Shown here one piece after another: positions 1-39,938 of a DNA stretch of 39,938 bases; the first letter of the stretch is position 1, and each line of letters begins with the position of its first letter. The position numbers and the translations under genes are program-made. Under the pieces are notes generated by a model that worked only from the letters and a program-made list of their open reading frames with translations, was not told the origin of the DNA and did no database searches. Source of the DNA: a virus (Duplodnaviria; Caudoviricetes); the IMG/VR virus record IMGVR_UViG_3300017560_000159, positions 1 to 39,938 of that record. One strand, written 5' to 3'.

Positions 1-60
1 GTTTCCGGGAGGCGATCGCCCCAGACTTTCGACCCGCCCCCCCCTGCCTGCCGCCCGCCC
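1..60. other. Left end: part of the cos packaging region
   Basis: Minus strand reads GGGGGGGGCGGGTCGAAAGTCTGGGGCGATCGCCTCCCGGAAAC up to the end. It lies downstream of the HNH gene, and the other window end lies just upstream of terS, the usual HNH-cos-terS order of HK97-like phages. Confidence 0.6.
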
Positions 61-193
61 TGCCCGGTGCCGATGCCCCTGACGCCCGCGCACAGGCCCT
101 ACAGGACGCGACGGCGGCACCGATGACCGTCGGGCATGCCCTGAATGCCGAGCCTCGCTACGGCCTTCGAGCAAGCCGCGTGGATCCGGCAGG

Positions 194-559
194 TCAGAGA
201 TAGACCATGCCCTCGGGCAACACCCCACCGCGTCGCGGTTCGGACCCCGCCTTCGAGTTTGCCCCTGGGGCCGAATCTGATGCGCAGCCCGCCATGATCT
301 CGGCGAAAAGGGTTTCGAGGCCTTTCGTCATCGCGGCCGCCATAGCCGCCTCAAGCTGACCCTTCCGCGCTTGTCGGTACGCAGAGACGGCGGCGGCACA
401 GATGCGCGTCTGGTCGAGACCGTTGATTCCTTTATGTGACAGCCACGCGCCCAGGTCGGCCTCGAACTTCGCGGTGTCGCAATGCACTTGCAGCGCGATC
501 CGCTGGGTTGTCCATTCGTCCAGCGCGCCAATGGTCTTGTTGTCGTCCAATCTCGTCAT
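194..559 (-). CDS. Hypothetical protein
   Basis: ORF 194..631; likely start MTRLDD at 559 overlapping the HNH stop (ATGA coupling) with an upstream AAGGG. Confidence 0.6.
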   Translation of the reverse strand: MTRLDDNKTIGALDEWTTQRIALQVHCDTAKFEADLGAWLSHKGINGLDQTRICAAAVSAYRQARKGQLEAAMAAAMTKGLETLFAEIMAGCASDSAPGANSKAGSEPRRGGVLPEGMVYL

Positions 560-876
560 CCCTTCAAGTCGCTTGCCGTCTTGGCAACGTGGCATCCCAC
601 CTTGCGGCCCTGCGCGTCGTAATGTACGCACAGCACCTGTGAGTTTTCGTCCGTGTCATGCCCGCCCTGGAAGAGCGGCACCTTGTGGTCCAGCTCGAAC
701 CCGTCGGGATACGCGGTCACCGCGCCGCAGTGGGCGCAGTGCGGATCGGCAGACCAGACACGCAACCGGCGGTCTTGCAGCTTTCGGCCCGTCATGCGCT
801 TGGCGCTGGGCGTCGGCGCTGTGGCCAGCCTGGAGCCGGCCATTGCAAGGCGCGGCTTGAGTGTCGTGAGTTTCAT
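556..876 (-). CDS. HNH endonuclease (terminase-associated, HK97 gp74-like)
   Basis: CAHC...ELDHKVPLFQGG...N.QVLC...CH..KT motif; next to cos; start MKLTTLKPRL after GAGGG. Confidence 0.9.
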   Translation of the reverse strand: MKLTTLKPRLAMAGSRLATAPTPSAKRMTGRKLQDRRLRVWSADPHCAHCGAVTAYPDGFELDHKVPLFQGGHDTDENSQVLCVHYDAQGRKVGCHVAKTASDLKG

Positions 877-1076
877 GCCGATTCCCTCTGTGATCTTGCC
901 GGGTGCTATCCACTGCACACCGCCCGGCGGCGATGATCAACCTCCCGCACGCCATGCCCAGCGCGCGGCCCCTCGATAGCGAGAAGGGGGAGTAGTACGA
1001 TTAGGAGCGCCCCGCAGGCAGATAGCGGCAGAGCTGCGGGAATGTCATTGCCCTTGAATGCGGAGGAGATCACGCA

Positions 1077-1448
1077 ATGCGCGTCCTGATCGTTGACGAC
1101 GATTTGATGACTGCTGAAATAACCGCCGATTGCTTGATGATGGATCCTGCTGTCTCGGTCCAGATCGCTGGCGACGGTGCAACAGCTCTACGTATTGCGG
1201 CCGAGTTTTTGCCCGACGCAATTCTTTTGGATATCCAGCTGACCGATATGTCGGGTCTTTACCTAGCTCCGCGACTTAAGGCAATCTGCCCCGACCGCGC
1301 GCCCCGTGTCATTCTTTTCAGCGGCAGCGTTCAAGAAACGGATTCCGATTACTTGCCGGATGGCGTAGATGCTTGGCTAACGAAGCCTGCGCATCTCGAT
1401 GCGTTGCTGGACTGCATCTTTCGACCGACAGGCGAAAAAAGGAGTTGA
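1077..1448 (+). CDS. Single-domain response regulator receiver (CheY-like)
   Basis: RVLIVDDD acidic pocket, phosphoacceptor D52 (ILLDIQL), S82, K103-P; no output domain; RBS GGAGG. Confidence 0.9.
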   Translation: MRVLIVDDDLMTAEITADCLMMDPAVSVQIAGDGATALRIAAEFLPDAILLDIQLTDMSGLYLAPRLKAICPDRAPRVILFSGSVQETDSDYLPDGVDAWLTKPAHLDALLDCIFRPTGEKRS

Positions 1449-1474
1449 CCAACTAGGGCATAATGTCCTATTAT
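1445..1474 (+). promoter_or_regulatory. Sigma70 promoter overlapped by a KorC-type operator
   Basis: -35 TTGACC (1445-1450), -10 TATTAT (1469-1474); TAGGGCATAATGTCCTA (1454-1470) is one mismatch from the IncP-1 KorC operator TAGGGCATAATGCCCTA. Confidence 0.8.
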
Positions 1475-1525
1475 TCATTTCAAGGCCGGCGCACACCGCG
1501 CAAGGTCACCTACCGGAGAACTCCG

Positions 1526-1975
1526 ATGAACCAGCAAGAACAAGCCACCGTCCAAGCCGCAATCGCGATCCTGGACAGGCACCTGAAGCAGCCCGGCGTT
1601 GCAGCCAACAGCCCCAAGGCCATCAAGCAACTGCTGCGCCTGGCGCTGGAAACCGAAGAGCGCGAAGTCTTCTTCGTTCTCTTCATGGACTCGCAGCTCC
1701 GCCTGCTGTCTGCCGAACCCCTCTTCTACGGCACGATTGACCAAGCCCCGGTGTTCCCCCGCGAAGTCGCCCGCCGCGCTCTGATGCTGAACGCTGCGGC
1801 CCTCGTCATCGCCCACAATCACCCGTCCGGCAATGCCACCCCGTCCGAAGCGGACAAGCGCATCACCAAGACCCTGCGCGCGGCGCTGGAACTCTTCGAT
1901 GTGCGTCTGCTTGACCACTTCGTGGTGGGGTCCGGTCAGATGACCTCGTTCGCAGAAGCTGGCCTGATGAACTAA
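1526..1975 (+). CDS. radC: RadC-family JAB domain protein (mobile-element type)
   Basis: EREVF...GTIDQAPVFPREV...AHNHPSG..PS.AD...LLDHFVVG; start MNQQEQ after GGAG. Confidence 0.9.
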   Translation: MNQQEQATVQAAIAILDRHLKQPGVAANSPKAIKQLLRLALETEEREVFFVLFMDSQLRLLSAEPLFYGTIDQAPVFPREVARRALMLNAAALVIAHNHPSGNATPSEADKRITKTLRAALELFDVRLLDHFVVGSGQMTSFAEAGLMN

Positions 1976-1983
1976 CAAGGAGG

Positions 1984-2001
1984 GGCCCGGGAAACCGGGC
2001 C
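1984..2001 (+). other. GC-rich hairpin between radC and korC
   Basis: GGCCCGG-GAAA-CCGGGCC; weak U tract, so possibly a partial terminator or stabilising stem. Confidence 0.5.
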
Positions 2002-2010
2002 TATTGACCT

Positions 2011-2280
2011 ATGGAAACTCGCGTACCCTACGGCGCCCCCGCGATCCGTCCGGAATGTCTCCGGTCTTTTGCCGACGGCTGGCAGCAACCCGAAGCGGGC
2101 GAAGTGCGCGCTGTGCTGTCTATGGCCGGCCTGACCGGCGGCGAAGCGGCAAAGCTGCTCGGGATCTCGGACGGCAGGACTATCCGGCGCTGGACCGGCG
2201 GCGATTCGCCTATCCCCTTCGCTGCCTGGGCGATCCTGTGCAACGTGGCAGGCCTGGGCGTGATCTGGGCCAAGCAATAG
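2011..2280 (+). CDS. korC: KorC-family HTH transcriptional repressor
   Basis: IRPECL...WQQP...EVRAVL..AGLTGGEAAKLLG...RTIRRWTGGDSPIPFAAWAILC..AGLG.IW closely matches the IncP-1 KorC sequence as I recall it; a matching operator lies upstream. Confidence 0.85.
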   Translation: METRVPYGAPAIRPECLRSFADGWQQPEAGEVRAVLSMAGLTGGEAAKLLGISDGRTIRRWTGGDSPIPFAAWAILCNVAGLGVIWAKQ

Positions 2281-2323
2281 CAGCGAAATTCTCTTGCATC
2301 ACAACACGCAAGGAGTGCCACAA

Positions 2324-2590
2324 ATGAGCAAAGACAAGCGCTTGGATATGGACGCAGCGCGAAAGCTAAACCTGACACTGGCCACCGGCAAAGTCGAGTG
2401 CCAGGTCTCCAATCGTTGGCTTCAGTTCCCGAGCGAAGCTCCGCAGTTTTCCGACGGTGCATACGTGTTCGTGAACGTGATGACGGAATCGGAGACCGGG
2501 ACTGAGCGCAAGCTTTGCGAGCTCATTCTCCGAAAGCACGAGCTCGAGGAAGTGTTGTCGAGGGTCCGGGTGCGGCCTAGCGGCGATTAG
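2324..2590 (+). CDS. Hypothetical protein
   Basis: Strong RBS AAGGAG before ATG 2324; follows korC on the same strand. Confidence 0.7.
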   Translation: MSKDKRLDMDAARKLNLTLATGKVECQVSNRWLQFPSEAPQFSDGAYVFVNVMTESETGTERKLCELILRKHELEEVLSRVRVRPSGD

Positions 2591-2805
2591 CCTGGTCCGA
2601 CCGCAGCGCCGCTCTCGCCAAGCGGCAGCGCCGACACGTCAAAGACGGAATGCGGAGGCAGAATCTCGGCGTACATCCGCGATTCGGCGCCCGCCTTGAT
2701 AGCTGCGTCGCATTGCACGCAATAGGTGTCGGCACTTTTACGCACGATCTGCGTGAAGTTGCGAAAGTAGCCTTGGCATCGATCGCACTGCATTTCCAGA
2801 CACAT
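2587..2805 (-). CDS. Small putative zinc-ribbon protein
   Basis: CDRC...CVQC; RBS GGGGA before ATG 2805. Confidence 0.55.
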   Translation of the reverse strand: MCLEMQCDRCQGYFRNFTQIVRKSADTYCVQCDAAIKAGAESRMYAEILPPHSVFDVSALPLGESGAAVGPG

Positions 2806-2816
2806 AGCGAATTCCC

Positions 2817-2860
2817 CAAAAGACAAGCCCCCGCTCGAATATCCGGCGGGGGCTTTCGTT
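2817..2860. terminator. Probable (bidirectional) intrinsic terminator after tRNA-Ser
   Basis: AAGCCCCCGC...GCGGGGGCTT stem with T-rich flanks on both strands. Confidence 0.65.
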
Positions 2861-2864
2861 TATG

Positions 2865-2952
2865 TGGCGGGCAATGCAGGATTCGAACCTGCGGGGCGGC
2901 GTCACCCTACGGGTTAGCAACCCGCTGCTTTCGGCCTCTCAGCCAATTGCCC
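2865..2952 (-). tRNA. tRNA-Ser(GCU)
   Basis: GGGCAAT/ATTGCCC acceptor, G discriminator, encoded CCA, anticodon loop TTGCTAA, long variable arm, GCAGG-TTCGAAT-CCTGC T arm. Confidence 0.93.
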
Positions 2953-2959
2953 TAAAGAA

Positions 2960-3084
2960 GTGCCGGGCCAGATGTGTGCTGCAAATGGAATCGTTGCACA
3001 CCCACGCCCTAAACGCGCTCTCTATCTTGAACTCGCTTAGGGATGATTCCACTGAATGCCAGTTATTCCCCGGCTGGGGCATTT
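2960..3084 (-). ncRNA. Candidate structured RNA between the ribozyme and tRNA-Ser
   Basis: Helices AATGCC/GGCATT, GTGGAATC/GATTCCAT and CCCTAAGCG/CGTTTAGGG, plus a crossing GTGTGC/GCACAC pairing. Confidence 0.45.
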
Positions 3085-3130
3085 CCGCGCGACCTATCGG
3101 TTTCGGCTATTCAAGCCTCATCAGGCACGG
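3085..3130 (-). ncRNA. Type I hammerhead ribozyme
   Basis: CCGUGC-CUGAUGA-GGCU(UGAAU)AGCC-GAAA-CC(GAUA)GG-UC^GCGCGG: full canonical core, three stems, GUC cleavage triplet (cut between 3091 and 3090). Confidence 0.88.
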
Positions 3131-3132
3131 TG

Positions 3133-3205
3133 TGGAGCGGGCAGAGGGAATCGAACCCTCGCTGCACGGCTTGGAAGGCCGGCGGCTCACCATGAGCATG
3201 CCCGC
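3133..3205 (-). tRNA. tRNA-Gly(UCC) with atypical D arm
   Basis: GCGGGCA/TGCCCGC acceptor, U discriminator, CCA, anticodon loop CTTCCAA, GAGGG-TTCGATT-CCCTC T arm; short D loop and 4-bp anticodon stem. Confidence 0.75.
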
Positions 3206-3324
3206 GGGTTGCGCGGCTGGGATTCGAACCCAGGGACCCCACAGCATCGGATGCGCGCTCCGCTGCAAGGTCTATAGCGGCATCACCCTTCGTCCAGACC
3301 TTCCGGCATCTCGGGCACCGCGCA
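3206..3324 (-). ncRNA. tRNA-like RNA with enlarged centre and no canonical anticodon arm
   Basis: Acceptor TGCGCGG/CCGCGCA followed by ACCC, T arm CTGGG-TTCGAAT-CCCAG, class-II-like D region; 119 nt. Confidence 0.6.
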
Positions 3325-3360
3325 AAAACAAAACCCGCCGGCTTTCGCGTGGCGGGTTTC
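3325..3360 (-). terminator. tR'-like intrinsic terminator after the late promoter
   Basis: AAACCCGCC...GGCGGGTTTTGTTTTT on the minus strand. Confidence 0.8.
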
Positions 3361-3394
3361 GTGGGCGGACTTCTGAGGAAATCCGTTATCGGTG

Positions 3395-3423
3395 ATTATG
3401 GCGGGAGTTTTCCGCACAGTCAA
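3395..3423 (-). promoter_or_regulatory. Late promoter (pR'-like)
   Basis: TTGACT-17 bp-CATAAT immediately after the Q-like gene, followed by a terminator. Confidence 0.85.
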
Positions 3424-3426
3424 CGA

Positions 3427-4017
3427 TCAGGGGATAAATCCTCCATCGCGCAGCAGCTTCTCGGCTGCGGCGTGCGCGGCTTGTTCGACACCGTAGATGG
3501 GCTCAGCGCCTTTCTTCTCGCGCGTCCCACGCAGCCAGTCGTTCGCCCTGGCGCTGGCCCGCTCCACGCTGCGCACCTTGCACGCATACTCATCGGCCAA
3601 GGATTGCAGGGTCCGAACGGTGCCGCTGTCGTAGTAGCGGCGCACGAGGGCGTACAGCAGCTCACTGTGGGCGGTACGCATAGACAGGTGCGCGCCCAGC
3701 CTCCCCGCGATCTTGTACATTGCAGCCGTCCACCCGGGGTGATCCGCTTCGCTGTGGCAGTGCTTGCAGCTTGCCACGCGCTGACCATAGCGGGCGTGCA
3801 GTACGGCCACATGCAGCGGGTCCAGGTTCCGTTCCAGGAACTGGCGAACCTTCCCGATCTCCGCGCAGCCGTCGGCACCAGAAAGCGGCCCCGGCTCGCC
3901 CAGGCGCATGTCTGCCGCGCGCGCCATCGCCGGCCGGTTCAGCGTATGCCGCTCATCGCTGAATGCGTACGCCAGCGCAACGGCCAGGCGCGCAAAAGGC
4001 GTATTGCGTTCGCTCAT
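3427..4017 (-). CDS. Late antitermination/activator protein (Q-like)
   Basis: Last early gene before the pR'/tR' pair; CKHC motif and C-terminal HTH-like segment. Confidence 0.7.
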   Translation of the reverse strand: MSERNTPFARLAVALAYAFSDERHTLNRPAMARAADMRLGEPGPLSGADGCAEIGKVRQFLERNLDPLHVAVLHARYGQRVASCKHCHSEADHPGWTAAMYKIAGRLGAHLSMRTAHSELLYALVRRYYDSGTVRTLQSLADEYACKVRSVERASARANDWLRGTREKKGAEPIYGVEQAAHAAAEKLLRDGGFIP

Positions 4018-4385
4018 GCTTCCTCCGGCATCACGTAGACCGGATACACCGGCGCGGGCTCATGACTGCCGCCAGCGATGCGCAGCCACGTGTTGAGCTG
4101 TTCCAGAGCCTCCGCATCGTGGCGCGGGTGTGCCGCCCAGAAAAGCATCCACTGGCCCCGCTCCGTCTCGCTGAGCGTCATCAGGTGCTTGGCCAACAGG
4201 CGGTCCAGGGTGGCGCGGTCAGCGAGCGCCACGCCCCCACGGCAGCGCCAGCAGCGGCACGGCGCGTATGCCATGCCAGCATCGGCTTGCGATTCCGACG
4301 GGTTGTGAACGCGCGCGGCGGGTGCGGCCTGGCGCTCCTTATAGGGAATTTCCAGCCAGGTGTCAGGGTTGTTGTGATCGAGCAT
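4014..4385 (-). CDS. Hypothetical protein
   Basis: Likely start MLDHNN after GAGG; CRCWRC motif; stop overlaps the Q-like start. Confidence 0.6.
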   Translation of the reverse strand: MLDHNNPDTWLEIPYKERQAAPAARVHNPSESQADAGMAYAPCRCWRCRGGVALADRATLDRLLAKHLMTLSETERGQWMLFWAAHPRHDAEALEQLNTWLRIAGGSHEPAPVYPVYVMPEEA

Positions 4386-4395
4386 GATCAGTTCC

Positions 4396-4794
4396 TCAAA
4401 CGATTCCAGGGTTGTAGGGAGGGACGCGCAGCAGGCGCGCCACAAGCTCAACCGCAGAGCCGTCGCGGACGGTGCTCTCGGTAAAGCGCAACACCTTCCA
4501 GCCCGCAAGGGTGGCGGCGTTGTACTTCTCGCAATCAGCGACGAATCCGGATCCACGGGTGTGACGCCCGTTCGTCCATACGCCGCCTTCAATCTCGACC
4601 GCGATCTTTTGATCCGGCCAAGCAAAATCGAAGCGCCAGAGGCGCGGGGGCGCGAAGCGGTACTCCCGCTGCGGCTCCAGCACCTTCAAGGCGCGTGCAT
4701 CGCGCGCGAAGCGCTCCTCAAGCGCGCTCGGGGCCTTGGGGGCGCGCTTCGCCGTCATTGCCGCCACGGGGGCGCGTACTGTGCGGGTCGCCAT
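4396..4794 (-). CDS. PD-(D/E)XK endonuclease (DUF559/Vsr-like, possible resolvase)
   Basis: EYRF...WRFDFAWP..KIAVEIEGG.W..GRHTRG.GF..DCEKYN.A...GWKVLRFT. Confidence 0.85.
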   Translation of the reverse strand: MATRTVRAPVAAMTAKRAPKAPSALEERFARDARALKVLEPQREYRFAPPRLWRFDFAWPDQKIAVEIEGGVWTNGRHTRGSGFVADCEKYNAATLAGWKVLRFTESTVRDGSAVELVARLLRVPPYNPGIV

Positions 4795-4988
4795 CAAGCC
4801 GCCCCCGTGCGCGCCAGCGCCCTGTTGTGGCAGTTCACTAAGATCGTGTGCCACTCGCCGCGGCGGGCCCAGTAGGTCCGGCGGCATTCCTCGACCTCGG
4901 TCAGGTTGAATTCCTTCATCTGCACCAACTCCATCAGCCGGTTTTCGATCTTGGCCGGCAGCGCCTCTGTGTTCTTCTGTTGTGTCAT
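4794..4988 (-). CDS. Hypothetical protein
   Basis: 64-aa ORF coupled to the nuclease start (TGATG). Confidence 0.55.
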   Translation of the reverse strand: MTQQKNTEALPAKIENRLMELVQMKEFNLTEVEECRRTYWARRGEWHTILVNCHNRALARTGAA

Positions 4989-5034
4989 CTACTTGCCTAC
5001 ATCCTTTGTTCTTAGCCACCTGAACCCGAGCTGG

Positions 5035-5215
5035 ACAAGACCAGCCATTCCTAGACTGGCCTTCACATGAACCGTCGCCGTATCCATGACCCGCCAGCCG
5101 TTCGATGTTCGGGCGCTAGCTTCGCCACCCTTATGCCTGTCTCAACATCTTTCCCACGGTAGGCAATCTTCCCCAGGCGCCGCGGTTAAGGTGTCCCACC
5201 GCCTGGGTGCTGTAA
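5035..5215 (-). ncRNA. Candidate pseudoknotted RNA (or structured origin) after the primase
   Basis: Five helices plus a crossing GATGTT/AACATC pairing; several G-U pairs on the minus strand. Confidence 0.5.
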
Positions 5216-5225
5216 ATCGCGGCTG

Positions 5226-5426
5226 CTATCCGGCAGCCTTACGCTCTGACTTCGCCTTGATGCGCCTACACGTGTCACACACGCTGGCGGCACCGGGCGC
5301 ATCGACCACAACAAAGCTGCTGTTGGGATGGATGACGCCGTTCTCGTAGGCATGGCACAAGCTGTCGGCGCCGCCCCATATGTGCGCCTTCCTGCTCGGC
5401 TTCCGTTTGTGTACGAGATACTTCAT
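5226..5426 (-). CDS. Small Cys/His-containing hypothetical protein
   Basis: H...LC...CDTC; start overlaps the primase stop; RBS GAGG. Confidence 0.65.
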   Translation of the reverse strand: MKYLVHKRKPSRKAHIWGGADSLCHAYENGVIHPNSSFVVVDAPGAASVCDTCRRIKAKSERKAAG

Positions 5427-6280
5427 AGGACCTCTCTCCTGGCAGTCATCAGCTTCATGGCGACGGGCAGCACCCCGGCGCGCATGTGCATGTCGTTGGC
5501 GTCTTCGCCGATTACGTCGCTCATGCAGTAGGCCAGGCCGGCATCCTTTGCCGCGCGCTCGCCCGCACCGCTCTTGTCGTTGTCGGCGAAGGCGTACTTC
5601 TTGCCAGACACCAGGCCGGCAACGTGGCGCATGTTGCTATCGCTGAAGCAGACCAGGACGGACGCATTCAGGCGCATTTGCTTCATCGCTGCGTCGATGG
5701 ACAGGCCGGTCGCGTAGCCCTCGCAGAGAACCGTTTCCAGCGCGCTGGCGGGCCCAATGCGCAGCACGGCACCGCCGGCGCGCATGCCCGTCGCCATGCG
5801 CTTGACCCAGGCGCGTTCTACCGCGTCCCAGCGCACGGTCTGCACGCCCAGGATGCGGTTGTCGGAAACGTCGCGCATGGGGATCACCAGCGCATCGTCA
5901 GGTGCCACAAGGCCCTTCGCGTCAGGGAAGCCCTTGCGATGCAGATAGCCGTGAACCTGCGGCACGCAGCTACGGATAAGCGCCTCGGCTTGGCGTGCGG
6001 CCTGGACCTGGCGCGCGATTCGCTGCTGGCGCTCACCGTCGCGCTTGCGTGCCCATTCCCGCTTTTCCTCGTCCGTCCAGGGTTTGATCTCGCCGCCGTA
6101 CCAATGGACTTCACCGTCACCATCCCAGGCCATGACCCAGCCGCGTTGACCGTCCCAGAAGTACGCCCCGTTCTTGCTGCGCTCGTGCGCGGTCGTGGCG
6201 CAGCGCCGGATGCGGTCGCTCGGGTACAGATCGCCGACCAGGACGCCGCAAGCCCGCGCGAATTCGCTAAACGTTTGCAT
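5423..6280 (-). CDS. TOPRIM-domain DNA primase
   Basis: LCEGYATGLSI, FADND..GAG, DAND motifs; start MQTFSEF after GGGGG. Confidence 0.9.
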   Translation of the reverse strand: MQTFSEFARACGVLVGDLYPSDRIRRCATTAHERSKNGAYFWDGQRGWVMAWDGDGEVHWYGGEIKPWTDEEKREWARKRDGERQQRIARQVQAARQAEALIRSCVPQVHGYLHRKGFPDAKGLVAPDDALVIPMRDVSDNRILGVQTVRWDAVERAWVKRMATGMRAGGAVLRIGPASALETVLCEGYATGLSIDAAMKQMRLNASVLVCFSDSNMRHVAGLVSGKKYAFADNDKSGAGERAAKDAGLAYCMSDVIGEDANDMHMRAGVLPVAMKLMTARREVL

Positions 6281-7817
6281 TCGCGCCCCCCTTTTCCTTG
6301 CCCTTGAGATACGCAAGGCGCAGCGACGTGATCTTGCCCAGCGTGTTGCGCGTAGGTGGTGTGTTCGGCATGTCGTGGAATTTCCAATCCCATGAAGGCC
6401 AGTCACCCGTGATGTCGTGGAACAGCGCCCGCGCGCGCTTCTCCTGCTTGTCCTCGGCGGACTTCTCACGGGCGTAGGTGCAAAGCTGCTCGAACAGGTG
6501 GCGGCGGTCGTCGGCGAGTTTCTTCTTGCCCAGCATGACGGGCAGCATTTCCCCCGCTTCGACCTCTACCAGCGCTTGCTTCTGCACCTCGAAGCCGCAC
6601 GCCATGCAGCGGCGTGCGAACGGCGTGTGACCGCAGGAGGGGCAGCCCTCGCGTTCCGATTCCTTCGTCTCGCGGCGGATCTCCTTGTCCAGCTTCTCGC
6701 CCGCATCCAGGGCGATCAATCCGTTGTAGAAGATGTTCTCGAAGTCCTTCAGGAAGCGGATGAAATTGCCGCTGTGGTCCAGGAGAATGCAATCCGTCTT
6801 GCCCGTCTCCGGCGAGGAGCGAAGACCGCGCCCCCACATCTGAATTGCGGTAGAAAGCGACTTTCGCAGCGGGCGGCAGTCAATCACGCAGCCCACGTCC
6901 TTCACGTCAAAGCCTTTGGCCAACGCTTCGACGCTGATCAATACACGGATGACCGAATCGGGCTTCTCGTACTCCGCCAGCAGCATGTCACGCTCGGTCT
7001 GCGTGGTGTTCTGGCTGTAGACGGCGGCCATGACGCCGGCCTCGTTGAACTGGCGGCAAAGTTCTTCGCAATGCGCGATGGTCGATCCGAAGCAGATGGT
7101 CTTGCGCCCTTGCCCGTGGCGGATCCACTCCGACACCACGTCGCCGACGATGCCCATGCCGCGCTCGGCGGCGGCGGCTTCGGTCCATTCGCCGCCGGCC
7201 GTTGCTGCGCCGTCCATGTTGACGCGTTTGGCGCTCAGGACGTGCATCGGGACAAGAATCCCCTGCTGCGTCAGATCGTTCATGGTGGCGGCGTTGATCA
7301 AGTTGCTGAACAACTTGCCCAAGCCAGGCGAGAACGGCGTGGCGGAAAGGCCCACGACAGACGCGGGGCATTTTTGGATGTGATCGGTCCAGACGCTAAG
7401 CTGCGTGTGCGCCTCGTCGATGATGATCACGTCAGAGGCCGGCCAGCCGCGGCTGCCCAAAGTCTGCGCGCTGGCGATCTGGAACGGGAGGCTGGGATTC
7501 ACGCGCCAATGGCTCGCCTGGATCACGCCGTGATTGTTCAGCCCGTAGCTGTCGGCCGCCTTGCTCGTTTGATTGATCAGCGCCACACGGTCGCAAACAA
7601 ACGTCGCACGTTTGCCGCGCTGCAAGGCCTCGTTAGCGATTCGCAGGCCGAGGTAAGTCTTCCCCGCCCCCGTGGGGGCCATGATGAGCTGATTCTTGTG
7701 GCCAGCCCGGCGCCCAGCGCGCAAGGCTTCGTGCGCGGATTGCTGAAAGGCCCGAGGCGGCGGGAAAGTGGTGGCCGCCAGTTCGGCCACGTCTTCGGGA
7801 AAGAGCGCGTGATTCAT
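6267..7817 (-). CDS. SF2 DEAH helicase with C-terminal zinc finger
   Basis: APTGAGKT, IIDEAH, GLSATP, QMWGRGLR, CPSC...CMAC. Confidence 0.93.
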   Translation of the reverse strand: MNHALFPEDVAELAATTFPPPRAFQQSAHEALRAGRRAGHKNQLIMAPTGAGKTYLGLRIANEALQRGKRATFVCDRVALINQTSKAADSYGLNNHGVIQASHWRVNPSLPFQIASAQTLGSRGWPASDVIIIDEAHTQLSVWTDHIQKCPASVVGLSATPFSPGLGKLFSNLINAATMNDLTQQGILVPMHVLSAKRVNMDGAATAGGEWTEAAAAERGMGIVGDVVSEWIRHGQGRKTICFGSTIAHCEELCRQFNEAGVMAAVYSQNTTQTERDMLLAEYEKPDSVIRVLISVEALAKGFDVKDVGCVIDCRPLRKSLSTAIQMWGRGLRSSPETGKTDCILLDHSGNFIRFLKDFENIFYNGLIALDAGEKLDKEIRRETKESEREGCPSCGHTPFARRCMACGFEVQKQALVEVEAGEMLPVMLGKKKLADDRRHLFEQLCTYAREKSAEDKQEKRARALFHDITGDWPSWDWKFHDMPNTPPTRNTLGKITSLRLAYLKGKEKGGANANV

Positions 7818-8773
7818 GCCGCCCCCGTCCGCTTTTCGAGCGCATCCAGCTTGCGCTTGTAGGCTTTGGCTGCCTTGACGGCGGCATCCTTCTCATTCAT
7901 CAAGCCTTGTACGCGGGTCGTCAGTACGCGGTTTTCTTCCGTCAGGCGCGAGATTTCGGCCATCGCAGCGGCCAGACGGTCATCGGATTCGAAGACACGT
8001 CCCATCATCTGGTTGTCCGCCAGCAGGCGCTCGTGATCGGCCAGCAGTTCACGCTCGGCGTCTTCGTGGCTTTCACGGTCCTCGAGCACGACAGGTGACG
8101 GTGCCGCGGTGGGCCGCTGCGGTGCGGGTTTCTTTGCGCGCGCGGCCTGCTTGATGGCGGCCGGACCGGCGGCAGCAAGCGCTGCCTGCTCTTCCTTGGG
8201 CATGTCCGCCACGGCGTGGGCGTCTTTCAGTGAGACCGCCCCCGACTTGACCGCGCTCTGGATCTCGGGAACGGCATTTCGGCCGACTTTCTTGGCCTGC
8301 TCGATGGTGGCGACGCTCACGCCCGCGGACTCCGCCATCGCTGCGGCGGTCTTCGGCTGTAATTCCCTACCCGGTAGGGAATTAGCCTCGCCGGTCGTCG
8401 CATCCGATGCGGAGATTACGGCGCTGTTCGCCGCAACGTTTGCGGAGATTGCAGGCTTCCCCACTGCCCGCCATTGCCAAAGCTCGGTTTCGATGAGCGC
8501 CAAGGCGCCGGCCGTCAGGTGGCGGCGTTCCTTGTTCTGCGCCTTGACGAAATCCACCGGGTCAACGTCGCCCAGCTCGGACTCCGGACAAGACATGCCC
8601 AGTTCCTGGCTCGCGGTGTAGCGGTGCCAGCCGTCAATCACCATCCCCTCGTACAGGGTGATGGCGTTTTGGACGCCGATGTTTTCGATGCTGTCCTTGA
8701 GCGCCTGGAATTCGGCGGCGCTCATGGCCGGGAAGGCGGCCGACAAAGGGTGCTGAAGGTGGGCCATGCTCAT
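7814..8773 (-). CDS. ParB-like N-terminal domain protein with HTH and coiled coil
   Basis: HPLS..FP.M...EF.ALK.SI...G....I......IDGWHRY.A; N..RRHLT. Confidence 0.75.
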   Translation of the reverse strand: MSMAHLQHPLSAAFPAMSAAEFQALKDSIENIGVQNAITLYEGMVIDGWHRYTASQELGMSCPESELGDVDPVDFVKAQNKERRHLTAGALALIETELWQWRAVGKPAISANVAANSAVISASDATTGEANSLPGRELQPKTAAAMAESAGVSVATIEQAKKVGRNAVPEIQSAVKSGAVSLKDAHAVADMPKEEQAALAAAGPAAIKQAARAKKPAPQRPTAAPSPVVLEDRESHEDAERELLADHERLLADNQMMGRVFESDDRLAAAMAEISRLTEENRVLTTRVQGLMNEKDAAVKAAKAYKRKLDALEKRTGAA

Positions 8774-8967
8774 GCGTCTCCCGAGCCGATCCACACAGCG
8801 TCGGGCGCCGGGGGCGTGTTGGTGTCGCCGGGGATATGCTGCGGTGTAGACCAGAACGGCCAGGGGATCGGCGCGCGCATCGGGCGGCTGCGCGTCTCGG
8901 CGACGGTCGCCGACGACATGCCTACCTCTTGGGCTCTGTCGATTAGGGTGGCGTCGGCATTAGGCAT
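8770..8967 (-). CDS. Hypothetical protein
   Basis: 65-aa ORF between cro and the ParB-like gene, overlapping both; RBS GGAGG. Confidence 0.5.
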   Translation of the reverse strand: MPNADATLIDRAQEVGMSSATVAETRSRPMRAPIPWPFWSTPQHIPGDTNTPPAPDAVWIGSGDA

Positions 8968-9178
8968 GGGCGACCTCCGTCTCGGAATGAGCGAGGTCAG
9001 GCCAAAGGCTTTGCCAGTCGTTCGGATGAAGTCGCACGAACGCGGCGAAGACCCGATCAGCTATCTTGGGTGGCAAGTCGTCGGGCCATTGGCGTACACC
9101 TTGGTACGAAATACCAAGGGCGGCGGCCGCTTTAGGGATGGTTCCGCCCAATTTTTCGATTGCACGAGCTTTTTTCAT
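8960..9178 (-). CDS. cro: Cro-like repressor
   Basis: MKKARAIEKLGG...AAAALGISYQGVRQWPD.LP; divergent from cI. Confidence 0.88.
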   Translation of the reverse strand: MKKARAIEKLGGTIPKAAAALGISYQGVRQWPDDLPPKIADRVFAAFVRLHPNDWQSLWPDLAHSETEVAHA

Positions 9179-9184
9179 GGCCAA

Positions 9185-9256
9185 ATTGAATCATGATTCA
9201 GTATGATGTGCAACCATAATTCAACCACCACAGGCGAAACTTTGAATCATGATTCA
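9185..9256. promoter_or_regulatory. oR/pR immunity region with three operators
   Basis: Palindrome TGAATCATGATTCA at 9187-9200 and 9243-9256, variant GCAACCATAATTCA at 9210-9223; minus-strand TTGCAC-17-TTCAAT promoter. Confidence 0.8.
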
Positions 9257-10310
9257 GACCTACGCAGACCGCCTCCTCCTCGCCATGAGCCAGCGCAATG
9301 TCGATGTGACAACGCTGGCCAAAGCGTTGGGCATGAGCTATCAGGGCGTTAAACGCGTCGCGGACGGCAAGTCCAAAGCGTTTACCGCCGCCAATAACGA
9401 AGAGGCCGCGCACTTCCTCCGCGTGTCGCCGCGATGGCTCGCAACTGGTCAAGGCGACATGGACGCCGGAGCGGTTCGCGCGCCAGATCCCTGGCCGCTT
9501 CCATTTGTGGAAGAGGCAGACGTGCGCGCCCTGCCGCCGGAGCAGCTAACCGCGCTGGGGGTGGCCGTTGCCCTGGCCGTCGCGCAGCTCAAGCTCAACA
9601 TCAAGGTTTCTCCGCAGACGGCGACCGCGCCCCCAGCGGCAACCACGGGACTGCGTGCTCACAAGCCTGGCGCGTTGGTGGACATGGATGCGGCTGATGA
9701 TCCATTTCCGATGCGTATCCCGGGGCTCCCGCCCGCTCCCTGGGATGCGGAGCGAGCAGTGCCGCGCCCCGCCTCGCCCTTGCGCATCAGCACACAGGCG
9801 GGCGTTACCGCCAATGCCGGGCCGGGGGAGCCGCACGCGGCAAATGACGAATTCGAGGAAGTGCCAGAGCTGGCCGAGGTGCGCCTGGCCGCGGGCGATG
9901 GCATCGAGAACCACAGCGAAGACCAGACCGGCATGATCCAGTTCCGCCGCTCGTTCCTCAAGGCGGTGGGCGCGGACAACGGGAAGGCACGTGTGGTGTA
10001 TGCCAAAGGCGACAGTATGGAGCCGGTCATTCGTGACGGCGCCGCCCTGCTCGTCGTTCCGAACGAGAACCTCACGCTTCGCGACTTGGCCGCCGGCGGC
10101 GTATATGCCATTAACTACGACGGCAAAATGATCGTGAAGACGGTCGCCAAAGACAAACTTACGGGCCGGTGGGTGGCGCGTTCATTCAACCCGGCATATC
10201 AAGACATCCCGCTGGAGAACGGACACCCCGCTCGCGTGCTGGGCCAGGTCGTTTGGACGGGCGCCCGTCTGCGGGATGATGAGGCCGGCCAATGGGTCCG
10301 CGAACGCTGA
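9249..10310 (+). CDS. cI: CI-like repressor (XRE HTH plus S24 autopeptidase)
   Basis: N-terminal HTH ending VSPRWLATGQG; LAAG cleavage site; GDSMEP serine and VK lysine; long Pro-rich linker. Confidence 0.93.
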   Translation: MIQTYADRLLLAMSQRNVDVTTLAKALGMSYQGVKRVADGKSKAFTAANNEEAAHFLRVSPRWLATGQGDMDAGAVRAPDPWPLPFVEEADVRALPPEQLTALGVAVALAVAQLKLNIKVSPQTATAPPAATTGLRAHKPGALVDMDAADDPFPMRIPGLPPAPWDAERAVPRPASPLRISTQAGVTANAGPGEPHAANDEFEEVPELAEVRLAAGDGIENHSEDQTGMIQFRRSFLKAVGADNGKARVVYAKGDSMEPVIRDGAALLVVPNENLTLRDLAAGGVYAINYDGKMIVKTVAKDKLTGRWVARSFNPAYQDIPLENGHPARVLGQVVWTGARLRDDEAGQWVRER

Positions 10311-10329
10311 CCGCGGCGGGACAAAGATC

Positions 10330-10353
10330 AAGCCACCTTCGGGTGGCTTTTTT
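10330..10353 (+). terminator. Intrinsic terminator of cI
   Basis: AAGCCACC-TTCG-GGTGGCTT-TTTT. Confidence 0.9.
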
Positions 10354-10375
10354 AATGCGCCATCAACCCAACGAT

Positions 10376-10414
10376 TGAATTATGGTTGACCGACAATTTA
10401 AATCATGATTCAAT
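10376..10414 (+). promoter_or_regulatory. oL/pL promoter with two operators
   Basis: TGAATTATGGTTGA (10376-10389) and TAAATCATGATTCA (10399-10412); TTGACC-17-TTCAAT. Confidence 0.8.
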
Positions 10415-10448
10415 GACTACACGGTGGAAATACACCACCGAAAAAGCA

Positions 10449-10508
10449 AAGCCCCGCACCTGTTAGCGCAGGCCGGGGCTTCAAGAAGTACCGCAGTTAG
10501 CGCTGCGG
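10449..10508 (+). repeat. Tandem hairpins with identical TTAGCG loops in the pL leader
   Basis: CCTG-TTAGCG-CAGG atop AAGCCCCG/CGGGGCTT, and CCGCAG-TTAGCG-CTGCGG. Confidence 0.7.
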
Positions 10509-10540
10509 CCCTCGTACCTGGACAGCCTGAGGAGGCCATT

Positions 10541-10948
10541 ATGTCCAAGAAAAATATCCGCCCGCATGGCGCGGAGGGGATCTCTCATCCTCGCACAGTA
10601 ACAAAATCTTCGTTGACCGTCAACACTTCGTCAACGCTCGGATTTCCCTTCCGCGCCGACGGCTTTCGAGCTGCCGAGCAATGGCACGTAGCGTTCTGCG
10701 CTGCAGCTGATGCAGCCCGAGGCTATCTCTTCCCCTCGGGCCTACGCCAAGCATTTGAAGCCCTGCCCCTCCCCGCTCGCTCAGACTTTCTGGATGCGGT
10801 CGGCGCATTGCTGGTCAGCTTCGCAGTCATCGGCGCGCCGGCCCCCGGCCGCCAGAACCTTCGTGAAGACGTGGCGTTGGCACTCAAGTCGCCTGAAGAA
10901 CAGGATCGCTGGGCGCAGGCCAACAACCCCGAGGGGGACGCAGCATGA
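10541..10948 (+). CDS. Hypothetical early protein
   Basis: RBS GAGGAGG before ATG 10541; coupled to the next gene. Confidence 0.7.
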   Translation: MSKKNIRPHGAEGISHPRTVTKSSLTVNTSSTLGFPFRADGFRAAEQWHVAFCAAADAARGYLFPSGLRQAFEALPLPARSDFLDAVGALLVSFAVIGAPAPGRQNLREDVALALKSPEEQDRWAQANNPEGDAA

Positions 10949-11763
10949 GTTCGCGCACCGATGCAATCCTCCGCATTACTCCCGCTGAATACCGCCAATT
11001 CGCTGAGGAAGTGAAAGCCTGCGGCATGGTCCTGCGCCTGTTCGAGCAGCCAGCACAAATCATCGGCCTGCGGTCCGGCCTCGACGCCAGCGTCATCGAT
11101 GCAACGTGCGAAGAGGTTGCGGGCTCGCTCGTCGAAGCTCCGTCACTCCTTCTTTGCACCCACATTGATGCTGGCCGAGTTCGTCGTGAGGCAAAGGACC
11201 GCTACGAATGCGACCTGTCTCAACTGACCGATTCGGAGATGTACCGCTTCTGGCTGTATCACGAGATCGGTCATGGCGCGGATAACTATTGCTCCCTCTC
11301 CTTCCAGCTCAGCGAAGCGGCCAACAACCCGGAAACCGCGAAGGACATTCTGCACCGTATCTGGTGCGCGAATGAGGTCCTGGCGGACCGTTGGGCGTGG
11401 GCGCAGGTGTGCGAAAGGCCGATGCCGTTGACCGCAAGCGGCAGGCGGTTCCAAGACGCTATCGCGGCCGAACTGGAGTTCCTGGATGGAGTAACGGGCG
11501 GCCGGAAGAACTACGCCAAACGGCCGTTCCCGCACGTCAAGCCCGGCCCGTATCACGGCGTGCCCCTTCGTATGCTGGCGCGAGAAGACGCACATGTTTG
11601 GATCGGGCCCGACATCGCGCCTGGCGTAAAGGAGCGGGCGCTGCGATTCGAAGAGCGAGCGATGCAAAGTCCCCACCATCATCTGCCGGAACGACTGGTA
11701 GACCGCGTGCAAAGTCGCGCGCCGCTCGATCTGACGCACGTCACGGTATTGGAGGTGGCATGA
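10945..11763 (+). CDS. Putative HExxH zinc metallopeptidase (ImmA/IrrE-like)
   Basis: RFWLYHEIGHG followed by NEVLADRWAW. Confidence 0.65.
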   Translation: MSSRTDAILRITPAEYRQFAEEVKACGMVLRLFEQPAQIIGLRSGLDASVIDATCEEVAGSLVEAPSLLLCTHIDAGRVRREAKDRYECDLSQLTDSEMYRFWLYHEIGHGADNYCSLSFQLSEAANNPETAKDILHRIWCANEVLADRWAWAQVCERPMPLTASGRRFQDAIAAELEFLDGVTGGRKNYAKRPFPHVKPGPYHGVPLRMLAREDAHVWIGPDIAPGVKERALRFEERAMQSPHHHLPERLVDRVQSRAPLDLTHVTVLEVA

Positions 11764-11966
11764 GCCCGCGCAACAACATCCCCGCCCCCCAGGACCTTGC
11801 CGGCGCGGCGTGGGAGATCAAGGCACTCCTCGATGCGTTGGACGAGCTCATGCCGCTCGACAAGGCCGAAGGCGTGGCGCTCCATGCCCTTGCGCAAATC
11901 GGTAGCGCCAAGGCTCGCGAGCTGGCCAACCATCTGTCCGTCGTGACGGAGGTGCGCCATGTCTAA
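11760..11966 (+). CDS. Hypothetical protein
   Basis: Start MSPRNN with GGAGG and ATGA overlap. Confidence 0.65.
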   Translation: MSPRNNIPAPQDLAGAAWEIKALLDALDELMPLDKAEGVALHALAQIGSAKARELANHLSVVTEVRHV

Positions 11967-12234
11967 GCCCCGCAACCCCACCGAGCAACTGGCGGCTGCC
12001 GTGCGCGGCCGCGCGCTGTACACCCGCCTGTACGACAAGGCCACGGCGGAACTGTCGGAGAGCAAGGCTGAGGAGGCTGCCATGCGCGAACGCTGCGCAA
12101 CCCTGGCCAGCGCCCTCGAGATCACGACCAGCATCCTCGAGGCCTCGGCAGACCCGCACCTGAAAGCCAGCGCCACCGCGGCGCGCAACCTACTGAACAC
12201 TGCGGGGCGCGTCCCCAAGACGGAGAATCAATGA
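11959..12234 (+). CDS. Hypothetical helical protein
   Basis: RBS GGAGG; overlapping operon arrangement. Confidence 0.7.
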   Translation: MSKPRNPTEQLAAAVRGRALYTRLYDKATAELSESKAEEAAMRERCATLASALEITTSILEASADPHLKASATAARNLLNTAGRVPKTENQ

Positions 12235-13151
12235 TGAGCAACAACAAAAGCCAAGCGTGGTTCAAGAACCTCAAGATTTTCCGCCTGACAGCTCACGTTT
12301 CCGCATTCGCCGAAGATCTGAAAGCCGGCCTGGGGCGCCACGCATATCAGCCGGGTTCCAATCTGGAAATGCAGTCACTCGGCTGGATCGCGCCTCGTGA
12401 GAACGGCGGTCTGGTTCACATCGTCGGCGGGCAAATTCTGCTTGTTCTGCGCGCTGGCAAAAAGCTCCTGCCTGGCGCCGTCGTGAACCAAACCGCTAAG
12501 GCCAGGGCTCAAGAAATCGAAGAGCAGCAAGGCTACAAGCCGGGGCGCAAGCAGATGAAGGAAATCAAAGAGCGCGTGATCGACGAGCTGCTACCGCAAG
12601 CGTTCAACGTCTATCGCGACACGCGTGTCTGGATCGATCCGATCAACCGATGGCTGGTCATCGATACGGCCTCCTCTGCCAAGGCTGACGAGGTAATAGG
12701 CCTGCTGGCTAAGACCATCGATCCTTTCCCGCTGGAAAACCTGTACGTGGCCCAATCGCCCGCCTCGGCCATGACCGGCTGGCTGGCGGAAGATGAGGCC
12801 CCCGGAAACCTCAGCATCGACCAAGACACCGAGTTGCGGTCATCCGGGGAGAGCGGAGCGGCCATCCGCTACGTGAAGCACTCTATCGACGCCGATGACG
12901 CCCGCCGGCATATCCAGTCGGGCAAGCAGTGCACCCGCCTGGCAATGACCTGGGCCGACCGCATTTCGTTCGTGCTGACCGAAGGCCTCGATATGCGGCG
13001 AGTTGTGCCCTTGGACGTGCTGAAGGACGGCAACGAAGGCATCACAGCTAACGACGACGAAAAGTTCGACTCCGACATGATGCTGATGACCGGCGAACTG
13101 GCGAAGCTGCTAGCCGAAATGGTAGAAGCGCTTGGCGGGGAGAAGAAATGA
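12231..13151 (+). CDS. rdgC: Recombination-associated protein RdgC
   Basis: WFKNLKIFRL, SLGW..P, KLLP..VV, LLPQAF, LAMTWADRISFVL, FDSD..LMTGEL. Confidence 0.95.
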   Translation: MMSNNKSQAWFKNLKIFRLTAHVSAFAEDLKAGLGRHAYQPGSNLEMQSLGWIAPRENGGLVHIVGGQILLVLRAGKKLLPGAVVNQTAKARAQEIEEQQGYKPGRKQMKEIKERVIDELLPQAFNVYRDTRVWIDPINRWLVIDTASSAKADEVIGLLAKTIDPFPLENLYVAQSPASAMTGWLAEDEAPGNLSIDQDTELRSSGESGAAIRYVKHSIDADDARRHIQSGKQCTRLAMTWADRISFVLTEGLDMRRVVPLDVLKDGNEGITANDDEKFDSDMMLMTGELAKLLAEMVEALGGEKK

Positions 13152-13897
13152 AGCAGTCCGACGTGAACCACCTGCGCCGCTTGCTTGGCTGGATCCGCTG
13201 CGATATCGGCCAGGCGCCGGCAGAACTCCAACAGACGATGATCGACGTTGCCGCCGGCCTAGGCCACCCGAAAATCAGCGAAGAGGCCAAGGCCCGGATG
13301 GTCGAGACGTACCGCCGCGCGGAGGCTGTCCCCCTGTATGTACGCGCCGCGGTCAAGGCGCTGGAAAAGACGCTGCCGGTCGCGGGGCGCGACCGTGGTG
13401 CTGGATCCGCGCGTGCCACCGCTGCAACCCGCGTCAGCGTTGGGCTTGACCCTGGTGCTGACACCGGGGAGGAGCCGACGCTGGATGATGGTCAAGTAGA
13501 GCGCGGTCTGGCCGAGATCGGCATTCACACCTGGGGACCGCGCGCCGAAGACTGGCTGGCAGGCGCCAACTATGCCGCCCGCCACCTCCGCGACGGCGCC
13601 CCCCCCCCGGCCGCCGAGCCGCTCCGGAACCGCCTGGGTGCGGCAGCCAACGAGGTGGCGGGCGGCGGCATCCCGGCGGCGCCCGCCACCCTTCGCCCGG
13701 ATGATGTTGGCGGCGTGGGCGCGGCCCGCCCGTGTCGGCCGGCCCCGTCCAGGGCGCAAGAGTTGGGACAGGCCCTGGCCGACCGGGTAGCGGAAATCAC
13801 CCGCGCTGAGGCCAAGACCGCGCGCGATACTGCAGGTCAGGAGCAAAACTGCAGGTCGACCGAAAACCAGCAGGCGATGCAGGAGGGCCAGGCATGA
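13148..13897 (+). CDS. Hypothetical protein (low-complexity C-terminal half)
   Basis: ORF coupled at both ends by ATGA overlaps. Confidence 0.6.
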   Translation: MKQSDVNHLRRLLGWIRCDIGQAPAELQQTMIDVAAGLGHPKISEEAKARMVETYRRAEAVPLYVRAAVKALEKTLPVAGRDRGAGSARATAATRVSVGLDPGADTGEEPTLDDGQVERGLAEIGIHTWGPRAEDWLAGANYAARHLRDGAPPPAAEPLRNRLGAAANEVAGGGIPAAPATLRPDDVGGVGAARPCRPAPSRAQELGQALADRVAEITRAEAKTARDTAGQEQNCRSTENQQAMQEGQA

Positions 13898-14172
13898 AGA
13901 AAGCCAGGGTCGCATTCCTGCTGGCGCTCGTCCTCGCTGGTTGCTCGAAAACGCCTGTGTCTGTGTCGAGCACCGACAACCAGGAGATCCAGGTTGCCGA
14001 ACTGTTCACGCACAAGGGCGTGAGGGTCTTCCGGTTCAATGACGCCGGCCGCTGGGTCTATTTCACTAGCAAAGCCACCGATGTGACCGCCGCGCACCTC
14101 GAATACTGCGGGAAAGGCTGCACGCGGCCCGTGAGGGTCGAGACAATGGGCGTCAGTGGGTGGCAGCCATGA
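13894..14172 (+). CDS. Small lipoprotein (DUF4884-like)
   Basis: Signal peptide with lipobox LAGC; LF.HKGVRVFRF.DAGRWVYFT. Confidence 0.75.
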   Translation: MKKARVAFLLALVLAGCSKTPVSVSSTDNQEIQVAELFTHKGVRVFRFNDAGRWVYFTSKATDVTAAHLEYCGKGCTRPVRVETMGVSGWQP

Positions 14173-14372
14173 ACCAGCTTGTGTATCGCATTGGAGATCT
14201 GCAGCGCGTCATCGGACTGTCGAAATGGACGGTCTACAAGCTGATGAAGACGGGCGATTTTCCCCATCCCATCCAACTGACGAGCAAAGCGGTTGGTTGG
14301 CGCGCGAGTGACGTGGAGAAGTGGGTGAACGACCGGCAGCAGGCGGGCGATTCGCCATCCATCGACGGCTGA
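14169..14372 (+). CDS. AlpA-family excisionase/regulator
   Basis: RI.DL...IGLSKWTVYKLMKTGDFP.PIQL...AVGW....V.KW; adjacent to attP. Confidence 0.9.
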   Translation: MNQLVYRIGDLQRVIGLSKWTVYKLMKTGDFPHPIQLTSKAVGWRASDVEKWVNDRQQAGDSPSIDG

Positions 14373-14387
14373 CCCGAGCGGCAAAAG

Positions 14388-14425
14388 AAAAGGCCCCGAA
14401 ACTCGATGAGTTTGGGGCCTTTTTT
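14388..14425. terminator. Bidirectional intrinsic terminator
   Basis: AAAAGGCCCC...GGGGCCTTTTTT; would also terminate the reconstituted host tRNA in the lysogen. Confidence 0.85.
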
Positions 14426-14429
14426 CATT

Positions 14430-14451
14430 TAGTCCACCAGCTAGTCCACCA
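14430..14451. repeat. Integrase arm-type sites (left pair)
   Basis: TAGTCCACCA at 14430-14439 and 14442-14451. Confidence 0.8.
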
Positions 14452-14497
14452 ACTGGCTTTCTGTGCAGTGCGGAATCGCTAAGACCCGCATGGATAT

Positions 14498-14544
14498 TGG
14501 TCGGGGCGGTGGGATTCGAACTCACGACCCTCTGCTCCCAAAGC
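14498..14544 (-). mobile_element. attP core: 3' half of tRNA-Pro(UGG)
   Basis: GCTTTGGGAGCAGAGGGTCGTGAGTTCGAATCCCACCGCCCCGACCA: anticodon loop to CCA only, between xis and int. Confidence 0.9.
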
Positions 14545-14671
14545 GTTACCTGTCGCGTTTTTGACGGGTGCTCACGGTGTGCCAAGTTGCGGAAATATCG
14601 ATTTTTCAGTAACTTACGCGCTCTTCGAGTGTGCCACGGTAGCTTATGGTTTGTCTGAAGCTGCTGCACGA

Positions 14672-14692
14672 TAGTCCACCAAAAGTCCACTA
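14672..14692. repeat. Integrase arm-type sites (right pair)
   Basis: TAGTCCACCA at 14672-14681 and AAGTCCACTA at 14683-14692. Confidence 0.8.
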
Positions 14693-14716
14693 CCGCGACC
14701 TTCTGCCGCATCGACA

Positions 14717-16099
14717 ATGGCAACAAACCTCTTATCAGACCGCGCAGTCCAATCCGCAAAGCCGCAGGACAGAGAATATGAACTCCGTGATGGAGGCGGC
14801 CTGTCCCTCCGCATTAAAAAGGACGGCACCAAGATTTGGGCCTACCGCTACACCACGCTCGACACTAAAAAGCAGGTCCGAGAATACCTAGGATCTTACC
14901 CGGTGCTGAAACTCGCGGACGCGCGGGAAGCCGTCGCGGCGCGGCGGACTCTCGTCGCCAAGAGCATCGACCCGGCACATGCTGCCGCCCTCTTGTCTGA
15001 AGCGAGCGACGCGCCTGCCACGGTGGGCGATCTGTACAAAGTTTGGTACGCCAAGCATGTCGAGCCCAACCGATCCAGCAAGAGCGACAAGGACTCCATA
15101 AACAGCCGATTTGAGATCTACGTCCGGCCGAGAGTTGGCGACATCCCACTGAGCAAAATCCGCCGCGGGCAGCTCATGACGGTAATTGACGCCGCGCGCG
15201 ACGCCAATAAGATGAGAACCGCCAATCTGCTCCTTGGCGAGCTCGGCCAGATGTTCCGTTACGCTGCAGCCCGCGAGTGGATGCAGGGAGACCCAACCGC
15301 TGCCATCACCCGCAAGGATGCCGGCGGCCAGGACAACGAAAGCGAGCGAGTTCTGGACGACACAGAGATTGTCATGTTGCGCGACATCCTCGCAACTCCT
15401 CCAGAATCGAAATCTCGCTACTACACGGCGACGCGGCGCGTCCTGCCGGTGCGCACGGAGTTGGCAGTGTGGTGGACGCTGGCAACGCTCGGCCGTGCCG
15501 TGGAAGTTGCAAGCATCAAGCGCAAAGGCGCGGTCAACCGCAAGGCGGCCACGTGGATCATCCCGGCAGAGGCCTCCAAGAACAAGAAGCCGCACCTGGT
15601 GCATCTAAGTGCATTTGCCCTTGCTGTATGGGAACGGATGTCCAAAATGCCAGGGAACGGGGAGTACCTTTTCGAAGGTCGTGACGGTGGCCATCTGTCG
15701 GAGACGGAAGTGACTCGACGCCTGACCGATCGGCAGACGCGCGCGAAGCCGGTAAAAGGCAGGAAGAACAGCACGGTTCTCGACCTTCCCGGCGGCCATT
15801 GGACTCAGCACGATCTACGCCGAACCGGAGCAACCATCATGGGCGAGTTGGGAATTTCCTCCGATGTCATCGATCTATGCCTAAACCACAAGAAGGCGAA
15901 AAGGACCACCCGGACCTACCAGCGGCAAACCATGCTGCCGCAACGTCAAGAAGCGTTTGATGTTCTAGGCGAACACCTGACAAAATTGCTCGGCGACCCC
16001 ACAGCATGGCTTCCGGTAGAACAATACGCTGACGACACGAAGGGCTTATCTATGAGCGACGCTAATCTTCGAAGTCAGGATACGCGCGGAACGCCCTGA
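14717..16099 (+). CDS. int: Tyrosine integrase (P4-like, arm-binding N-domain)
   Basis: DGGGLSLRI...G.K.W.YRY..LGSYP...LADAR; catalytic R (LGRAVE), K, HDLRRT, LNH, Y. Confidence 0.96.
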   Translation: MATNLLSDRAVQSAKPQDREYELRDGGGLSLRIKKDGTKIWAYRYTTLDTKKQVREYLGSYPVLKLADAREAVAARRTLVAKSIDPAHAAALLSEASDAPATVGDLYKVWYAKHVEPNRSSKSDKDSINSRFEIYVRPRVGDIPLSKIRRGQLMTVIDAARDANKMRTANLLLGELGQMFRYAAAREWMQGDPTAAITRKDAGGQDNESERVLDDTEIVMLRDILATPPESKSRYYTATRRVLPVRTELAVWWTLATLGRAVEVASIKRKGAVNRKAATWIIPAEASKNKKPHLVHLSAFALAVWERMSKMPGNGEYLFEGRDGGHLSETEVTRRLTDRQTRAKPVKGRKNSTVLDLPGGHWTQHDLRRTGATIMGELGISSDVIDLCLNHKKAKRTTRTYQRQTMLPQRQEAFDVLGEHLTKLLGDPTAWLPVEQYADDTKGLSMSDANLRSQDTRGTP

Positions 16100-16152
16100 C
16101 AGCAGTTAAAGTGCGGGCCAACACCGCTAACCTTTCAGGCAACACAAAAAGC

Positions 16153-16929
16153 ATGCAGATACCATCTTGGCTTTCGGATCTTTGGTCCCAGATCCCCGCC
16201 CTACTCTTGGCCGCCGGCGGGGGAAGCGCGCTGACAGTGGGGATGGTTCGCAAGCTTGCAACAAATTGGCTTGACGGACGCTTCAACAAGAACCTGGAGG
16301 TTTTCAAGCACAAGCAAGCGAAGGAGATTCAGCGTTTACGTCTTGAGATAGACGCGCTGCTGAGCGGCGCCATCAAATTACAAGAACGAGAATTCGAAAT
16401 TCTCCCTGAAATTTGGAGCCGGGTCGATGAAGCCACTCGCCTGGTGCGCAGTCTCATTTCCCCTTTCACCCGAGTGGAGGATTTCTCTTTGCTTCCCGAA
16501 GAGGGAATAGTCGAGATAATGAATGAAAGGAAAGTCCCTCAGTACCGGATTTTAGAGATCCTGAATCTGAAACCTGAGCACCGACTTGGCGCGATGCGGC
16601 AGTGGGAGTTCGAGGAGGCATTGCGATTCGCGCGGGATGCCCATCAGCGGTTGCAGGATACCGCGTCGCGCTTCGCTATATTCCTTTCTCCCTCGCTGCG
16701 CGATCTTCTCCAAGATAGCACCCTCCAACTTGGTCTTGTCATCGGCACCAAAGAGGCGCATCGCGGTCGGACTGGCGAATACACCCTGCCGATGGCCACC
16801 TTCGATGAGAAAGTCCTTCCCATCAAGGAAAGACTTCGGGCGGAGATTGCCGGGCGACTTCGGGGGCACGGCATCCGAGAGGAATCCGACGCGCTTCGAT
16901 CTGATGCCGCCAACAGTGCCATGTCGTGA
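16153..16929 (+). CDS. Moron: N-terminally membrane-anchored coiled-coil protein
   Basis: Hydrophobic IPALLLAAGGGSALTVGMV, then charged helices; visibly more AT-rich than the core genes. Confidence 0.75.
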   Translation: MQIPSWLSDLWSQIPALLLAAGGGSALTVGMVRKLATNWLDGRFNKNLEVFKHKQAKEIQRLRLEIDALLSGAIKLQEREFEILPEIWSRVDEATRLVRSLISPFTRVEDFSLLPEEGIVEIMNERKVPQYRILEILNLKPEHRLGAMRQWEFEEALRFARDAHQRLQDTASRFAIFLSPSLRDLLQDSTLQLGLVIGTKEAHRGRTGEYTLPMATFDEKVLPIKERLRAEIAGRLRGHGIREESDALRSDAANSAMS

Positions 16930-17140
16930 CGGAATCTAATTTGCGCGGCGAAAGGCGTAGTTCGAGTTAAGGGCCGGACTCAAACAACGCCAAGCACTGC
17001 GTCCGCTACAACAGTTTGGTGACTGCTAGCCAAAGGAGGCCACGCACAATTCTGATTTCAGCTTTTCCGAGTGTCATTTCGTAAATAATGTGATAATTAA
17101 CGTGTGCTTCACGTGTTAATTGCCCTCTACGAGACACAAA

Positions 17141-17548
17141 ATGAAAAAACTGGCGTTGCTCGTTACCGTGTTGGCCGCTTCCGGCTGTTCGACCTATGAC
17201 ATGGCCCTCATGGACCAGAAAAGCGGAACCACCGGCCGTGGATTCGCAAAATGGAACGGCGCCGACGCCGCGGTCGAGCTAGCCGGCAAGACCTACAACG
17301 GGAAATTCCGATACAGCCCGGATCGGACAATTTCGGTGCCTTCCATCTCGCTGGCGGACAACCTGCCGCCCGCGATGGAGCAAAAGAAAAAGAATCTGGG
17401 ATTTGTGGGCGGCAACGGGACCTTTTTCGCGCGCTCCGCCGACAACAGCGGCCTGCGCTGCGTGTTCGCGCTCAATCCTCGGAACGACATCGGTTCCGGC
17501 GCCTGTATGGACGATGCTGGGGTCATGTATGACCTCCAGATCAACTAA
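17141..17548 (+). CDS. Moron lipoprotein
   Basis: MKKLALLVTVLAASGC lipobox; two further Cys; AT-rich upstream region with TGTGATAAT. Confidence 0.8.
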   Translation: MKKLALLVTVLAASGCSTYDMALMDQKSGTTGRGFAKWNGADAAVELAGKTYNGKFRYSPDRTISVPSISLADNLPPAMEQKKKNLGFVGGNGTFFARSADNSGLRCVFALNPRNDIGSGACMDDAGVMYDLQIN

Positions 17549-17681
17549 GCCAGGTAGTGGCGCCGCTGGTCCGGCGAAAAAACCCCGCTCAGTCAGCGAG
17601 CCACCAAAGCCGACGCCGCTCCTCGCGCTCCTCGACGCCAGCGCCGAGTTGGGCAAGTCCTGTAGAACCGAAGGTCTCTCC

Positions 17682-18014
17682 GTGGCCGGCTGGAGTATCA
17701 ACTTCCAGAAGAAATGCGTTAGCGTGTCCGGCTGGAACGTTCGCCTGGCACCCGTGGAGTTGATGATCTTCGCCCGGCTTCTGGCCGCGCCAGATGTCGT
17801 AATCCGCAGCGGGGAGTTTCACTCGCTGTTGGCCCGATGGAGCGGTGACGCGCAACCAGACGAACTCAACCTGCGGCTTCGCGTGAACATTTCGAAGATG
17901 CGGGCCAAGTTTTCGCGGCACGGGCTCAAGTTGCCGATCATCGCGGTGCCTCGCCAGGGATACAGGTTCTCGCTGGCGCCTGAAGATCAGCCATCGCAGC
18001 CGTCAACAGAGTAG
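17682..18014 (+). CDS. Stand-alone OmpR/PhoB-type winged-helix DNA-binding domain (start uncertain)
   Basis: VRLAPVE..IF..LL..PD.VI...W...LRVNISKMRAKF...IIAVPRQGYRF; candidate starts GTG 17682 or TTG 17649 within ORF 17403..18014. Confidence 0.75.
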   Translation: MAGWSINFQKKCVSVSGWNVRLAPVELMIFARLLAAPDVVIRSGEFHSLLARWSGDAQPDELNLRLRVNISKMRAKFSRHGLKLPIIAVPRQGYRFSLAPEDQPSQPSTE

Positions 18015-18020
18015 CGACGG

Positions 18021-18539
18021 CTATGGCAGACGGGCCTGACATGCTGCCAATTGCGCACTCAGTTGCTGGATGCCGGCCCGGAGGGCGAAATAAGCTGATC
18101 GAGCAGCGGGATCAAGTTCGGGGCGGGCTCCATTACCCACGCGGGCGCCGGCTCCGGCTTCGGGCACTCCACCGCTGGCGGCGGAGCAGTCGGCAGCGAC
18201 GTGCAGCCGCTGGCGGCCAGCATCAACATCAGCCCGAAGGCCTTCATCTTTAGTCTGCGCACTGCGTAACCCTCCATAGGCCGCCCATTCGGCCTTTGCA
18301 TTCCGTTCGTTGATCTCGGCCACTTCGGCGTGTCGCCGCTGCAGGATCTCCCGCGCTTGACGCTGGGCATCGGCCACGCGGCCAGATTCATCCGCCTGCA
18401 TACGCGCAACCTTCGCGCCGTATCGCCATTCCTGCGCCGTCCACGCCGCGCAGCCAACCAGCACCGCGCCAGCCACCGCGGCGGCCGCATACCCACGCCA
18501 TCCGGCCAGGCCGGCGGCAATCTTCTTGACCTCGATCAT
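18021..18539 (-). CDS. Rz: i-spanin
   Basis: N-terminal TM, coiled coil, LRADV.AG..RL.V...C; follows the endolysin. Confidence 0.9.
   Translation of the reverse strand: MIEVKKIAAGLAGWRGYAAAAVAGAVLVGCAAWTAQEWRYGAKVARMQADESGRVADAQRQAREILQRRHAEVAEINERNAKAEWAAYGGLRSAQTKDEGLRADVDAGRQRLHVAADCSAASGGVPEAGAGARVGNGARPELDPAARSAYFALRAGIQQLSAQLAACQARLP
18059..18247 (-). CDS. Rz1: o-spanin lipoprotein embedded in Rz
   Basis: MKAFGLMLMLAASGC lipobox, Pro-rich, PAWVM; alternative frame inside Rz. Confidence 0.85.
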   Translation of the reverse strand: MKAFGLMLMLAASGCTSLPTAPPPAVECPKPEPAPAWVMEPAPNLIPLLDQLISPSGPASSN

Positions 18540-19066
18540 CCGGCCACCTCATCGACCGCCAACGCGTAGTTCCGACTCCACTTCGCGCGGAGTTCTGCGC
18601 GTTGCGCCGGCGTTCCGCGCGCGTAAGCGCCCGGCCGCCAGGTGCGCAGGTACAGCGCCCAAGAGGCCTCTTCGGCGCCCACCTCGGGCAGCGGTAGGGG
18701 ATCCGACCACAGCAGCAAGCGAGCCAGGCCGGCCGCCAGCATGTCGTCGTGCTCGATGGCATCCCAGATGGCGGCGTCGCGCGCCGGCACGCCCCGGACC
18801 TGGTAGAGCTGCGCGGCTGCGGCGCGAGTGGCGGCATGCAGCCGGACGCCGTGCACCATGCCGCCGCCCTGCTCGGCCTGCCAGAAGCTCTTAGCCGGTC
18901 CGGTCGGGCGCGGCGGGTTGCCCACCAGCTGGCGGCGATGCTCGAAGCGCGATTCCTGAAGGCCGATCGCCAGCAACAGGAGGCGCGCTTCGGCCGTATC
19001 CATGCCGGCGGGCAGCAGCGCCAGCGCCGGGTTGATGCCGGCCGCGATGATTTCGGATAGCGTCAT
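18536..19066 (-). CDS. Endolysin (lysozyme-like fold)
   Basis: AIGLQES...RRQ...GPA.SFWQ.E; position between holins and spanins. Confidence 0.8.
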   Translation of the reverse strand: MTLSEIIAAGINPALALLPAGMDTAEARLLLLAIGLQESRFEHRRQLVGNPPRPTGPAKSFWQAEQGGGMVHGVRLHAATRAAAAQLYQVRGVPARDAAIWDAIEHDDMLAAGLARLLLWSDPLPLPEVGAEEASWALYLRTWRPGAYARGTPAQRAELRAKWSRNYALAVDEVAG

Positions 19067-19341
19067 TGCTTCGGGCTCCTGATGTGCTTGGCCGTCACGG
19101 CGGCCACGTAGAAGGCGGCAGAGGCCGCGAGCGCGGCATCGCCTGCGCTGGCCCAGCCAGCCACGAAGATGCGGCAAGCAGCGCCCGTTGCCGTCAGGCA
19201 GACCGCGGACAGGCCGATCCGTTCCAGTGTGGTGTCCTTGATGGCTCGGGCGAACACGGCCAGGCCAGCGCCCCCGGCAACAACCAGCCAGCAGACGAAC
19301 GCGAGAACTGCCCAGAGCGTCAGATAGATGGTGCTGTCCAT
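19063..19341 (-). CDS. Holin/antiholin-like membrane protein
   Basis: Three hydrophobic segments, basic C-terminus, in the lysis cassette. Confidence 0.7.
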   Translation of the reverse strand: MDSTIYLTLWAVLAFVCWLVVAGGAGLAVFARAIKDTTLERIGLSAVCLTATGAACRIFVAGWASAGDAALAASAAFYVAAVTAKHIRSPKQ

Positions 19342-19342
19342 G

Positions 19343-19651
19343 TCATGCCCCCTTGCCGCGCACGCGGTCGATGACTGCCTGCCAAAGCGCGGCGATAGGC
19401 GCGGACTGAACCGCTTCCCAGGCGCGCGAGACGATGGCCATGCCGAACATGCCCATCAGAAAGCCCGCCAGGCCCTCAGGAATGCCCAGCAGGAGCGACA
19501 GGTACGGCGAGGCGTAATAAGCCACCAGCGAGCCGCTGACAGCCATGCTGATGCGCGCCGGCCAACTACCCTGCAGGTAGCGCATGGACACGGCAGCGCC
19601 CAGGACGCCGGCAAACTTTGCCGCGAAGGCGTCGAAGTCTTGAATGTTCAA
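19343..19651 (-). CDS. Holin
   Basis: 102 aa with about three TM segments; RBS AGGAG; first gene of the lysis cassette. Confidence 0.75.
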   Translation of the reverse strand: MNIQDFDAFAAKFAGVLGAAVSMRYLQGSWPARISMAVSGSLVAYYASPYLSLLLGIPEGLAGFLMGMFGMAIVSRAWEAVQSAPIAALWQAVIDRVRGKGA

Positions 19652-19669
19652 TCGCGTCTCCTTGAGACG

Positions 19670-19693
19670 AAAAAAAGCCCGCCGAAGCGGGCT
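19670..19693 (-). terminator. Intrinsic terminator before the lysis cassette
   Basis: AGCCCGC-TTCG-GCGGGCT-TTTTTT. Confidence 0.85.
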
Positions 19694-19717
19694 GATGACC
19701 TGAGGTTTTAGATGCCG

Positions 19718-20146
19718 TTATGCCTTGATGCTCGCGGCCAGGATGAACAGAGCATCGATCTGCGTCTGGGACAGATCCAGCATCACGGCGACGGCGGCCA
19801 ACATTTCGCTATCGCGACGGAACTCCTGCAGGTCGTCCCAGGCCCGGCGATACATAGCAGGCGTCTGCGGGTCCGCAATGATCGCGTCGGCCGCATCAAA
19901 CAGCGTGCCGTCGCCGTAGGGCGTCTGGTGCATGGCTTCGCGGCCTTGGAAGCGTGAGACGACCTGTGGGACAAATTGTTCCGGTTCGGCAGGCGGCGGC
20001 ATTTCGGCGGGTACCAACGACGCCGGCGCGTTCAAACGCTCGCCGTGCGCCGCCCAAAATTCGCGCGCCCCATCGTCTCCTAGCACAATGACGTCATCAT
20101 CAAACTGCCAAAATTGGCCGGTTTCGGTGTCTTGGAATGTTTGCAT
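19718..20146 (-). CDS. Tail fibre assembly/chaperone-like protein
   Basis: Follows the fibre; VSRFQGR.A...W....EFRR.S...L.LS..QID.LF..A. Confidence 0.65.
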   Translation of the reverse strand: MQTFQDTETGQFWQFDDDVIVLGDDGAREFWAAHGERLNAPASLVPAEMPPPAEPEQFVPQVVSRFQGREAMHQTPYGDGTLFDAADAIIADPQTPAMYRRAWDDLQEFRRDSEMLAAVAVMLDLSQTQIDALFILAASIKA

Positions 20147-21169
20147 TTATCGATACTCCTGCCACGCCAAAGCTGATAGCCCGGTACCGGATACGGAATA
20201 AGTAGACCCGGGGGGAACTATGAACGAAACCGCGATTACGCCGCCATTGTATGTTTCGGGCCAAGTGGGCCTCGCTACCATGAGGCCGTCGATATTAACC
20301 AAGTAAGAAATGTTAGTCCCGGCCGCAACGTGGCTAACTGCCACGAGAATAGGCCGGGTCGTGCTATTCGTGTACGTGGTGCCGTTAGCAGCACGACTAG
20401 CCGTTACGTTCTGCCAGCTTTGCGACCGGCCAAACATTTGACCTTCTAGCGTCGTGGCTCGACCCTCCAATGCGGTAGCCCTGCCATCCAATGCCGTTAT
20501 GTCGACCTGTCTCGCGATCTCTTGCCAAGTTCCCCACGAGCCGCCGCCGGCCCCGAACCGCACGCGGACAAACTGGCGGATCACGCCGCCCGTGCCATTG
20601 CGCGTCGTGTACACCTGCGTCACCTGCAGATTTCCCGCTGCCGCTGCGATCACCTCGAGCGTTCCCGCCAGCGTCACCGGCCAGTTAAGCGCCGCAGTGG
20701 CTTGGGCATCCGAGTCGACGTAGTACGGCCCAGGAACCACAAGCGTGTTGGCGTCCGTACCTGCCGCTACAACGGACGCGGCCAAAGGCGTCACGTCCGC
20801 GACCTCGCGCCATTCCGTCCAAGATCCATCGGATAGATACAGCATGCGCCACCAGCGGCGAGCTGTGGATTGACGCATAACGATCTCTTGCACGATCGCG
20901 TTCGCTTGGCCCCTGACGCTGAAAAAGTAAGAGCCGGCCAGCCCCGCCGGCTGATTGGTTTGCGCCACCGTCACGTAAAAATCGCCGAGGGACACCCGCG
21001 CGTTAAGGTCGCCGGCGTCGGCTATCTGGGTGGCGGCCGCATTGATATCTGTGCCGAGGGTCACCATCAGCTCATTGAGCTTGGAGAAGGCGCTTCGGGG
21101 CGATTCCCCACGCCCCCCACCAGGTTGCGGCGTGTCCAGGTCAACCTGATAGGCGGAATAATCAGGCAT
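20147..21169 (-). CDS. Tail fibre / receptor-binding protein
   Basis: N-terminal GES.RSAF.KLN anchor, two knob-like repeats ending W..W, heptad linker, C-terminal QSWQNVT.SR....TYTN.T.RPI domain. Confidence 0.85.
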   Translation of the reverse strand: MPDYSAYQVDLDTPQPGGGRGESPRSAFSKLNELMVTLGTDINAAATQIADAGDLNARVSLGDFYVTVAQTNQPAGLAGSYFFSVRGQANAIVQEIVMRQSTARRWWRMLYLSDGSWTEWREVADVTPLAASVVAAGTDANTLVVPGPYYVDSDAQATAALNWPVTLAGTLEVIAAAAGNLQVTQVYTTRNGTGGVIRQFVRVRFGAGGGSWGTWQEIARQVDITALDGRATALEGRATTLEGQMFGRSQSWQNVTASRAANGTTYTNSTTRPILVAVSHVAAGTNISYLVNIDGLMVARPTWPETYNGGVIAVSFIVPPGSTYSVSGTGLSALAWQEYR

Positions 21170-21347
21170 CGCTTTCTCCGGCGGTGGCGCGGGCGACCTC
21201 TTGCGCCTTGAGCGCGTCAGCCACCGCCTGCCTTGCGATCATGTCCAAACGAGCGGTCAGGCCGTTGATCAGTTCATGCGTCAAACGGTTGCCAGCGTTC
21301 TGAATAAGTACCTGATGGATTTCCTGTTGCATGGTGGCTAAGCCCAT
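21162..21347 (-). CDS. Small hypothetical protein
   Basis: N.GNRLT.ELINGL motif; overlaps the fibre start. Confidence 0.6.
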   Translation of the reverse strand: MGLATMQQEIHQVLIQNAGNRLTHELINGLTARLDMIARQAVADALKAQEVARATAGESDA

Positions 21348-21369
21348 AAAAAAACCGCCCAGAGGCGGT
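21348..21369 (-). terminator. Intrinsic terminator
   Basis: ACCGCC-TCTG-GGCGGT-TTTTTT. Confidence 0.75.
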
Positions 21370-21376
21370 ATGTCGG

Positions 21377-22111
21377 TTAAAGCCCGTTCACGTCAATGAC
21401 CGTGTAGTTCCAGAGCGGTCTGTCAATACGTGGGGCGCTGATGGGATCGTTATAGGGGCCTTGGACACGCGGGGCATTTGCGATGCCCAACGTGTTGCCC
21501 AGTTGCCTGACGCAAGACGCAATCCAGAAGAACATGTAGCCGGGGTTCGGCCCGACCCCCACAGGCACCTCTTCCGTATACGAGCAAAGGTTGCCCTGAA
21601 GGACAGCCGGAACCGTGCCTACCGGCATTGCGTAGGTCAAAAACTGCGGTGGCATGTTGTCCTGGGTCGTCGGAAGATCGGCCCTCGTGCCGCCAAGGCT
21701 GGCCAGATACCGCATGTACTGATTCCGCGAGTCGAAGGAGACAGCCCAATTCGCATTCTTCACACGGAGCCCATAGTCCTGCCCAGCAGGAAACCCGGTC
21801 ACATCCGGCGAAGCGAACACATACCAGTTGATCGTCGCCTGCGATCCTCCAACGATGTAGGAAAGGAACGTCACGGTCATCGTCGTAGCGGTGAACGTCG
21901 CACCCATAACGAAAGATGGGAAGTCCGCTCGCCAGGCAAAGGACGAAGATGAGTTGTAGGGAACGGTGATCGTTGCTGCACGCCAAGATAGGAAGCCGAC
22001 GGCTTGATTCGCCACCGCCACGCCCTTAGCCCACAGCGCCAGATTTTTGTACGTGCTATCGATCTGAGTGATCAACGCGCCGTTTTTAATGCGTACCCCA
22101 AAGTCGGCCAT
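21377..22111 (-). CDS. Tail tip-associated protein
   Basis: Repeated (F/Y)G(V/L)R.KN...(I/F)DS motif typical of genes following J; start MADFG. Confidence 0.7.
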   Translation of the reverse strand: MADFGVRIKNGALITQIDSTYKNLALWAKGVAVANQAVGFLSWRAATITVPYNSSSSFAWRADFPSFVMGATFTATTMTVTFLSYIVGGSQATINWYVFASPDVTGFPAGQDYGLRVKNANWAVSFDSRNQYMRYLASLGGTRADLPTTQDNMPPQFLTYAMPVGTVPAVLQGNLCSYTEEVPVGVGPNPGYMFFWIASCVRQLGNTLGIANAPRVQGPYNDPISAPRIDRPLWNYTVIDVNGL

Positions 22112-22398
22112 CAGCCAATCCTCCCGTAGCCTACGCGGACGGAAACGCGGTTGACTGGCGAGACGAAATACCACGTGAACCCCGCAGCGGTCGCCGAAAT
22201 GATCGGCATGTTCAAGTACCCCGCGATCCCCTCACCGCCTATCGGAAAAAATAGAGGCGTACCGCCGACCAGTTCAGGAAAGCTAATCGAGCCGTCGGCG
22301 GTACCCGTGACGAAGTCCCCCAAGATGCGCGGGAGCGTGGAGGTGTACTGCACCTGAACGGCGCCCGCGGCATCCTTTATCTGAACGCCAAATGCCAT
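22111..22398 (-). CDS. Tail tip-associated protein
   Basis: MAFGVQIKDAAG...; directly after J; RBS GGAGG. Confidence 0.7.
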   Translation of the reverse strand: MAFGVQIKDAAGAVQVQYTSTLPRILGDFVTGTADGSISFPELVGGTPLFFPIGGEGIAGYLNMPIISATAAGFTWYFVSPVNRVSVRVGYGRIG

Positions 22399-22407
22399 CG
22401 CGCCTCC

Positions 22408-25400
22408 CTACGGGATGTAGCCCAGCGTCACCCGGTCAACCCCGTTGTTGTCATACACGATCACCTGCTGCGGAGTGATACGCATGCGTCCACCGCCAGG
22501 AAGCGGAGAGTTCAACTCGAACGTGCCAGTCTTCGAGAGACGCCAGCCGGTCACGCCCGCCACGTAGTCGTCCGACTGAATGTAGGCACCGATCATGGCG
22601 TTCGTGATGGTCCCGTTCTTGATGAACAGGCTGTTCAAAAACGCCGTGTCGTTGGCCACATCAAAGATGAAGGGCGCGTGCAGTTGGCCATTGACCGAGT
22701 TGAGAAATGCAATGGTGTCAGCCATCACAAGGAACTCGCTGCGGCTCGTACCGTCTGGGTTGATCGCGGCGCCCAGCGCCACGCCAGCCTGCACGACCCG
22801 GCCATCCGTCCGCACCTGCGTTTTCACCTGCCAGCTCGATGACAACGCGCCGTCCAGACTGGCGACGACAGAGGCCGTTTCCTCGACGGTCGCCTCCATC
22901 CCGGTCACAGACGCGGACAGCACAGTAATGCTGTCGGCGGTTGCCCGGGTCAGATCCGCCGTCACCTGCAGTTCTTGACGAATGATCGCCAGGTTGCCGG
23001 CGGTCTGAGCGGCAAGAGAGGTCGTTCGCTTTGCTTCTCGGTAATCGCCCTCGTTGATCACCGAGGTCGTCGTCACCGTCCCGACGAAGCTGTCGCCATC
23101 GTCGCCCGCGAACCACTTTTGATCGAGCACGTCGTCACCGGCCAAGTCGCCAATGATCTTGTCCAGCACGTCCTCGGTCACGCCCTCCTGAATTTCTCTG
23201 ATCACGCCTGGCGCGAACTGACCTTCCCCAAGTTGACCTTCCAAGTAGTCCAAGATGGTCTCGGGATCCTGGTTCGGCTTCCCAAACACGCCGGCGCCGG
23301 AGGATGCCGGATACCACTGCCCGGCTGTGCCGTTCTTGTCGATCAGCCGGATCCAGAACCACATCTCGGTGGAATAGCCCAGGCCGTACAGCGTGTAGGA
23401 GGTATCCGGATAGGACGCCTGGGTAACCACATAGCTGTCAAAGAAGTTGTTCGTCAGGCTCGCGCGGATCTCCGCCTTCTCAATGATGTTTGGCGTGTCC
23501 GGGTATGACCAGTTCAGACGGATCGCCATGATCTCGCCCGTCGTGACGAGCGACGTAACAACCGGAGGGCTGCCGATGATGCCTGACAGCGTGGTCAACG
23601 GCGAATAGGCCCACAGCGACGGAACATCCAGCCCGTTGATGGCGCGAACCCGCACCACGTAGTCGCCGGAATAGATGTTCAGAACCTCCGCGAGCAAGGT
23701 CCCAGTGCGCGGCAGCTGCACCCAGTCACCACTGTCCCGACGCCACTGCACGTCGTAGGAAACCGCGTTCTCCGCTGCGTCCCAAGTGATCTCGGCGTTG
23801 TGCCGGGTGGTGCCTTGGTGAAACGTCGCGAACTCGGTGATCCTGACGTTGTCCGGAGCAAGCTGGGACCGCGGCGGCACCACGCTGACCGGCAGCGGAT
23901 CCAGCCGCGCGCCGTTGTCGATAGCGTCGAACTTTCCCGGATGATGAAACACCCCAGACACGTCAAAGATCGTGCCCTCATTCCGTTCCTTCACCGAAAT
24001 GACCCGCACATACTGAGCGACGAGATCCTCCGCGTCCACGGACCAGTTGGCGTCGGGAACCGGCGCCGCCGAAAAGGCTGGGCTGACAGTGACCACCCGG
24101 TCGGATACCAGCGCCACCTGGCGCCGCTCTGCCTGGCCGCTCGGCAAAATCACGGTCAGAGTGTTGCCGGGCTGGATCGGGTGATCTCGATCCAGCGTCA
24201 CCGTCGAGGCCGAAGCTTGACGAACCAAGCCGCCGATCGGGCGTCCGGCCCTGTTCTGATCGGCGATCTGGATGATGCTCCCCGGCTGGGGAATCACACC
24301 CTCAAGGCCCACGGAGAACGACACTCCGCCGGTCTCCAGGCGCGACGTGTAGAGCTGATAAAGCCCCACGCGCTGGGCCTGCCCTCGGGAGGTACATCCG
24401 AAGGCCGTGACTTCGGTTTTGCGAATGCCGAACCGGAAAATACCGTCATCGTCATTCACCACCTCTACCTTGGCGCGGTAGAAATCGCTCGGATCGTTCC
24501 AAGAGACCAGTGCCACGGTCTTGCGCGTCGAGATGTCCGCCCCCGTGTAGTTGAATTGGGAGTCGAGAACCTTTCCGTTCGGGTAGGTGTAGACCGGATC
24601 GCTGGGCGCGTCGGCCACGGCAAGAACCTGACCATTTGCCCAGTACGCCATCCCGCGGAAGACGCTCGCCAGGTCATTGATGACCTTGAGGGCATCAGCC
24701 CGGCCCTGGATGTAGCAATTGCACGTGAACCGCGGCTCCTGCCCGCCCTGCCCATCGGACACCAACTGGTCGCAATACGCCCCGATCTGGTACAGGGCGT
24801 AGCGGTCGATCATTGACGCATCGATCCGGTCGCCCAGCCCGTACAGCTTGCTTGTGACGAGATCGTAGAAAATCCACGCCGGATTGTCGGTCCAAGCGCG
24901 CTTAAACGATCCATCCCACACGCCGGTATAAGCTCGGGTCTCCGGGTCATAGTTGCTCGGGACTCGGATGATCTGACCCTTCCAGCGATACGCCCGCGTC
25001 GGGACGCTCTGGAAATGCGCGGCATCGATCTTGATACCGACCAGCGCGGTCATGGGATATCGGAACTTGCCGTCGATCACCTCCGCAAAACTCATCACCT
25101 TCATCGCATCGGCAATGGCGGAGTTGTTCGCCTCCGCCGTCAACCTGCGCACGCGAATCGTCCAACCGGCGTTGGTGGCCGGAAGCTCTATCCGGTGCGT
25201 TCGGCTGTACCCGCCGACCGACTTCCCATCGACGGTCGTCGTCAGAACATTTTCAAAGGCGCCACTGCCGACCGCGAGGTCAATCGCATACTCAATAGCG
25301 TAGCCGACGCGATCGCCAACGTTCTTGCCCGACTCGACCCCCTTCAGTATCTGGGGCCATTGCAGCGTCACGCGCACCGCCGACAGCTCAGGGTTGGTAA

Positions 25401-25776
25401 TGAGTTGAGTCCAGGGCTGCGTGGTCTTCACATCCACACCCACCGCGGTCACATCTGCCGACGCGGGGAAGCCGGCAATGTGCTCCTGGTCCTGCGTGCC
25501 GTACCGGACCTCGACCTGTACGTTGGGAAAATTGAGCGTGCCGTTTTCGTTCTGGATGGGCGTACCGTCCAGATAAATGCACCGCAACGGCTCGCCCCGA
25601 TGCACCGGGCCGTACACCTCGCCATTGCTAATCACGTCGAGCAAGACGGCGTAGGCGGTACTGTGCAGGCTGTCCGGCTGCTCAACGGGTGTGCGGGCGC
25701 TGCCGCCTCCTTTGCCACCACCACCCGAGCCCACGATGCGCATACCGCCCTTGCGCTCAAGTAGCTGAATCGTCAT
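22408..25776 (-). CDS. Tail tip / central fibre protein (lambda J-like)
   Basis: GSGGGGKGG, WTDNPAWIFYDL, EPRFTCN, GCTSRGQA.R.G, FN3-like repeats, DUF1983-like C-terminus. Confidence 0.95.
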   Translation of the reverse strand: MTIQLLERKGGMRIVGSGGGGKGGGSARTPVEQPDSLHSTAYAVLLDVISNGEVYGPVHRGEPLRCIYLDGTPIQNENGTLNFPNVQVEVRYGTQDQEHIAGFPASADVTAVGVDVKTTQPWTQLITNPELSAVRVTLQWPQILKGVESGKNVGDRVGYAIEYAIDLAVGSGAFENVLTTTVDGKSVGGYSRTHRIELPATNAGWTIRVRRLTAEANNSAIADAMKVMSFAEVIDGKFRYPMTALVGIKIDAAHFQSVPTRAYRWKGQIIRVPSNYDPETRAYTGVWDGSFKRAWTDNPAWIFYDLVTSKLYGLGDRIDASMIDRYALYQIGAYCDQLVSDGQGGQEPRFTCNCYIQGRADALKVINDLASVFRGMAYWANGQVLAVADAPSDPVYTYPNGKVLDSQFNYTGADISTRKTVALVSWNDPSDFYRAKVEVVNDDDGIFRFGIRKTEVTAFGCTSRGQAQRVGLYQLYTSRLETGGVSFSVGLEGVIPQPGSIIQIADQNRAGRPIGGLVRQASASTVTLDRDHPIQPGNTLTVILPSGQAERRQVALVSDRVVTVSPAFSAAPVPDANWSVDAEDLVAQYVRVISVKERNEGTIFDVSGVFHHPGKFDAIDNGARLDPLPVSVVPPRSQLAPDNVRITEFATFHQGTTRHNAEITWDAAENAVSYDVQWRRDSGDWVQLPRTGTLLAEVLNIYSGDYVVRVRAINGLDVPSLWAYSPLTTLSGIIGSPPVVTSLVTTGEIMAIRLNWSYPDTPNIIEKAEIRASLTNNFFDSYVVTQASYPDTSYTLYGLGYSTEMWFWIRLIDKNGTAGQWYPASSGAGVFGKPNQDPETILDYLEGQLGEGQFAPGVIREIQEGVTEDVLDKIIGDLAGDDVLDQKWFAGDDGDSFVGTVTTTSVINEGDYREAKRTTSLAAQTAGNLAIIRQELQVTADLTRATADSITVLSASVTGMEATVEETASVVASLDGALSSSWQVKTQVRTDGRVVQAGVALGAAINPDGTSRSEFLVMADTIAFLNSVNGQLHAPFIFDVANDTAFLNSLFIKNGTITNAMIGAYIQSDDYVAGVTGWRLSKTGTFELNSPLPGGGRMRITPQQVIVYDNNGVDRVTLGYIP

Positions 25777-26435
25777 TGCTGGTCCTCTGAATACATATCG
25801 CCGGACACCGTCACGGATCCGATCGTCATCTCACCGTAGAAGACCGGGACCGGGTTTCCTTGCGCCGTGACGTTCACGGGTCCGTTGAAGTTATAGGAGG
25901 CGCCGTTGTCGGGACTGTCCACGCCAGACAAGCCGGCCTGCTGCTTCGTCAAAAGCTGCGTCACTCCGCCCAGGATCATCCCCACGCCAAGCATGAAGGC
26001 CATTTGCCCGGCGACACCCGAGAAGGCGATGGCACCGCTCGCGGCGAGCGTTGCGCCCCCGGTAAAGAATGCGGCTGCCACCAAAACCGCTCCCAGGATG
26101 AGCTGGAAAGCGCCGCCTCGACCTGAACCCTGGATCACCGGCGCAATGCGGATCTCATCATGTCCGACAGGGAAGCTCAGCTCCCCCTCGGCAATGTTCT
26201 GCTTGCCGATGAAGCAGGCATAGCCGACACCCCGATCCTTGCTCTCGTACAGGGCGGCCTGAAATCCCGGGACCATCTGGCAAAGCGCGCGGATAGCGCC
26301 GGCCGTGTCGTTGCAAACGAATCGATGGACCCGGCCGAATTTCGCGCCCAGCCAGCCGTACAGACGAATCGTCCGCACGCGATCGGGCGCAAAAAAGCCC
26401 GCCGAAGCGGGCAGTCCAATCGTTGCTGCACTCAT
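25773..26435 (-). CDS. Tail assembly protein (lambda I-like)
   Basis: IRLYG.LG.KFG, IRIAPVI.GS, SYNFNGPVN...QGNPVPVFYG. Confidence 0.92.
   Translation of the reverse strand: MSAATIGLPASAGFFAPDRVRTIRLYGWLGAKFGRVHRFVCNDTAGAIRALCQMVPGFQAALYESKDRGVGYACFIGKQNIAEGELSFPVGHDEIRIAPVIQGSGRGGAFQLILGAVLVAAAFFTGGATLAASGAIAFSGVAGQMAFMLGVGMILGGVTQLLTKQQAGLSGVDSPDNGASYNFNGPVNVTAQGNPVPVFYGEMTIGSVTVSGDMYSEDQQ
26391..26412 (-). terminator. Terminator-like hairpin inside the 5' end of the I-like gene
   Basis: GCCCGC-TTCG-GCGGGC-TTTTTT, identical to 19671-19692. Confidence 0.65.
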
Positions 26436-27205
26436 CTCGCATACCTCACTATCATTCGGGTGATGTCAGCCCAGTACCCGCCGTAGACCACCCTCTCAGA
26501 CAGCCGGGGCATGGCGTGATGCAGCATGGCGCCCGGCACGCGGTGCAACCCCGGCTGCGACTTGAGTTCGGCGTCGCCAAGAAACACGCCCCCGTGGTTT
26601 GTGCGGTCGCTCCGGTATTGCATCAGCAAGACATCGCCATACCGGGGACCGTCACTGACTTGAACGAACCCGGCCGCTTGGAAGTTGTCCAGGTAGATTT
26701 CGCCGCACTCCGGCTTTTCCCACCAGCGATCGGGGCGAACGAAGTCTGGCAACGTAATGTCCATCTCGCGCTGATAGAAGTCTCGGATCAGCCCGTAACA
26801 GTCCAAAGACCCATGATGGAAATTCCGTCCCACCAGGGGCGCCACGTATCCGCTTGGTGCGAACGACTGCCAATGCGCGATCCCCGGTGCGTCATCGCCC
26901 GCATTCTTCTTCACGCTGACGATGTGCCACGGCAGCCCCGTCGCCTCGCAACTGACCAGATCGACTTCAGTCGGCGTCGCGTCCTTGTCGATGTGCGAAT
27001 GAACAACAGCGATGACCTGGCCCTGGTCCTCTGCCGCCGCGTAATCCTCGCCCGAGATGATGAAATCTTGCCCATCCTCGGCCATGTTCCTGCAGGCAAT
27101 GAACCGCTGCTTGGCGCCGTCGGCGACGAGCAATCCGCACGCCTCGCGCGGGTAATCGCGCAAGGCATGCGCCTCGATTTTCCTTCTGATCGCTGCGCGC
27201 ATCAT
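26432..27205 (-). CDS. Tail tip assembly protein (lambda K-like; JAB plus NlpC/P60)
   Basis: YPREACG, VVHSH, DCYGLIRDFY, NHGG, MLHH. Confidence 0.93.
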   Translation of the reverse strand: MMRAAIRRKIEAHALRDYPREACGLLVADGAKQRFIACRNMAEDGQDFIISGEDYAAAEDQGQVIAVVHSHIDKDATPTEVDLVSCEATGLPWHIVSVKKNAGDDAPGIAHWQSFAPSGYVAPLVGRNFHHGSLDCYGLIRDFYQREMDITLPDFVRPDRWWEKPECGEIYLDNFQAAGFVQVSDGPRYGDVLLMQYRSDRTNHGGVFLGDAELKSQPGLHRVPGAMLHHAMPRLSERVVYGGYWADITRMIVRYAR

Positions 27206-27936
27206 CGAATCCTATCGGCGCTTGGAAAGCCGCCAAAAGAAAGGGGTTGCCACTCCCCAAACCGTCGCTTGCAGTCCGAGACACGCCCACCGCATTTGTC
27301 CAGCGACGGGTCAGAAACTGGGTTTCCATCACGATCGAACATCGCGCTGCCCGTGTATCCGCAATAGGCGCCTCGGTAGCCGCCCTCAGGCCCGTCGATG
27401 ACAAGCCAGCCGCACTTGCCAGCGATGATCTGCCGTCGCGGCAACTGAACGCCCTCGAACTGAAATGGAGAGGTCAGCACGAACGTCACGGCCTGCTTGG
27501 TCTCCAGCCGTTTCTGGGAGATGGTCCACACCTCGTCCGGCAGATGCGCCGTAGGATCCGCACTCGGGTTCCCGCCCTCGAAATTCTCCGCGTCCAAATA
27601 CTTGGTGAACGTGCGCCGGCGGATCAGCTTCGCACCGACCAGGTCGTCGAGCGCGAGACAGAGCGCCGTGACGACTCCCGGTATTGGGTTCCCGTCGTCG
27701 TCTTGCCCGATGTTGCCCACAGACACCTCGGGGAGGGGCTGCTCTCCATTGCCGGTTCGCTCGAAATTGCGACCCTCGATTGCCCAGGGAAGGTACGTTT
27801 TGCCCTGCCAGACAATCGGCCCGTCGCGGTGGTTGTGGTAGCGCTCAGTGCTGCCACCAATGCCGGTGCAGTCGATCTCAAAACCCACAAATAGGTTTCC
27901 GGCATCCAGCTTCTGTACTTCGACTGGAACTGACAT
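27202..27936 (-). CDS. Minor tail protein (lambda L-like)
   Basis: RRRT..KYLDA.NF, C.W...YRGAYCGYTG, DKCGG..SDC..RFG...FGGFP. Confidence 0.93.
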   Translation of the reverse strand: MSVPVEVQKLDAGNLFVGFEIDCTGIGGSTERYHNHRDGPIVWQGKTYLPWAIEGRNFERTGNGEQPLPEVSVGNIGQDDDGNPIPGVVTALCLALDDLVGAKLIRRRTFTKYLDAENFEGGNPSADPTAHLPDEVWTISQKRLETKQAVTFVLTSPFQFEGVQLPRRQIIAGKCGWLVIDGPEGGYRGAYCGYTGSAMFDRDGNPVSDPSLDKCGGRVSDCKRRFGEWQPLSFGGFPSADRIR

Positions 27937-27945
27937 AACCTCACC

Positions 27946-28284
27946 TCACACTGCGCCGATTTGTTGAAACGTGACGGAAACGGTGTAGACGCCTCCACCG
28001 ACAGGAACCGGGTTGTAGCCGACCGCCTCGTACACACCTTGGACGCCGAGTGGCGGGGTCCAATAGAACGCCATAACGCCAGCGTGACGGTCCAAGAAAT
28101 CCAGCATCGGCGCCAGCTCCTGCGCGCTGCCCTGGAACTGCAGGGGCCAGGACTGCATCTTGTTGTTGATGCCATCACCGACCGCCTGCCTGTATCCGTC
28201 ACCAAACTGGGCTACGGTGCGCCGGAACTTGATCTCGCCCTGCGGCGAGTTGATCGGCCGCCACGAGAATGTTTCCCTGCTCAA
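27946..28284 (-). CDS. Minor tail protein (lambda M-like)
   Basis: ETFSW, QFGDGY.Q...DGIN, FLDRH.G..AF.WTPP. Confidence 0.92.
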   Translation of the reverse strand: MSRETFSWRPINSPQGEIKFRRTVAQFGDGYRQAVGDGINNKMQSWPLQFQGSAQELAPMLDFLDRHAGVMAFYWTPPLGVQGVYEAVGYNPVPVGGGVYTVSVTFQQIGAV

Positions 28285-31097
28285 GATAGCCCTCCGTTTT
28301 GTTGGCGCCAGGCCAAGCCCCCCGGGCGGTAGCTCTGCACCTGGAACTGCTGAATGCGCTCATCCACGAACCTGCCCAGTTCGTCGCCGAACGATCGGTA
28401 CTGATCGGAAGAGGCCGACGAGCTGACGTTTCCGTCGGAGCTCACATTGACCTGGACGTTGACGACGCTTCCGCCACTGGAACCTGCAGCCGCCTGCTTC
28501 AGCGGGGTGACGTAGCCACCGTTCGCGCCGCTCATCAAGTAGGTTTCCCCACCTTCCGAGTACAGTTCCGGGCCCAACTCGTTGACGCGATAAAGTGAAT
28601 TGGCAGCAGTCGGACCTCCAGACGCTCTCGCGCCGGCTACCGAGCTCCAACCCGTCATCGTCATCCCATCAGTGCTGCCGACAGCAGCCATGCCGGTTCC
28701 CTGGTAGCCCGCGCCGGCGGTCACCCCGGCAGACGTGGCGCCGCCAATTGCGGCTCCGGCAAGGGTGGTGAAGATGCTGCCCAAGAACCCGGCAGCCGCC
28801 TGGCGCGCTGCAATGCGCGCCATATCAGCGATGACCGACGTGGCGAAGTCTTTGAAGGACAACTTGCCGGTCGTGGCGAATCGCACGATCGCGTCTTCCA
28901 TTCCCTGAAAGGCATTGGAGAACAAAGTCTTGGTCTGGCCGGCCACGTTCGCGGCGGAGTCCAGATAGTTCGCCAGCGCCGATGTTGCCCCGTTCTTCCA
29001 GTTGCCCTGCGCTTCGCGGACCTGGTCGAAATACTGCTGCTGCATCGACAGACGCAGATCCAGGTGTTCCTGCAGAAGAGCGGTCTGGCTCCGGTAGGTC
29101 TCCTGCGAGATCTGACCCGATGCCATCGAACGGTCGATCTGCGCCTGCTGGCGCTGGTAGTCCCGCAATATCGCCTGACGCGCGCGAAGCTCCTCCTGCG
29201 CGCGGTCACCCAGCCCCACCCCGGCCACCTGGTCCGCATACTGCTGCTGCTCCAGATCCCGAGTGGCGGCCAGGCTGGCGCGCAGGGCGTCAACCTTGGC
29301 GGTCTCTTGCTTGGTGCGTAGCTCCTTCTCCGCAGCCACGTTCAGATCAAGCTGGCGGCGCAGCAGGTCTTGCTGAGCGAGCAGGCTCTTTTGATCCGCC
29401 GTCAGGACCTTCTTGTCCTTCAGGTCCGCAATCTGCTGCTCGAACTCGGCACGCTTTTGCCCCCAGGTGGCCAGCTTGCCCTCACTGGTGATCTGGGCCT
29501 GCAAGGAGGCTTCAGCCTCGCGGTACTGCTGCAGGAGCTTGGTCGCCGCGTCTTCCGTGAACGCCTTGGCCGCGGGGTCCTTGTACTTGTCGTTGATCTG
29601 GTCGATCAGCTTCTTTTGCGTCTCGAGTGTCGCCCCTGTGAGCTCGGCGTCCTTCTTGACCTGGGCGATTTCGCGCTCGCGCTTCTGCCGATTTGTCTCG
29701 GTCTCCTTGGCGAGGGATGACAGGCGGGCCGCGGCCGCGATCTTTTCGGCTTCCTGCCGCTTCTGCCAGCCCACAACCGCGGCCTGGTCGGCCTGATCCT
29801 GAAGCGCTGCAGCCTCAGCGATCAGTCGATTTTGGTCCCGCTCGAGCGGTTTCGCCCGACGCCGCGCCGCACGTCCGCCATCTCCAACGAATGCCTTGGT
29901 TTCGTCGTCCTGAGGGGCCGCGTTATCGCGAAGCTGCCTCAGCTCGGCGTTGACGGTCCTTAGCTGTGCCGTGATCTGGTCGAAGGTCGGCGCCCGGCCG
30001 AAACTCTTCATGGCCTCCCACGCGCTGCTGGCCCCCTGCGTTACTGCGTTCCACGCCGTTTCAAGCGTGCCGAGGCTCTGCCGCACTTCGTCGGCCTGCT
30101 GCTTGACTGCGTCCGCATAGGTCCGCTGCGCCAGCGCAGCAGCTTCCTGCGTGCGTCCTTGGCGCTCCAGGCCGGCGATCTGCTGATAGATCTCGAGCGT
30201 CAGAAAATGCTGCTGCTCGTTCAGTGCGGCGATTGCCTCGGCCGGCTTGCCGCGGAGCGTTTCGAACTCCTGCACCGTGTCGGCAAGGGCCTTGCCCGTG
30301 GCACGGTTCATCGCGACCGCCGCCTCACCGACCGCCTCGATATTCTGTCCGGCGATCTTTCCAGAACCGGCGATCAGATTGAGCGCGTCTACCGCCTTGC
30401 CGCGAGACCCAGCCACGTCGGCGATACGCGTGGCGAGGTTCGACATGCCGGCCGCAGTTTGGCCAACCGCGTTACCTGTCAGGATCAGCGTCTTGGTGAA
30501 CTCCGGCTGCTCGCCTTTGCTCGCGACGACAGCGGAGGTAAAGAGTGCTACAGCGCCTGCTGCGACCGTCCACGGCGTTACCAATCCCAGAATCGTGCTG
30601 CCGAGCGCTCGCGCCGCCGGCACGATGCCGCCGAACATATCCTTCAACTGACCGCCCTGCTGCAGCAACACCGTAAGAGGCTGCTGGCCGCCCTGCAACG
30701 AAACCACGATGTCCGTGAGCTGCGCCGGCACGCCGCGAAGCGCTGCTGCCTGCTGTGCAGCGCTCACCCCATACTGATTCATCTGCTTGGTGGCGCCGGC
30801 TGCGGCCGCCCCCGTCGCCGACAGCTTGGTCTTGAGCTCGTCCAGAATCGACGTGGGCACACCGCGCAGGGCAGCGTTGTAAAGGATCTGCTCCTTCCGC
30901 GTCATGCCGATGGTGTTGGCCTGGTTCACCAGGGCGTCAACACGGCGGCGCTCAGCGGCTGCGAGCTTCGTATAGTCCGCCTGCGCGGACTGAGACATGT
31001 CGCTGGTACCGCGCTTGGCCGAAGCAATCGCGGCGTCGAATTGCGAGGTATCTACGACGATGTCTAGCCGCGCGGTGCCAATGCTTTCCTGTGCCAT
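28281..31097 (-). CDS. Tape measure protein
   Basis: PAQLTDIVVSLQGGQ.P..VLLQQGGQLKD; long helical protein; G.LSFKDF; RASGG...VNELGPE. Confidence 0.95.
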   Translation of the reverse strand: MAQESIGTARLDIVVDTSQFDAAIASAKRGTSDMSQSAQADYTKLAAAERRRVDALVNQANTIGMTRKEQILYNAALRGVPTSILDELKTKLSATGAAAAGATKQMNQYGVSAAQQAAALRGVPAQLTDIVVSLQGGQQPLTVLLQQGGQLKDMFGGIVPAARALGSTILGLVTPWTVAAGAVALFTSAVVASKGEQPEFTKTLILTGNAVGQTAAGMSNLATRIADVAGSRGKAVDALNLIAGSGKIAGQNIEAVGEAAVAMNRATGKALADTVQEFETLRGKPAEAIAALNEQQHFLTLEIYQQIAGLERQGRTQEAAALAQRTYADAVKQQADEVRQSLGTLETAWNAVTQGASSAWEAMKSFGRAPTFDQITAQLRTVNAELRQLRDNAAPQDDETKAFVGDGGRAARRRAKPLERDQNRLIAEAAALQDQADQAAVVGWQKRQEAEKIAAAARLSSLAKETETNRQKREREIAQVKKDAELTGATLETQKKLIDQINDKYKDPAAKAFTEDAATKLLQQYREAEASLQAQITSEGKLATWGQKRAEFEQQIADLKDKKVLTADQKSLLAQQDLLRRQLDLNVAAEKELRTKQETAKVDALRASLAATRDLEQQQYADQVAGVGLGDRAQEELRARQAILRDYQRQQAQIDRSMASGQISQETYRSQTALLQEHLDLRLSMQQQYFDQVREAQGNWKNGATSALANYLDSAANVAGQTKTLFSNAFQGMEDAIVRFATTGKLSFKDFATSVIADMARIAARQAAAGFLGSIFTTLAGAAIGGATSAGVTAGAGYQGTGMAAVGSTDGMTMTGWSSVAGARASGGPTAANSLYRVNELGPELYSEGGETYLMSGANGGYVTPLKQAAAGSSGGSVVNVQVNVSSDGNVSSSASSDQYRSFGDELGRFVDERIQQFQVQSYRPGGLAWRQQNGGLS

Positions 31098-31099
31098 GT

Positions 31100-31399
31100 T
31101 CAACTCTTATGGAAGATTTCCAGGGCCGCCCGCTCGATGATCCGGAGAACGTCCATGATTTCCTGCTGCTCCGCCCTGGGAAGCTCTTGACGGTCCAGGT
31201 CGTGATACAGGACCCCGTAATCCAGCCCTATCGGCCCTCCCGCTCCCACACGCCACTGCGTGTAGTTGCGCGTGAACAGGTTGAACGCCGGCACGTGCTC
31301 TTGCCAGAGTTCGGCGCACGGCCGGGGAAAATCGCTGAGCTTTAACCCGGCCATCGCTAACGTTGCGGCTGATGGCGGCTCCCAAAGGAACGCCGCCAC
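31100..31399 (-). CDS. Tail assembly chaperone, frameshifted (T-like) part
   Basis: TQWRVG.GG.IGLDY...LRIIE..AL; in the -1 frame of the upstream chaperone. Confidence 0.85.
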   Translation of the reverse strand: MAAFLWEPPSAATLAMAGLKLSDFPRPCAELWQEHVPAFNLFTRNYTQWRVGAGGPIGLDYGVLYHDLDRQELPRAEQQEIMDVLRIIERAALEIFHKS

Positions 31400-31407
31400 A
31401 GCCTCGG

Positions 31408-31719
31408 TCAGTTTTTTTTGCGCTCGACCCGGATTGCGTCGTTGAAAGCGCTCGCGATTGCCAGATCGGCGCCGGGCTGATGCTCGCAGAGCAAGTCAAT
31501 CGACTCCTTGCTCACGGCCATGTCGGCGTCCCACTTTTCGATCAGCAGGAGCAACAGGTCGGCGGTCGAAATTTCATCGGCCGCCAACTGCTTCATCAAC
31601 GCGTCGTACTCCTTGCCGGTCATGTGGCGGTACGTGACGTTCAGTTGCTGCTCGCGCCCCTGGCCGACGATGGTAATGCTGGCGTCGATGGTCGGGTTGG
31701 CTTTGATCTTGAACGTCAT
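31408..31719 (-). CDS. Tail assembly chaperone (G-like)
   Basis: Start MTFKIKANPT; ends R.KKN over slippery A-AAA-AAC. Confidence 0.85.
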   Translation of the reverse strand: MTFKIKANPTIDASITIVGQGREQQLNVTYRHMTGKEYDALMKQLAADEISTADLLLLLIEKWDADMAVSKESIDLLCEHQPGADLAIASAFNDAIRVERKKN

Positions 31720-32372
31720 TACGCGGCCTCGTAGCGGATGGGATCGGCGATGAGGGAGAAAACCGCCGTGTTCTGAAGGTTCTCGTTCACTTGGCCGACG
31801 GGGACCTTGTTGAACGAGGGATAGGCGTAGTAGAAGAGCGTCGAGCCGTTGGGCAGCACGCCGCGCACGACGACGGGCTCGCGCAAGCGGTCCGCCTCGA
31901 TCAACGCGGCATACCAAGGCTTGTCCGGGTCGTAGTCCAGCGAGACCGTCATGGTCATCGCGTTCTTGAAGGTCGGCTTCTGGCGCTGGCGGCTGGTCGG
32001 ATCTTCGACGTACTGATAGTTGAAGAACTGCTGGTCGCCGCCGGCCATCACCACGTCGCGCACCTGGTCCAGATCTACCCAGGAACTGACTTCCTGATAG
32101 GAGCCAGCGCCCCCGCCTGCCGGGAACAGGACGGTACTCGTGGTGTCCACGCCTTCCAGCTCGAAGCTGTCGGTGTCTGCATTGGCGCTGCGCGCCACGG
32201 TCTCGCTCAGATTGGTCCACGCCGATTTCAGAACCAGGATGGAGCCGTCTTCCGGCGGGGCGACCGCGGAGGCAACAGCCGGATTCGCATTGGAGATGGC
32301 CGAGATGGCGGCGGCCGCGGCGAGCTCCGTCGAGATGGAATACCGCGTGCCGTTGATGAAGATGGAAGACAT
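31719..32372 (-). CDS. Major tail tube protein
   Basis: NGT..SI, AISNANPAVA, GGDQQF..Y...ED...RQ.PT.K.A. Confidence 0.9.
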   Translation of the reverse strand: MSSIFINGTRYSISTELAAAAAISAISNANPAVASAVAPPEDGSILVLKSAWTNLSETVARSANADTDSFELEGVDTTSTVLFPAGGGAGSYQEVSSWVDLDQVRDVVMAGGDQQFFNYQYVEDPTSRQRQKPTFKNAMTMTVSLDYDPDKPWYAALIEADRLREPVVVRGVLPNGSTLFYYAYPSFNKVPVGQVNENLQNTAVFSLIADPIRYEAA

Positions 32373-32433
32373 TTGTGTTCCTCAAATGAAAAGCCCGGCG
32401 CGAGGCCGGGTTCGATGTAGAAGCGGGGAAAGG

Positions 32434-32793
32434 TCAGGAGGGAAGGAACCAGATACCGAAGTCCTGGCGGGTGCCATACTTCTTGATCGCCTCTTCGTAG
32501 AGGCTGGTGGGCGAGCCATACGGCTCAACAGCAGGAAAGTCGCTTTCGCACAGGGCGGTGCCGACCTGATCGGCAATGGAACTCGCCTGCGCCCGCGTAT
32601 CGGCCCAAACAAACACCTGCAAACGCTGGTGCCGCTTCTCGCGACGCTTGCGCTCGACGTACCACTGTTCTTGCCCTCCGGCGCCCTGATAGACGATCAG
32701 CGGGAATACCGGTTTGTCAGGCGTGACATCCGGATACGCGCGCCCGCCGACCAACGGCCCCAGAAGCGCCTTCAACTTGGACTCAAGGGTCAT
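32434..32793 (-). CDS. Tail terminator/completion protein (DUF3168-like)
   Basis: GRAYPD..P....P.IVYQ..GG, RLQV.VWA.TR..A. Confidence 0.85.
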   Translation of the reverse strand: MTLESKLKALLGPLVGGRAYPDVTPDKPVFPLIVYQGAGGQEQWYVERKRREKRHQRLQVFVWADTRAQASSIADQVGTALCESDFPAVEPYGSPTSLYEEAIKKYGTRQDFGIWFLPS

Positions 32794-33280
32794 CGTTCAC
32801 CTCCTGCCCCGCGAGAAGCTCGGGCAAGCGTTGCCGCCCGCGCTGAATCATCGCTGCCTGCGCACGTGCTGACGCGGCCTCATACGCCGGCCGCAGGAAC
32901 GGATAGGCAGGCACCCACTTGGGCGTTGCAAGCTTGCGGCGCTTGTCGGTCACATAGGTTCCGTCGGCCTTCTTGATCACCGGATAGATCTGCCAGTGGC
33001 CGAACTCCACCAGGTGGCCGTGAGGCGCCTTACGCTTGTTCCAGGTGACGGCGTACTGGACTTCTTGATCTGTCGAGTACCGCTCCCGGAAGGCAAGGTA
33101 GATGGCGGCGCCCAAAACGCCGTTGTGCGTGTTCACCCGCGCCTTGGCCTCATCTCGCAGCACCTCGCCGCCAGCAACGGCCATTGAGCGCGCCAGGCTG
33201 ACCCGTGCGGGTCCCAGCAAACGATCAAGGCCCGCAAACCAGCCGGAGGTGTCAAACGTCGCCTGCAGCCCCTTAGCCAT
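32783..33280 (-). CDS. HK97 gp10-like neck/tail protein
   Basis: VLRDEAK.R, APHGHLVEFGH, PAYPFLRPAY. Confidence 0.85.
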   Translation of the reverse strand: MAKGLQATFDTSGWFAGLDRLLGPARVSLARSMAVAGGEVLRDEAKARVNTHNGVLGAAIYLAFRERYSTDQEVQYAVTWNKRKAPHGHLVEFGHWQIYPVIKKADGTYVTDKRRKLATPKWVPAYPFLRPAYEAASARAQAAMIQRGRQRLPELLAGQEVNDDP

Positions 33281-33632
33281 CGCCGCCACCCTGTTCGCAG
33301 ATCACGTCCGTCCATTCGCGGCCCGCCAGGTCCATGCGAACGTTCTTGATGTCGAATGGGTCGCCAACCGGGACGCCGTCCTCCAGCTCAAGCAAGCGCA
33401 TGCCCTGGTCAAGCCCGCGGCGAAAGCGGATCCGGAAGCTATAGGCGTTGATCGACGCCCCCACGTTCTCCTGGTTGCGCGTGATGGAACCCATCCCGGT
33501 CTGGCCGCGAGGGTCCGCCCACACGGTGGCCACTTCCACCCATGCGCCATTTGGCTGGCCCGCGTCATCCGTCCCGGTCTCGCGGCGTTCGATTCGCACG
33601 AGGCGGCGCAGACTTCCAGCAGCGATGCTCAT
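33273..33632 (-). CDS. Head closure / head-tail adaptor
   Basis: AGSLRR.V.I......D..GQP...W..VATVWA, RIRFR. Confidence 0.88.
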   Translation of the reverse strand: MSIAAGSLRRLVRIERRETGTDDAGQPNGAWVEVATVWADPRGQTGMGSITRNQENVGASINAYSFRIRFRRGLDQGMRLLELEDGVPVGDPFDIKNVRMDLAGREWTDVICEQGGGDG

Positions 33633-33961
33633 ACGCCCAACCCCACTCGGTTAGGCTGCAGCAGCGCCTGGGCGCCGACCGGCAGCGTGCGAGAGTCGGG
33701 ACCTTCCTCGCGGTTTCGGTACAGGCTTCCAGCGATCAGCAGCACCGCGGCACGGATTGCAGGGGTCACCACCATCGGATCGTCGCCCGCAGTTCCCGCC
33801 AGGGCTGCCTCAGCCAGCGCGGCAGCAGTCGGGTACACGCGGCGATTCAGATAGGCCTGCGCGTTCTCCTCCGCCGTCGATCCGTAGACCTCGAGCAGAA
33901 GATCATCCGTAGCGTCCGCGCGGCAGTGCGAGCGCAGCAGTTCGGTGGTGACCAGTTCCAT
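33629..33961 (-). CDS. Head-tail connector (HK97 gp6-like)
   Basis: HCR.D..DD.LL..Y...AE....YLNR, I..AVLL..G.LY.NRE, LL.P.R. Confidence 0.9.
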   Translation of the reverse strand: MELVTTELLRSHCRADATDDLLLEVYGSTAEENAQAYLNRRVYPTAAALAEAALAGTAGDDPMVVTPAIRAAVLLIAGSLYRNREEGPDSRTLPVGAQALLQPNRVGLGV

Positions 33962-34333
33962 TCATGCCCCCGTGGACGAGATGGCCGCTTGGATCGCCTC
34001 CAGGACCGACTTGCGCGCCTTGCCGGACTGCTCGGCAGCCAAAAGGGACGGCAGCAGGGCCGGATCAGCGATCTCGGCGAGTGCCCCGATGATCTCGGGC
34101 GCGTTCTGCGACAGCAAGGCAGTGTGATCTGCTGCCGGCCGTTCGCCCGCCCCCTTGTTCTCCGGCTGCGGGTTCATCTTGTTCTGCGGCGCCGGCGCTG
34201 CCTTGTCTCCCACCTCGGCGATCAGGCCGAGCTGAAGCAGTTCTCGCGCGCGTTCACCCGACACATCGATCGGGCGCCCGCGTCGCTGGTATTCGCTCCC
34301 GTTGAGGAAGCCTTTGCGTGCGATAAACGACAT
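33962..34333 (-). CDS. Post-capsid hypothetical structural protein
   Basis: ARELL..GL, P.NKM.P.PENK, E..GK.RKSVL.AI; RBS AGGAG. Confidence 0.7.
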   Translation of the reverse strand: MSFIARKGFLNGSEYQRRGRPIDVSGERARELLQLGLIAEVGDKAAPAPQNKMNPQPENKGAGERPAADHTALLSQNAPEIIGALAEIADPALLPSLLAAEQSGKARKSVLEAIQAAISSTGA

Positions 34334-34393
34334 GACTTGCTCCTGTTGAGCGGGCCGCGGCTGGGCCCGGCCCGCTCATCTGCTGGCGCCGCC

Positions 34394-35656
34394 TTACGGC
34401 GTGGTGTCGGCGAACTCGCCGTGGACGAACGACTCGGGGCGGTAGACCGCCATCGCCAGGCGTTCCTCGGCGCGGATCGTCACCATGTTCTTGCGGAAGT
34501 TGTCGCTGTCTTCCGTCGAAACTTCCACGGCGGCGTCTTCACGGTCGAACACCTGGGCGGCGATGTTGAAGGCGCCAACCAGGAATTCGCCTTCGGGCAC
34601 GGCAGTCGTGTCCACAACCGGCAGCTTCCAGAGGCGCGGCACGCCACCTTCCACCACGTTGACCCAGATGTAACGGCCTTGCTCGTCCTTCTGGAGTTCG
34701 ATGTCAGCCCAGTCCACGGGGTTGAGCACGATGCCGCTGGCGCGGTATTCGGCGATGCGGACCTGCAGAATCGCCCGGCGCAGCAGGTCGATCTTGGTGT
34801 CGCCGGCCTGGCGCAGCGATTCGTTGAACGGCGTCGCCTGCGGGATCAGGCCCAGGAGGTTCTGACCGGTGCCGTCGCCGGCAAGGATCTGGTTTTCCTC
34901 GACGTACTTCAGGCCGAAGATCGCGCGACCGTTGATGTAGCTCTGCAGCAGCGGGATATCGGCCAGAACCTGCTTGGAAGCCAGGAACCAATGAGCGATC
35001 GTCTTGACCGTCGTGGTCTTCAGCTCGAAGGACAGGTCCGATTGCGGCTTGAGCGCCGTTTCGGCCACCGGAGCCGCCATGTTCTGGAAGCCCGATTCCT
35101 GCACGAACTCGACCGAGTTCGAACCGGTACGGCCCGGCATGATCAGGTCACGGATGGTGAAGGGGCGATCCGGGCCCGAGATGATGCCAGGCACGCGCGT
35201 CGGCTGAATCGCGGCGCCCACGCCACCAGTGCCCGTGGTCGAGCTGGTGATGCTGGTGACCGCCTTGACGTTCATGCGAGCGATGCCGCGGCCCTTCGCG
35301 GCCAAGCCGGTGAAGTCGTCGGATTCGGTGAACTGCTCGCCGATGGACTTTTCGGCCTGGTCGTCATTGGCGGCGCCACGGCGGGCCATCTTCTGCTCGA
35401 GCTCGACCAAACGCTCGTTCAGAGCGATACCGCCCTTGGAAAGCGTCTCCAGGATGCCCTGGGTGTCCGACAGAATCTTGCCGTGTTCCTTGATCTCGGA
35501 CGAGGCCTTTTCGGCGAAGATCTTGATCTCTTCGTCGCGCTCGTTCAGCGCCTTGACCAGCGCCTTGATTTCCAGGGTGTCATCCAGACGCCCCGCGTTG
35601 TCGGCGGACTTGCGGCCGAATTCGTGCTTGTGTGCCAGATTGGTATAGCGGCCCAT
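34394..35656 (-). CDS. Major capsid protein (HK97 fold)
   Basis: Coiled-coil delta domain; IRDL, E...KP.S.L.F, VKTIAHW, EENQIL.GDGTG.NL.G, F.KNMVTIRAEERL. Confidence 0.96.
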   Translation of the reverse strand: MGRYTNLAHKHEFGRKSADNAGRLDDTLEIKALVKALNERDEEIKIFAEKASSEIKEHGKILSDTQGILETLSKGGIALNERLVELEQKMARRGAANDDQAEKSIGEQFTESDDFTGLAAKGRGIARMNVKAVTSITSSTTGTGGVGAAIQPTRVPGIISGPDRPFTIRDLIMPGRTGSNSVEFVQESGFQNMAAPVAETALKPQSDLSFELKTTTVKTIAHWFLASKQVLADIPLLQSYINGRAIFGLKYVEENQILAGDGTGQNLLGLIPQATPFNESLRQAGDTKIDLLRRAILQVRIAEYRASGIVLNPVDWADIELQKDEQGRYIWVNVVEGGVPRLWKLPVVDTTAVPEGEFLVGAFNIAAQVFDREDAAVEVSTEDSDNFRKNMVTIRAEERLAMAVYRPESFVHGEFADTTP

Positions 35657-35666
35657 TTGTGTACCT

Positions 35667-36362
35667 TTAAAAAGTCGGGAGTTGGAGCCGGCCGATCTGC
35701 TTGATCAGTCCAGCGGTTTCTTCTTTCGCCTCGCCCCCGGACTCGCTCCGGTCAAGCAGGTGTTTCAGTCCACGGTTGGCGATCACCGCGGCCTGAGATT
35801 TCGAGAAGCCTGCCTCGCGCAGGAACCGCTCAAAATCGGGAAGGTCCGGCATTCCCCCGTGGGCGATCCGGGCCTTGATTGCGTCAACGCGTGCCTCCTC
35901 GTTCGCCGGCGCCGTCACGATGGAGATTTCCACCAGGTCCAGGCGCTTGAGCGTGCGGATGCGCGCCTTTTCGTCGTAGCTGTCCTCGCGCACGTAGTAG
36001 CCAATGGAAAGGCCCGTGATCGCGCGCGTCTTCATGCCGCGATATGCGGTCTTGGCGTAGGTGGCGTCATCGAGCCAAAGCTGGCCGGTGCCGTGCAGCC
36101 CGTGAGCGTCTTCCTTCAACTGGTCGATGTCCCAGTTGCCGATGGGTTCACCGCTGCGGTGCTGCCATAGCACCGGAAACGTCCGCCCCTTCGCCCGCGT
36201 CTGCTCGATGCTGTCCGTGAACGCCCCCGGGGCGACGACCTCGTTGTATGAATCGACGACGCCAAAGACCGAGCCGTAGCCAGAAAAAAGGCCGTCATCC
36301 TGAACGGCCTTTACGTCGTAATCGAACGAGCGGATGTGCATCGCTGCGTCTTTGCGCTTCAT
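35667..36362 (-). CDS. HK97-family prohead protease
   Basis: FSGYGSVFGVVDSY, LWQH, GLSIGY, L.EISIVT.PAN..A. Confidence 0.95.
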   Translation of the reverse strand: MKRKDAAMHIRSFDYDVKAVQDDGLFSGYGSVFGVVDSYNEVVAPGAFTDSIEQTRAKGRTFPVLWQHRSGEPIGNWDIDQLKEDAHGLHGTGQLWLDDATYAKTAYRGMKTRAITGLSIGYYVREDSYDEKARIRTLKRLDLVEISIVTAPANEEARVDAIKARIAHGGMPDLPDFERFLREAGFSKSQAAVIANRGLKHLLDRSESGGEAKEETAGLIKQIGRLQLPTF

Positions 36363-37702
36363 GTCTTGTCCTCAAATGTCGGAAGGCCCAGCCAGGCGGA
36401 GAACGCGGACTTGGCTTGCTCCGCGCCGGCGGTCTCGCCGAGCTTGTCGATCGGCAGCAGGTTGGATTGCACAGTCAACACGTCGGCATTGCCGCCGCGC
36501 GCCGGCAGGTTCTCCTTGAGCCGGCAGTCATCGCGCGTGTAGATGCCGTTCTGCGTCATCACGGAATAGAACGCCGCGCGCGCCGCACTGTCGGCCCGCA
36601 GCAGTCCTTCGACGTTGAACTTGGCGAAGTACTGCGGCCGTTCTGCCGGCGCCAGCAGGGACTTGCGTATGGACTGCTCGATGCGCGTCAGCCAAGGCCG
36701 GAGCGAGAACGACAGGAACGCGATCATCTGTTGTTCGATCCCCGTTCCCCAGCTACTGGATTTCTCAGTGTGCCCCACCATCCAGGGCGGCACGCGGAAC
36801 CAGCGGCAGATCTCCTCGACGTTGAACGCGCGGGTAGCGAGCAGTTGCGCATCCTCGGGGTTCATGGGCACCTGCTGGTACTTCATGCCGGCCTCGAGCA
36901 CCATCGTTTTGCCCGAATTCATCGCGCCGGCGAACTTGGCCGATAGGCTGTCGCCCAGCTCCGTGCGCTGGGCCGGACTCAGGATCTTGTCCGTGGAAAG
37001 GACGCCGCCTACATTCAGCCCATTGGCGAAGATCTTGGCGCTTGCCTCATCAGCCGCCAGGGACGCCCCGATCACGTTGGCGCCGTACCGGATCGTGGAC
37101 ATGCCCAGAAGGCCGTCCAGGCTGAAGGCGGCGATATGCCACATTCGATCCTCGGGAATCACCCGGTGCGTGCCGTCTATGTCGTTGTAGCGGTACTCGA
37201 TCGATCCGTCGGTCAGCCGGCGCACCTGCATCCGCCACGGATAGAGCAGATCTATCGCGACGATCCGCCCCTTGCTCATTCGCTTCTCGGCGAACGAGTT
37301 TCCCCACAGCAGTAGGCACGCAACCAGCACTTCCCAGAACTGCACCGATGTCATGTCGGCATTGGGCTGGTGGCGCAGTAGCGCGTATAGCTCCAGGTCC
37401 GTCGCCTCGACCGCCTCGCGTCCTTGCCTGCGATAGAGGTCAAACGGCAGCGTGGCGATCGTCTCGGCCAACAGCCGGACGCAGCTCCATACGGCCGAGA
37501 GCGTCAGCGCGGACTGAGCGGTCACCGCCTTGCCGCTGGCCGAAGCGCCACCGGCCCATGCAGCCCAGAATGCGGTGTCCGCCAGGCCCAACTTGCGCCC
37601 GATCCAGTCGCTTACGCTCGATTTCACGCCGTCCGGAGCTGCCGACCTGACAGCGGGGGCAAAGCTGCGGGCCAGAACCTTCGAAAACGACCTATTGGCC
37701 AT
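36359..37702 (-). CDS. HK97-family portal protein
   Basis: AVWSCVRLLAETIATLP, PN..MT..FW, LLWGN, EEICRWFRVPP.MVG. Confidence 0.96.
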   Translation of the reverse strand: MANRSFSKVLARSFAPAVRSAAPDGVKSSVSDWIGRKLGLADTAFWAAWAGGASASGKAVTAQSALTLSAVWSCVRLLAETIATLPFDLYRRQGREAVEATDLELYALLRHQPNADMTSVQFWEVLVACLLLWGNSFAEKRMSKGRIVAIDLLYPWRMQVRRLTDGSIEYRYNDIDGTHRVIPEDRMWHIAAFSLDGLLGMSTIRYGANVIGASLAADEASAKIFANGLNVGGVLSTDKILSPAQRTELGDSLSAKFAGAMNSGKTMVLEAGMKYQQVPMNPEDAQLLATRAFNVEEICRWFRVPPWMVGHTEKSSSWGTGIEQQMIAFLSFSLRPWLTRIEQSIRKSLLAPAERPQYFAKFNVEGLLRADSAARAAFYSVMTQNGIYTRDDCRLKENLPARGGNADVLTVQSNLLPIDKLGETAGAEQAKSAFSAWLGLPTFEDKT

Positions 37703-37868
37703 GCGTCACCCCCCGGATGCCGCGAAGCAAGTAGATGGCGACCACGAAGGCCACAGTTGCGCCGCTGATCAGGCACCAACCAGGCCCTGCCAGCAGGTAG
37801 ACGCCGCCGGCGAGCATGGCAACGCCTGCCAGGAGCAAGAGCACCAGCAGAATGATTGCTGCCTTCAT
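37692..37868 (-). CDS. Small two-TM membrane protein
   Basis: MKAAIILLVLLLLAG...GPGWCLI...; between terL and portal. Confidence 0.7.
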   Translation of the reverse strand: MKAAIILLVLLLLAGVAMLAGGVYLLAGPGWCLISGATVAFVVAIYLLRGIRGVTHGQ

Positions 37869-37872
37869 AGAT

Positions 37873-39570
37873 TTATCCGATAACGATAGGGTTGGCGAAG
37901 AACCCGTCCAGGCTCTGAAGCCCCCGCGGCTCAGGGTTGAGCGACAGGAGGAAAACGGCGTCAAAGAGCGCCATGAGCGGGTCGATTTTTGCGCTGCCGG
38001 ACACCTGCTTATTGATGGCCAGCGCGTTGCCCTGCTGGACGGTCTTCGCATTGCCGACGCACCAGGCCATGAGCGGGCGCCCCCCGTGCAGCATCTCTTG
38101 GCCGGCGACCTTGCGCTCGGTCGTCTTGATTGCACCGTTCAGGCGCCAGCCCTGCGAAATGGCGGTGATCTCCTCAAGCGTGAAATCGCGGCCGGGGCTG
38201 GTCAGTTCATCAACGATGTCGCCGATACCCGAGCCGTCCACGCCGATGCACAGCTTTTCGGGCAGAAGACCGCGATCGCGCACGCGGCAAACGATGTCGG
38301 CCACCTCGGCAACATCGTCACCGGGGCGCTCAACGATCCGCAGGTCGCCCTGCTTCTCGAAGTCCTGCAGCGCGGGCGCGATTTCTGCCCTGCGCTCGAG
38401 CACGATCTTGTGCGCCCACGCACGCCCCCAGTGCAGCCAGCGCCGAGTACCGACCTCTCGGCCAAGCAGGGCGAAGCCCAGCAAATCGTCCAGGCCGCCG
38501 CCGTCAATGCCAACGACAACCACCTCGCAGCGGTCCAGAAAGGCATCCAACGCGGCCAGGCCGGGGTCGCCTTGCGCCACCCAGAAGTCGGCGCCGGCCC
38601 AGCGGTTCGAACGCAAGTTCATGCCGATCTGCACGTTCAGATGCTTGGCGAGAAACTTTTGGCTGGAGCCGTCGGTCTTCGTCAGGTGCTTCTTGAGCTC
38701 GTCCGACAACCATTCCGCGCTGACCGAGCGGCCAAGGTTCGGGTTGGTGATGTAGAAGTTCTCGGGCAGTAGGTAGGCTTTCGCCTCAACCATTTCATCC
38801 GGGAACTCGTACAGAATCCCCAGGGTCTTCCGATCCTCCACCTTGCCGTCGCGCACGTCGCGCCAGTAGTCGAGCTTTTCCTTAAACACGCCGGCCGGGG
38901 GATCGTCGCTCTGCGTGGTCAAGTAGATGACCCATCCCTCATCGCGGGACACCTGGCCGCCCAAAGCCTCCATGAACATCGCCGCGGCATTTGCACGCTT
39001 GCCGAAGAGCCACAGCTCGTCCACCAGGACACGGCCGGACTTCTTGCCCGACACCGTGTCAGTGTCAGCGGCCACAACCTTTAGGCTGTTGCGCGTCACC
39101 CGGTGGGTGATGGTGCGGATGTGATCCTGGATGTGAAACATGTCCGACAGATCCTCGTCTGCACGAATCATGCTGGCGGCCGGCTTGAAGCTGTTATCGG
39201 CCACCTCTTTCGTCGGCGCCAGGATCAAGTGTTCCTCTTCCTCGCGCCAGCACATCACCAGGGCCGTGAGCATGATCCCGGCCGCGATAGTGGACTTCGT
39301 GTTTTTCTTACTGATCAGCAAGCCATACTCGCGAATCAACTGCTTTCCAGTCTCCGCCTCGTAGCCCCCGAAGATGGCGCGCACGAAATCGAAAACCCAC
39401 TCTTCAGAGCATTCACCGAACGTCGGCTTTCCCGGGAGGTCCACCACCCGAAGCTGCTTGAAGATGTTCAGCGCGAAAGCGGCTTGGTCTTCGAAGATCG
39501 GCGCGGGAATGATTGACCGGCGCTCGCGCAGGCGGTCCGCCCAGTCTGGGCACGCGGTTGTCCATTCCAT
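37873..39570 (-). CDS. Terminase large subunit
   Basis: LISKKNTKST (Walker A-like), VLVDELW (Walker B), LTTQS, GIDGGGLDDL, KIDPLMA. Confidence 0.96.
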   Translation of the reverse strand: MEWTTACPDWADRLRERRSIIPAPIFEDQAAFALNIFKQLRVVDLPGKPTFGECSEEWVFDFVRAIFGGYEAETGKQLIREYGLLISKKNTKSTIAAGIMLTALVMCWREEEEHLILAPTKEVADNSFKPAASMIRADEDLSDMFHIQDHIRTITHRVTRNSLKVVAADTDTVSGKKSGRVLVDELWLFGKRANAAAMFMEALGGQVSRDEGWVIYLTTQSDDPPAGVFKEKLDYWRDVRDGKVEDRKTLGILYEFPDEMVEAKAYLLPENFYITNPNLGRSVSAEWLSDELKKHLTKTDGSSQKFLAKHLNVQIGMNLRSNRWAGADFWVAQGDPGLAALDAFLDRCEVVVVGIDGGGLDDLLGFALLGREVGTRRWLHWGRAWAHKIVLERRAEIAPALQDFEKQGDLRIVERPGDDVAEVADIVCRVRDRGLLPEKLCIGVDGSGIGDIVDELTSPGRDFTLEEITAISQGWRLNGAIKTTERKVAGQEMLHGGRPLMAWCVGNAKTVQQGNALAINKQVSGSAKIDPLMALFDAVFLLSLNPEPRGLQSLDGFFANPIVIG

Positions 39571-39573
39571 GAA

Positions 39574-39891
39574 TTAGCTTCCGACGACGCGCAGCTTTGT
39601 GGGAGGCTGTGGGGCCGAGAATCGCTCGGAAACCCGCTTTGCAGCCTCTTTCTCTGCGTCCTTCTTGCCGCCCTCGCCCTTCTTGGCATGCGTGTATTGC
39701 ACCGCGGCGATGGCGGCACGCACCTGCAGGGAGGTGGCCTCTAACTGCCCGAGCGCCACTTTCTGCAGAAGGTCCAGCATGTCGTCTGCCTGAAGCAGCG
39801 GCGGCGGGTCCTTCGGTGTGTCATCTACTTTTTTGCGTGGGCGGCCGGCGCCCGAACGAGCGCCACCGCTGCGTCCTTTGACTCCAGCCAT
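39574..39891 (-). CDS. Terminase small subunit
   Basis: MAGVKGRSGGARSGAGRP, R..AA..A.QY.H.K.GEGGKK; directly upstream of terL. Confidence 0.88.
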   Translation of the reverse strand: MAGVKGRSGGARSGAGRPRKKVDDTPKDPPPLLQADDMLDLLQKVALGQLEATSLQVRAAIAAVQYTHAKKGEGGKKDAEKEAAKRVSERFSAPQPPTKLRVVGS

Positions 39892-39938
39892 TTGAATTCC
39901 AATTTGAAAAGGGGAAATTTTCTGCGCGTGAGGGAACA
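39892..39938. other. Right end: cos-proximal leader of terS
   Basis: Minus strand begins TGTTCCCTCACGCGCAGAAAATTT, 47 nt before the terS ATG. Confidence 0.55.

Follow-up and report, generated by a model that had tools for sequence, protein, structure and literature searches.

A type I hammerhead motif joined to a conserved, predicted double-pseudoknot RNA between two tRNA genes of a lambda-like phage

Type I hammerheads have been described from phages and prophages (Perreault et al. 2011, PMC3088659; Rfam clan CL00010), where they have a full core, three stems, an open stem I, and an intergenic prophage site; the main text of that paper names tRNA once, in its reference list. Theta ribozymes, which are minimal HDV-like ribozymes (Kienbeck et al. 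2024, PMC10879173), are self-cleaving motifs that lie behind phage tRNAs on the same strand, and that paper makes no mention of hammerheads. According to PMC6765202, the purpose of bacterial and phage hammerheads is largely open. The locus presented here has likenesses to both systems. Its hammerhead agrees with the prophage hammerheads of PMC3088659 in core, stems, topology, and intergenic prophage site, yet it is joined to a conserved double-pseudoknot RNA and lies as an insert within a tRNA array. Like a theta ribozyme, it stands behind a phage tRNA on the same strand; however, theta geometry is opposite to that of a type I hammerhead, and the tRNA-Gly here encodes its CCA, compared with 4.5% of theta-linked tRNAs in PMC10879173. 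We rejected theta membership, as the fold is that of a hammerhead without an HDV-family Rfam match at E ≤ 10, and the predicted cut lies 42 nt from the tRNA 3' end rather than the at most 5 nt given in PMC10879173.

The window, meaning the whole stretch of DNA that was analysed (39,938 nt), is the complete virus record IMGVR_UViG_3300017560_000159 and carries a lambda-like temperate phage with an integrase, a CI-type repressor, terminase, portal, head, tape measure, and tail fibre J. For comparison, we used 33 related loci that hold relatives of the protein in the Q position, with 2.5 kb flanks, some of them the same prophage in two collections. Relatives of this protein at 60–100% identity occur in viral contigs and in Achromobacter genomes, which make up six of the seven genome matches; the protein itself had no PHROG and no significant Pfam match, and the profile search did not confirm it as Q. 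On the minus strand, the order is Q-position gene, promoter, tR'-like hairpin, tRNA-like element, tRNA-Gly, hammerhead, 132 nt of non-coding sequence, tRNA-Ser, and terminator-like hairpin (Table 1). The leader with the tR'-like hairpin was matched in all 33 related loci, and the hairpin would make the RNA unit dependent on antitermination. The tRNA-like element, present in 8 of the 33, has a 7-bp acceptor stem and discriminator A and looks like a class II tRNA mimic; ARAGORN made no call there in the window. Elsewhere in the window, positions 5209–5089 (minus strand) match the Rfam Betaproteobacteria-1 RNA at 102.7 bits, and small counter-oriented genes (1077–2590, plus strand) lie between the tRNA unit and an HNH gene, among them a lone response-regulator receiver, a PHROG 'DNA repair protein', and unknowns.

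Table 1. Features of the late RNA unit and its surroundings, in minus-strand order
Feature	Coordinates	Strand	Basis or remark
196-aa ORF in the position of late antiterminator Q	3427..4017	-	identity proposed from position only
sigma70-type promoter TTGACT-17-CATAAT, pR'-like	3395..3423	-	1 found vs 0.2 expected in shuffles
GC-rich hairpin then U-rich run, tR'-like	3324..3362	-	in MFE; unlisted by terminator scan
tRNA-like element	3211..3323	-	acceptor stem and T arm, enlarged anticodon region, no encoded CCA
tRNA-Gly(TCC), encoded CCA	3133..3205	-	matched in 24/33 related loci
175-nt inserted cassette (hammerhead and knotted RNA)	2958..3132	-	empty-site alignment; X7 contig joint
Type I hammerhead motif	3085..3130	-	predicted cut C3091/G3090
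Double-pseudoknot RNA left by predicted cut	2962..3090	-	covariation; covariance-model match 169 bits (by construction)
tRNA-Ser(GCT)	2865..2952	-	tRNA scan
Terminator-like hairpin and U-run closing the unit	2818..2855	-	sequence, MFE; partly listed by terminator scan

The original prediction placed a full-consensus hammerhead beside the tRNA on the minus strand, and every element it listed was found in its place, with no equal among 400 shuffles. The motif begins 2 nt past the tRNA-Gly CCA, after a CA spacer (3132–3131). Stem I pairs CCGUGC (3130–3125) with GCGCGG (3090–3085) and contains one U-G wobble; the core consists of CUGAUGA (3124–3118) and GAAA (3104–3101); stem II (GGCU/AGCC, 3117–3114/3108–3105) has the loop UGAAU; and stem III (CC/GG), closed by A15.1-U16.1, has the loop GAUA. 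U16 is at 3092 and C17 at 3091. The core positions C3 U4 G5 A6 N7 G8 A9, G12 A13 A14 A15, and U16 H17 are unchanged, the core-adjacent pairs 10.1-11.1, 1.1-2.1, and A15.1-U16.1 are all formed (G-C, G-C, and A-U), and the topology is that of type I, with stem I open and loops closing stems II and III. All three of the features by which Perreault et al. (PMC3088659) recognised such hammerheads are thus present in 3130–3085, and the core is invariant in 12 of 12 aligned homologous cassettes.

For the 46-mer, both the MFE and the centroid structure are the hammerhead fold (-15.3 kcal/mol), and this folding energy taken by itself is unremarkable (z -1.74; 15 of 200 shuffles were equally stable). 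A sequence-only pattern was discarded as evidence, since its five matches in the window are at chance level (3.6 expected). When stems were required, the descriptor found exactly one type I match in the window, and 400 dinucleotide shuffles gave one loose match and none with equal stems. The best Rfam model, HH9 (RF02275), was matched at 23 bits (E 0.004; model positions 13–62 of 77 only) against a gathering score of 52, so that a gathering-threshold Rfam scan misses this hammerhead; the low score lowers its membership of the Rfam model and leaves the consensus features intact. A contig from a separate wastewater run, probably DNA (X5), is identical to the window over 2933–3156, so the junction is not an assembly artefact. 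Among the matches listed, loop II varies across 30 members, with no conserved stem I partner seen on inspection. As far as sequence comparison can tell, the hammerhead at 3130–3085 is real, and of a kind already known from prophages; its self-cleavage is predicted.

Directly downstream lies a conserved RNA (3084–2962) that the earlier annotation had missed. Its helices are P1 (3083–3078/3060–3055), P2 (3074–3069/2967–2962), P3 (3052–3045/2992–2985), the P4 hairpin (3042–3034/3015–3007), and P5 (3001–2996/2979–2974), of which P2 and P5 form pseudoknots. The hammerhead and this predicted double-pseudoknot RNA of ~125 nt together make up a cassette of 175 nt. No helix of the window's copy is broken, and its differences from homologues include compensatory changes. 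Pattern scans of viral and metagenome contigs gave at least 61 distinct anchor matches; among the matches listed, we counted as members the 43 that hold both halves and set aside 18 one-half matches, most of them chance. These counts come from anchored patterns, which missed one copy (L258) that the covariance model found. Seventeen of the 43 listed members follow the window's order (form B), and 26 are circularly permuted (form A); in the permuted order, the ends are closed by P4 and the hammerhead occupies an internal arm. An alignment of 12 form-B cassettes has 96.4% of its cells paired, against 35–41% in slid controls, and 25 of 49 pairs change on both sides; none of 500 shuffles reached this level, in a control that ignores relatedness and for a structure drawn from some of the tested sequences. 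Across the 43 listed members, true partners pair more often than shuffled ones (P1 0.97 vs 0.65, P2 0.93 vs 0.75, P3 0.99 vs 0.62, P5 0.95 vs 0.67).

The hammerhead core stands at the same position in 37 of the 43 listed members (all 17 of form B and 20 of 26 of form A), so the predicted cut would always start the RNA at the same conserved segment. A strict hammerhead fold is found in 30 of these 43; the six form-A members without the core and the 12 of 26 that fail the strict fold, again among the matches listed, suggest that cleavage is not essential to the knot. Degenerate hammerheads occur within the family (L302, L347). At another locus (L294, 633–731), a form-A knot without a hammerhead sits between tRNA-Gly and tRNA-Lys in an array of eight tRNAs. 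Among the listed members, 4 of 43 have a tRNA at most 30 nt upstream, two of these four having come from tRNA-anchored scans, and 10 of 43 have one within 100 nt on either side, so that a link to tRNAs is real in a minority. Near-identical E. coli variants are among the 43 and inflate the non-tRNA count.

The cassette is present in Dickeya phage Setonix and in Pectobacterium phages Pappous and Taid, and in Pappous it lies just before tRNA-Met with no tRNA annotated upstream. In the T7-like Enterobacter phage SDFMU_EhYP, it occupies the gap between capsid and tail genes, where no tRNA is annotated. It also occurs in 15 of 5,426 E. coli genomes, in lambdoid late leaders, and the four loci opened have it between Q and holin. 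Rfam 15 has no family over 3084–2962 at E ≤ 10, and for eight form-A loci only tRNAs scored above gathering. We found no report of the cassette in the full-text literature searched, which lay mostly outside subscription journals and took in part of the supplementary files of PMC10690425. On this comparative evidence, the cassette is a mobile, uncatalogued element spread through unrelated phages.

The related loci show what the site looks like when it is empty. Neither the hammerhead nor the 132-nt stretch was found in any of the 33 by descriptor, BLAST, or covariance model, and in six of them, of about three types, tRNA-Gly and tRNA-Ser adjoin with 4–5 nt between them, which bounds the 175-nt insert at 3132–2958. 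The cassette thus sits between the CCA of tRNA-Gly and a 5-nt spacer before tRNA-Ser. One contig from another run (X7) has a joint that skips 176 nt, from 2956 to 3133, and in a further one (X6) other sequence fills the slot. The empty-site alignment shows neither flanking repeats nor a target-site duplication at the junction. In a series of related loci (L171–L203), the position after the CCA of tRNA-Gly is a variable slot that holds a terminator, tRNA-Ser, or other cargo. Conservation in related prophages, which had been proposed as a check, came out on both sides: the core is unchanged in the 12 aligned homologous cassettes, but the motif is absent from all 33 related loci.

The nearest copy (L258, the same prophage as L708) is identical at 158 of 175 positions and follows a promoter and terminator, with no tRNA upstream. 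Directly after it (L258, 758–841) lies a decayed tRNA-Ser-like gene with anticodon GCG, which ARAGORN calls Arg at a low threshold. A DNA search in 401 genomes of the host's order had no match, nor did the covariance model in five Achromobacter genomes; a short pattern in 401 family genomes gave mostly chance matches and one real one (G571, the same prophage as L258). None of the RNA contigs spans the cassette, and two of them (X10, X11) hold the tRNA region only, a result that says nothing about expression.

The short stem III had suggested cleavage that depends on a dimer or is regulated, and the family does not bear this out. Among the matches listed, 26 of 30 folded homologues have 3–9 pairs beyond A15.1-U16.1, and four of the 30 have two, as in the window. 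The isolated stem III strand is partly self-complementary (-5.6 kcal/mol for the dimer vs -1.7 per monomer), and loop III varies, the other two-pair members having GAAA, GGAA, and AAUA, from which no conserved palindrome emerges. Dimer dependence as a family trait was rejected in view of the longer stem III of most members and the variable loop, although this one copy may still form a dimer. For the monomer, the predicted pairing of stem III is 0.7–0.9. Stem I is predicted to pair at 0.74–0.96 when the upstream tRNA folds are formed and the transcript ends by 3050, at 0.17–0.33 with the knot region included, and at 0.04–0.43 in an unconstrained long transcript, all in models that carry no pseudoknots. 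These models favour the monomer once the upstream tRNA folds form, though not in unconstrained long transcripts.

We think it reasonably probable that the hammerhead cuts itself and thereby gives the knotted RNA a defined 5'-OH start, rather than maturing tRNA-Gly. With type I geometry, 6 nt of the hammerhead stay on the downstream product and 42 nt on the upstream one, and the small remnant on the 3' product makes this geometry suited to making 5' ends. Because the predicted cut always gives the knotted RNA the same 5'-OH start, the hammerhead likely matures this cargo. The original prediction of a cut at 3091/3090, a 42-nt trailer, and a downstream 5'-OH stands, as a set of predictions from a confirmed motif. 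The unit would be transcribed late, from the promoter at 3423–3395 through the tR'-like hairpin, and the hammerhead would fold as a monomer during transcription and cut at 3091/3090. RNase P, acting at the 5' end of tRNA-Ser, would set the 3' boundary, leaving a 138-nt RNA (3090–2953) that exonucleases may shorten as far as the P2 pseudoknot. The 5'-monophosphate-dependent RNase E acts poorly on a 5'-OH end, and the last bases would be paired, so the freed RNA may be stable. The tRNA-Gly would be left with a 42-nt trailer ending in a cyclic phosphate, for host RNases to remove; even a review (PMC6277466) leaves it unsettled if trimming gains or suffers from an end of this kind. The freed knotted RNA would most likely act in trans by binding a protein or ligand, for example as a decoy from which the phage profits late in infection, and this is the least certain step. 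tRNA arrays and late leaders would be convenient slots in which the ends of a knotted RNA get made.

Other readings of the locus have to be weighed against this one. The role originally proposed was processing of the tRNA array, with tRNA-Gly released as theta ribozymes release their tRNAs, and the start of the hammerhead 2 nt after the CCA speaks for it. So does the recurrence of the arrangement on other contigs, where tRNAs of many isotypes have a type I hammerhead at most 20 nt from their 3' end (at least 16 distinct hammerheads), two loci (L001, L159) hold the same cassette after a tRNA, and one (L096) has a bare hammerhead between two tRNAs. The recurrence of hammerheads beside phage tRNAs is well founded, but we now consider the role quite unlikely here, since all 33 relatives do without the hammerhead, including the six with the same tRNA pair, since the hammerhead travels with the knotted RNA and no tRNA lies upstream of the nearest copy, and since a cut 42 nt from the CCA falls outside the ±5 nt given for theta ribozymes in PMC10879173. 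A cassette that acts in cis, with cut and knot as a processing or stabilising cap that protects downstream RNA such as late mRNA, would agree with the placement of homologues, which precede holin in E. coli prophages and tail or head genes in lytic phages, and with the proposal in PMC3088659 that prophage hammerheads process polycistronic RNAs. It is nevertheless unlikely: a tRNA and a terminator-like hairpin follow in the window and would keep the knot apart from any mRNA, P4 closes form A on itself with the cut inside, and the knot between two tRNAs at L294 has no hammerhead at all. RNase P alone also bears on the first of these readings, as its cut at tRNA-Ser would by itself separate the two tRNAs.

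The two circular permutations, the patchy spread through unrelated phages, the clean insertion, and the hammerhead itself could also be those of a selfish mobile RNA, similar to a retrozyme, that spreads through a circular intermediate and is conserved for the needs of replication. However, each unit has one hammerhead, and so does the window; the junction lacks flanking repeats and a target-site duplication; members without a hammerhead retain the fold; and the slot after the CCA takes many unrelated cargos, as fits ordinary recombination between phages, all of which leaves this reading improbable. Finally, the window's copy might be a passenger of recent arrival, with a slow or inactive hammerhead that has a short stem III and possibly needs a dimer. 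Its stem III is indeed at the short end of the family (two pairs in 4 of 30 among the matches listed), the strand is partly self-complementary with the dimer energy given above, and the family includes degenerate hammerheads; but the perfect core, the intact helices with their compensatory changes, the predicted monomer pairing of stem III, and the lack of a conserved palindrome make it very improbable. Maturation of the knotted RNA's 5' end remains the reading we prefer.

Hammerheads in other phages are informative about what such cuts may produce. Two tRNA-anchored scans, the first over 19 of 64 parts, gave at least 170 loci, and these hold the 16 or more tRNA-adjacent hammerheads counted above. 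Downstream of the cut lies the same knot (L001, L159), a tRNA (L060, L126, L096), or other sequence. In L096 (324–404), the bare hammerhead fills the whole gap between tRNA-Asp and tRNA-Gly and would cut 8 nt before tRNA-Gly. Five more tRNA-adjacent hammerheads fall into two groups with similar downstream sequences (L024, L153, and L154; L032 and L167), which are possibly further families of cargo RNA. A broad scan for hammerheads before tRNAs, over 9 of 64 parts, gave at least 120 loci; among the matches listed, there were five hammerheads, none beside a tRNA. A stricter scan, which asked for a tRNA T loop after the hammerhead core, yielded 76 loci, of which 20 have a type I fold, and in 10 distinct hammerheads an ARAGORN tRNA starts at most 60 nt from the cut. 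In nine of these 10, the predicted cut coincides with the mature tRNA 5' end, at +1 of tRNA-Tyr(GUA) in eight and at G-1 of tRNA-His in one, while the tenth leaves U-1 on tRNA-Gly; no cut falls at 2–59 nt, and the scan pattern itself leaves room for about 30 offsets only. G-1 is the mature 5' end of tRNA-His. Two more loci, a Tyr-like one that ARAGORN misses (L701) and a His one cut at G-1 (L126), add to these. The tRNA-Tyr units are L642 (the same as L060, with two units), L639, L641/L644, L668, L685, L702, L633, and L701; the tRNA-His units are L656 and L126, and the tRNA-Gly unit is L666.

In these units, the 5' strand of stem I is complementary to the 5' strand of the acceptor; as the descriptor requires stem I pairing, separate evidence comes from the coincidence of the cut with the start of the acceptor and not from the pairing. 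The Tyr units are mostly homologous (70–87% identity) and represent few lineages rather than ten independent events. RNA repair genes are no regular companions of these loci: among five records with such units, three of them less than 90% complete, a T4-type RNA ligase was found in one and an AAA_33 kinase above the cut-off in one, and no cultured phage matched either of two units tried beyond the tRNA part. Judging from the predicted cuts, these loci could bypass RNase P in their phages. They support the spirit of the original tRNA-processing idea, though in other phages and with the 5' end of the following tRNA as the site. In a further set of loci (L649, L651, L673, L692, L423, L434), hammerheads, often paired, would cut roughly 20–40 nt before the start codons of phage ORFs, which is like the known arrangement for operon processing. 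A wider reading, on which we are close to evenly divided and which we offer tentatively, is that phage type I hammerheads are general makers of 5' ends, here of an active knotted RNA of a new class, with binding or catalysis as its activity, and elsewhere of tRNA-Tyr and tRNA-His without RNase P.

The locus points to a concrete role for a hammerhead, as the 5'-end maker of a cargo RNA. It is also a natural experiment, with close relatives that have and lack a cleanly bounded cassette and with copies in E. coli prophages and cultured phages. If the predicted tRNA cuts are true, some phages would make mature tRNA 5' ends with their own ribozyme, bypassing RNase P and giving 5'-OH tRNAs. To our knowledge, ribozyme-made tRNA 5' ends that bypass RNase P are known from laboratory constructs only. 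The literature searched, mostly outside subscription journals, has no report of hammerheads beside phage tRNAs or of such natural units.

Among known systems, the knotted RNA is closest to GOLLD and ROOL (Weinberg et al. 2017, PMC5737381), which are likewise pseudoknotted, of unsettled function, and often near tRNAs or in prophages. It differs from them in its size (~130 nt rather than ~580 nt or more), in having no Rfam match, in its hammerhead, and in its two permutations. Being small, strongly conserved, doubly pseudoknotted, present in two permutations, and absent from Rfam, it fits a biochemically demanding RNA by the criteria in PMC5737381. We considered two further types of hammerhead element and rejected both. 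The dimer hammerheads of Penelope-like elements (summarised in PMC6765202) are also type I with a short stem III, but their loop III is palindromic and extremely short and they occur in tandem, compared with a variable 4-nt loop and a single copy in the window, where GAUA is only partly self-complementary and the type I match is the only one. Retrozymes, as defined in PMC7761336, have hammerhead direct repeats at both ends and a target-site duplication, neither of which is present here. There is also a likeness to the engineered hammerhead-tRNA 'transzymes' (PMC12259135, PMC12636597), in which a hammerhead placed 5' of an RNA generates that RNA's exact 5' end. Those are laboratory constructs, whereas the cargo here is a knotted RNA and elsewhere a natural tRNA-Tyr or tRNA-His. 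Natural transzymes, if the predicted cuts are true, would be the 5'-end counterpart of theta ribozymes.
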